A stretch of DNA of 63,464 bases, the filler included, from Cercozoa sp. M6MM (lineage: Eukaryota > Protista > Endomyxa: Ascetosporea): assembly GCA_040357565.1 (NCBI GenBank). It is 8 parts of 8 records of this genome, joined end to end, with 100 filler letters (N's around TTAATTAATTAA, not from the genome) between each part and the next. Parts side by side here need not be neighbours in the genome. Positions count along the whole stretch, not along the records: positions 28,938 to 55,950 come from JBDODJ010000143.1; 7 more parts are not named here. One strand, 5' to 3'. Shown piece by piece: positions 1-63,464 of the stretch. The position numbers were made by a program, and so were the translations under genes. The notes beneath the pieces are model-generated. The model did no database searches and had not been told where the DNA came from. It worked only from the letters and a program-made list of their open reading frames with translations. How positions within the stretch are numbered: the stretch's first letter is position 1; each line of letters starts with the position of its first letter.

Positions 1-927
1 CCCATTAGGAAAACACGAATTACGGTTTCCGACGGCCGCACTCGCAGTCATAGAGTTTGTTGCCGCGCTCATTGTGCCACACCTTTCAAACCACACGATT
101 ACTCGGTTTGAAACGGCGTTTCTCTAGACTGCAAAGAGATCAGATCACTCATACCCGGACACGTGACAATGGCAGACTCTCCTCGTAGCGATGCGAGAAA
201 CGCAGCGTGTGACCATCAACCTCGCGCTGTCAAACATCACGACATTTAAAGACACACACATCAACAGAACACCAGAGCGGGTACAGTCAGAACGCTTTTT
301 GATGCCTTGTCCTCCTCTCCGCTCGGCATCACACCCACCACAAAAAGAGTGCTCGAAGTAGGGAGACGGTTCCGCGATCTAGCACTAATAATACTCCTCT
401 TTAATATCGGTACACGCACGTGCGCACAATAACAACGCTGAAGCGAGCGGCATGTGCTTTAATAGCATTTTAAAGCCGCGCCACCTAGTGATCTTTTCCC
501 TGACTGTCGCTGATTGTTCGATCAATGATGATTGCTGGTGGCGTGACAATCGTTCTCCTCTCCAGAACATCGTCACCGCTCGCACTGCTATCGGCCGATT
601 TCGTGGAAAGATACAGTAGCTGGTTGAGTCTTCTAGGAGTCCGATGTACCGTGTCTACCGCCCGCTTAGGATAGGACCATACAACTCCCCAGACACCGAA
701 AGATACAGTACTAGTACAAGAAGTCCGGCCATGTGATCTGCGTCCGCGCGGAAGCTGCATCTGAATCGCTTAGCACACCGCTAAGCACACCAACTAGCGG
801 GACAAGCTCCCAACTTCGTGAGTTACTGCGAGAGCTGTTCTCAGTTTCGAACTTAAAGTTTTGGAATTTAAAGTTGTTCCGATAAGTACAACACGAGCTA
901 GGAAGCACGAGCAGGCAGGCACGAGGC

Positions 928-2236
928 TTACTTGCGCACGACCGGGGCGTAGTACTTGGCCTTCTCGGCCGAGGTCTGGAAACGGCCGTGGCCGACCTTG
1001 GACGACGTGTCGATGAAGTTGAGCGAGACGTTCTCGAGGGCGACGCGCTTGACGTGCGTGTACAGCGACTTGCGCAGCACAATGACGCGCTTGGCCGGAC
1101 CCATAACGGAGCCCTTGAGCATCAGGAAGTCCTCGTTGACGACACCGTAGTGCGGGAAGCCGCCCATCGGCGTGATGTTCTTGGACGACGGGTCGGCCTC
1201 GGTGGACGCGTTGCCCGGCTCGTCGGCGGCGAGCTTGTTGGCAGCCTTGCCGATGCGGTAGACCTTCTTGTTCACCTCAGTGCGGTGGAAGTAGCCCATC
1301 TGACCGCCGCGCGCCACCTGGAACGACACGCGCGCCGGGTGCCACGGACCGATACAGGCGACCTACCCAACATACACACATATATCGATCCACATATACT
1401 GATATATAGGGACAGGGACAAAGGAACCTTGCGCAGACCACGGTGCGTCTTGCGCGGCAGGCGCGTGACACCCCAGCGAGCAATAACGCCCTTGCGGCCG
1501 TGACCCTTGGTGACACCGATGACATCGATCATGTCGTCCTTGGCGAACACGGCGTCGACCGGCACCTGCTGCTCAAAGTACTTGAGCGCAAAGTCCACCT
1601 TGTCCGACACGTTGCCGCCGTTGACCTACTCATTAGAGGATAGATGATTATACAAACGATAGCAACACGAGGTACCTGGATCTCCATGAGGTGAGCCTTC
1701 TTCTGGCGGAAGTTGAGCTTCGAGATCTGCGTGTGAGCCAGCACACGGATCACCGAGCAGTACTTCTTGATGCGAGCGACCTTGGCGTCAATGTCGGCCG
1801 TCGACTCGGCGGCAGCGGCCTCGTACTTCGAGAAGGCACCCTTGCCGGCCTTCTTGCCCTTGGCGCGGTAGTAGTTCTTGTAGAAGCGGCGCTTCACCTC
1901 GTCGTTCAGGTGCTTGGCCCACACCGTCGTCAGCGTGCGCAGACCGTTCGGCGTCTCCACGTAGCCAACGAGACCAACGACGCACATCGGCGGCGTCTCC
2001 ACAATCGTCACGGCCTCCACGAGCTCCTTCTTGTTGAGCTTCGAGCCCGGACGCTCCAGGAAACGCACAACGTGCGTGTTACCGGCCTTGTAGCCAGCGA
2101 AAGCCGTCAGGTGCGGCGCCTTCGAGGCGTCGTCCTTCGGGAACGAGCGCACACGGCCACGGTGGTGCGTGCAACGCTTGCGCGGCAGGAAACCCAGCGA
2201 ACCGCTGCGCGGCTCCTCGAACTTGCGATGAGACAT
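928..2236 (-). CDS. RPL3: 60S ribosomal protein L3 (uL3), 3 exons (2236-1676, 1625-1428, 1362-928), 397 aa
   Basis: [21 protein letters not shown] start; [12 protein letters not shown]|[12 protein letters not shown]; GGFPHYG; [19 protein letters not shown] introns 1626-1675 and 1363-1427 restore one frame. Confidence 0.98.
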
Positions 2237-2555
2237 ATCGACTGCTCACAGCACAACACACGTCAGCTCGGCTCAGAACAAAAAAAAACACTCTTGCACA
2301 AAAAACACGCGCAAACGCTCAAAACCGCACAATTCTGCGCAGCAGCGTCTGCGCTTGGCCCCACACCGTACAGTAACGCACCTTGTCGGAACAAAAAATT
2401 CGTTTGTGATTTTGTTTTTCGCTGGTGATCGCATTTTCAGCGCTCCGCTCCCGACCTGGCTACAACTTGTCAGAGTTGTCGCATCGGCGCGAGTGTGCTC
2501 GTGTGGCAGTACTACAAGTAAACGCTGCTGTGTTAGTGGGAGCACGTTCTGATCA
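2237..2555. promoter_or_regulatory. Putative bidirectional promoter region between RPL3 and EFG1
   Basis: Two start codons diverge across about 320 bp. Position only; no specific motif identified. Confidence 0.45.
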
Positions 2556-3760
2556 ATGACTCACGAGAATGTTCGCGGCAAGGTAAACAAAACGCGATGT
2601 GCCTTCAATGGCGTCATAAAATGTTGTGTGCTATCGTCAGCGCGGAAGGGGTCGCGGCCGTGGCCGTGGCCGTGGCCGAGGTGGGCGTGGTAGAGGGCGC
2701 GGACGCGGTGGTGCTCGTGGTGCAAGGAAGCCCAAGTCCATCGGCCAGCGCGTCAAAATGACTGAGCGCTCGCTGAAGCGACTGCCTGCTGATGATGTAA
2801 GCGTTTCCCCTGCAGTCTTTCATTCTGAGTCTTTCAGCATTAATCTAACTGTGTTATGTGACTGGACACAGACGGAACGGCGTGCCTACCTGGAGACACG
2901 GCTGGCCGAGCTGCGCGAGTTGCAGCAGAAAGCGCGTCAGAACGAGGTCGAGCGCGAATGTGCCATCAAGTCGCGCTTCCCCAAGTTCGTCGAGAAGAAG
3001 AAACTGATGCGTCGACGCAAACAGCTGACTGCGCAGCTTGCTGAACAACACGGTACTCCAGCATTTCTAAACAAATTAAGAATGACCAATATTTCAATGC
3101 GTTTCTTGTGTCGCGAACTGCTTTAGACGACGAAACGGCCAAGCAGCTTGAGCAGGTGCACAAAGACCTCGAGTACATCGAGAACTTTCCCAAGGACAAG
3201 GTCTACGTGCCGCTGTTCCCGGTCAAGGACAACCCTAAGATGCAAAAGGAGCGCGCTGAGATGCGAAAGCTCATCGCGAAATCGCTTAAGGAGATCCGCG
3301 CGCACAACGCAAAACTCATGGACGAGCGTGATGAGAACGACGTTGAACCTGCTGTCAAGCGAAGACGCACTGGCGGTACAGTTTTCTTGTTTTTGTGCTT
3401 TGCTGTGTTTGACTGACGTTTTGTCTACTGGCTTGTTTTGTGTGCTGAACTGACTTGTTTTTGTGCTTGAACGCAGAAGACAGTTTCCTCGTGACCGTTG
3501 ATGACGATTCCAGCAGCAGCGATGACGACCAAGCACATCAACAAGAAGATGAGCAAGAAGCCGAAGCTGTTGTCGACATCGAGGACAAAATGCAGGGTCT
3601 CTCGAAGAAGAAACGCAAGCAGCTCGAGTTTATTTTGCGCGCGCGCAAGCGGCAACGCGAGCGCAAGCAGCAGAACGAAGGTTCGTCCTCAGAGTCGTCT
3701 GGAGACTCGGACTCTAGCAGCAGCGACTCTGACGTCGACTCGGGCTCTGACTCGGAATAA
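2556..3760 (+). CDS. EFG1: rRNA-processing protein Efg1-like, 5 exons (2556-2582, 2641-2796, 2872-3052, 3127-3375, 3477-3760)
   Basis: RG-rich N-terminus; SRFPKFVEKKKLMRRRKQL and DLEYIENFPKDKVYVPLFP match Efg1 motifs (KVRFFERKK..R.LKQL; DLNY...FP...KY.SL.P); acidic Ser-rich tail; phase-consistent GT-AG introns. Confidence 0.8.
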
Positions 3761-3890
3761 CTTCGTTCGGCGCTGGGCTGACTTCAGTTAACTGGGGGTG
3801 TTTTCAAGTTCATTTGCTTAAAAACGCAAATAGATCGGTGCGGTGCAACCAAAGCTAGCTTGCGCATTGTCAATGAAAAGCGAGGACCCC

Positions 3891-5040
3891 TCAAACAATG
3901 CGCTCAATCTCGACGGCATAGCGAATGGCATCGTGCGCGGACCCACTTGCGTCGGGACGAGTGTTGAGGTCAGTTAGCGCGAAGCGGTAGCAGCCGCCTT
4001 CCTGTAGCAAGCAAACGCAACGGGGCATCAAAGTTGGAGAAACGCACAGGCAGAGAGGGTGAAGAAACGCTACCAGACGCCAGTTGCGCGCTTGAGCGAA
4101 CGCGTGCAGCTCGTCGGTTTGAGCAAACCACAGTAGCGACTTGGCGGCTTCCACGCTCAACTAAACGATTTAAAGCAAGATAAGTCGAAGCTTCAAGTTG
4201 AAAGCTAAAGCAACAGGTAAAGGAAAGTTTGTACCGACTCGTAGGCGACTTCGGCACAGTCAGCGGCCTTCTCGCGCACCGTGTGCATCAGCGTGTTGGC
4301 AAAGGAACCAAAGTAAGTCTGTGGCAAGTCCTGCGCTTTTCTCAGCATGTCGGCGTAGCCGCCGTCGGCCAGCAGCTGCTCGAGCTGCACGACGCGACTC
4401 ACGAGCTCACCCTGCAGCAATCAAAAATCTGCTTCAAGCAAAACAAAATGAAAAGAAAAGGTACACGCTGCTGCACTCGCTCGAGAAAGACGTGGAACGC
4501 GGCTGCATCGTTCTCCTTCAGCAGGAACAGCAAGAACAAGGCGAACACAACGTCGCGTTCTTCGTCATTGCTCTGCTTGCGAAACCACAGGATATTGCAG
4601 GATAACAAGGATAACAAGGAAATACACTGTAAACAAACAAAACAAAGTACCGCGCAGTCGTATTGTTCGAACTGACGGAAGTGACGCACGAAAGCTTCCG
4701 AATCACCGGCTCGGACTGACAGCAGACACGCTGTCTGGTACATTGCACATGCCTATTGGTTTCAACAAACACATGGTTTGCTCTTTTGACGCTAAAAACA
4801 GAAAAACGGATTTAGTGGTTAAAACTCGTACCGCGGCACGGACTTGCACGTTTGATTGATCCAGTTGCACCAACGCAATCTACCAAAACCACCAGTTTTT
4901 TTCTCACATTTACAAAGCAGGAAAAGCAAACTCACCTTCAGTTGTGTTAGAGCATCGTTCATCTTGGCGCAGTCGGTGCTGCATTGTTCCATCTGCTTTA
5001 GCTGCTTTACGCCATTTTGCAGTGCGACAACGTCTGCCAT
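3891..5040 (-). CDS. RPN12: 26S proteasome lid subunit Rpn12/PSMD8, multi-exon
   Basis: Spliced segments LLFLLKENDAAAFHVFLE, VVQLEQLLADGGY, FANTLMHTVREKAADCAEVAYES and C-terminal IRYAVEIERIV* (the typical Rpn12 ending). Confidence 0.9.
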
Positions 5041-5231
5041 TTTCCAGTCTGTCCAAGTCAGAATTTTTTTGCAAAAGTTCCTCTGGTCGAAACTTTGCCA
5101 AAATAGCTACTAGCGCACTGGAAATGTGCTAACTGAATCCCAAACCGCGTCAGCACAACTTGTTTAGCGTCGTATAGATTGTTCCCGTACAACAAATTTT
5201 AAAAGAAACATTTAAAAAAAGCAGCATCTAC

Positions 5232-8200
5232 ATGAAACGGCTTCGAAACACTGTGGAAAGGGCTGGCATGTGTGCAAATATCTGCTTGTCCAAATAATTC
5301 TTAGTCATCGATGAAGAGATGCCCTAATTTTGTTCAACAAAAAAGCGATTATTATTGTTGATCGGTACCACATGCATAGTCCAGGTGGTCATTCATTGGT
5401 TTGGCACCTACCGCAGACAGCACAGAGTGCTTCGTCTGTTTGTTGCCCTACTTTGTATGCAACACGGGCTGGAATAGTTGCGATCAGCCGAGTCGGTCGT
5501 AGTCAGTCATGCCCGAGTCATTCCAGTGCCTGCTTGGCATGTACTGTCCCGACGGAGGCAGAGCTTCGACGGCTGCTCGTGTAACATGTTTCTCCAGTGC
5601 TAAGAAACCCGTTTGGTGTCATCTCTGTCTCACACTTAGACGAGTGAGATCTTGTGTGCCGAGGGCTTCTTTTGCTCTGCCGTCGAAGTCCAAAAGAAGT
5701 GTCCGCCGGGCAACTTCTGTCCTGCTGGCAGGTACGCTCTCACTCCAACGCGCTCTACTTCTACTTGATGCAATGTGTGCAGCATTAAACCAACGCCATG
5801 TGAAAAGCAAGGCCGTTTCTGTCCTGCTGGCAGGTATCAGTTTCTTTTCGGGCTTTGTTGAATTTTCCACCAAAAAGGATTGTTTTTGTTTCCCGCAGCG
5901 TGACAGACGCGCAACTGTGTGAAAGTGGGTTTTATTGTCCCAAAACGGCAGAGCAGATTCGATGCCCGCACAATCACTACTGTCCTTACGGCACTGTCGT
6001 ACTTCTGCCTGCCAGAGTGCTTGCTTTGTCGTGTTGTTTTTATTTTGTATTTCCGCTTGTGGCTGCAAAGAAACCGATCGAATGCGGTCTGTTTTTGGAG
6101 TGCCTTGAAGGCTCGTCATTTCCAACAATCTCCTTTGTGATTCGTACTTGCTCCGTTATGATCTGGCAGTTTGCACTCAATTTGGTTGGCTGCAGCACTC
6201 GTGGTTTTGATCCTGGCTTGGCTGTTTTATCTGCTTCGAGTTGGCATTGTTCGATACAATAAAAACAAAGGTAAGGTTGAGTACTCAATTCATTTGCGCT
6301 GCTTAGATGTTAAGTCAATGCAGAATCGGATGCGACGCAACAGGGCGTGGAGCGTGATCGCGAAGTTGCGTTGATGGATGCGTTTATGAGTCATAGTTCG
6401 ACTCTCACCGTACGAGTTAGTTTTTTTTTTTTGGTCATCTGGCCAGTTTAGTGCTTTGGAAGACAGAAAAGCACGACAATGGAGACAGAGATGGAACAGA
6501 TGCAACAGGAGCCGTATGAGATCCAAATGGCACAGCCAGACAATTCTCTCATCTTGGTATGTCCCAGGCCGAACTGACTTTAAGTTTAAATCTGTACAGT
6601 TTGTTTTGTTCAGTTCTTTTCGACACTGCAGCGAAAAGGCCCAGGACAACGGATCGACATTGTATTTCGTGATCTCGCTTCGGCCACTAACGACCGGTTG
6701 AAGGTGAGAATAATTATTTTGGTTTATCTTTCATTTTGTTTGTGCACAGCCATGTTCGGGAACACTTGTAAGTGGCGAACTGACCTATGGTACCTTTGTC
6801 GATCAAAGTTTGTTGCGCTCACGAGTTTGTGCTTAGTTCTGGGTCCGTCGGGAAGCGGCAAAAGCACGTTCCTGAAAGCTATTTCGATGCGAACTGACGC
6901 CAGTGAGTTACAGGTAGGCCATAGAAACAGGAGGATTTTCTGTTGGTGTAACTTATTTTTAATCTGTAGGGCGAAGTGAGTCTCGTTCGGCCTAAACGAG
7001 GCGATTCCTTGCCTATCGTGGGCCCTGTTGTGTATTTCTTTTGTTTTAAACTTGAGTTGATCTTGGCAGTGTTCTTCTCACAGACAAGAAAGGAGCCCCG
7101 TCGACAGAAACGCGGTGCTGCGCGAATTCGGCTACGTGCCACAAGAGAACTGCATTTTCGATAATCTCACGGTAAAACTGTTTGTTGGTTTGTTTGTCCA
7201 AACGTAAAATTGGGCCGGATGGTTCAGATACGCCAAAACTTGGATTATTCGCTGCGACAGCGTCCTCCGCGCGGGTGGACTCGCGAACGCTGTGGTCAAG
7301 TGATCGATGACGTCCTGCGTGTGCTGTAAGTTTTAGAGTTTAGCTGTGTGCATTCGCATCTGTTTGATTGGTCGGTGTGCTTAGTGGATTGATCGAAGTG
7401 CAACACCACATGGGCAAAGTTCTCTCTGGCGGTGAACTCAAGCGTGTCAACATGTACTTTCACTCAGTCTGCAGTGCGTGCTAAAGCGAGCAACCAATTT
7501 CTCAGTGGGATGGAAGTCGTGTGCTACCCGTCGGTGCTCTTGGTGGACGAACCAACGAGCGGATTGGATGCCACTGCGGCCACCGTGGTTGTGTCTGCAC
7601 TGGTAGCGCTGCTTATCTGTCAATTTAGATATCTTTCATCATTTTAATATTTTCGATTGGACACTGTTCGATAGCGCCAATTGGCCAACATGGGCATTAC
7701 TGTGGTCTGCATTCTGCATCAGCCTCGTCCGCAAAGTTCGTTGTTTCTTCTTAAACTAAAGCAACAGGGACCACTTATATGTGATGTTGTCTCAGTTTTC
7801 AATCTCGGCGATCGTTTGATTTTGTTCACGCACGGCGGCAGATTGGTAGCAAGTAAATTTACGCTTTTTTATTCGAAAGAGATACAACTCTGGTGTAGTG
7901 CTACAATGGCGAACTGCGACAAGCCTGCGATTATTTCGCTAAAGGAGGCTACGTTCGGTATCCTGGTCATCTGAAATGACTTTAGGTGGAGTTATCTTGT
8001 CGTTGGTTTTTGCAGAACGGCGTCGACGCCGGCAGATTGGCTGCTAGATATTCTGTCTGGTACAGTTTCGAACTCACGCGACAGGGGAACCCGCATCGAC
8101 CGGCTCTCCTCCATTGTAACTCTTTTTTTTGTGCTTTTGATGTACAATCTTCAGTTTGTTGAAGGCGGAGAATCGAGAGCGCATGTACCGACGTTGGTTG

Positions 8201-10573
8201 CAAACCGTACATGGCGTTTTCTTATTCAGTGATATATGACACACGATGCGAGGTCTCTCGGCAGGTGGCATCGCGGAAACTGCTGGTGAATGCACTACAC
8301 GATTCCACTATGGATCACGAGTAAGTTTTCCTTTCTGTGCACGTTTCATAGCCACAGTGCTCTTGTTAGTGATCTGGCCTGTGTCGATGAAGTGATTTCT
8401 GCTGAAGTCTCTGAAACGCTGAGTCATGTAAAAAATTCCCTTGCGTGATAATACGCTTGTCTCAATCGGTGTTTGAAGTAGTCGCGACCAAGAAAACAAA
8501 CTGTCCGTCCAGTGGATCAAAACCTCGTCCGAAAACTCGCCAAAGTCGCTGGTACGATAGTTTGCACTGCTTGAGACATGCCTCAAACTGATATCTGAAA
8601 CACAGGAGTCTCCAATATGTCAGCCGACGAGTTGCGGCGCATTGCAGCTCAAGAACTCGGCATTCAGTAAAGCGCATGCACGTGTGTGTTTGTCTCACTT
8701 TATTTTTGACCTCTGCAGCAACACGGTCGAGATGCCAACGGAACTTTTTGCGCGCGTGGCATGCCAGCTGCGCCAAAAAGATGCGCCAAGGAACAACACA
8801 GTACATCACGATAGAGACGCTGGCAACTCGATTTTGTCCAGGTTACTTCGCTTCGTTCAGTTTGGTTTATCTTGATTGCTTCAGTTTTTGTTTTTTTTTG
8901 TTGTTGTTTGCAGATACTACGCGTTGGAGTCGACCGATGATTCGCGGCAAGGAGCGGTAACTCTTCCCGCTGTAGCAATACTTGTTTTGACTGAGCAAGT
9001 AGTCAAACCTGGAGTTTGCAGGGTGAGCGAGATCTGCTGGAAGCGTTCGATCATGATTTGGGCGTTTTCGGACTTGAAACGATGCCAGATGGTTTCGGCT
9101 CTTGTCAATGTCTTTTGGGTATAGGATTATGCGAGTTCACAAACAGAGCTGGCACTGGCACCAATGTTCAGCGTGAACGAGTCGCGCATTGCAATGACCA
9201 CGCGCGAACAAGAACATGTCATTCTCAGGGACGTTTCGGGATTGGCGCAGACTGCACTGCGTCCTTCGTTGGTAGCCTTTAGTTCTGCATATTGACACGG
9301 CTGTTTTAATCTTCTTCAACACCTTTAGAGTCTGGCGAAGCAATTCGCGCTTGTTTTTCGCATGGCTCTGACGCAGAAGGTTCGTTCGGCCGGTTTTATC
9401 TGAGGAGAGGGTATTGTGGCGATGATAGCTTTAAACAGTTGGGCGACGGACAAGCAGCCGTGGTGGCTTTGGCGGTCGATTGCATCCTGCAGGTGTTCAC
9501 TGGAGCCGTTTTGGGCCTGGTCTATGTCTCACTTCAGCAGTCTCTGCTCGAGCTGCCACTGGCTTGGATGACGGCCGTCATCTGTCATACGGTTATGGTA
9601 CTATGTGCGCACTTACTCAGTGCCCGCGCAGAGGTGTGTGATTTTAACTTGAAACGTCAATCAGGTGACCTTGATGGCTTTGCCGATTTTGCAAAACGAA
9701 GCGAACATTGCTGCACGCGTTTCCTGGCGCGGTGGACTCAACACATTTGTGGTATCGCTGCTTTGAACTTTTGTTCTTTGAGTTCGACGTTTATCTTGAG
9801 TTGTTTGAGCGAACAGTACTTGTTGGCCAAAACGTCGGTCGAATTGTGCACACACGTATGGATACGTCCGATTCTCTTGTATCATTTTAACTCAATTTTG
9901 TTTGAGAAAATCACGCAGTCCAAGATGATACCGAAAGTGCAGTGCGTCTTCGTTCTTCTTTGCGCTGGTTCCGCGGTCGGCGTTCGGCAAGTACGCTTCC
10001 TTGCTTGTCTACTGTGACAAGGCTAAACAAACGATGTGCCTGCAGTGTGCTGGCCATGTTCATAGGCGTGTCGCTGGCTTCGCAGGTGAGTGTTGTGTTT
10101 GTATGTTGGCTCAAGCATGTGCAGTGTGAGTAGGGCTTTGCCATCGCGCTAGCGTGCGCAATGTCGCGTCACGCGGCGACGCTGTCGGCCTTGCTGGTGC
10201 CAATGGCACTGGGCGGTTTCTTTGCTGGCGTGTCGCCGCGGTGGAAGACGATGCCGTCGTGGCAGCGTGGATTGGGCGCGATCTCGCCCACTCGCTGGGT
10301 CGTGCACGCTGTGTCGGTGAGCGAGGTGCGTCTGCTGCCCGAGTACATGCGACAGGAGCAGATGCAGCTCTTTCGACAACACTTTGGCTTTCACGAGCAT
10401 CCGCAGTGGGGCCTCTCCTTCCTCGCGCTCGCGGTACGACACCTACGCTCTCTCTGCAATTGTATAGGGTACGATGCACACAAACTCACCAATATACTCA
10501 GAGCATTGGACTCGCCTGCTTTGTGTTGGCGTGCTTTGCGCTACACCGACGCAACTCGCGCATTCGCTGCTAA
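5232..10573 (+). CDS. ABCG (White-family) half transporter with Cys-rich N-terminal ectodomain; many short exons; start approximate
   Basis: Repeated C-x-x-G-x-F/Y-C-P motifs (about 5500-6120), then a TM segment, Walker A GPSGSGKST (about 6841), GYVPQE, signature LSGGELKRVN, Walker B LLVDEPTSGLD, ILHQPR, and a C-terminal multi-TM domain with ISPTRW ending RRNSRIRC* at 10573. Confidence 0.85.
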
Positions 10574-11560
10574 ACTCCGTCCCCGCTCGCAACTCCGTCC
10601 CCGCTCGCGTGCGGTCGCACTGTAAGTAGTAATAGCATTCTGTTTACGTGACGTACGGTCGCTATGCATTAAATTACAAATCGAACAGACGAAAATAGTG
10701 ATCCCTCGGGCGGGGGGGGGGGGGGGGGGGGCGGGCGGCGCGGCCCCCGGCCCGGCGCGCCCAGCGGCCAACCACCCAAAAAACACCCAAACGCCCAAAC
10801 AACAANNNNNNNNNNNNNNNNNNNNNNNNNNNNNNNNNNNNNNNNNNNNNNNNNNNNNNNNNNNNNNNNNNNNNNNNNNNNNNNNNNNNNNNNNNNNNNN
10901 NNNNNATTAAACTGGTGCTCCCCCCCCCCCCCCCCCCCCGCCGCTTAACACGCGCACAATACGGCAGCACTTAAACCGTAACACCGAAGCTCGTGACTCC
11001 GGCAGAGTCTTCCAAGACCAGTTGCCTTCGCCTCTAAATTTGCCTGTCTGCCTTTCCAGAGGCACTTTCTTTTGCTTTTTTCAAGCCAACTCTACCCTAA
11101 CACAGGTGTCGCACAGTCTGGACTGAAGCACTCAGGGGTTGCAACAAGTTGAGTTCGTCGTACGCGCGATTGAGTCTTTAAATCAAAGGTGCCGACAGGA
11201 CTTGGCGCTCGCGGAAAGGGACGTGTTCAGTTGGAACAGATCGAGATGAGACTGGTTATGGTCGCACGGCAGAATCATACTGCACGCGGACAGTGTTTTC
11301 ACGTCGCTTTTGCAGTTTTCGGGGCTTTTGGTACAGTGGACGCGTGAGAGCACTTGCAACGGTTAAGATCGCAACTGCCACACTCTGGTATGGTTTCTCG
11401 TGTTTTTCGTACTTGTAGTGTCTTTTTTGCTTTGCTTTGGTCGTTGTGTTTGTGTTGAGTTGTCTGTCACTGTCGCAGTTGCGCCAGAAACGACGACAAA
11501 TCCAGCGTCGGTGCCATCTGATACACACAAAGAAGGGCATAAAAAATCGAAGGGCAAAGG

Positions 11561-11950
11561 TTAAAGGGGCGAAAAAGCTACCGGCATCAGCGGTGGCTCG
11601 ACGACACTGAGCGCACTGATGACAGTGCCGCTATCCTTGTGGTTCCTATTGCTGCTGAGATTGCTGAGATTGCTGCTGCTGCTGCTGTTTCTCTGGTGAC
11701 CGAGGCTGTTATTGCTATTGTGGTTGTTGTTGTTGCCGAGGTGGTTGTTGGCCTGCATCGGCGCCAGTAGCTGCGCCAGCGTCGGCGTCGGCGTCGTGGT
11801 CGTCGGTCGCACCAGCTGCTGTACGCGTCGACTGGCCTGACCACAGGTAGTGGTAGTGCCACCTGCCTGGACACCGCCGCCGCCGCTGCTGCCTGTCTGC
11901 GTCAAGACACTGCTGTCGTCGGCGTCGGGGATCGGACACAGAAGTGCGTC
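11561..11950 (-). CDS. Last exon of a low-complexity (Asn/Ser/Thr-rich) hypothetical protein, 5' part off-scaffold
   Basis: Open frame ending PLMPVAFSPL*, preceded by a pyrimidine-rich intron with repeats (gataaggcaggtagg on the plus strand). Confidence 0.45.
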   Translation of the reverse strand, partial: DALLCPIPDADDSSVLTQTGSSGGGGVQAGGTTTTCGQASRRVQQLVRPTTTTPTPTLAQLLAPMQANNHLGNNNNHNSNNSLGHQRNSSSSSNLSNLSSNRNHKDSGTVISALSVVEPPLMPVAFSPL

Positions 11951-12048
11951 CAGTGACTGGGCAGGTAGGCAGACAAGACAGGTAGTGGGTAAGACATGGT
12001 AGGATAAGGCAGGTAGGGATAAGGCAGGTAGGGATAAGGCAGGTAGGG

Positions 12049-12148
12049 NNNNNNNNNNNNNNNNNNNNNNNNNNNNNNNNNNNNNNNNNNNNTTAATTAA
12101 TTAANNNNNNNNNNNNNNNNNNNNNNNNNNNNNNNNNNNNNNNNNNNN
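12049..12148. other. Artificial scaffold linker (44N-TTAATTAATTAA-44N); identical linkers at 21713-21812, 25103-25202, 28838-28937, 55951-56050, 59832-59931 and 61810-61909
   Basis: Identical 12-mer with stops in all six frames, centred in N runs, occurring 7 times. Confidence 0.98.
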
Positions 12149-12672
12149 GCGCAGAGGCAGCGGCGAGTGTTCTGGAACCTCGCCTTTCACTTCGTGTCGC
12201 TGCAGCTGCCGCTGCCGGCTCTCAGACAGGCCTTCCGCGCGGACCAGTGTGCACGTGTCAGTGAGACACGTGCCAGTGCCAGTGAGACACGTGCCAGTGA
12301 GACACGTGCCAGTGAGACACGTGTCTGCGAGCAGGTGCCGCTGGACACGCCGTCGGCATCGGATTCGTATCTTCACATATGCTATGTGGTTGCATGTATN
12401 NNNNNNNNNNNNNNNNNNNNNNNNNNNNNNNNNNNNNNNNNNNNNNNNNNNNNNNNNNNNNNNNNNNNNNNNNNNNNNNNNNNNNNNNNNNNNNNNNNNT
12501 TATTTCGCTATCCATTTTGGTGTAGCGGCCAGAGTCGGCGGAGCGACTGCAGTCGGTCTTCTCGGCGTCTATCAACGAGGACACGGACAGGTCGGACACG
12601 GACAGGTCGGACCCGGTCAAGTCGGGCATGGACAGGACGGACAGGACGGACAGAGAGCCTAACCACGACTGA
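12149..12672 (+). CDS. 3' fragment of a hypothetical protein with SETRA repeats
   Basis: Exon VFWNLAFHFVSLQLPLPALRQAF...(SETRA)n, then last exon RPESAERLQSVFSASINEDTDRSD...EPNHD*; an internal N gap lies in the intron. Confidence 0.45.
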
Positions 12673-13584
12673 CCGGCCAGTTTTCTTCTGTTAAAATAGC
12701 GTAGTGGGTCAGTTAGTTAGTTGAGTCTTAGAGGAAGTGGTGCTGTCGTTCTGGATCTAGTACTGCCTGTACAAGTAGCGCTGCTAACTAACTGACAACT
12801 AGCACACAGCCGCACACAGCAGCAAACAAAGTTATAGCTCGTGTATACTGCAAGTTGTTCAGTTTGAGCCAAAAATACCCCTGTTCCGGTGTTCCCGATC
12901 TCGCTGAGCGCAATTAGAGGTTTAGGCACGTCTATTAGGCAGGAAATACTAGTGGAATCTCAGGACTGCCCACAAAAGTGTCACTAGTCACCGGCGCTGT
13001 GGGTGGAGAAACGCGCACCGAGTGACTGATTTTGTTTGCAAACTTGATTTTTGTTGCAGCTCGAGCACGTCGGGAGGTGTGCAACGGCTTTTGTGCAGTT
13101 TTGAGACCCCGCTGCACACGTCCCACATCTAATCTAAGCACGTTATTGCTCTGGGCGCGGCTTCTGGGCGTTTCAAGTGGGTGTGTGCAGGGTGATGGGA
13201 CGAGTGTAGTGACACTCTGGCACACCTTGGAAGGTCGAATGAATTCCGGTGTAGCCATGTGAGTGAGTGCTCGGCACGCGATTTGTACAGAAAATTGGCC
13301 CCTTCTTTCACCACGCATTGTGTGAGTTTGAGACTTGTGATACGAGAACCGACCGAACGCCAGAGTGCACTGTGCACTATAAGAACGCTTTTTTGCGCTT
13401 TGCGAAATGGTGGGTTTTCTGTGCCTGCGTTTCACACTGTGCAACACTGTCGTTTGGTGCGTCGATGCACTGTGGGAGTGGTTTCTGGGCTGCTCCGAGA
13501 GTCCGCTTCTCTTTTGTGGTTTTGTTTTTTGTTCTTTGTTTTTGGCGTCGTTTTCTGTCTTTTGTTTTGTCTTTATACAGTTAG

Positions 13585-14056
13585 GCATTCACGAGTGTGT
13601 GCACAGACTTTCCTGCGCAACCTCTTCGGGTGCCTGCGTGCACCCCGTGACAACGAGACGGCGCCGACCCCTCCTGGCCCCGGGCCGTCGTGCGAGCATG
13701 AGAAGCACCTGCTGCTGCTGCTGAACAGCGACGCGGCCGCTCGCGAGTGCTGGCGTCTGCAGCTGCAGCGCCAGCAGGAGCGAGGAGCGTCTTTCCGCGT
13801 CTGCTGGAAGCGCCGACAGCAGCAGCAGCGCCTGCAACTGCGCCAACTCGCCGTCGAAGCTGCTGCCGCCGTTCGAGAGCGGCAGGAACGACTCGAGCGC
13901 GAGCGTCTGGGGGCACTCGAGCTCGAGCGTGAGGCGCGAGTGCTGCGTCGCCCGCCGTGCGCGCGAGCTGTTCCGCCACTTGCTGGAGCTCCGGTTGCAG
14001 CACGCCATCGCCGTGCGCTGCAGCACTGCGCAGCCTTGTTCCGCCGTCGTCGCTGA
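13585..14056 (+). CDS. Hypothetical coiled-coil protein (last exon)
   Basis: Frame rich in CTG/CAG/GAG codons (RQQQQRLQLRQLAVEAAAAVRERQERLERERL) after a T-rich intron-like tract; start uncertain. Confidence 0.4.
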
Positions 14057-14244
14057 TTGCGACAAAAGGTGACACTGCCGGCACCCCTTCCCCCCGGTGT
14101 ATTTTTACACCACCTTTGCTTCTTCAACACGACTTTCAACCTTTAAGTTATTCGATTACAATCAGTTGCCAGCGTCGTTTTTCGGTTGTACTGTCCGTCA
14201 TGATGAATGTTAACAACCGAACCTAGCACGGTAGCAGCATGAGT

Positions 14245-15400
14245 TTAATCGTGCCACATCATGTCAATCACGTCAACATCTGCAACACCGACGCAGCAAA
14301 GACAAGAAAGCAATACCCAAAGGGGAGACACTTCCGCGAGCCTGCGCCAATCTAAATTGAAGACGTGGTTGCTATCATGCATGCCATATATCGCATTGGC
14401 GGCACCGCTGAGTTTGTTTCGCGCTGTGAACAGCGCCTGGCGTTTTGCTACGAGGTCGCTGCGATACTGAATATCAACTGGGGGGGGGGGGTACACCTGT
14501 AGAGTGAAAGAGATGTGCTAAGCAAAACTACCTTGCTCAAACAACTTCAACAATCTGCTCTCGCTCGCCGTTGCATTCACAGAGGAGAAAGTCTGTAAAC
14601 AGGCCGCCTCGCTCACACTGAGACACTTAAAGTCCCCGCGATAGTCCGAGCTGGCGCTGTGCGGACTCTGCCGGCTGATCCTAATGACGCACGCTTGACC
14701 GGCTTCGAGTTGCCAAGCTTCAACGTTCTTAGAATACTGAACTAACTATGCAACGAAGTCAGCTCACCGCAAGTACCGCATGATTTCATTGTCGACGCCC
14801 AAACCATCGCCGTGGCTGCCGTCGCCTCCACTGTCGCTCGTGTCTTAGGACTGATTGGAGTCGCTGTCCGAGTTGCTCAGGCTGCGTCACTGGTACCCGT
14901 ACTGTCCGAGTCGCTGCTGTCACTGGTACGTACTGCCTGAATCATTGCTGTCACTGGTGTCCAGACGCCTGAGCGTTGGTTTGCTTTAGTCGGATGCGCC
15001 GTCACAACTGGTGCAGCAGCGGCAGCAGTGACCCTCTGACATCGACGTAGTCCAGGGTCCAGCGAAGTCGCTTGGACACTGCCTTTGAGAAAAGCCAACG
15101 AAAAGAAGTGTTAAATTCAACACGAGGCCATGTGTATAGGTTTACCATGGCCGAAAGATCAGCAGGCACAGTCGATCAATGAAATGCAACATTGCTGACA
15201 CGTCACGTTTCACGAGGTCCTAATAAAAACACCCCCTGGACACAAGCATACACGCAGTGTCCGCGCAGTAAGCACTGACAGCGTGGTTACAGCTAAACTG
15301 CGTCACCGGCAGCGTCGAGAAAGAACGCATCATGGTCAGTCTGATGTCCCGGTTGGTCGGACTCTCGTCGGACGCGAACTGCTGCGACGTTAGTCATGTC

Positions 15401-15455
<55 letters not shown>

Positions 15456-16450
15456 TGTGTGTGCGTGCGTGTGTGTGTATGTGTGTGTGTGTTCGCATTG
15501 CTTGTGATAGCGATAAAGAGCCGCACAATGTGTTTCGACCTCAGCAAATGCTCAGTGTTCCAACCGGGGAAACTCGCGGCGTCGCCTCTGCGCTCGCAGC
15601 TCGTGTGTCTTTGCGAAGTTGCCATGCCATTCTTGATCGTGGTATTGCATAAACCCCACACGCCGCCGGATTAAGGCTTTCCCACGGTGGCTGTGTGCAG
15701 CGCAGCGCGCCAGTGCGCGGTAGAGTTTGCTTTCTGCGAATGACACACACACACACACACACGCACACACACACACACACACACACGCGCGCGCACGCAC
15801 ACACACACGCACACACACACACACACGCGCTTTATCGCAGATATGTTCTGCACTTCGTCACTCAAGACACCGAACGACGCCTGCCACACAGTCTGTAGCT
15901 CGAACCTCGATTGTCGCAACGAGTATCGCAGCAGAGTCACGCGACATTGAGTATTCTGCCAGTCAAGGGAGAACTGTCTCTCCCTATGGAAAACATACCC
16001 TCAATGAGAGACGGCCTGCCGCTAACGAAAGCTGCTTCACTTAGACGCAGAAGTGACAGAACTTCGTGCGACACTGACGTCAGGATAGCGAGCGCACTGC
16101 TTCGGGCATGAACTGCACATACTTTGTTTGAACTATAGAACAGATATGTAAATTAACACTCAATCTCAATCGCTTCGAAATGTGCATCGCTACTTAAAGC
16201 CATAGATCATCCGAAGCTAAAGGACTCGGTCGCTCGCGAGAGAGATGAGCGAAACTTCAGTTGTCTTCGACGGGTATCTAAGTTACAAGCCGAATTCTTC
16301 GTCCTCCCCGGCTCAAGGGCTGATATCAGGATGAAGCCCACATTCACTAAGGCGACGGATGTAGAGCGAGCAATAGTTCAGTTGTTAGCAGAACGCTTGC
16401 CCTCTCCGCCGGCTTGCTCTAACTCGATGCCCCTCCGCAGCTTGAAAAAC
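14245..16450 (-). pseudogene. Degenerate paralog of the orphan gene at 17869-21660; one exon inverted
   Basis: Same-order homologous blocks VTLLRYSLRQSRFELQTVWQ, DLVKRDVSAMLHFIDRLC, KRLRWTLDYV...SLLPLLHQL* and DNEIMRY, with in-frame stops. Confidence 0.65.
15402..15826. repeat. Inverted microsatellite pair: (TG)n 15402-15492 and (CA)n 15743-15826
   Basis: Directly visible. Confidence 0.95.
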
Positions 16451-16616
16451 AAACATATGCAAAATAAACCGACTGTGTAACTTAAACCGGTAAAACCGCG
16501 AATTTCGAACTCATGCTGGCTTCGGGCAACCCAAGAGCGTCATTTGACTCTAACAGTCACTGCATTTAGAAACTGTCTCGTTACGTATTCCTGTAGACGA
16601 CTCCAGCCTTCCCACA

Positions 16617-17344
16617 ATGCTCTTTTTGATCCATCTGCTGTTGCTCGTTGTGTCCACAGCTGCAGTTCCTTGTCGACAACGCATCAAGAACTCTGCGTTG
16701 GACGCTCGCGCTCACGAACTGTATACTCAAGGCAGAAACAGCCCCGGCTGGAACATCCGACGCACTCGCGCCCTACCTGTGTTCTCAACTTGTACCTGCC
16801 CACCAGCACAATGCGAAACAAACGACTTCAGTGCCGAGGTGGAAAAAGACGCGCGTGAATTGAGGCCTGCACAGTAATTTAATCCCCTTCGTATGTTTGT
16901 TTTGTCTGCAGGCGGCATGATGAGGTTCCACGTGGGCCAGCTGGAGCATATGGCACTCACGGAAGCGCAGACAAAACTAGCAAGTACGTATGTATCTACT
17001 GCACGTTCTCGTTTCTGTATAAGTTTACAGCGCACATGTAATGTGGTAGATGACCGTTGGCTCCGTCCGCGTCGTGGTTGGAATGCTACTCGCACACAAC
17101 AGCTAGCAGCCTTCCAACAGTGGCATGGAGCACCAGAGTGGGTTCAACCTCTCCTCGCAGCGAACTTCAATAACAACGTTAAAGCAGCTGCATGTACTTT
17201 TCCTTCAGTCGCTTCAATATACTGTCTTACCGTCATATGGCAGGGACCACTCTGAAAGAAAAACTGCAGCAATGGCGGATCACAGCGCTCAGGGAGGCCA
17301 GAGACAAACATATTGGTGTCAATATATGTGTGTGCGCGCGCGTG

Positions 17345-17393
<49 letters not shown>

Positions 17394-17403
17394 NNNNNNN
17401 NNN

Positions 17404-17451
<48 letters not shown>

Positions 17452-17748
17452 TGTGGTGAAATAAACCTTCCATTTGCTCAGATACACTACGCCAAGTCGC
17501 AGACGCAAAGTGGACCAGAGCGGACACCGTACAGTTGACGGCATACGCAAACTTCGATGGTCACGATACCTGGAAGAACAAGGTGTTCGATGATTCGTTT
17601 GAAGACAGTGTGCAGCGACATGCTGGTACCAGTAAATTAACAGTGTACAGGCACAACCAAATGATTGTATTCAGCTTTTTGTCGTACTAAAATTTACTGG
17701 CATTGTCTGTTTGTGCGCTCAGAAAGAAAGATGCAAGCATCCGATTGA
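16617..17748 (+). CDS. Secreted tandem-repeat protein (about 72-aa unit), 6 exons: 16617-16854, 16912-16983, 17050-17193, 17244-17315, 17482-17625, 17723-17748
   Basis: Signal peptide MLFLIHLLLLVVSTAAVP; all introns GT-AG and phase 1; internal exons 72/144/72/144 nt. Confidence 0.75.
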
Positions 17749-17868
17749 TTCTAGCGTAGATCCGTAGAGACAAACGACTTCAGTGCCGAAGAAAAAGACG
17801 CGCGTAAATTAAGCACTTAGGTCCCTCCGTCCTAGTACTGTTTTTACGGAAACGACGCGACTCCGACG

Positions 17869-18532
17869 TTAAGTGATATAGCGCATGATGTCACCGTCCG
17901 ACTCACTGCCACTTGAGGTGTTGGTGCTGTCGTCAGTATTGCTCGAGCTACCTGAATCACTGTCACTGTCACTGTCACTGTCACTGTCACTGTCACTGTC
18001 ACTGTCACTGTCACTGTCACTGTCACTGTCACTGTCACTGTCACTGTCACTGTCACTGTCACTGTCACTTTGGTCACGACTATGATCACGACTGGACTCG
18101 CTGACCGCAGTCTTTGTTGACTGAGCACTCCATAGCTGCATCTGTCGCAGTAGCGGCAGCAGCGACTCCTTGATTCGCTCACTAACGTACTTCAGCGTCC
18201 AGCGAAGTCTCCTGGCTCCTGGGTTCTGCCCAAAATTGCAAGACATCGTCCTCGAATTCCACAGCACAAAGAGTGCAAAAAAAAAGAAGCGATACACACC
18301 CCGCTAGTCGTGGCACAGCTCGGAAACTGCACGCACAGTCGATCGATGAGACGAATCAGAGCACACACGGCTCGTGCTGGCGCCGCCAGCAGCGTTCGCA
18401 CCATGCGGAGCACACGCGGTGACATGAAACAAGCCCTGCGCTTCAACTGCCGTCGCGCTTCACCAGGTCCTGCAGTTTCCCTTATCCACGAGTTTCAATA
18501 GTATTATAAATACATAGACCTAAATATAGATT

Positions 18533-18579
<47 letters not shown>

Positions 18580-21500
18580 TATAAATATATATAAGCCTTG
18601 TCTCAAAATAGCGCGGCACAGTCTGGGAGTAGGTCTGGGAGTGTTTCAGACCAGTCCCCAGAGTGCCTGAGACCGGTCTGAGACCGTGCTGAGACCATCT
18701 GAGACTGCTCGCTGGCAAGTGGCTATCGGTCGTTCCGATTTTGTACGGTCCCAAGGACGGCCATTTTTGCCGTTTCGGTCGGCCATTTGGACGGCTCAAA
18801 TGGCCCAATTATTAAACGAATTAGTTTAGAGCGGTCTGATTGGATGTGAAGTACGAGAGTAACCTGTATGTAACATGGAAGCACAGCTAAGCTAGCTAGA
18901 AGCGCCTGGCGAGAACGCGCGAAACAGCTGCAATTTTTGTTCCGGCGACAGGGCCTGGAAAAAGGCCGCGGCGTCGACACTGGGCGTGGATGGCGCGTCA
19001 CCAGGGGCCGCTGCAGTGCCGACAGTGGCGAAGCTTCAGGACGAGGCTGGGGTGGCAGCGGCGCTTCCGCACGTGACTGCGGCAGTGGCACTTGAGCACG
19101 AGGCTGCGGCAGCGGCATTTGAGCACGCGAGTGCCGCGGGCGCTTCCTCGACGGCTGTCCCTGTTTGCAGGCAGTAATAGCTAAACGAGAAAGACCAGTG
19201 CGTCTGTTGTACCGTTGAGTGCTGCAGATGTTCGATCACTGTCTGCATCTTTACGACCTCTTCTGGCGCGTCGTCCGGTCCTATGAAGCAATCATCTCAC
19301 CGGGTTCAAAATCCGGGCTTCTGGGCACAACAGCAAAGGACACCTGCATGAAGATTAAGTGCCACCGGCGCGGAAACGGCGCAATCGCTTCCATGTAGAA
19401 GCGCTCGCGCTCGGTAGGTGTCGCCTGCAAAAAACACATCGAAGATAGTAAATTTGACACAATGGGTAATGTCAACGGGAAGTGCAGGAAAGAGAAAGCG
19501 GGGAAGGGTTTACTCGAATCGTGGACCAAGGAAAGGGAGCAGTGTACCATCTATGCCGCCACTCGGAAGGACCTCGGCGTAGAAGACGCCTTCGTCCCTG
19601 CAAAGTCGAAGAAGAGGGATATAAATATGACTGTTTCTTACAAAATGTAGGCACATAATGATACAAACAACACTGACAACAACAAAATAAAATACGAGGA
19701 AGGTTCTGCCGGTGCAGGTCCAGGTGTACCCTGCTTTCGCTCCAGGAGAAACTGCAGCAGCACCTAGTCCCTTAGGACACTACTCTGCGCTTGCTACCGC
19801 TGTGATACAAGGCTGTCGCAGGCAGCCTCTTGGAGCGCCGACAGCAAAAATAAGCAAAGTTATTACATGGTTGTACGGCATTTGAACGACACCGATGTCA
19901 CTAGTAACCATTTTGGGGTATCTGAGCGACTTCCTGGCCTTTGGGGTAAAAGTTTGTCAAAAATCATGAAACGAGATCAGTCTCGGGGGATCAGCATCGC
20001 CAGCACCATAAAAAATTGCAATTTCTGCAGGGGCGCTAGCGAGCTGCAGGTCGTCATTTAGCCTCTGTGCTACCATGCAGGTCGTCAACTTTAATCGGGT
20101 TTACAGCGCTTGTAAAAGCGGGGGCATCGGAACCAATCGCGGTCTCAGAGTGTTCCCAAACAGTCTGGCTCGGCCGATTTATGGAATCCCCCTTAAATTC
20201 ATACTGTAGCCATACACTCAAATCGTCCGGGACTGCGCCCAGAGCGCCTCAGACCACTCCAGAGTGCCTTTGGAGCACTCTGAGACCGCATTGGCCTACT
20301 CCCAGACTGTGCCGCGCTATTATGAGACAAGGTTTATATTATACATTTAAAAATTTACCTATTTATATATACATAATATACGCATGCATCTACCTTCATA
20401 TCTATGCACATTTATTTGAATCTACAGATAGGTTAGTTTTCAAGTAAGATAAAGTAGTCCGAAAAAAGTGCGGCTGCGAGTTTTGCTCTCTCGCGCCAAA
20501 CTGAAGCGACATGAGTAGGTTGACGGCGATTTCGCAGAGATAGACGAGCAGCGAACGCAACGGCGACACCTCGGGTCGCGCAAAGTCGGTGATCATCAGA
20601 TCGGCGGCTTGTATCAGTTTACTTGTCATGGCGAGCAACTCTCTGCCCTTGCGTTTGATGTCGCCGCGACGTTGCAGGTCTGAAGGCATCAAGGACTCAA
20701 TAAACAAGAGTAGATAGTTCATGCAGTACCTTCAATGACAGGGAGACCATCAGACACAAAGTCAGTGATGATAGAACTCGCCATTAGATGAGTCGTGTCA
20801 GTGCAAGTGCTGGAGGTCACCTGTGCAACCTGGACCACCTGGACCATGGCCGTGGCACGCATCGAGTGACTGGCACGTCTCGCCAGCGACTGCCAGACAC
20901 ACGCGTATCGCAGAAACACGCGGTGCGGAAAGACGTGAACGAGAGGCAGCACACGGCCTAGTCCGTGGTCCAACTCGATGTCCTGCTCGAGACTGGTCAC
21001 GTCGAGCGAGACACCTCCACGTGGCACGCCGAACACTGAGAACAGTTGCCACACGGTGCCAGTGCCAAAGTGCGACGGATACAGCGAGTGCTGCAGCACG
21101 TTCACATGGAACCGTGCCACCTACCTTGTATACACACGTGTTAATATCAAATACACTGGAACCTGAGGAAAGAGAAGTCTCTGTTACCAAGGCTCTGTTC
21201 AACAAGTCGAAATCCAGATTTAGGTGACTCTGTCTCGTGCAAACATCTGTACCGCCCATGGTTGCAACAAAATCTCGAAACACTTGGCCGACGGGAGACA
21301 CCCCGACTCGCATTTCCGTCTTGAAGTACCGCCAGATCATGGGATCCAACAACACGTTGCCGAGATCCACTTCGACAGGTCGTGGTGTCAGAAAGGCCAC
21401 TGCACAGACATAGCTGGTATCTCACCTTTTCTCAAAAACATAGTACTGTACATTTACCAGTCAAGGCGGCAAAAACAGCACGACGTGGAACTTTTGGTAG

Positions 21501-21660
21501 CATCTCAAGACAGCGCACGATCAGTTCGGAAGAAACGCCTTTTCGTATCGCCAGATCGAAGGACAGATAGCGACAGTTCTCGAAGCTAAACGGCAGTCGT
21601 AGCGACATGGCAGCACGTGTCACAACTGCGTCGATGTAGTCCTCGTCGGTCGGTGTGTCT
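17869..21660 (-). CDS. Orphan multi-exon protein (5'-truncated by scaffold end) with a C-terminal (SD)n tract; TIR element sits in one intron
   Basis: Exon-like blocks at about 21660-21455, 21400-21190, 21120-20820, 20730-20430, 18470-18300 and 18260-17869, bounded by GT/AG. Most blocks have a homolog in 14245-16450. Some junctions uncertain. Confidence 0.55.
17957..18068. repeat. (TCACTG)n hexamer encoding poly-(Ser-Asp) on the minus strand
   Basis: Directly visible. Confidence 0.9.
18596..20332. mobile_element. Non-autonomous TIR DNA transposon (about 1.74 kb) with 38-bp terminal inverted repeats
   Basis: 18596-18633 ccttgtctcaaaatagcgcggcacagtctgggagtagg is the reverse complement of 20295-20332 (1 mismatch); subterminal tgagacc/gagtgcct motifs at both ends; TA-rich flanks; no transposase motif recognised. 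Confidence 0.85.
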
Positions 21661-21664
21661 GCAG

Positions 21665-21712
<48 letters not shown>

Positions 21713-21828
21713 NNNNNNNNNNNNNNNNNNNNNNNNNNNNNNNNNNNNNNNNNNNNTTAATTAATTAANNNNNNNNNNNNNNNNNNNNNNNNNNNNNNNN
21801 NNNNNNNNNNNNCCCCCCCCCCCGGCAG

Positions 21829-22851
21829 CTGTGCGATTACCTGGCGAGACGGCGCGACGCCGACTGCAACGACATTGGTTTTTTGTCGGCCGAGGTGAGC
21901 ACACAGAGCGGCGACACACGGCTCCTGTCGCACCTGGTCAACGACGTGCAGCACCGCATTCTGCTGGACGACAAGACTCTTCGCGACCTGCACTTCACTG
22001 AGCGAATCGCGTTGCTCGAAATGCTCGCCAACGATGCACTGCAGCGCTCGGCCTTCCGCAAGATCCAGGACGCCGAGCTCAAAGTGGCCACATCACTTCA
22101 GCAAGAAACTGTAGCCACATTTTGGTGTTTTTTCTTCTTTTGTGCGTTTATTGTGCTTTACACAGGCTGCTTTCGTGGCCGAGGTACGAAAGAGCGTCAC
22201 GAGTCGTTTGCAACGCAGCACAATAGCCGCAGATGCACTTGCTGGTCCGTTTTCGATATCTTTCTTAAGGGGGCGACTGTTATCTCGGACTGAACTGACT
22301 CAGGTGCTCTTACGGCGGCTTTACGCAAGACGCACTCACTTGTGCACTCCCAGGAGGTCTTAGACTCGTACGTGCTGCTATTGCGCTTGTTTGGGTCGGT
22401 CGGGAACGGTTGTTTTTGGGGGCAGTTTCCACTCGTTCATTCTGGAAGACGTGTCACACCGGCGAGTCGCATGGCTGCGTGACAACTGCATGCCCGAGTG
22501 GTTTGTTGGATCTCACTTGAACTCAGCAGACTCAACACACAACATTGTGTGTTTGCAGGCGAAAGCAGCTGCGGCACTTTGGCAGCGATGCGCACGAACG
22601 GCAGTACTTTGGACTGAAGGACTTCTTGTTTGTGAACTGTCCAGATGGGTGCCTCCCTGCTTTCCTTTGTTGTTAATGTTGTCGAAGGAGGTGTATCCTA
22701 AAATGCGTTTTTGTACAGCACGTGGCACTGGGGCAATGGCCGTCGCGGCGTGCCCAAGGTGCTGAGTGCGCTCGACATGCGCGTGGCGCAGCACCTCGAT
22801 CTCAAGGTCGCTCTCATCGCCTTCTACGGCCATGACCGCTATCGACGATAG
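21829..22851 (+). CDS. 3' part of a WHIM1/WSD-motif (DDT/ISWI-associated) chromatin protein
   Basis: LHFTERIALLEMLANDALQRSAFRKIQDAE resembles WHIM1; RHFGSDAHERQYFGL..LFVNCPDGTWHW...PKVLSALD...LDLKVAL resembles WSD (WHIM2/3); stop TAG at 22849-22851. Confidence 0.45.
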
Positions 22852-23299
22852 CACTCAAGGATCGTTTGTGTATATGCAGCTGGAGAAAGTAGATTAGGGG
22901 TTTGGCCCGTTGTGAGTACTGCAAATTCGATTAATCAGGTTTACGCAACGACACAGAGCTGGAAGAGACCTGCTTCTCGGGGGCTGTTACCGCAATCCTC
23001 TTTCGTCGGAGGAATTCCGTTCCACGCACGTTGCAGCTGCAGGCCGAGTTAAAGGATGGTTCCAATCGAGAGTGATGCCGCAGGTGCAGCATCATCACCT
23101 ACGTGTTCAGACAGCAACAACATGCCACCCGGGATACGGTCGGAGGAAGAGATGTACACTCAAGGAGGACGACGTGGGTGGCAAGCGCGTAACGACATTG
23201 TTTTCGAGTTCTTGGGCGAGAAACAACTTGAGCGGGATGTAGGGCATGCGGTACCGCTTCAAGTACTTGCCATGGTCTGTCCATGTGACACACGCGCAC

Positions 23300-24470
23300 T
23301 ATGAGACGAGTCTACTCATCGATAAGCGAGGTGTTGTACTGGAACCAAGTCGCGGGAAGCACGTGTTGTCGTTCAGTGCGTTATGCACGCCCGCTTCGTC
23401 CAGTCGCCTGTCTGGTCGCACATCGCGACACACAGTCTGCCACCTGCGCAGCCGTTATCAATGTTATTCAGTCAAAACAAACAAACACAAAAAGTAAAGA
23501 GTAACCTATTGGAACGCCGGTCGACGAGTCCGAAATGAATCGAATAACCGAACAAATCGACCGTGCGTGTCATGCCTTTGTTCTTTAAACCAAGGAAAGT
23601 TAAGGTAAGATAGGAGGGGGGTAAAGAAGAACCTTATTGTCATCGCCACAGTAGTACAGGTAGTCCTCGCCCTCATGCGGTAGCGGCTGTCGCCTGTGGG
23701 GGGGGGGGTAAGGGAGAGTAAAACAGGCGAGTGGAAGCATACATGGATTGTCGAACAACGTGCTGCAGACACTCGGTGTCAGTGTTGTTATCAGTCACAT
23801 CAGCAACCCTGCTCAGTGAGACTTCAAAAGCCTCCCACTGACGCACGCGTTCGCCGACACATCGCATAGCACTGCCTGCCTTGTCTACGTTGATCTGGCA
23901 GTACCTGTGGGAGAGGTAGGTAAAAGGGGTGGGGGGGGGGGTAAACTGCAGATACCGGTCAAACGCGGTGAGTGCAACGAAGCCGCTCGGCAGCACGTGG
24001 AACCGAAAGGTGTCGCTTTCCTTCTGATCACCATCACTGCTGCCACACTCGGCGATGGCACCGTCGCAACGTGCGCATAGTCGCATTGACCCAGCAAAGA
24101 AACGCACGGTATTCTGCCCGTCCGCGCGGACAAACCGCAGGCGACTAGACTGATCGCCAGTGACACAGGCCGGATGGTTGGTGACCCTGCCCTTTCGTAG
24201 ACACAACACTCGTTGCCGAAAGTCACGCACGACAGCTGTTTTCGCTTCGCACAGCGCCGCGCCGACTTGTCGTACCTTGCTCTGCGATGAAGGAAGAGCC
24301 AGGGCCAAGGCTAACAGGAAGGCTCTGTACCTGTGCATTCGGCAGCAAGCCGAGTCCGCGCGGAAACGGCACTCCGTCGCCGTTGGAGGAGAAACGCCAA
24401 CGCGCAACAGCGGGGTCATCGAGGGCACGTGCCGTCAGGTCTCGCTGAATCAACTGACCTTGACCTGAAG
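23300..24470 (-). CDS. Hypothetical protein with a fascin-like beta-trefoil domain; ends uncertain
   Basis: SDTFRFHVLPSGFVALTAFDR|YCQINVDKAGSAMRCVGERVRQWEAFEV resembles fascin-type repeats (G.VAL....R.Y...WE.F). Confidence 0.45.
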
Positions 24471-24699
24471 CTACAAAAATTCCTCACATCACAAGGACAC
24501 ATGCTGACCGGATAGGTTTTTCATCGCCCCTACCAACCATAAACTATGGGTTTTACCATCTTCCTGCAATTGTCCACGGTCGCACTTACCTCCTACTCCC
24601 TCTCCATCGAAGCGGGTATCACTGTAAGTACCGCCCGTGGACAACGCGGCCTTAATTTACCGAGCGCCGAGACGCCCTTGAGAGAGAGAGAATAAAGTA

Positions 24700-25082
24700 C
24701 GGTGCGAATTGAGCGAGTCGCCGGGTCGCGCGTTGCAGTAGTTTTACCCCCCTGTTTACCCCCTTTCTACCTCTCATTTTACTCCCCCCCCCCCCACCCC
24801 TAACTCCAGGTGGCTTGAAGTGAAAGACATGGATGTCGACGAAGATGACGTGAGTGTTATCCTCTCGCCTTTACCCCCCTTTACCCCCCTTGCCCCCTTG
24901 TTGTAGGAGCAACGTGACCACTTTAAGAGCTTGCGACTGCGTAGTTCTTGTTTACCCCCCTCGCATACCTCCTTTCCCCTCCCCTCTCTTACCTCCTTTA
25001 CCCCCTCTCTTATCTCCTTTACCCCCCCCCATGTTATGTAGTGTCGGGACGTCAGGGCGATGTGCTCGTGTCGCACAGCATG
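24700..25082 (+). CDS. Fragment of a hypothetical multi-exon gene running off the scaffold
   Basis: Short exons (WLEVKDMDVDEDD|EQRDHFKSLRL|SGRQGDVLVSHS) separated by C-rich GT-AG introns. Confidence 0.35.
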
Positions 25083-25202
25083 TAGGTTTTATCCCCCCCC
25101 CCNNNNNNNNNNNNNNNNNNNNNNNNNNNNNNNNNNNNNNNNNNNNTTAATTAATTAANNNNNNNNNNNNNNNNNNNNNNNNNNNNNNNNNNNNNNNNNN
25201 NN

Positions 25203-26474
25203 CATTGCTCTACAAAGATAGAGTCAAAAGGTAATTTTACTCTTGCTGCTGCACGGATTCGTAGGTAGCGTCGATAGTATCGATGAGCACCGAACCGCAG
25301 TTTTGACTGTCGTCTACATTGTGTGACACGGACAAAGTGAACCCGAGGAAAGGGAAAAGAGGACGCCAAAAAGAGTACCCTCAACGGAAGGCGCGCAGGT
25401 CGCCAAAATTGCACTTTGGACAGAGAGAATGCTGGCAGCGGCACCATCGCCAATTTCATTCGTTGTGTTGGGCCTAACTCCATTCTGCACAAGCTAGTTG
25501 TGAGAGAGTTTGGACACTCACAGTAACACAAAGCACCGCTTCCACGACACAGGCTTGGAAGGCGTAGTCGGCGAAGAACAGCACGGAGTCGGATATGTAG
25601 CCTTCGGTGACACAGGTTCGGCAGAAGCTCTCGCGGAAGCGCAGCCAGCCCGTTACACTGCCCCAAGCACAATCGATGCGTAATTTAAAAAAGGAAGGAA
25701 TGCGTCAGACGTACGGATTAGTGTCGGGGTTGTCGATGTAGAAGAAGTAGTTGTCGAGGCAGTAGCCACTGTACACACAGAATGCAATGGTTCAATTGAT
25801 CCTTTTATTAAAAGAAGTGTCGGCGTACCCGTTTACAGCGTCTTGCATGCACAAACCCTCTTCTAGGGCGGCAGCGTAGCCGTCCGTAGTGCGATACTAC
25901 ACAAGTGAAGCGTCGGGCAGATTATTTGTAGCATAAAGTTGATCGCTGTGCTCACCTGGCACATGGTGCTGGCAACGATGTTGACATCCTCGGCAGATGT
26001 GCAAGTTGAGTTGTGCACATCGTGCAGTTGCTGCTGTGCCTCCTGGCTCGCCATGAATTGCGTCACAACCTCGCTGCGACACGACAGAGGGGTAGGTAAG
26101 GGATGCAAAAAGTGCGCGCAACTAAGGAGGGCCTACTTGCAGGCCTCCCACTCTCCGAACAGCTCGGTGTCGTCACAAATGCGAGTGCGACTTCTACAAA
26201 TAAAAGTACATTGTGCGTGCTGATGCGCGGACCACTGCAGCCGGTGTTGTACCGCCTCTCGTCGTTCGTGTTCAACTCAGCATGCAGAGTGGCGGTGACA
26301 TCGACGCACTCGAGTGCGTGCAGTGCAAGGCCCGACAAGTTCTGCCCAGTCAGAATTCGGTTCATTCTGTGTACATCCCCGGGAAGTGGGGTATCGATAT
26401 AGTACCTCCTGGAAGCACGCCTTATCAGCGAGAACCGCCGCCAAGGGAAGCAGCAACGGCAACGCGAGCTTCAT
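25203..26474 (-). CDS. Secreted Cys-containing hypothetical protein, 3'-truncated
   Basis: Signal peptide MKLALPLLLPLAAVLA; phase-consistent spliced exons (ICDDTELFGEWEAC, STCTSAEDVNIVASTMCQ, GLCMQDAVNGGYCLDNYFFY, FCRTCVTEG, AFQACVVEA). Confidence 0.6.
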
Positions 26475-26879
26475 CCGAACGTATCCAAAACCGGAGTTGA
26501 TGCCACAGTACTGAACTGCACGACTGCAAAGGTAGTGTGTCGGATCAGTGTCAACTTTGACAGCCGTGAGAGATGTCGGTTGGCGTTTTTGGCACTATTC
26601 CTCAAAAATCGGTGACCGTAGTCTGATCGTCACTTGACTTCATGTGCAAGCAAAAGGTACCACACCTTCTCGGCTGCAAAAGGGACCACCCTGGCTGCTG
26701 TGAGCATGCCAGGGCAAACTCTACTGCGCTGATGCCAACTGAACGTTCAGTGGCTGTTTTATTACGTTAACCCAGTTGTGTGTACAACAATGAAACTGAA
26801 CTGAACGGAACCCGAACGGACATCAGTTCGAGTCGAGTATATTCATTGAAGTACTAACGTAATGCAAACGTCATGTCAC

Positions 26880-28275
26880 TTAGGAAAAAGTCGGCACTAA
26901 CGGCACCACACCGACAGCACTAGGACTACGGGTCACGGCAACACATGCCACGTCTTCCCGATCTTCGTCCTCGTGATCCTCGTCCTCGCTGCTGCTGCTG
27001 CTGTTGAAACACAGTGCGTGCGCTGCGTGCTCTCCCTGTGTCACATGGGAGGATAAAGAGGCAGGTTTAAATGGGGTAAAGAGCCCGGTACAGCCGACTC
27101 GCGTCGTCGCAGCGAGAGCGACCGCGACGGCGTCTTGTCCGGCAGCGCGCGCAGTTTCGTCGACGGCGTGCGCGGCGGCAAACGACCAGCGTGCATGCTG
27201 GGAACCTCTACAGAGGGGGAGGGGTAAAAGTAAGGCACAAAGGGGGTAAAGGGGTATCAACCATCACTGTCACTATCGTCGTCGTCACTCATCGGCATTT
27301 GCACACCACTCACTCTACGCTCGGCCTGTCAACATCAGGGATCAAGGGGTAAATAGGGGGGAGGGGTAAATAGGGGTAGGCAGGGGGTAAATAGGGGGAA
27401 GCAGGGGGTAAATAGCGGGTAAGCAGGGGTATAGGCAGGGGGGGGGGGCTAAACAGGGGGGTAAAACCGCAGCCGGGAACAGCGACGACAAGGCCTGCAC
27501 CGGCAGTGTCCGACTCCGCTGGCGTCGATGTCCAGTCTTGCCGGCAGTGAGTCCACTTGGACGTACACTTGTACCAGTACCTGTACCGGTACTTGTCCCG
27601 ACCACCTGGCCCACCGGGTGCTCGCTGCGCGTGCGCATGTGCGTGTGAGTCCGTCTGCGCGGCAGCGCCGATCGACGCCTACCCACCGGCATCTGGGGGG
27701 GGGGGGGGGAAATGGGGGGAAAAGGGGGGTGTAATGGGGGGAATGAGGGGGTGGGGGGGGGATGGGGGTCANNNNNNNNNNNNNNNNNNNNNNNNNNNNN
27801 NNNNNNNNNNNNNNNNNNNNNNNNNNNNNNNNNNNNNNNNNNNNNNNNNNNNNNNNNNNNNNNNNNNNNNNGGGGAATAAAATGGGGGTAATGAGGGGGG
27901 TACAGAGGGGGTATAATGGGGAATAAAAGGGGGCAAAAGGGGTATAATGGGGGGGGTAAACAGGAGTAAACAGGGGGGTAAAAGCGGAGCAACCTCAGGC
28001 AGCACCGAGTGAATGTCGTTGGCACTGACAGAGCGCGGCGTCTCCCGGGTCAGAAAGGCCGCCGTCCACGCGGACTCCTCCTCCTCGCCCTGCCACTGCG
28101 ACGATGACGACAGCGACAACGGCGCGCTGATCTTCATCGCGCCGCCGGCCACTTGGCCTGGGGGGAGGGTAAAGTAAACAGGGGGGTAAACAGGGGGTAA
28201 ACAGGGGGGTAAACAGGGGGGCAAACAGCAAATGAAACCTTGCTGCTGCTGCTTGCGGAACAATTTAGACATCAT
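26880..28275 (-). CDS. Low-complexity Ser/Thr/acidic hypothetical protein, multi-exon
   Basis: GC-rich exon blocks alternate with C-run introns; N gap at 27772-27871; boundaries approximate. Confidence 0.4.
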
Positions 28276-28460
28276 GCGGCCCAACTTCTGCCACACACAC
28301 ACACAGAATACACCAACCGCAGCCTTAACCAAAAACAACAGCGACACAAAGAGAAACGACTACCAAAGCCGGCGACAACTCGGTTCTTATTGACTGCACA
28401 GCAACGAAAACAAAAGCTTGTTTTTTGTATTTTTCACTTACGCGCGGAGGCAGGAAAAAT

Positions 28461-28816
28461 TGATCTCTACTCTGTGTTGAGCGAAACGACGCCGTTCGCG
28501 CCGTCGCTTTTGAACGATTCGTTTAAGTCTGCGATGGGGAGGGGTACAAATGGACACACACAATACAGACGGAAAGGTGCTTAAGGGGGAGAGGGGTGGG
28601 GCAATTAAGGGAGTGCACCGGCGTCGCTGCAGCTGGAAGCGCCGGTCCTCCTCCACTGGCGGTTCGCCGAGCTGCGCGTATATGTGCATCCGCGCGGAAG
28701 TAAGGGTCACAGGGGGAGAGCTCACACATACAAATACAAGAAAACAAACACACCTCGGTCTCGGCGTCGCTATGTTCGGTCGCCATCGTGGTGTCTGTCG
28801 TGTCATTGTCGCATTC
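28461..28816 (-). CDS. 3' fragment of a hypothetical gene
   Basis: Short exons ending DLNESFKSDGANGVVSLNTE*, separated by GT-AG introns. Confidence 0.3.
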
Positions 28817-28940
28817 CTGGGGGTGGGGGGGGGGGGTNNNNNNNNNNNNNNNNNNNNNNNNNNNNNNNNNNNNNNNNNNNNTTAATTAATTAANNNNNNN
28901 NNNNNNNNNNNNNNNNNNNNNNNNNNNNNNNNNNNNNAAA

Positions 28941-31900
28941 CTACAGCGACGGCGTGCCAGTGCTGCTCTGTAACAGCGTGGTCGACTGCTTGAGATGCAG
29001 CTCCGCGTGGTCCAACACGAAGTTCACCGTGGCATTGGCGTCGCCTTTCGTGCTACCGGGGGGTAGAGAGGGGGTAAAGGTATGGTGGGGGGAAGGGTAA
29101 GAGTGTAACCGGATCAAGGAGTCGCGCAGGTCCTGCTCGGCCACATGGATGCCCCAGGAGGCCAGCGTGCCATGTGCTGTAGCCAGTGCCTCGTCGTACA
29201 CAAAGTCGCCGGCGTGGGCCAGAGGGGTCGGACCGTCCAGAAGACCGGACATGTCGATGCCCATGCGGGCGTACCGAGCGAGGTCCTGCTGCAGCAGCGT
29301 CTGCTCCACGTGCTGCCGCCGCGACGCTAGCAGCTTATCGTACTCCGAGTCCTGGGGGAAGAGGGTAGGGGTAAAGGGTAGGGGTAAAGGGAGTGGGGTG
29401 GAGGGGGTGGTAAAACCTCAGTGGTCTTGACGCGGTCGACAACGACTTCTTTCGTTCGCTGGTGCTGCTCCTGCTTCTTCTCGATTTCGGCGGCCTTCTG
29501 CTGCAGCGCCTGGTCCTGTCGGGGGGGNNNNNNNNNNNNNNNNNNNNNNNNNNNNNNNNNNNNNNNNNNNNNNNNNNNNNNNNNNNNNNNNNNNNNNNNN
29601 NNNNNNNNNNNNNNNNNNNNNNNNNNNATCTATATACCTCTATGCGTCTGTCTGTGGCCGCGCAGTCCCCCCCCCCCCCCCCGGGGGGGGGGCGGCGGGT
29701 AAAGGGGTATTAAGGGGGGAGTCGGGGGCACACCTTAAGCAAGTTCTGCTGCACGCGCTGCTGCAGGCGCTTGGCCTTTTTCTTCTCCGCCTGTCGCTTG
29801 TGCTGCTCGGCGCGGCGTTGCTTGGCTTCCTTCTCCTGACGCTGGTACTGCGCTTCCACATACATACTCATAGAGGTATATAGATCATATACAGATATAT
29901 ATAGATACATACATACATACATACATACATGCATACCTACATACATACATGCATACACATACATACATACAGACATACATACACACATACATACATACAT
30001 ACATATATAGATATATAGATATATAGATACATACATACGTACATACATACATACATACTACATACATACATACATACTACATACATACATGCATACATAC
30101 ATACATACATACATTACATCTAAATACGTGGGTACCTGGTTGGTAACCAGACGCATAAGCTCGCGCGCCTTGGCATTGTCGAGGTCCGGGTGTTTCTGTG
30201 AGCCTGCCGTCGTGCCCTCGCCTGCGCCAATTGAGTCTCTAACCCACTCTTACCCCTGGTCACCCCTTATACCCCCCTGTTGACCCCCCCCCCCCCCCGT
30301 GTGTAAGCACCAATGGCGGAGTAGGCGCCGAGACCGAGCGGATTTCGGAAGCGCGCGCGGAATTGGTACGTCATGCCGCGCTGCAGTTCTGCGACACAGC
30401 AGAGTTATACCCCCCACTTCCTACATTACCCCCTCCCCGTACCATGCAGTTCGATAGTGTCGAAGTTGTCGCCTTGGTACACGTTCCTCCAGTTCATTGC
30501 CGGCTACATGGCGAGGGAGTAGGAGGTAGGGATAGAAGGTAAGGGTAGCAGGTGAGGTAGGGTAGGGGGGGGGGTAAAGAGTACGCCATCGGGAGTGAGC
30601 GGCGCGAAGCGGCACTGCAGTTCAAGTTGCTCCAACAGAGTGCCCTCGTCCTTCTTGTGCATCTGCACCGCCACACGCAACTTGTGCCGGTCCTTTCGGT
30701 TCTTCTTCTTCTCCTGCGGGGGAGGAGTAAAGGAGATACGGATAGAGGGTAGGGTGGGGTAAGGGTAGAGGGCTTATAAGGGTAGGGGATAAGGTAGGGG
30801 CAAGACACACCTGGTCCAGAGTGAAGACGTTCTCGACAACAGGCGCAGCAGGTGCATACGGAACTAACTGACTGCGTTGCTCATGGTCGTCCTTCGTGGT
30901 CACAGTCTTGACCTACAGGAGAAATGGAGGTGGATGGGTGGTGGTAAACAGGGAAGGGTTAAGGGGATAGCGGGTAAATAGACACACCTTGCGCATGTCG
31001 CGCACCTGTCGCTGCGCCTTTCTGCGCGGTCGTCGCTGTTACAACAAGTAGGATAAAAGGTAATGGGGGGGGGGGGTAACGTGGGAGTTCTACACGCAAA
31101 TTCTGTCCGTGCCTCATGTGTTCCGGAGACGCGAAGTTCGGCGGCATTTGTCCACCCGGCATACCGGGCATATCAGGCATACCGGGCATACCAGGCATAC
31201 CGGGCATACCAGGCATACCGGGCATACCGGGCATACCAGGCATGCCGTGCATACCGGCCATGTCCTCCAGGTTCGGCATGTCGTCCTTTGACATGCCTTC
31301 AAACGGATTCAAGGCATCGCTGCCGTCATTCTACGCATACGGGGGAGGTAAAGGGGAGGGTGAGAGAGCAAAGGGGGAGGGTAAGGGAGCAAAGGGCAGG
31401 GTAAAGGAGCAAGGGGGTAGGGGGTAAAAGGCACCATGTGTGACGTGTCAAATTCGGCATCCACCGCCGGTGATTGCGGCTGCATTTGACATCAACGACA
31501 GGGTAAAGGGGCAGGGGTGGAGGGAGGTAAGCAGGGACACCTCCATCAGCATGGCATCTTCGGTAGCGTCGCCACCGTCGAATTCGTCATACTTTAGGTC
31601 ATCATTGAGGAAGTCTGGGGGAGGGGTAACAGGAGTATATGGGGTAAGAGGGGGGGGGGGGGTAAAGCAGCCGACAATTACCGTCGTCGTTGTTGTTGAG
31701 ATTGATGAAGTCGCCAAAGTCCTCGTTGAAGACCGAGTCCATGTCGTCGACAGGCGCATGCTTGTCCTTCTTCTTCTTTTTCTTCTTTTTCTTCTTGTCC
31801 TTCTTGTCCTTCTTGTCCTTTTTCTTCTTCTTCTTCTTCTTCTTGCCGCTGTCTTCTGCGTCAACGCACACGTGCAAGTACAGTCAGACCGACAACAGAC

Positions 31901-32393
31901 CAAGACAGACACACACCTTCTGCTTCGACGTCGTCGTTCTCGTCGAGTGCGTCGAGTGCGTCGAATGCGTCGAGTTCGGCACCGAAAAAATCCTCTTCCA
32001 CCAGGTCGGGTTCCTCGCTCTCCTCCGTCTTCTTCTTCTTCTTCTTCTTGTCCTTCTTGTCCTTCTTTTTCTTTTTCTTCTTCTGCCCAACCAAACAGAG
32101 GCATGTAGACAACACAGGTCAAAGCAACGTCAGCGCGCACCTCGGTCATGTCCTCGTCGAGACCATAGTCATCCAGCAGGTCGTCGAACTCGTCCAGGTC
32201 CGCGTCCTTCTTCTTCTTCTTCTTCTTGTCCTTCTCTGCACACACACACACCAACTTAGTTCAAAAAGACACAACTCCCACAGAAACTGAAGCCACCTTT
32301 CTTTTCCTTCTTCTTCTTCTTCTTTCTGTCGTCGACCGATGCGTCAAACGAGATCTCGTCTAGGTCGAGGCCAAGGTCGTCACCAAGCTCCAT
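28941..32393 (-). CDS. Multi-exon protein: Lys/Asp-rich N-terminus, (MPG)n repeat, fibronectin type III domain, coiled coil, C-terminal UBA-like helix bundle
   Basis: Start MELGDDLGLDLDEISF; FN3 motifs WRNVYQG and ELQRGMTYQFRARFRNPLGLGAYS; charged coiled coil; LASWGIHV...LRDSLIR..STKGDANATVNFVLDH near the end. Confidence 0.6.
29888..30117. repeat. Intronic (CATA)n microsatellite
   Basis: Directly visible. Confidence 0.9.
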
Positions 32394-32790
32394 TTTTAAT
32401 GTGTTTTGATCTGGCAGCCAGCGGGCACGCTACGGCAATTCAGAACCAAACAAGGCTCGTTTGCAGCACAAATAAGTGTCTGGACCTCGCTACCGAGATT
32501 GATTTAGCTCGCCTGGAGTTTTTTATTTTGTGGCCCGCTCGGAATCAAGCGACGGACGGGCCGCCGAAAGCAGCTTGCATCTGCGTCGCATCCGCACCTC
32601 TGGACTGCTGACCGGTTGGAGCACTCGGCGCTCTGGACAGATAAGCGATCGGAATGTGTGTGTTTAATTCACTTCGCATACTCGGGCTGACTGTCGTCAG
32701 ACCGAGCTTGGACTCAGTTCAGCTGCCTCCGAACAGAAACACTGACAGTAAACAAAGCGGCGACTAGTCGCTGACGCAGAGATCAAGCGA

Positions 32791-35700
32791 TCAACAGTAG
32801 CGACGCAGCACACGCACCATGTCGACGACGATAACATTGCCTGTCCATCCATGTTCCAGTCACCGCAACATAGGACTGCAGAGGGACAGGGACACAGGCT
32901 ACCGGACGAGGAGGCAGTGACGATATGCGTCAGGTGTGGCAGCGCACGCAGAAGCGCAACGAGCGACTCGGCTTTCACCAGCCGCTCGACGCCTGGGGGT
33001 AAGGGTAGGGTAAAGGGAAGGGGGTAAGGAATAAAAGGGGAGGGCATAAGGGCAGGGAGGGGAGGGGGTAAGATTGCTACCCCTCTCCCGGACACGCACG
33101 GCGAACATGGCCGACGAAGTCGGTGACGAGCGGAAGTTTGGGTCAACCAGAGTGCTGCCTCGTGCCACCGAGATCACCAGTGAGCCGGGCTCGGTGCCAC
33201 TCACGCGCACCACGAAGGGACAGCCTGCAGTTATACCCCCTCTGTACTCCCCCTCTTCACCCCCTCCCAGTGGACCGGTACCGTAGTGCAGCCGCGTCTG
33301 CGTGAGCCAGTGCGCGGCGCGGTGTCTGGTGACGCAGCCGGCGATAAGAGCGGCGCCGGCGCCATCGCTCGTGGTGCCACTCAGCAAGGCGCCGCACCGG
33401 TGCAGGGCCTGGGAGTAAGATGGGGTATGGGGAAAGAGGGGCAAGAGGGGTGAAGAGGAGGGTAAGAATGCTCACCTGCAGAGTGGGCCCAATGAAGGCG
33501 TCGTAGGCCTGCCGCAATGTGTCCGCACTTATGTCTTTCAAGTGCTATGGGGGGGGGGTAGAAACCAAAGGGCCGGGGGGGGGGGAGGGTAAAAGGGGAT
33601 AAGAGGCGTATACCGGCTGCCAGAACTCGCGGTGGCAGGCAGTGACACTGCGTCCGACGCGTCGCATGAGGTCGTCAATAGCGCCTTGCACCGACTCCGG
33701 TGTCACTTCGCCTGGACATCGGGGTAAAGGGGTCAGGAGATAACGGGGGGGGGGGGGGTAAACCCACCAGCAATGAGGCGCGCGAAATCATCAAAGTGCC
33801 GCGGCCACCTGGGTCCCTGTGTCACCATACAATGTACACATATGTATGTATACATAATATATTATATGTGTATATATACAGAGGCACCTCCTCGCTGTTG
33901 CTGTTGGCAGAAGCATTTGACTCTGACGGCAGGCGAGTCTTCTGACAAGGGGAAGGGCATAATGCAGACATACGCATATACACGTACACACACATCTATA
34001 TCTACATAAATACACTATATACATGTGTAGACATATATATATATATATATATACATCGGTATATAACTATGTGTAGGAAGAGGGTACAGGAAGCAAGTCG
34101 CCCAGCACGGTGCGCAACAACGGGTCGCCACTTTGCTCGATCGCATCGAACTTGTGCTGGCCTACACAGACAGGGGGGAGGGGGGGTAAAGAAGCGAAAG
34201 GGGGAGGGGTAAAGGTGGGTGAAGGGGTAGAGTACGAAGCAGACGAGCAGCGCGCAGCAGCAGCGCCGGACGACCGCCGAGCTTTTGCAAAGTTCTCTGC
34301 GGGGGAGGGGTAAAGAGGGAGGGTAAAGAGGGGGCAAGGAATGCACCGAGAAAGCAATGGTCGTGAGAACGTCGCCATCGCCGCCACTAGGCGCGTGCGG
34401 CAGCTCGTCGAGCGACAGCGTGCGCGGCGCCTGTGGAACCAAGCATACATACATATCAACCAACCATACAAACCAGTGAATCCAGACACATGCTTGTCCA
34501 GTAGTGGAAAAGGCAGGAGGAAAAGGCAGGCCTCAAAACAAAAAGACGCCAAAAAGAGTGTGCCTCGGCGTCGGACACCGTCGCACGTTACCACCGAGTG
34601 GTCATGGCAACGACAGCTTCCTTAATACCGGGGGAGTGCGTTTGACGGCACATGCCTCTCGCTTTTAGAGGGGCCTTGGCGATGCACACAGTCATCAAGA
34701 GAAACAGGTGATCGTGACAAGCCCAAGCTTATCGACAAGAATCACACTGGTTTTGAGGATCAAAATCAACTCCAAGGTCTCGGCAACAAAAAATCACGTC
34801 ATGGGCCAGCACAAATTGAGCAGCTTATTTCAAGCGTAAAGAGCACTTATGCGCACCCCAGTGCATCCTCAACACTAAAGGTCTGGGGGAGGAAGCAAAG
34901 ACAAGATTACGCATTTGATGAAGAGTCGTGCCGCCTCCCTGGGTGGCAAGCGCGGCACTGTGACGGCAAACACGGCCTCCTCGCCTGTTTGAATCCAGCA
35001 TATACACACGGGTATAGTATGCGTATTCGAAAAGAAGGGCACCAGTCGAGGCTACACATTGCTCGGTGAGCGGCGCAGTCAGCAGCACGCGCCAGTACGG
35101 CACGCGGCGCAGCAGTTCCGACACAAAGCTCCAGACGTCCTCGCTCCTGTTCAAGAACAGAGCTGCCTCGACAGGGAGGAAGGGAGCAAGGGAGCAAGGA
35201 AGGAAGGGAGGAAGGGAGGAAGGAAGGAAGGGAGGCCTGACAGAGTGAGTACAAGTCGTGGGCGTGAGGCAGGTCCAGCACCAGCCAGACGCGCTGCGCT
35301 CTGACGTCGTCGAAGAAGTCGCTGCTCGTTCTCGGTGCAGCTACGATACCCCAAGAATTGAGGGTCAGTCAGGATGGAGGGTCAGGAGGGAGGGTCAGGA
35401 GGGAAGGTGCGTACCGTGACCGCGCGTGGCAGCGGCGCGGTGCATCTCGGCCTGCACGAGGCGCGTCAGCGAGCTGAGCCGCTGCTTGAGCTGCTGCGCG
35501 TGCGCGGCCACGTTGACCACGTAGAGGCCTGTATATGCACATGTATATAGATCTACATAGGCATATATATAAATATAAATGTATATACGTATAAATCAGC
35601 ATGTCTAGACACAGAATGTATCTATATAATAAAATTATATAGATATATAGCTATAGAGAGCATGTCTAGACACAGAATGTATCTATATAATAAAAATTAT

Positions 35701-37435
35701 AGATATATAGCTATAGAGACCTAGACATTTATTTATTAATAAATGTATATCCGGTACCATCCAGACGCTCCCGTTGCAGAGCATAGTGCGCCACAGCAGT
35801 CGCGAGCGCCGATTTTCCGACGCCGCGCACGCCCATCAAGGCCACACAGCTGCACACCACCGTGTTCTCGTTTCCTCCTCTCCCCTATACAGGAGAACGA
35901 TACCGGTGTTGCCGCATGGCTACAAATACTCTCTGCGTGTCGACCTGCCTGCCTCTGCAGGGGTACAGTGAGCGTAGGTTAGGGTAGGTTAGGGTAGGTT
36001 AGGGTAGGGTAGGGTAGGGTAGGGCAGGGTAGGGTAGGGCAGGGTAGNNNNNNNNNNAGGGTAGGGTAGGGTAGGGTAGGGCAGGGTAGGGTAGGGCAGG
36101 GTAGAGTAGGGTAGGCATGGGGTACACAAAGTGTTCCGGCAGCGGCGGCAGCTGCGAGAGCGGCGGCGGCGGCGACAGGTCCTGCCACCGCGAGTCCACC
36201 GGCAAGTCGGCGAACACGGCATTGTCATGCGCTGCGTGCTTGGGCAGCAACAGGAATTTGTTCTTCTCGCGCGCCACGGCATCGCGATCGCTCGCAGCTA
36301 TTAAGGAAGGGGATCAAGGGAAGGTAGAGAGTAGGGGGGGTACCCACAGCAGCGACGGCAATGTCAAAGGAGGCACGTACAGAGTGACCAACCAACAAGG
36401 CCAGGTAGAACTGCGTAGCAAACCTCTGCACAAGGGGGTGTAGTGTATAAAAAGAGAGAAAATGCACACATGGACCAAAGACTACCCTAGCAGCGACATC
36501 ACTAACTCGCTGATCGCGTCTCACTGCGACGACATGTGGCACGCCTGCCGACACCAGTGCCTGCGCAGCAGCCTCCGAGTGGCACGACGACACAAAGGCG
36601 AACTGCAGGCCACCGCCGCCTTGTGCCGCTCCTGCACGGAGGGGTAAGATGGGGAGGAGGTAAGATGTAAGAGGGGACAACAGTACCTGCAGCAAGAAGT
36701 TGAGCCAACGTGCGCGTATGCAGCGCGTGCAACCTGCCGTCGTCGTCCTCGAGAGCCAAGGCACCGCTTCCCTGGACATGGGTGTATGCATATGGATACC
36801 AAGGGCAGCGAGGAATTCAACTCACCTGCAGACCGTGTCCACTGTAGTGGAGTGCACGACAACCCAGTGTCATCAGCGTGCGCAACTGCCGACTCGTGCC
36901 AACAGCGGCATGCATCGTCTGTGTATGCGTATACCCACATGAGACCAGCACGAGACCAACAGAGGTGCGGGTAGATAGAAGGACCCACCACAGCGCGGTT
37001 GGAAGCAGCCAGAATCTCGTGCAGCTGTGCGAGTTCGGCGGCGACATCTATGCGCGGCACTGGCTCTACCTTGCCGCTGGCCTTCATGTGCACCTGCAAA
37101 GAGCACACTAGTCCTCGCACCTCAATGTGCCTCCATCAGACAGCACAAGCACGGCTCTACCAGCGGTGCTGCCACCACATAGGCCAGATGGAACGCGTGC
37201 GTCACTGTAGATTGTGTCGACAACTGGGCTCGCAGCTCCGGTACACTGCGTGCCAATAGAGGAAATACAGACCACCCAACCCCACATTCTAAGAAGGATC
37301 ACCCATGGTCGGCATAAATCTCGTCTTCCCCGGGATTCAATGGTGGCAGGTCATCCATTACAGTAGTAGCACACACGTGCACAGCACTACATTTTCAAAT
37401 CGCCTGCCATCACGATTTTTCCGAATCTCGTCCAT
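32791..37435 (-). CDS. CHAT (caspase-like) protease - STAND/NB-ARC-like NTPase - STAT-type SH2 fusion protein; about 20 exons; start codon uncertain
   Basis: CHAT: GCRALHYSGHG (about 36836), LALED, AFVSSCHSE (about 36583), FATQFYLAL. NTPase: FVGRQ, GVRGVGKSALA (about 35820), VWLVLD, RVLLT, LPPREAARLF, LGGRPALL. SH2: LIAGCVTR..AAHWL, FVVRVSGTEPGSLVISV (about 33200), SLVALLRALPHLTHI. Confidence 0.8.
34535..34785 (-). ncRNA. Candidate structured RNA of unknown family inside the 480-nt intron 34431-34910
   Basis: Several stems that need G-U pairs on the minus strand, followed by T5 runs; no known snRNA/snoRNA/SRP/RNase P motif recognised. Confidence 0.3.
35598..35718. repeat. Intronic tandem duplication of about 60 bp (agcatgtctagacacagaatgtatc...)
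   Basis: Two near-identical adjacent copies. Confidence 0.85.
35975..36116. repeat. Intronic (TAGGG/CAGGG)n pentamer array
   Basis: Directly visible; contains a 10-N gap. Confidence 0.9.
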
Positions 37436-37536
37436 TTGGACCGGTGGAGTGCTGACAGAATTCCTGGGGAAAAAAAGCGAACGGTGCGGAAGCCGCCAAC
37501 CAGCAAACTGAGCATCACAGCTCGAAGAAAATCTTT

Positions 37537-39873
37537 ATGAGTAGTGGACAAAACGGTAATATCCTGGCTAGACGCAAAACGAGTTTTTCTGTGATGTGGG
37601 ACATGTTCTGTGCCGGGCTGGTCGTTCTGGTTGGCCCGGAGCCTGACCCGCGCTGGCCGAGTGTTCTCTGTGTATCTGCGCTCGAATGGCAGCCTGTTTC
37701 ACAAAAGAAACCCAGCCATTCCGATTTTGTTTTTCTGGTCACCGCAGACCGATCATTTTTTTGCTGGCGCCGTTACGCGTGTGTTTGTTGTGCCCGCAGG
37801 AGGTGGAGCACGTGCAACGCAGTACGTGCCCCCGCATTTGCGTAACCGTGCCGGAGGGTAGACTCAAACTTCGCAGTGTGGTCTGTAGACTTTGTATCCT
37901 AATGTGCATAGACAAGAACCACAGCAGCAGTCGGGTGGGGGTCGCTTCGCGCGCGACGACGTGCGCAGTGGCGGCCGCGACTTCGGTCGCGGCTCGGACC
38001 GCCGTGACTTTGGCGGACGCCGCGATTACGGACGCGACTATGGCCGACGCGAGGGTGGCCGTGGCTACGGCGGTGGCCGCGACTTTGGACGCGGCGGTGG
38101 CGGTCGTGGCTACGGCGGTCGCGGAGGCCGCGGTCGCACTCACCCAGAGCTGTCTCCCGAGGCGGACGAGCGCTACGAGCGCGAGCTGTTCGGCGACGCC
38201 AGTCAGGCGCAGACGCAGGGAATTGACTTCTCGCGCTACGACGACATCCCGGTCGAGCTGTCCGAGGAGTTCCCGGAGCTCGACGACTTTGCCAACATGG
38301 ATCTGAGCGACTCGCTGGCCAATGCCATCAAGCTGTGCGGCTACACGAAGCCGACGCCGGTGCAGAAGTACTCGGTCCCGGTCGGTACGCAGGGCCGCGA
38401 CATCATGGCCTGTGCCCAGACCGGTTCGGTAGGCTTGCTGTACTCTGGGGACTTTGTCGTGTGTATATGTATGTGCATGTGAGCAGGGTAAGACGGCCGG
38501 TTTCCTGCTGCCGGTGATTGAGCGCATGTGCCGCATGAAGAAGGCCGGCGAGATCCGTCCGGCGGCGTCGTACCAGCGCGGCTCGCGCGAGACCTACTCG
38601 CCGACGGTATGGCTACTGCTTGTCTCTCGCCTGGTGTCTATGTGTGTCCATGTTTTGTGTGTGTATGTCAACAGGCCCTGGTGGTGGCGCCGGTGCGTGA
38701 GCTCGGCCAGCAGATCGTGCAGCATGCGCGACGACTGCTGTACCGCTCGCAGATGCGCGCTGTGTGGTATGTTCCCTGTCTATGCACGGACCGTGTGGGT
38801 GTGGGTGGGTGTGGGTGTGGCCTGTGTATGAGAGTGTGTGTAGCATCACGGGCGGTGAGGACTTTGGCGCGCAGATGCGTCGTCTGAGCTCGGTGGGCGC
38901 CGAGCTGATCGTGTGCACGCCGGGCCGCCTGAAGGACATGATCACGCGCGGCAAGATGGTGATGGACAACGTGCAGTTCCTGGTGCTCGACGAGGCCGAC
39001 CGCATGCTGGACATGGGCTTCGAGCAGGACATTCGCTTCATTGTGGAGGACACCAGCATGCGTCCCACGGAGGAGGGTCGTCAGACGATGCTGTTCTCGG
39101 CGACCTTCCCGGACGAGATCCAGCACCTGGCGCAGGACTTTTTGGCGCCGGACTACGTCTTCCTGACGGTGGGCCGCGTCGGCAGCACGATCGACCTGAT
39201 CGACCAGAAGCTCGAGTACGCCGAGGAGAACCAGAAGATGGACGTGCTGCTCGAGAAGCTCAGCGAGTGCGAGGGTCTCACGCTCATCTTCGTGCAGACG
39301 AAGCGCGCCGCCGACGAGATCGAGTACTACCTGTGCGAGTGCGGTGTCAACGCGCAGAGCATCCACGGCGACCGCACGCAGAGCGAGCGCGAGCGCGCGC
39401 TGGCGGCCTTCCGTTCCAAGAAGTGCCCGGTGCTCGTGGCCACCGACGTGGCTGCTCGCGGTCTCGACATCCCCGACGTCAAGTTCGTGATCAATTACGA
39501 CCTGCCGCAGAACATTGACACGTACACGCATCGCATCGGTCGTACCGGTCGCTGCGGCCACCACGGCACGGCCATCTCGTTCGTCAACGACCGCGACCGC
39601 GCGCTGCTGTCGGACCTGATGGGCAAGCTCGAGGAGTGCGAGCAGGAGGTGCCCGACTGGTTCGAGGCGCTCGTGCGCGACTCTGGCCGCCGTCGCCGCG
39701 GCGGTGGCGGCGGTCGTGGTCGCCGCAACTACGGTAGCGCTCTCTCTCTCTCTCTCTCTCCCCCCTACACACAACACGCGTATATGAGCTGTATGTCTGG
39801 GTGCAGGTGGCCGCGATGTGCGTCGCGATAACAACCGCGGCGGTGGCGGTGGCGGCTGGGGCAACGGGTATAT

Positions 39874-39908
<35 letters not shown>

Positions 39909-39973
39909 GTATATACTATGTATGTATATTATTTTTGTGTAGCGGCGGCTGGGGTAACTCCGGCGGCTGGTAA
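37537..39973 (+). CDS. DED1: DEAD-box RNA helicase of the Ded1/DDX3 subfamily, multi-exon
   Basis: YVPPHLRNR, RGG-rich N-terminus, GIDFSRYDDIPVE, Q motif YTKPTPVQKYS, CAQTGS|GKT, LVLDEADRMLDMGFE, SAT, ATDVAARGLDI, HRIGRTGR, QEVPDW, GGW* end. Confidence 0.95.
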
Positions 39974-40656
39974 GCGACTCGTGACGAGCGCTGTCCCGGT
40001 CTCGTGTACGTGTCTGGCCCGGCCCGTTCCGCTGTGTGTCGTCTTTTCTTTTTTGTTTCGTCGTCGTCGGTGGCTTGGCTTGGGCTCTGGGCTTAGCGTA
40101 GTACCCAATAGTAAACTGCAATTTCGTTCGACCCGTCGACTGCACGCGTGTCCTATATATTTTTGTTAATATCTACAGTTACCGGTAAAATACCGCTACT
40201 AGTGTCTCCACAATCAGCGCTGCCGATGAGTTGGGAGCAACAATGTCACCCCATCGCATTTCGAGAAATGGAAATATGTTTTGTTTCTAGAAAAGCTAGA
40301 AATGACAAGCAAAGTTGTATCTAGAAAAGATCAGGACGAACGAGACGAAACGGGCCGAAACATTTTCTCAAGTTGAGTCACATTGACGTTCTTCACCTGC
40401 GTCTTTAAGGAAAGAAACGTGAAGGAGGCGAAAGTACAGTTGGAGTCGTATTGATAATGCTTGCACTGGCGAAGGTTGCAACTGCACGAAACTACGCCAG
40501 ACCGCCGCAAAAGCCAACCACGCGGGGAAAACAAGAAACTTGTAATTATGTTGATTGACGTAAGAACCCAGTTGGGTTCTGACAAACGCCACGTCAGTAA
40601 CTGAAACTTGAACGGCGAAACGAAAAGCTGGGTTTTGGCAGAGCAACTTCGTTGCG

Positions 40657-41718
40657 TTAGAGTCGGAAACCTGTCGCTGGCTGTGAGCACAAAAAATCAT
40701 TAACACACGCACGCACAACTAATAACAAGGCGCTGTGTGGTACCTGTTGAGCCTGTCGCGTGGCCTGGGCCGACTCCATTTTCTTGAATCGCTCGCGACT
40801 CTCCTTCTTGCGCTGGCGAATCTGAGTGTCACAAACAAAATACTCGGTTGTTGTAGTAAAAAGCCAACAAGTGCGAATACCTCACGCTTGATCTGCTTGG
40901 CTGCAGCCTTGCGTGCCTTCTTTTCCGCCTTTGACTGTGCAGGTACAGGTACGGTACAGTTGTATTCATACGGCACGGTAGATTAGAGCCATGAGTACCT
41001 CCTTCTTGCTGCGCTTGGCGCCTTCGTCACCATCGGCGGCACGCAGCTTCTTGCGTCTCTTTTCTGTGTGTTCCTTCTTGCCGTCGTTGCCGAGCGTGAG
41101 TGGCGTGATGGTCATGTTGCCAGCCGCGGGGAAGTCGTCGAAACCAAGTGCGACGAACTGCGTCTCGTGACCGGCGCCGTAGAGGTCGAGGTGCAGGTTC
41201 GGCGTGACCCTGATGCCGCTGTCGTCCTGTGCACACAGGTGTATGTGTTGATATAGTCATTGTTGAATAGCACATCAGGTCAGGAGGTAGGTCAGGAGGT
41301 AGGTCATAAGGGAGGTCAGCACAACATACCGACTGTTGCGGCCGTCTCGTGTGGGAAACGTCAGTGTCGGCACTGCGCTGGGTCGATTTTGACGCTGCCT
41401 CAATCTCTGACTGTTCCGACTGCTGCTGCTGCTTGCGTCGGCGGCGACGTCGTGAGCGAGCGGTATCGCCTGCCGACAGAACGCCCTGTACAGACACACA
41501 TACACAGAAACGGGTCATACTGTTACGGGGGAGGGGTGATGATACCGGACGGTTCTCGAGGTTGGTGCGTGTCGTTAGGATCTTCCGTCTGGGGGGGGGG
41601 GGTAAAGAAAGGGTAGGGGCAAGGATAAGGAAGGCAGACTCACTGTCTCACAGTCCCACTCGTCGCGTGTCTCACCGCGGAACATGGTTCGCAGATCCTC
41701 GTCCACTTCTGTGGCCAG

Positions 41719-41750
<32 letters not shown>

Positions 41751-44290
41751 ATATATATATGTATATCTTACATATCTCTACATATCTCTATATATATATG
41801 AAAAATGGATAAGGTGTACGTTGCGGTGTCTCGGGGTTCTGCGTGTCGCGTTGGTGCCACTCCTGTCAGATAGAGGTAGAAAGCACACTCAGTATGCCGC
41901 GCACGCGCGCGTGTGTGTGTATGTGGTACCTCGATACGTCGCTGCACGGCCTCCATAACCTCCTCAGTGTCCATGTTCTGTCTCTGCATTGTACACATGA
42001 AGTGTAACCACGTGTAGCCACCCACCTTATAGGTAGTTAAGGGGGCGACACAAAGGTTACCTCCTTCTTGCGCTCGTAAAGATCGAGTGCGTAGTTGACG
42101 GCAGCACTGTCGGCCGACATAGTGGCACCGTCGGCACCTGCGGTTACATCTCGATACACAAAGGTATAGATGGGGGGGGGGGGATAAGTACCAGCAATAG
42201 GCATGCCAGTCTCTGGGTCGAACATCTCGTTCATGTACTCCGGGTGGTACTCTATGTAACGGGGGAGGGGGTAAGACGGGTTAAGTAGAGGGAGTAAAAG
42301 GAAGTGAGGGGAGAGAATACCCAGCTCCATGAGCGCCTCGTACTGCAGTTCTTCGACGGTCTTCTCGCGCCAGTTCTCACTGGCCTCTGGCAGTTCATCG
42401 TCGTCCTATATAAGCATATATATACATATTTATTTATTTATTTATTTGTATATAAATAAATGTACGTTATACATATATATATATTTTTTTTTCTATATCA
42501 ATAGAGATGAGGTAGACTACAGCCTCGTCGTCGGAGATACCGGCGCGTTGTGCCTTGTGCGGAGCAAAGATGTCGTTCTCGTCGTACTCTTCCTCCGGGT
42601 ACTCGTCTGTGCCACACGCACACACGAGGTGTATTTGTGTACACATTCAACAGGAGGGAAGGAGTGCTACCAAAGGCACAGTCGACACGCTCGAGCGAGA
42701 CACCGGCACCGAGTTCCTGCAGTACATGTATATACAAACACAGGCACCTACACAAGGCATATACCTGGGCCAAAAGGGCCATGTCGTCCTCGTCGAGTTC
42801 GCCAAAGCCGTCAATGTCGAAGTGTTCCTCGTGCATCTCGAAGTCCCCCTCATCGTCGTCGTAATCGCTCTTGGCATCCTCGTCGTCCTCGGGGTCCTCT
42901 CTGTCCCTGGCAGCACGGTGTGCCCGGCCCTGCGGACACAAAAGTTAAGGGAGGGTACCCTACTACCCATAACGTATGAATAGTACCACAGTAGTCTCCT
43001 GCAGGTTAATCAACGTGGCTTCTGGGTCCTCGTCCTCCTCGCTCTTCTCCGAGGCCACTTCCTACATAGGCGTGCATATATCATATACACATATACACAT
43101 ATGTACACCCATCTTGGACTTACATCAACCAGGACGCCCTTTGCAAACTGGTCGAACGCTTGTTCGCCACCTGTTTCACACAGATAACGGGGGGGGGGGG
43201 CAAAGAGGCAGAGAATGGGGGGGGGGGTAAGGGGTAAAAGTACCCATAGCCTGCAGCACAAAATCGTCATCGAGTGCCTCAAAATCGCCCTCCTCGGCGA
43301 GTGCGTCAAAGTAGTCCTCGGTAATGTGCGCCGTGTCCATTTGCTGCACGCCCTTCTGCAACAACAGGGGTAACGAGGGGTAACGAGGGGTGATGGGGGT
43401 AAAGCTAACCAACCTCGCCCTGGACAAGCGCGCGGAAGAGTTTCGCACCGCGGGTTTCCTTCTGTGATTGCTCGTCGTCCTCGTCCGTCTGAGTCTTCTT
43501 GTCGTCGTCGTTTTCGTTTTCACTGTCGGAGCCTATGTGTAATTGGTTCAGTACAGTCCAGTTTTAGTTTAGTCCAGTCCAGTCCAGTCCAGTCCAGTCC
43601 CAAAAAGGTCAGCTGTACCAACTGACTTCTCGCGCAGCTTGTGCGCAGCGATCAGTTCGTCCGGCACGTAGCCTTTCGCCTACTCAAACAAACACATCGA
43701 AACCGAGAAACAAGAGCACAATGCACCTAAAGAGTACCCAAACGAAGCGCTCCTCATTGATTGCAGCCAGGTACTGCTCCGGTTCAAAGTTCGGATCGAA
43801 CTGGTTCGACATGAGTGCTTGGAATCGCGCCTGTCGTCTTTCCTGCCAAAGCACACCACACCCAAACACGTATCAGTCTGCGCCCTAAACAGCTAGAAAA
43901 AGATCGCACTTGGTACTCGCGCTCAAAGCGCTCGTGGTCGGGCATCATGCCCTGCAGGTCCCTCTCGAGCTCGGCATCCGGCGTTCCCGACACCAGACGC
44001 AGCGTGTGCGCCTATTTCACACCATGGATGCGTATACACAGGTACCGCAGACACTTCAATGGCAAGTACCGTCGGATCGTCGCTGTGCGGATCGGCGACG
44101 AGCTCGTACGTCACACCAGGCGGACTGCACAAACAACAGGTTGGTTTCACTGACATCGATCAGCCAAAGAAACGCACTATTCTCGGTCCTGGTGGCTCTT
44201 TGGTTCGATGCCTTGCTCACGAAGACGCGCGTTGGCACGCTCGCGTCGCTCCCGGCGCTTCTGATTCGCCTTACGGCCCTTCCTTGCCAT
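40657..44290 (-). CDS. LTV1: 40S ribosome assembly factor Ltv1-like, multi-exon
   Basis: Acidic protein with LDDDFVLQAMG, EWDCET|ILTTRTNLENRP (cf. Ltv1 WDCESILSTYSNLYNHP) and EKKARKAAAKQIKREIRQRKKESRERFK C-terminus. Confidence 0.85.
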
Positions 44291-44580
44291 CCAATAATCA
44301 CTTTTTCAGAGAAAACTCTGATCACACACACTCCGCCCTATGTAGTGTAGGGGTAGTTTTGGGTGATGCAACTGTCCGTGGATACGCTGGCACCACTCCG
44401 CGCGTCTGGTGTGGTCAGAATGATGCTCTGATGGCAAGGTGAGCCGAGAGACCGGGCTCCGACAGAATGATCAGTGAGTCGCAAGAAAAAAAAAATTGTG
44501 CGGTGCATAAACCAAGCTCTTTTGTTTCGCAATCGCGAGAGGTGCACGACAGTGTCACTGTTTTTAGTTATAGACAGGAG

Positions 44581-46492
44581 ATGAAGTTTATTATCACTGC
44601 CGCTTTGGTACAAATGACTGTTGTGTTGGGTCTTGGTCTTGGTTCGCTGTTTTTGTAGCAGGTCTTTTTCTTACGTGCACGTGTCCTGTCTAGGCCGCCC
44701 TGGCATGTGGTGTTACGGCCGAGATCCCGGAGGAGTCGGTGCAGTTGCCATCGTTCATGCAGCAGGTGTCGATGTCGCCGCGCTCGAAGTTCCCATCCGT
44801 CACTGGTACTGAAGCCATACCAAGTCCTTTTGTTCGACTTTTATGTGCTGTGGTTTGTGTTGCTGGGTAGAGAAGGACCCGCTTGTCATGCAATTGATGG
44901 TGCTTTTCCCTTGTTCTTCAGTATGTTGCTCAATGGATTGGATTCAACAATGAACTCTTTGGACAGGCCGAGATTTCGCAGTTCGAGCTGCTGTCGGATC
45001 TCGAGACGCTCACGCAGACGGTAGAGCTTTTTGTTTTTTCTCTTTTTAGGAATTTTATATAGATGTTACGGTATGATGCATGTTTGGCAGTTCCACACGC
45101 GCAACTCGTACAGCCAGGAGGGTACCTCCCACCCAAAATACTATGGGTGCAAGTGGTATGTCTCCGTGTTTGGGCAGTGCACGACACGCAGCACATGTTG
45201 GAGCGTTACTACGCCAAGCTGAGCCGCGACTTTGAGTACGTTGGCCCTTGTGTTATGACTCCCCGTGCAGTAATATTCGGGATCGATGCCTCCTTCTCTG
45301 TAGGATCAGCACGCTCGCCTACAACGCGGACGAGGCCGAGAACGTCATTGCCGTGCTGCCGGTACCACACCTGACCTTCCACTCGACTCAACATATGTAG
45401 ATTGGCGATTTGACTGACGGTGCGTTTCTCTGTGTGACTGACAGGGTACCAACCCGGACCTGCCGGCCGTGCTGGTGGGTGCGCACTACGACTCGCGCAT
45501 GGAGGACGTCGATGACGCGCACTCGCGTGCCCCGTATGCTTTGCCCCCCTCGCCCGTCAATGTGGGATACACTGTTGTTATATGACAGGGGTGCTGATGA
45601 CGATGGTTCTGGCACCGTCGCTCTGCGTACTGCCTGTTCTAACATGCGCAATACATTTATATATAATATGTATATATTGTACCACCGTGTCTCTGTAGTT
45701 GCTCTGGCCCGTGCCGTCATCCGTCTGCGCGAGCGTGGTACGCCTTGCGACTAATGAGGAAGGCAAGGGATCGATCAATCGATCTATGAGAATGCTAATG
45801 CAGGCATCAAGTTCTCGCGCTCGATCCGCTTCGTGCACTTCTGTGGCGAGGAGCAGGGCCTGCACGGCAGCATCGCGCTGGCCAAGCACTACTTCCTGCA
45901 CAACGTGCCGCTGTACGCCATGCTGAGTTCTGCCTGCTCTCTCTCTCTCTCTCTCTCTCCGTCTAACGTGTCTATTAGTCTCCCTGTCCCTGTCCTATTT
46001 ATCTACCTGTCAATGTGCATAGACATGGACATGCTCGGCTTCCAGGCCGGTGATCGCATTGTGGCTGGCTTTAAGGGTAGTCTCCTTGTGTTGTTTGCAT
46101 GCGCAGAGTATTTGTGAGTGTGTATGATATACTGATGAACAGACGCGCGTGTGTCCAAGTCGCTGACGCAGGCCTCGATGGACTACATCCACACGTACAT
46201 GCCGGGCCTGCCGACCGAGTACTCGTCGTCGTGCTGCAGCGACTACATGCCCTTCTTTGCCGCCGGCTACGACGTCGTTGGCTTCTTTGAGAGCGCCAAG
46301 ACGGCCAGTGACTACCCGTACTACCACACGTCGGAGGACACGGTACACCATCCCTCCTCTTCCATCTATCTGTATGATTATACAATGCATGTGTCTGTTC
46401 TGCAGGTTGACAAGGTCAACGTGTTCCAGATGCAGCTGCTCACGCAGGCCATCGCCTCGGTGCTCGGCACGCTCACGCACATGCACAACTAG
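44581..46492 (+). CDS. Secreted M28 family metallo-aminopeptidase (leucyl aminopeptidase-like)
   Basis: Signal-like MKFIITAALVQMTVVLG; Zn-ligand motifs VGAHYDS, GADDDGSG, FCGEEQGLHGS, MDMLGF, SDYMPF, YYHTSED. Confidence 0.92.
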
Positions 46493-47033
46493 AGTGTGCA
46501 TCCTCGCTGCCCAATGAGGCTATCTCGTCTTCGACAAGTTGCCCAGGCCGACTTGCTTCTGTACCGTACGTACGTCACGCCACACCATAGCTGCAAGCTA
46601 CTAGTTGCTTTTACGTACCGATCTTGTTCTTATTATGAGCTAGCTGAATTAATAGTGTACAAATGCATCGAGTTCCGACAAGTCAATCCGAATCGTACGT
46701 GACCGTCGTTGGGATTTCACGTTGCACTTGCGAAGACTGGACATGCGCGTGACTACGCGGCCGTTGTCGTTGCAGTCAAAGGCCCTGGTCGTCGTCATCG
46801 CGAGTGCGATTGCGGTGAAATCGAACGCGCAATCTGTTCACCATCTTCAAAGTGACCACTGGAAACTCCACTTGCTGCGCACGATCCTGCGCGCTGAGCT
46901 ATGTGTTTCTGCCAGTAAGGTTATCAAAGAAACTTACAAAAGTCAACTGCAGCTGGCATACGCTCGGCTGTGCATGACTAAAAGTACTAGCATTCTACAA
47001 CAGCAAGCCCCGAAACCTATAGCTGTAGCGAGC

Positions 47034-47749
47034 TTAGCGCGCGTGCAGAGCGTAGTGCGGCGCCGACTGGAAACTCAGGGCGGGACTAAAGCCTCCAGCG
47101 GCAGGCGGCACTCCCTGCGCTGTGGCTGCAGTACACACAAACACATAGACAGGACAGTCAAATGCAGTTTAGTTGAGACAGTCCAATCCGGTCCGGTCCA
47201 GTCCAGTCCAGTCCGGTCAGCACAGATCAAGAGTCAGTACGCACCGTTGGAAGGAACGAAGCGCGGTCGTGGCGGTCGCTTGCGCGGTCGCAGCACGCGG
47301 AAGGAGCGCTGCCTCGGCGGTGTCGGTACCGACGGTGCCGGTACATGCTGTACCGACTGCTGTACAGAGTGAACAGACTGTGCAGACTGTTGGACAGGCC
47401 GCACAGCCGTCTGTACAGGCTGTTGGACAGGCTGTTGGACAGGCTGTACAGAAGGGACCGACGGTTGGGCAGGTCGGAAGAAGTCGTCGAACGAGGCCTT
47501 GCGCTGCCTGGTCGGCTGAGTCGGTTGCTGAGCTGCCTGGACTGCCTGGACTGCCTGTGTGGGTTGCAGGGGTGCCTGTGTGGGTTGCAGGGGTGCCTGT
47601 GTGGGTTGCGGGAGTGCCTGTGCTTGTTGCGGAAAGGCAGATGGCGTCGACGAGAAGAGCGAGTCGAAGGACATGGCAGCAGCACCCGTCGCTTGTTGTT
47701 TTTCTTCAGTTTGTTGTTGCAGTTGTTGTTGTTGTTGTTGCAGTTGCAG

Positions 47750-47796
<47 letters not shown>

Positions 47797-47806
47797 NNNN
47801 NNNNNN

Positions 47807-47852
<46 letters not shown>

Positions 47853-50800
47853 GCAGTTGTTGTTGTTGTTGCAGTTGTTGTTGTTGTTGCAGTTGTTGTT
47901 GCTGCTGCTGTTGCGTTTCTTCAGCGACCAGTTGCACCGAAGTTTCGATCTCTGCACAGGGTCGGAAGGGGGTAAAGGGTGTGTTGTGTGGGGGGTAAAC
48001 AGAGCAGCGCCACCCTGACACCTGGCCAGCACGTGGCGCAGCAACGCCGAGTCGACGTCGCTCTGACTGACCCAGAGAGCCAGACGGTGCGCCACGTGCC
48101 TCGCCTCACTGCCGCACCCACTGTCGCGCAGACCGCTCGAACCGTCCAGCAGCTGCGACGCCACCTCCAGGCAGGCCTCTTGCACTACCGGGGGGGGGGG
48201 CCCCGCGGGGGGCCGGGGGAGGGGTAAAGTGTACCAGCTGACAGATACTCGGGCAGACACAGCGAAACGCATGCAACGAACAGCGCCAGTTGCGACTGTT
48301 TTCGCGCCGCTCGCATCGCTCGCTGCAATGCACTCTGCGCAGGGGAGTAGGGTAAGATGGAGTAAGAGGGGTGGGGGGTAAACAGGGGGGGTAAACAGAA
48401 GAGTAGAGCACCACGGGCGAGTGACCGAGCACGTGCGAGAGCAGAGCGGCCGCCACGGCGCGCCACACGTCGCCGCTTTCGGCGAACACTTGCGCGCACA
48501 CAGCGGCCAAATCTACGGAGGGGGGTAAAGGGTAAGTAGAGGATAAGTAGAGGCAAGAAGGAAGTAAAGAGAGGGGGGGGTTAAAGTACGAGGAGCCCTG
48601 GCGACAACGCGCATCGTGAGCACCCAGGCTTCGTCGGTCCACTCAGAGACGGTATCGTCGGTATCATCAATATCATCACTGACATCACCGTCACTCAGCA
48701 CACGCAACCACATGCGACCCAGCGGTGCCAGCACCTTCATCTCACTGCCGGGGGGTGTAAGTGGGGGTAAGAGGGGTACGGGGGGGGGGGGGGTAGTACC
48801 GAACAGCACGTGCAACAGCGGTGGTGTCACTGATGGTGGTACCAGCGACGGTGACACGTGTGACACTGTCACCACCGACACCGTCACTGGCACGTGCCAG
48901 CAGACAGAGATCACTCACGCAGAGTGCGTGCCACGGCAGTGACCGACCGATCGCCTCGGCACGCGCCGCCGCGAATTCGCCGCGCTGCAGCAGTTTCGCC
49001 ACGGCGGCCTCCTCGCTATCCGCGCGGACCTCCGCCACTGTGTCCAATGTGTCCACCAATGTGTCCGCGCGGACGTCCGCGCTGACGCAGCGCGACAAGA
49101 AACGCGCCGCCGCCGACGCGACATTCAAAACGGCGCCATCGCGTTCGAAAACGGCGCGCGCGAATTCCGCGAGCGTCGGCGCTGCTTCCGCCACGCCTGG
49201 CTCGTTCAACTGCTCGCATCAGGGGGGGGGGCCTAAAGGGTTTAATGGGTAAAGGTTATGATGGGGGGTAGGAGGTTAATGTGTAAAGGGTATGGTGAGG
49301 TAGGGGTAAGGGGTAAAATACGCGGAACGAATCGCCGCTCGGCACGGCGTAGGTACCGCCTGGGGGGGGGGGGGGGGGTAAATGGGGGTAAGGGGTAAGG
49401 GACTCAGATACCGACAGCAAAGCCCGCGCGAGACTCGGGCGAGAAAACTCCGATTTCGCTCGAGAGGGGCGGTATTTCGTCCTTGTGTTCTGGGGGGGGG
49501 GGGGGGTAAAATAACAGGGGAACAGGGGGGTAAAGGAGAGAGAAACGCGTACGAGAGACCGGCGAAACAAACGGCGATCCTGTTGTTTCAGTACCTGCGC
49601 GCGGGGGGGGGGGGGGTAAAGGGGGCAAGGGAGAGGAAGGTAAAGAGTCGTCCCCCACCGCCAACAGGAGCGAAAAAGGCGTCGAGAGAGTCGTGCTGCT
49701 GTTGCCGCACCGACTCAACCCGTTCAACCGGCGGTCCAGCAGGACTCACTGTCGGCTCAGGCAGGAAGGGTACCGACTCAGTCGGCTCGGATGCAAAGAA
49801 GTCCAATCCGACCTTCCGGCGCTCCAGCAGCGGCGACGTCACGCACACCGCCGCACTCGGCCCGAACGGTTCCGCCTCGTGCTCGACGTTCCTGTCCGCG
49901 CGGAAGCTCTCTCTGCAGGAAGGTGACCACAGTGACCACAGCCACCCTTTGCAGATACACACAAAGTACCTGGCCGTGCTGAGACTGCTCTGCCGTTGAC
50001 GAGTTGAGTTTGCTGCCGCCCCGGGCGAAAACATGGCGTCGAATTCCGCGCGCTGCTGCAACAAAGCAAATGCCACGCGAAAATCAACACAAAATCACCG
50101 CGAGCTGCCACAAAGTGTTTTTACCGTTTCTGCGTCGGTGGCACAAGCTGCAGCTGCAGCGGCGGCATCGTCGAACGGCGACTCACTGTCGGCGCCCACG
50201 GCCGCAACAAAAGAGAAATCACCGCCACTCGAAGTGAGTGCTGCGAAGGAATCCACAAACGCGTCGTTTCCGGCCACTGCATCTCCCCCGAAAGCTTCGA
50301 CCTTCGCAAAAGCGTCGTCTTTCGCAAAAGCTTCATCTTTCGCAAAAGCTTCGTCTTTTGTCAACGCTTCGTCTTGCGCGACGGCGGTGCTTGGTGCTTG
50401 GACACTTTGCGGCACTGCTTCGACCGTTTCGGTCGTTTTTTCGACTCGCTGCGGCGCAAGCGCGCCGATTTCGGCGGCGTCGTTTTCGCGAATTTCGGAA
50501 TCAGCGCTGAGATCGGCGCCAAAGTCGTCGCCAAAATTGATCTCGGTCAGCTTGGCGCCGAAATCGCGCTGTTCCGACGTCGTTTCGGTCGCAGCAGCTT
50601 CTGTTTCCTTGGCCGCAGCAGTTTCAGTTTCGATCTCAACTGAAGCTTCCGAAGCTGCTTGCGTCTCGTGCGTGCGCTGCTTGCTTTCGCTAGTGTAGGA
50701 GTCGAGATTGAACTCGGCCTCGAGCGCGCCGAAATCGGCGTCGAGCTCGGCGCCAAAGTCGGCCAGAAGCGCTTCCGTCGTGGGCGAGACATCCTGCGGC

Positions 50801-51209
50801 GCCTGCCTGGCCTGCTGCTTTGACGCTGAGGGAGCACCGGCAACGTCGAACTCGCGCATCATTTCGTCGAGATCAATGTCGAATTCGCTAACGTCGACGT
50901 CCATCGCGTCCGCTTTCGCCAGCGCATCGTTTTTCGCAGCAACGTCGCTCTCGGCAGCAGCGTCGCTCTCGGTCGTCTCAGCAACAGGCGTCGCTTCGAC
51001 TGCGACGGGCGCGTCCAACTCGCCTCCGAAATCGGCATCACCAAAATCGAGTTCGAGGTCGAGGTCGTCAAAGTTGAGCGCCTCCTCGCCGTTTTCAAAG
51101 TCGCCTGAGACAAAAACAAACGGTTTGAAAACACATCACAAAACATTTCGATTTTCGTCATTCCCTCTTGCGTCAAGCAAAACAGCGAGGCTAGCAGTAT
51201 ACCTGGCAT
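47034..51209 (-). CDS. Divergent Sec16-like COPII scaffold protein with acidic DFG-rich N-terminus and Q/P-rich C-terminus
   Basis: RAGFAVGG (cf. FGFGG), VAKLLQRGEFAAARAEAIGRSLPWHALCVS (cf. LL.G....AL..A....LW.HAL), APLGRMWLRVLS, WVLTMRVVA; long disordered flanks. Confidence 0.5.
47710..47912. repeat. (TTG)n / poly-Gln coding tract on the minus strand, with a 10-N gap
   Basis: Directly visible. Confidence 0.9.
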
Positions 51210-51428
51210 AGTGCCTGCTCGACAAAGACCCCTAAGAACGACGCTTTAGCACCAAAGAGCTGCGATAGTCAAGAAGTTCAAAGCTGGACTGCAGGGAAAA
51301 TAGAAAAATAAAGGCACACTTTGTGCTCTCTGGTTCATGAATAGAAGTCCCACTGCACACTGAGGACGTTTTGTTGTAATAACATTAGTTTAAGCTTGTG
51401 GAGACCCAGATTAAGCGACCTCGGAATC

Positions 51429-53072
51429 ATGCGGTCGTTTCTTTCTCAACTCCGAGGAAGACGGCAGGAAACTGCCGAGAAAGCGGAAGAATCGCGAGTG
51501 GTTCCCAACAGTAACGAGGAGTTTGTGTCGTTGCCAAACCATCACTGCGATTTCTCGGTGCAACGACGCGTGCTGTCGGAAGATCAGGAGTTGAACCGGT
51601 AGTATGCAATGACCCTCTGTCCTACCTATTGATACTTGTGGGCTGGGACTGCAGCCGAGTGGCAGCGAATGAAGCACTCGTGGCGCGAGCCATGCAGCGA
51701 AATACGGTGTCAATGTCGCCGTGCGGCACGGGCAACTTGCTGAGTGTCAGGCTACAGAAGACACTGCCGATCACGCAGGAGGAGGCCGTGCGGCGCGGCA
51801 TTCCGACTGACCGTCCTCTGCGCCTTGTCTGTATCCTGAGTTTCGGCGGAGGGGGGATAAGAGACTAAGATAGATACAAAGGGGAAGGAGTGGAACAAGT
51901 GCAGGCATGAGCGACACGCACAGTCGTCTGAAGACGCCAGAGTTCGCCGAGGTTCTCGAGAATTTCCCGTCCGCCGACATTCTGCTGCATGCGTGTGTTG
52001 TGCTTTCACTCCTCTGTCTCTCTCCAGTTTTCTGTATCTTTGCCTGATGTGTGTGTATGTGCTTGTGTGTCGCTGTTTGTACTCAGAGGAGACTTTACGA
52101 GCACGGGAAAGCTGGCGGAACTGCAGCAGTTCAACGCCTTCTGCAAGGCGCTCAAGTAGGCTTGTTGATACCACATGCACTCTCTCTGCCTGAGTATACT
52201 CTCTCACCTACTGTAGGGATCAAGGCAAGGTGAAGGAGGTTGTTGTTATTGCCGGAAACCACGACTTGACACTCGATGCACCGCACTACATCGACCGTGC
52301 CGGACACCGCTTCCATGTGTGTTGTACCCCCTGTCCGTTGTGTCCATCATGTGTGTAAAACATCAATGACAGGGACACCAACGGGAGTCGCCAAAAGAGT
52401 GCTGGGATGCTCTCACGGTACTCTTAGTATCGTGTGATAGCCTAATGACTCATGTGGAGACAGGATGTGACACTGCTGCAAGATGCGTCAATCGAAGTGT
52501 ACGGACTCAAGATTCACGGCTCGCCCTGGCAGCCCGAGTTTTACGACTGGTACTGTTGGTTATGCCCACCCTTCCTCCACCCCCTTTTAACCATGTCTGC
52601 TCTGCAGGGCCTTCAATCTGCCGCCCAACACGGAGCGAATCCGCGTGCCTTGGCGAGCCATCCCGGCGGACGCCGACATTGTGCTGACGCATGGACCGGT
52701 GCAAGGACTCGGCTCTCTCTGCAAGGGCGGCAATCACGCCGGCTGCGAATTGTTGTTGCAGGAACTGGCTGAGCGGTACCTTTGCTCTTTTGTCCTACTT
52801 ATAGTACGACTGTACAATTGCACCGTACGACTGTACCAACGGGCAGGGTGCGCCCGCTGCTGCATGTGTGCGGTCACATCCACGAGGACTACGGTGCCTT
52901 TGTGCTGCACGACCAGTCGGAGGTTTCCGATGACACAAACACCAGTGCTGTGAACACGGTCTTCCTCAACGCAAGCACCTGCACATTGCGCTACCGGCCG
53001 ACGCAGCCGCCCGTGCTGATCGACGTGCACCTCGCCTTCCTGCCGACCACTGACAGCACGAGTGCTCAGTAG
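51429..53072 (+). CDS. Calcineurin-like metallophosphoesterase, MPPED1/2 (239FB) type
   Basis: RLVCMSDTH, DILLHAGDFT, VIAGNHD, IHGSPWQPEFYDWAFNL, IVLTHGP, LHVCGHIHEDYG, FLNASTC...PTQPPVLID. Confidence 0.92.
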
Positions 53073-53299
53073 ACTGCCTGCGCTGAGAATGCGAGTGAGG
53101 CTGAGGCTCATACCAAGCTGTGCTGACGGATCTGCCCTGATTATATTTATCTGATCGTACGGGTCGGGCGGTTTCGTTCAGTTTTTCTCTCAAAACACAA
53201 CCGAATTACGAAAAGTTGTTTTGTTTGTCATTCAGCGTGTGCAACACGTGTACAGCATAAGCGTGTGCTCGCGAAACAGCCAGTTCCTCTAAATTCAGC

Positions 53300-54235
53300 A
53301 TGGAGTCCGACTCAGAGATTGAATCGGTTGAGGTTGTGCTGTTCGATGGTGATACTATTTTGCTATCGACGATCTATGGAATAAGGTTTCTGCAGTGTAA
53401 ATTTACCAGAGGTGTCTGTTTGCAGGCACACGCGTGCCAAACTTGCGCCTCACGCAGACTGAGTTGCGAACGCTGTTCAAAGATACCGTACATCGATTCT
53501 CTTCAACTCAAGAGAAGAGGGGAGCAGATAATCACATTGACAGTTCCTGGGAAGTGCCTTCGAGAGCGACACAACTGCGCACGAAATCGTCATTCCACGC
53601 GAATCAATGTAAAAAGAAAGATATGCACGAAATAAAAATGCGTTTCCTGTGCACGTTGCATATCACTATGCAGTTCTGTACTTGGTTCTGTAGGAGCGTT
53701 GCGACAGTGCAACGATTCGTCCAAAATCAACGAAACTTGTTCACTCAGAACGAACGTTTTTCCCTTTCCGAGCGTACTGTTCATTTATCATTCGCTGATT
53801 CTTTTGGTTTGATGTCTGGGTATAGTGCACGACATGAGATATTTGGGAGGTCAGACGAGTCTGTTCGCAGCACCCGGTGTGCACGAGCATCCGGTATAGT
53901 TTTTACCTACACTCCCAGCATTTGTTTTCTTATCAAGAAAATGACTGGACGTAGGATGTGCTTGAGATAGCCGTTAGCATTATCGAGTTCGAACGGGTGT
54001 GTTTCGACATACAGTACCGCTCACACAGATGCTAACTGACTGGAACTGAAAGCAGACGCTGCGCGAATGCACATCCACTGACATAGAGATGATCGACATG
54101 TACCTGGTACCTGGCACTGTGTTCACTCTAGAATTTTCGGCGACTTGTACAGCTCGCGCTCTTGTTTCGCTTCGTCAACGAGATGCTGAACCTGATGCCG
54201 CTCGAGGTATGTGTTCGCCCGCGCGCGCGCGCGCG

Positions 54236-54271
<36 letters not shown>

Positions 54272-55018
54272 ACAGTTTAAAGAAGTTGAAAAAGCAAAGA
54301 AGTTTCTGTAGGAGCAAACCGCTGCCTTTCAGAGGTTGTATGAAACGCTGACTGAATTCTCCGAGTGTACTACCTCTCCCCAACTTTATCAATTAGAGTC
54401 CTCTACTCCCGCCACCCAGGCTGCCGCAGTCAAGCAGCAGAGTTAAAGCGACTGAAATACGACGTGTTTTGTCTCGACAACGCTGTGTCACGCTGCTCGG
54501 TCAGTCTACAGTACAGTATTGTCACAGCACTGATGTACAGACGTACGGTACTACTAGTGTACAGTGTGTGTATTGTTGGTGCAGCTGCTGATGCAGGTGC
54601 ATGACGTGTGCGAAGACATGCCGAAAATCGTGCTGCCTGTGTTCGACGGCGCCACGCAGGTCACGCAGCGCGAGATGTCGCCCGTGCGCAGCGTCGATCA
54701 CAAGAACTGCACGCTGCTCTACGTGTGCAACATGCTGCGTGTGCCTGTGTGCACCCAGAGTACTGTCTTTTCAGGCGTTGTGTATATCACAGTACGTGTA
54801 CGCTGCTGTGTCGCTGTAGGTGATAAGAAAGCCACGGTGCGCATGCTGATACTCGCTTGGAGCACCAGCAGTCCCGAAGACCAGCACTCTGACCAACCTG
54901 TGCTGTACTCACAGAGACGCGCACTCTCGCGAGGCAGCCGTGCGTGCCACGCTTTCTTTCTGCGCCAGCCTGCGGCCTCTCTTGTGGCCGACTGGCTGCC
55001 TGTCGACTCGGATTCTTA
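53300..55018 (+). CDS. Hypothetical multi-exon protein
   Basis: ATG at 53300, alternating short exons and GT-AG introns, last exon ending WLPVDSDS*; no family recognised; could be more than one gene. Confidence 0.35.
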
Positions 55019-55069
55019 GTTTAACGGCGGGGTAGAATTATGCGGACGTTAACTTCACGTTCAGCCAGC

Positions 55070-55898
55070 TACCGGACGTCAGTCACTACCTTCACGCGAC
55101 GGCGACGGGCAGTTGGCGCACTTAGATCACACCTGGTCCTGCGGTGAGAGCGACGAAGCCAGGAACTGCGCGCTCCAGCTGCGCAGCTCCTGTAGTCGCG
55201 TGTCCACGAGTTCGACCGTCCAAGCTTGCTCTATCGGGGGGGGGGGTAAATGGGTCAAGGTAGAGGGAAGCTGGGTAATACCACTATCGTCGCCACATTG
55301 CTGCAGCCAGGTGGCAGCAGCGCGAACTTGAAGCAGTCGCTCGCGCAGACGGCAGGCAACGCCCACACGAGACTCTGGCTCTGGGAGGGTAAGGGGTAAA
55401 GGGCAGGGACAGAGTAGGGGCAGGGGGAGGGCCCAGGGATAGGAGGTACGTGTGTAATGCAAGATCTGCGCAGGCGACTGCTCGAGTGCGCGGCCGAGGA
55501 GTCCGCGACTGCTGTAGAGCAGTGCCAGTTTCGCCGCGTTGCGACCGCTGTCGTCGCCGCCGAACGCCTCCTGCCGCTGGCGCGACATCTCACACACCTG
55601 CACGGGGGGACGGGTAAAAGGGGTAAAGGGATAAATAGAGTAAGAACCGTACCGACTTGAACGTGTGCTCGCGTGCCTTCGGGTTTTGGCTAAAGGGGGA
55701 GGGTAAAGGTAACATGGGTAAAGGCAGAAAGGACGTACAAGAGAATGCGCACGCAAACACGGACCAAAGCGACGTCGTTGGCACTGCAGGGGCGCAGGGG
55801 GTAAAGAGGGGGCAAGAGGGTGGGGGTAACTGCACGCGAGGCTACCTGTACTGCAAGAAATCCTGTTCGAACGGACGTTCGATCCAGCGTTGTTCCGA

Positions 55899-55900
<2 letters not shown>
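55070..55900 (-). CDS. 3' fragment of a hypothetical multi-exon gene
   Basis: GC-rich exon blocks (e.g. RNAAKLALLYSSRGLLGRALEQSPAQILH) between C-run introns; stop uncertain. Confidence 0.35.
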
Positions 55901-55950
<50 letters not shown>

Positions 55951-56050
55951 NNNNNNNNNNNNNNNNNNNNNNNNNNNNNNNNNNNNNNNNNNNNTTAATT
56001 AATTAANNNNNNNNNNNNNNNNNNNNNNNNNNNNNNNNNNNNNNNNNNNN

Positions 56051-56564
56051 GGAGCGGCAAAGTTGTGCACAGGCGTCTCGATCACGACGACGTCGGCGGC
56101 CTGGAGTTCCGCCGAGAGTTCGCCCGACTTGGGAATGGCCGGCGCGAAAGCACTGAATCAACGTGCCATACATGCATTGATTCATCTCGCTACAAAAGGA
56201 TGAGAGGTAAGCTAAGCTACAAGCCCTTCTCGGCGTACTCCTGGCTGAGGTGCGGCAGTGTGGCCCGGGCGACTGCAACGGTACAACACATTCTCGGTGA
56301 ACACACACAAGATGGACAGTGTTGATGTACGGTCGCGGACGACCGTGTTGATCTCGGTGTTGCTCTCGGCGGCCTGCGTGCTCAGCTTGGCAAAGAACGC
56401 GTTGCCGAGCTTGCGCGACACCGAGCCGTGGGCCTTTGGACAAACACACGGAGTGCCGAGGGTGCAAACAACAGCCACACCATCGCGCATGCTGGCGCGG
56501 AGAGGCCGGGTACCACATCGCGCGGCGAGGCGCGGACGTGCAGGATGTTGATGATCTTGGACAT
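56051..56564 (-). CDS. azoR: FMN-dependent NADH:azoreductase/quinone reductase (AzoR/AcpD, flavodoxin-2 fold), 5' part with 3 introns
   Basis: Spliced MSKIINILHVRASPRDV|AHGSVSRKLGNAF...TVVRD|...LPHL...|SGELSAELQAADVVVIETPVHNFAAP matches the AzoR pattern (IL.I.SSPR..S.S..L; RDL...P.L; EL..AD.IVI..P+YNF). Confidence 0.8.
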
Positions 56565-56998
56565 GTTGAAGCGTCGTGGAGAGAGTTTTACAAGAGTGAA
56601 AGAAAACACAAAGTGTGTTGCGACGAATGGAAGGAGCGGCTGCTTCGCTCCTTGATGACTCGTTGATCGCGAGCAGACTTGTTTCAGCATGGCAGACTTG
56701 TAACTGACTTTAGTGAAGCTTTTAATCACTTTATTGGATACATAACTGTAGTTAATGCTCCCCACGGAGGTTAAACTGGATGCAGCAAAGACAATTTTGT
56801 GACCTGATCGATCATTTTCGATCATGATCGGCGAGCAACCGTTTTGTGTGACACTACTTTAGGCACGCGAAGATTCAAAATCTTCAAACATGACACTACT
56901 GTTGGATGGCACTGCTGTTGGATCCTCTTCTCGGTTGGCACGTCAGTTCATTTTATTAAAGGTTTTTGCGAATATACGAACGCAGAAAACGCAGGAGG

Positions 56999-58993
<1,995 letters not shown>

Positions 58994-59931
58994 CTGAACC
59001 AAAGATTCAACGATCAGTAAAACCGACACCCACGGAAAGAAAACACGTGTCTCCGTGACAAGCCGGCAAATATGAAAACAAGTATCTGATACCTTGGGCC
59101 TAATCGGGCCACCTGGCGCCGTCCGTCAAGGTTCAATAACGCAAGCACGCGGCCGCAACACCGTCGCGTCGCTGCAGGCGCGCACTGTTTAAAGCTGCGA
59201 TCGGTCATTATCGATTGGAAAAAAACTGCTGAAATACGAACACTGTATATTATCGCATTTTAGCAACAAGTGTTAACTGCAGTGTAGTGCTTGCGTACTA
59301 TACATGTACTAATATCAGCTAACGTCTCGCATTTACAGTGTAGTCCCGAACACCGTACAATTGTACGGCAGAAAAAAATGCCAGTCTGAAACCCCAATCG
59401 TCACTTAGAAGTATAGGGCATGACAAAGTGCGCGCGTGTGCTCTTACCACCGTGAAAATATTTGGGTAGGTCATGTTGTGTAGTAGCATTTGCGATTCCG
59501 ATTCCTGGGCAGCAGATTTTGAATGTCGCTGCCAACGCGTCTGAGTGACATCGGACGCGTCTTGCTCGGAGCTTCGCGTGTTCTGTCTGAAGCAGGTACA
59601 GTTTGTCTCGTTTTTCTGCTTCTCTAACTTCTTCATGCGGCAGGCACGGTGAGCCAGATCCTCCCGAGTCGACAGGCACTCGTCCTTCCGACCGTCCAGA
59701 TGAGTGACTTTGACTTTTGGACGGCTGCCGTTGTTGACAACAACCACAACGGCAACAACGAAACCGTCAATCAGAAGAACGCACGGACTGGCAGTCCGCT
59801 GTACACGAGTGAGGTAACACGTTACGTCTTTNNNNNNNNNNNNNNNNNNNNNNNNNNNNNNNNNNNNNNNNNNNNTTAATTAATTAANNNNNNNNNNNNN
59901 NNNNNNNNNNNNNNNNNNNNNNNNNNNNNNN

Positions 59932-59971
<40 letters not shown>

Positions 59972-59982
<11 letters not shown>

Positions 59983-61740
59983 GTCGCCGACCGTGTGCGT
60001 CGGCACTCGCGGCACTCGGTAGCGTTGTCCTTTAAATCCTTGCCCCTCCCCCTTTTACCCCTAGTTTGTGAAGGTACTGGAGGGTGAGCACATCCAAACA
60101 GCGTTGCGACAACTCGGACTACCTGTTGTGCTGGGACATCGGTACTGACTTGTAAGGGTATTGGGGGTGAGGGCACTAAGGACGGGAGAGGTAAGGCGAA
60201 GAGGGTAAGAGGTATAATGGGTGTGTCTGCAGGAGGAAGAACGACGTTGTTAGTCTCGCTGAGCACGCGCACAAAGTGTCGCAGCGACTGCGTGCGCCTG
60301 CTGCGCATTCTTTTACGGTTCACCTCCCTACCCTTACTCCCACCTCATCCCTTAGCCCTCTTACCCCCCTATAACCCCTTTACCTATCTTATCCTTCCTT
60401 TGCCCCTTTGTCAATCTTGTATACAGGCACACTGGGTGGCAGTGGACGGTCAGCAAGTACACTTTGAGACCTGTCCGTGTGTACCAACATGAGTGGTATA
60501 ATTGTACCGTACAGGTTGACAATCCGCTAAACGTGTCGTCACTCACGCGGTGTAGCCACGATGGCACGCCGCTGTCGCAGGTATTTTTACCGTCCCTCCC
60601 ATTACCCCCTACCCCTGCTCCTCTATCTTGACCGCACATGCAGGAACAACGACAGCTGCTGCGTCTTCTGCAGGATTCGCTGCTCGGTATGTGTTTAATT
60701 AAGGGTGCAGTCGTACGGGATTGGTACATGTGAACGGGGTAGTTTGGACGGTACACATGTGGATCTGTACAGGTAACGATGCTGCCATGCGGGTGGCGGC
60801 ACTGGAGGCGCTGCGCGAGGGCACTGGCGTCACGCACTTGGCACCGACGCTCGTGCCTTGGCTGGTACCCCCTCCCCCTCCGCCCTTTGACCCCCAGATT
60901 TTACCCCTTCACCCCCAACCCTCCAGGCGCGAGGTATGTTCGCCGCACTGAACACGGACCTGAGTCGTCTGCACAAACTTGTGACTGCCACCAGGTACGA
61001 CCACTCACCTCACTCGCCTCACTCGCCTGTCTCTAGTGGTCACTGTGGTCATCTCACTCACCTGTCTCGAGTGTCTGTGTACGTGTGCATTAGGTACTTG
61101 CTGGCATGTGCCACACTGCCGGTGCGTGCCGTGGCGCATCAGTTGCTGGCGCCGTTGCTGAGTGCCGTCATTTGCGACACTCTGGTAGTTGCCCTCCCCC
61201 ATTCACCCCTATCTTTGCACCCCCTTTAACCCCTCACCAGGGTGACGGTGAGAACGAAGCGCACTTCACCGTTCGAATGGACGCTGCTGAGACACTGGTA
61301 TCCCGTATCCCTTACCCTTTACCCCATTTACCCCTTACCCCCTGGGCAGATGGCACTGCAGCACCGTCTGCAAAACGCGCAGCTGCAGCAGCAGCTGTTG
61401 CGACAGTATTTGGAGTGTCTGCACTCCTACACTGGTACACTTGGACCTTTGCCTCCTGTTCTGTCTGCTTTACATAAGGGGCGTTTGGTTTTATTACGAG
61501 GGTGTGTGTGTGGTTGTCTGTCCTGTGTCTACAGGCCCCGACGCAGTGGTGCACGATCAGCGTGGCGCTTTGGCGGCGCTTTTCGGCTGCATCGTCGGTC
61601 TCGCTGCCATGGGTGTGTTCTTACCCCCCACCCTTTCCCATTCACCCCTACCCGTCGGCAGGCGAGGCGGCCGAGCGGGCGTTGCAACACGCGACGTTTC
61701 TCGCGATGCGTTTCGTTCAGACGATCACTACACAGCGAGG
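59972..61740 (+). CDS. TAF6: TFIID subunit TAF6-like, internal fragment
   Basis: RRHSRH..L..HIQTAL (histone fold end), AHWVAVDGQQ, LSQEQ, RVAALEALREGTGVTHLAP, AHQLLAPLLSAVI, HFTVRMDAAETL, LFGCIVGLAAMG. Confidence 0.7.
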
Positions 61741-61948
61741 TGTCTCTCTATTACCCTACCTCCTTCTCCCTCTTACCCCTCTGCCCCTCTTGCTCCCTTA
61801 CCCCCCCCCNNNNNNNNNNNNNNNNNNNNNNNNNNNNNNNNNNNNNNNNNNNNTTAATTAATTAANNNNNNNNNNNNNNNNNNNNNNNNNNNNNNNNNNN
61901 NNNNNNNNNCCCCTGTTTACCCCCCCCCCCCCACACACACATCGTGCA

Positions 61949-63371
61949 GTCACCGTGGGAGCGCTACGTGGAGGAGCTGGTGTCGAAGTGTGTGTCGGCA
62001 GGCGCCAGGCGGCACGTGCCGTTCCAGGTGACGCAAACAAGCTTGTTGCAGACACGTTTGTTGCAAACAAGGTCAGCACCACTGGAGAGCTTCCGCGTGG
62101 ACACGCGCAACCTCAGTTTCCGGTCGCTCGTGTCGCTGTGCACGCTGCAGACGCAGCACGCTGCGCGTCGATTCGCGCGTCTCGAACAACTCCTGCTGCG
62201 CCGCTTCCTTGCTGAACCGGTACCTTGGGTGGGGGGGGGGCCACCCCCGCCGCCCCCCCCCCCCCCCCCCAACACGGGGGGTAAACTCTTGGTGGGCAGC
62301 ACACAGGCGCTCAACTGGCGCAACTGCGATTCGCCGTTGCGCGCCTTCTCGTCCGTTCCGACGGCGATTTTGGCGTACTCTTTTCCTTTTTCTTAAGGGG
62401 TCTACTTGTACACTGTTAAGGGCGTGTACTACTTTAAGGATGCAGTCTGTGCTTAAGGCTGTGTGATTTGTTAAATGAGGGGTATCATTACAGTGTGTTC
62501 AAAGGGTGTGTTAATAAGGTGTGTTAATAATGTGTTAATTACAGGTGTTTTGATTAAGAGTGTGTTAATTAAGGTGTTTTATTTAAGAGTGTGTTGATTA
62601 AGGGTGTGTGTGTAGCCAGAGTCGGAGGCAGGTGTAGCCACATTGCGTCGCTCGACGCAGGCGGCGCTGGAGCGACTCGGCGACGCCGAACGCGCCACCA
62701 CGAAGCGCTCGCTCGCCCGCGCGCGTCAGGTGAGTTTTACCCTCCTGTTTACCCCCCTATTTACCCCTCTATTTACTCCTCTATTTAATCCGCCTATTTA
62801 CCCTCCCATTTACCCTCTATTTGCCTCCCATTTACCCCCCTATTTACCCCCCTATTTACCCCCCTATTTACCCTCCTATTTATTACCCTGTTTATTCCCC
62901 TATTTCCCCCACATTTACTCCCTATTTACCATCCATTTACTCTTCTATTTACTACCCTGTTTACCTCCTTTTACGCCCGTATTTACCCCCATATTTACAC
63001 CCCTATTTACCCCCCGTTTACACCCCTATTTACCCCCCTATTTACCCCCTCCCCCGGGATAGGTGATAGGCGAGCTGAGCGAGGCGAAACTCGCCCGTGT
63101 CACGCAGTCACTCCTGTCGATCAAGCGACTGAGCGAGAGTCTCGGTGAGCACGTGTCACTCAGTCAGAGCGAGCACGTGTCACTCAGTCAGAGTGAGCAC
63201 GTGTCACTCAGTCAGAGTGAGCACGTGTCACTCAGTGAGCACGTGGCCACTCTGCAGCGTGCCATGTGGGCCTTCGAGCCAGGCGACGACCTTGTTCGCC
63301 ACGTGGCCCTCCTGGCCTGCCATCCCGTCGCACGTGCCGACTTGTTCCGCCTGCTCTGCGCTCTCCTCAGG
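61949..63371 (+). CDS. Internal fragment of a hypothetical helical protein with (SEHVSLSQ) repeats
   Basis: Exon blocks between GT-AG introns; 24-bp coding tandem repeat at about 63145-63245. Confidence 0.4.
62735..63055 (+). repeat. Intronic degenerate (TATTTACCCCC)n minisatellite
   Basis: Directly visible inside the GT-AG intron 62730-63062. Confidence 0.9.
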
Positions 63372-63464
63372 TCACACACACACATGCACACTCTGGGAGG
63401 GGGGGGGGTAAAGGGGGTGAAATGGTGGGTACAAGGGGAGGTAAAGGAGGTAAGAAGGGGGGGG

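Follow-up and report, generated by a model that had tools for sequence, protein, structure and literature searches.

From bacteria to animals, innate immunity and programmed cell death share the STAND and NLR switches as their chassis, and to our knowledge the sensors of nearly all these switches are arrays of repeats to which the ligand binds directly. Apaf-1, CED-4 and the NLRs of plants and animals combine a tripartite order with a P-loop NOD, Walker A and B motifs and a GxP-bearing helical bundle, and their expected logic is activation through induced proximity, with a CARD, PYD, TIR or CC adaptor as effector and LRR or WD40 repeats at the C-terminus. Proteins containing a CHAT protease include the bacterial CHAT-STAND-TPR proteins of conflict systems (such as the Anaerolineae EAD7-CHAT-NACHT-TPR), eukaryotic CHAT-NACHT-TPR/LRR proteins and the SAVED-CHAT protease of type III CRISPR/CBASS-like systems (PDB 8TL0), which was solved as an activated filament and thus sets a precedent for activation by oligomerisation. 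The latter senses cyclic oligonucleotides with its SAVED domain and contains neither a STAND NTPase nor an SH2 domain.

The gene investigated in this study resides in a window of 63,464 nucleotides, a term that refers to the whole stretch of DNA that was analysed. Its product shares the order, the NTPase motifs, the helical bundle and the expected logic of Apaf-1 and the NLRs, from which it is distinguished by a fused CHAT protease as effector and by one SH2 module at its C-terminus. Its core is homologous to that of the bacterial and eukaryotic CHAT-STAND proteins, with the same catalytic dyad and NTPase motifs, whereas a STAT-type linker and SH2 domain replace the sensor region of these proteins.

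A single intron-rich gene on the minus strand

The coding region extends on the minus strand over positions 32791..37358, from an ATG at 37358 to a TGA stop codon at 32793-32791, and it consists of 25 exons separated by 24 introns of 46-480 nt (median 67 nt), all of which show GT-AG borders and are in phase. The spliced exons yield one open frame without stop, whose translation of 748 residues is identical to MES1911438.1, a public entry for a hypothetical protein with the locus name MHM6MM_003865 from Cercozoa sp. M6MM, now called Lemnamoeba sinaloensis. Strain M6MM is a marine rhizarian amoeba. The public entry was retrieved independently of the spliced model, with a single exon pair as query; the joined translation of the window's exons served only to check phases and identity, the window's own sequence was searched only as stop-free exon pieces and full-length searches were carried out with MES1911438.1. 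The single phase-consistent frame proposed in the sequence-only reading was thus recovered with all of its listed motifs, including the His/Cys dyad, FVGR, Walker A and B, GxP and the SH2 arginine at position 661, while its estimate of about 20 introns was too low. Its extent of 32791-37435 was correct at the lower end, which coincides with the stop codon, but the ATG at 37435 belongs to an upstream open reading frame of 25 codons (37358..37435, minus strand), which was read from the sequence and whose TAA overlaps the annotated start in the arrangement TAATG.

Intron 8 (35955..36125, minus strand) is composed of simple repeats of the CCCTA/CCCTG type and contains an assembly gap (N at 36048-36057). 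Since this gap is confined to the intron, the flanking exons are in phase, with the split codon GT|A encoding the valine of FVGR, and relatives align over the exon junction without gaps, no coding sequence was lost. An alternative intron of 19 nt in exon 9/10 was rejected in favor of one of 54 nt, which matches MES1911438.1. The public annotation record of the gene lists two isoforms, and a tblastn search found no second copy of the family in the piece of DNA.

The best homologues, detected at E=1e-71, are collinear over the CHAT and NTPase regions, which rules out a chance pattern. We also regard it as very improbable that the gene model is an artefact, in which prediction had fused adjacent CHAT-NTPase and SH2 genes or the contig were a contaminant. 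Such an origin would be compatible with the labelling of the genome record as a MAG and with the few percent or less of the assembly's genes that are flagged as contaminant. However, the introns at the junctions measure only 56-146 nt and thus leave no room for a gene boundary, the same collinear fusion is found in independent genomes and in a EukProt model, and GC content and SSR-rich introns fit the published genome description. Moreover, transcriptome reads had entered the annotation of M6MM by funannotate train/update (PMC11069148). Collectively, these results confirm a single real gene, whose product combines a CHAT protease and a STAND NTPase with a diverged SH2 domain of the STAT type.

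The CHAT protease and the STAND module

The N-terminal CHAT (caspase-like) protease domain (36245..37199, minus strand) comprises residues ~35-235 in exons 2-8. Its candidate catalytic dyad consists of His110 (codon 36837-36835) within LHYSGHG (105-111) and Cys158 (codon 36584-36582) within FVSSCHS (154-160); among 69 homologues the cysteine is invariant and the histidine conserved in at least 90%. PF12770 (CHAT) is listed for MES1911438.1 in the precomputed Pfam annotation and was not among the matches of our own hmmscan of the protein, while homologues score 25-53 bits against this profile at a cutoff of 24. The assignment, already made in the sequence-only reading, is in line with the similarity of ESM features to CHAT clusters (0.93-0.94) and with the SAVED-CHAT protease 8TL0, which ranks first for the domain both in structure and in sequence (Foldseek E=2e-7; family profile against the PDB 6e-14). 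Profile match and dyad, placed on a predicted caspase-like fold, thus assign the domain to the CHAT family, with proteolysis as its putative activity.

The subsequent STAND NTPase module (34094..36136, minus strand; residues ~272-520, exons 8-17) was delineated by Pfam, Foldseek and the family profile. It contains FVGR (274-277; 36130-35948), the Walker A motif GVRGVGKS (298-305; 35833-35810) with the codon of Lys304 at 35815-35813, the Walker B motif VWLVLD (378-383) with the codon of Asp383 at 35275-35273, RVLLT (409-413; 35091-35077), EAARLF (441-446) and the GxP motif GGRPALL (484-490; 34278-34258). Lys304 and Arg277 are invariant in relatives of the SH2-containing clade, the Walker B acid Asp383 is replaced by Glu in one relative, and Gly485 and Pro487 are kept in all relatives of this clade that cover the region. 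In Pfam, nSTAND1 barely exceeds its threshold (27.2 bits compared to 27.1), and AAA_16 (2.5e-6), NB-ARC and NACHT match below their own cutoffs; relatives surpass the NACHT cutoff with 36-48 bits. The earlier proposal of a STAND NTPase is further reflected in matches of the family profile to AfsR (1.5e-16) and NLRP1 (3.5e-11), as well as NLRP3, NLRP5, Sr35 and ZAR1, and in Foldseek matches to Apaf-1, CED-4 and the resistosome proteins ZAR1 and Sr35 (E=2e-6 to 4e-5).

Walker A, Walker B and the GxP-bearing helical domain, as found in sequence and predicted model, thus identify the protein as a STAND NTPase. The AlphaFold model, with pLDDT values above 90 for residues 32-520, permits with high confidence the prediction that residues 1-520 fold into a CHAT protease and, behind it, a STAND module resembling that of Apaf-1 and NLRs. 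Unlike in Apaf-1 and NLRs, no winged-helix domain is evident in this model past the GxP helix bundle, which is followed by just short helices (502-518) and a disordered spacer, and the nearest Pfam families of the NTPase are nSTAND1 and NACHT, at marginal scores. A Pfam scan of MES1911438.1 found no LRR, which places the protein outside the NLRs in the strict sense; the term 'NLR-like' is used here as a label for the layout only.

The diverged linker and SH2 domain

Exons 18-22 (33349..34087, minus strand) encode a low-complexity spacer (residues 523-556) and a helical remnant of a STAT-type linker (557-632), which in the alignment is shorter by about 45 residues than its counterpart in relatives, with Trp587, Ser595 and Phe606 still conserved and its helices predicted by AlphaFold at low pLDDT. 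The diverged STAT-type SH2 domain follows in exons 22-24 (32922..33348, minus strand; residues 633-726) and contains the motifs LIAGCVTRHRAAHWL (633-647), FVVRVS (658-663) and SLVALLRALPHLTHI (712-726). Its key residues are Arg640 in alphaA2 (codon 33327-33325), Arg661 in betaB5 (33207-33205) and Ser663 (33201-33199), and in each of the 13 SH2-bearing proteins Arg661, Ser663 and Arg or Lys at position 640 are found. Pro657, Phe658 and Leu647 are also kept, whereas the conserved Glu after Ser663 is changed to Gly and the conserved aromatic residue at 674 to Val.

In a search with Pfam SH2 (PF00017), MES1911438.1 remains below the cutoff (15.5 bits compared to 21; E=0.019; residues 636-687), which is exceeded by nine relatives (21.4-40.7 bits). 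A clade HMM built with MES1911438.1 left out matches residues 632-720 (E=2.4e-6 for one target), and the real SH2 score of 16.6 bits compares to a best score of 5.7 among 2000 shuffled sequences. Positions 1-91 of this HMM find no match in MES1911438.1, with only the flanking linker positions remaining. Sequence similarity and collinear position thus show that the C-terminus is homologous to the bona fide SH2 domains of the relatives, although it is the most diverged copy of its clade, with clade HMM scores of 13-17 bits compared to at least 80 (80-296) in all others. Searches with smaller parts of the protein returned little: Pfam retrieved from the exon pieces alone just a P-loop match and SH2 at E=0.15, a phmmer search of the SH2 exon piece against the PDB gave only non-significant matches to the SH2 domain of SHP2 (E=1.7), homologue searches restricted to regions of the protein found the query itself or one extra protein only, and an ESM Atlas search with residues 590-748 returned no usable match. 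A phmmer search of MES1911438.1 against the PDB retrieved a short LysW-hydrolase match (E=8e-4, residues 434-493) and ribosomal protein S3, both judged to be chance matches.

The relationship to STATs becomes apparent at the level of the clade, whose C-terminal module matches their contiguous linker and SH2 domain. Its profile identifies Dictyostelium STATa (1UUR) at 5e-16 and STAT5, 6, 3, 1 and 2 at 1e-14 to 4e-11, and one relative of the SH2 clade matches Pfam STAT_linker at 6.7e-5. The earlier designation as STAT-type SH2 domain therefore holds for the clade, while the window copy is defined less well, given its Pfam score and its partly deleted linker. As in STATs, the basic residue in alphaA2, the arginine in betaB5 and the serine in betaB7 are kept; phosphate-binding residues are thus retained in the window protein, with phosphotyrosine as putative ligand. 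In contrast to STATs, Pfam found no coiled-coil or DNA-binding domain of these transcription factors in MES1911438.1 or its relatives, and in the alignment with relatives no conserved Tyr follows the SH2 domain, which makes a STAT-style reciprocal dimerisation via a tail phosphotyrosine unlikely.

The strong divergence could also indicate that the architecture is real but the SH2 domain of the window gene is a decaying relic, the protein being otherwise regulated or losing function, with phosphopeptide sensing confined to the better-conserved relatives. This explanation would account for the lowest score in the clade (13 bits compared to 80-296), the loss of about 45 linker residues, the changes following Ser663 and at 674, the long branch that is equally observed for the core domains and the low confidence of the AlphaFold predictions at the C-terminus. 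The latter amounts to pLDDT values of 35-60 for the SH2 domain, so that the structural prediction proposed in the sequence-only reading is confident for residues 32-520 and of low confidence for this domain, and a second run using only SH2-bearing relatives led to no improvement of the C-terminus. Still, both runs predict a helix, three strands, two strands and a helix in this order, thus preserving the succession alpha-beta-beta-beta...alpha, the frame is open with correct phases through four short exons, and Arg640, Arg661, Ser663, Pro657, Phe658 and Leu647 are retained. We thus consider decay unlikely, if still deserving serious attention, and proceed with the interpretation of a diverged SH2 domain that has kept its phosphate-binding residues.

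A conserved clade and a proposed phosphopeptide switch

Searches with MES1911438.1 identified 76 homologues with E-values down to 1e-71, and its CHAT-NTPase core shares 30-43% identity with relatives (E 1e-71 to 1e-40). An additional match covers 10 stretches at 23% identity and seems to reflect repeats or low complexity. The CHAT-STAND family is large and varies in its accessory domains, which include TPR, LRR, FHA, kinase and SH2. The order CHAT-NTPase-SH2 is found in 13 homologues, all of which fall into one eukaryote-only subclade of 19 members in the core-domain tree (SH-aLRT 82), where MES1911438.1 is located on a long branch (1.39). The subclade includes Phytophthora, and the architecture is found again in oomycetes and further protists. 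It thus constitutes a conserved clade already contained in public databases rather than a unique property of the window gene, whose domain architecture is supported. The sequence-only reading named no characterised protein of this kind, and our literature search found no paper on a CHAT-STAND-SH2 architecture, but its novelty is limited by this recurrence.

As proposed from the sequence, the SH2 domain occupies the sensor slot, since it is collinear with the TPR or LRR sensors of sister clades. We moderately favor a description as three-part STAND protein with CHAT as effector, the NTPase as oligomerisation switch and the STAT-type linker-SH2 module in place of the sensor, where it would sense phosphopeptides. 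By analogy to Apaf-1 and NLRs and to the filament-activated SAVED-CHAT protease, we infer a phosphotyrosine-triggered switch of oligomerisation and proteolysis. In this process, the SH2 module would bind a phosphorylated (probably phosphotyrosine) peptide, which would lift autoinhibition and allow the NTPase to oligomerise, and the clustered CHAT domains might then turn active and cleave substrates, leading to cell death or defence signalling. Given how far its SH2 module has diverged, the window gene offers less certainty about the sensing step than its relatives do.

The SH2 domain might alternatively serve recruitment, as an adaptor that brings the protease-NTPase to a scaffold or partner carrying a phosphate mark, which may be phospho-Ser/Thr as with Spt6-type SH2 domains, with another input causing activation. 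Other family members carry different phospho-binding or signalling modules elsewhere, with FHA located N-terminally in Gefionella and Achlya and kinase or SAM domains C-terminally in others, and these differing positions would point to a modular coupling to phospho-signalling without fixed sensor slot. Moreover, SAR lineages are not known to possess classical tyrosine kinases. However, STAT-SH2 signalling in Dictyostelium is run by TKL kinases, the residues of the pocket match the type that binds phosphotyrosine in STATs, and the position of the domain is exactly that of the sensors in sister clades. We thus view a pure docking role as improbable and retain the preference for a sensor.

An SH2 domain in the sensor slot would tie a STAND switch to a reversible phosphorylation mark and thus introduce a different input logic. 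In its widest form, we tentatively propose, while leaning against its full extent, that an NLR-like clade of Rhizaria and oomycetes uses a STAT-type linker-SH2 as ligand sensor, where phosphotyrosine made by self or pathogen directly triggers the NTP-dependent assembly of oligomers and a death protease of the CHAT type. The clade comprises crop pathogens of the genus Phytophthora, and phosphotyrosine signalling in both groups is barely explored. As the most diverged member, the window gene is of more modest value, and other members may be better suited for study. The findings are also relevant to how the STAT linker-SH2 cassette arose. Here the cassette is joined to a protease-NTPase in place of a DNA-binding core, and its nearest solved match is Dictyostelium STATa. 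If the proposal is true, this cassette would have spread as a mobile module beyond transcription factors, and this in lineages not known to possess classical tyrosine kinases. The Phytophthora members have been automatically named 'SH2 domain-containing protein' in UniRef.

Gene model, isoforms and introns

The gene encoding the CHAT-STAND-SH2 protein is located on the minus strand (32791-37358) of a record (28938-55950) with about 53-55% GC and many simple repeats. An initial model, in which exons were defined on this strand by GT-AG boundaries and reading phase, joined 24 exons into one open frame. When the stretch of exon 22, the following intron and exon 23 was used alone as query against 1.8 billion representative proteins, it returned the 748-residue public protein P0001, which matches with 100% identity while skipping 19 intron-encoded residues. 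After taking over two 3' splice choices of P0001, the final model contains 25 exons and 24 introns, all of the latter GT-AG (46-480 nt, median 67 nt), and its translation equals P0001 exactly. The NCBI entry is MES1911438.1, 'hypothetical protein MHM6MM_003865 [Cercozoa sp. M6MM]'. P0001 served as query in full-length searches, whereas the window's own DNA was searched as separate exon pieces.

A second public isoform of 781 residues (P0003) retains introns 22 (minus strand, 33225-33281; 57 nt, in frame and without stop) and 23 (minus strand, 32993-33080). Retention of the former inserts 19 residues into the SH2 domain between helix alphaA and strand betaB, and that of the latter replaces the C-terminal half of the domain; if such intron-retaining isoforms are real, they would lack a functional SH2 domain. 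The source organism, an amphizoic marine amoeba of the Apofilosa (Rhizaria), has a draft genome of 23.7 Mb with 52.8% GC, which was annotated by funannotate train/predict/update with transcriptome reads (PMC11069148). The amoeba now bears the name Lemnamoeba sinaloensis, and abundant simple-sequence repeats were noted in its genome (PMC13746701).

The repeat content of the introns fits this unusual load. On the coding strand they are strongly C/T-rich and often consist of CCCTA/CCTTACCC-type units, with a CTTAC-like motif, which may serve as branch point, just upstream of the 3' AG; others contain AT/ATAC microsatellites. Intron 10 harbors a 61-nt tandem duplication (35598-35719), and intron 14 (34431-34910; 480 nt), by far the longest, splits the helical domain of the NTPase and contains several short open frames but nothing recognizable. 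An assembly gap of Ns (36048-36057) falls into a run of CCCTA/CCCTG units in intron 8 (35955-36125). This intron splits the Val codon of the FVGR motif, with exon 8 ending in GT and exon 9 starting with A, and the alignment of relatives continues through '...EHFVGRQVD...' with no residue missing, the coding frame thus being unaffected by the gap. Upstream of the gene, an open reading frame of 25 codons (minus strand, 37358-37435; ATG at 37435) ends in a TAA stop that overlaps the main start codon (TAATG), which is compatible with termination-reinitiation control or may reflect chance.

The CHAT-NTPase core and its SH2-bearing relatives

The motifs of protease, NTPase and SH2 domain listed in the sequence-only reading are all found in P0001, in the order proposed. 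CHAT is contained in the precomputed Pfam annotation of P0001, and the piece with exons 6 and 7 resembles CHAT clusters in its ESM features (scores of 0.93-0.94). His110 and Cys158 are conserved among 69 homologues, the cysteine being invariant. In an AlphaFold model, residues 32-520 are predicted at pLDDT >90, with the activated SAVED-CHAT filament 8TL0 as best PDB match of the protease domain. For the NTPase, nSTAND1 barely reaches its Pfam cutoff and AAA_16, NB-ARC and NACHT score weaker; its fold matches Apaf-1, CED-4 and the ZAR1, Sr35 and NRC resistosomes, and its family profile matches AfsR (1.5e-16) and NLRP1/3/5.

This core is common to 76 homologues (29-44% identity, best E = 1.6e-71) that differ in their accessory domains, which include TPR, LRR, FHA, kinase, SAM and SH2; among members with C-terminal TPRs is a bacterial EAD7-CHAT-NACHT-TPR protein. 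In nine relatives, Pfam SH2 exceeds its threshold (21-41 bits) at the C-terminus following CHAT and NACHT, one of which (P0006) also matches STAT_linker (6.7e-5), and an HMM of the SH2-bearing clade detects the linker-SH2 module in additional members (P0005, P0081). Some Phytophthora members carry the automatic UniRef name 'SH2 domain-containing protein'. In a tree of the core, all 13 SH2 carriers fall into a single subclade of 19 members (SH-aLRT 82), the rest of which are mostly short models, probably truncated, or carry the module without being labelled (P0005). An artefactual fusion in our gene model is unlikely.

A profile of the SH2-bearing members matches Dictyostelium STATa (E=5e-16) and mammalian STAT5/6/3/1/2 (1e-14 to 4e-11) among solved structures, each match spanning contiguous linker and SH2 domain, and the designation as STAT-type SH2 is well supported for the clade. 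Two relatives, P0028 (Gefionella okellyi) and P0070 (Achlya hypogyna), contain an N-terminal, phosphothreonine-binding FHA domain instead of the C-terminal SH2, and another (P0049) a C-terminal protein kinase, and it thus seems that the CHAT-NTPase cassette was repeatedly paired with phospho-signalling modules.

Variation among STAND sensors is already known, as are CHAT-STAND proteins, and nSTAND1 and related conflict systems have been described (PMC8195603). In the literature open without subscription, we found no paper mentioning 'CHAT domain' and 'SH2 domain' together among about 8.4 million full texts, and no description of the CHAT-STAND-SH2 architecture, which is real, conserved and present in public databases, yet uncharacterised.

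The divergent SH2 domain of P0001

Within its clade, the SH2 domain of P0001 is a diverged outlier. Its Pfam score (15.5 bits, E=0.019) is below the cutoff of 21, the clade HMM assigns it 13-17 bits compared to 80-296 for other members, its linker is about 45 residues shorter in the alignment with relatives, and as lone query it found no matches in large databases. In two AlphaFold runs, the domain is predicted at pLDDT 35-60 with an SH2-like order of helices and strands. Despite this divergence, sequence comparison argues for real SH2 homology of the C-terminus: an HMM made without P0001 aligns with its residues 632-720, in the position expected from collinearity (E=2.4e-6, calculated for a single target), and none of 2000 shuffles approached the real score. 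The phosphate-binding set, consisting of the basic alphaA2 Arg640, betaB5 Arg661 and betaB7 Ser663, is retained, as in 13 of 13 clade members, and so are Gly636, Leu647, Pro657 and Phe658. A decay of the domain in this gene, to which the low scores and the shortened linker could point, is a less probable alternative to a functional module.

Proposed activation and genomic surroundings

The analysis establishes the CHAT-STAND-SH2 architecture of the protein, in which the residues for catalysis and NTP binding are intact and the pocket of the SH2 domain is preserved. By analogy to the activation of Apaf-1 and NLRs and to the filament-activated SAVED-CHAT, binding of a phosphopeptide to the C-terminal module would cause oligomerization of the NTPase, which in turn would cluster and activate the CHAT domains. 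Still less probable than decay is a role of the SH2 domain as adaptor instead of trigger. STAT-like reciprocal dimerization is unlikely, since the alignment of relatives contains no conserved tail tyrosine following the SH2 domain. STAT signalling in Dictyostelium runs on TKL kinases, and the lack of classical tyrosine kinases is thus not decisive for whether these lineages would make a phosphotyrosine ligand.

In the record (28938-55950) we found neither a further family copy nor a tRNA, and nothing in the surroundings suggests a defence island. The sole recognizable neighbour is a DEAD-box helicase (plus strand, 37892-39831) in divergent orientation, whose start codon is located about 530 bp from that of the CHAT-STAND-SH2 gene. 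The encoded protein resembles DDX3/Ded1, with Pfam matches to DEAD (2.7e-22) and Helicase_C (5e-34) and an N-terminus rich in RGG, and its gene is interrupted by at least one intron. Further along the record, a long array with about 67 copies of the trinucleotide TTG/CAA (47711-47913) is broken by another assembly gap (47797-47806), with several more short tandem repeats nearby (47179-47622).
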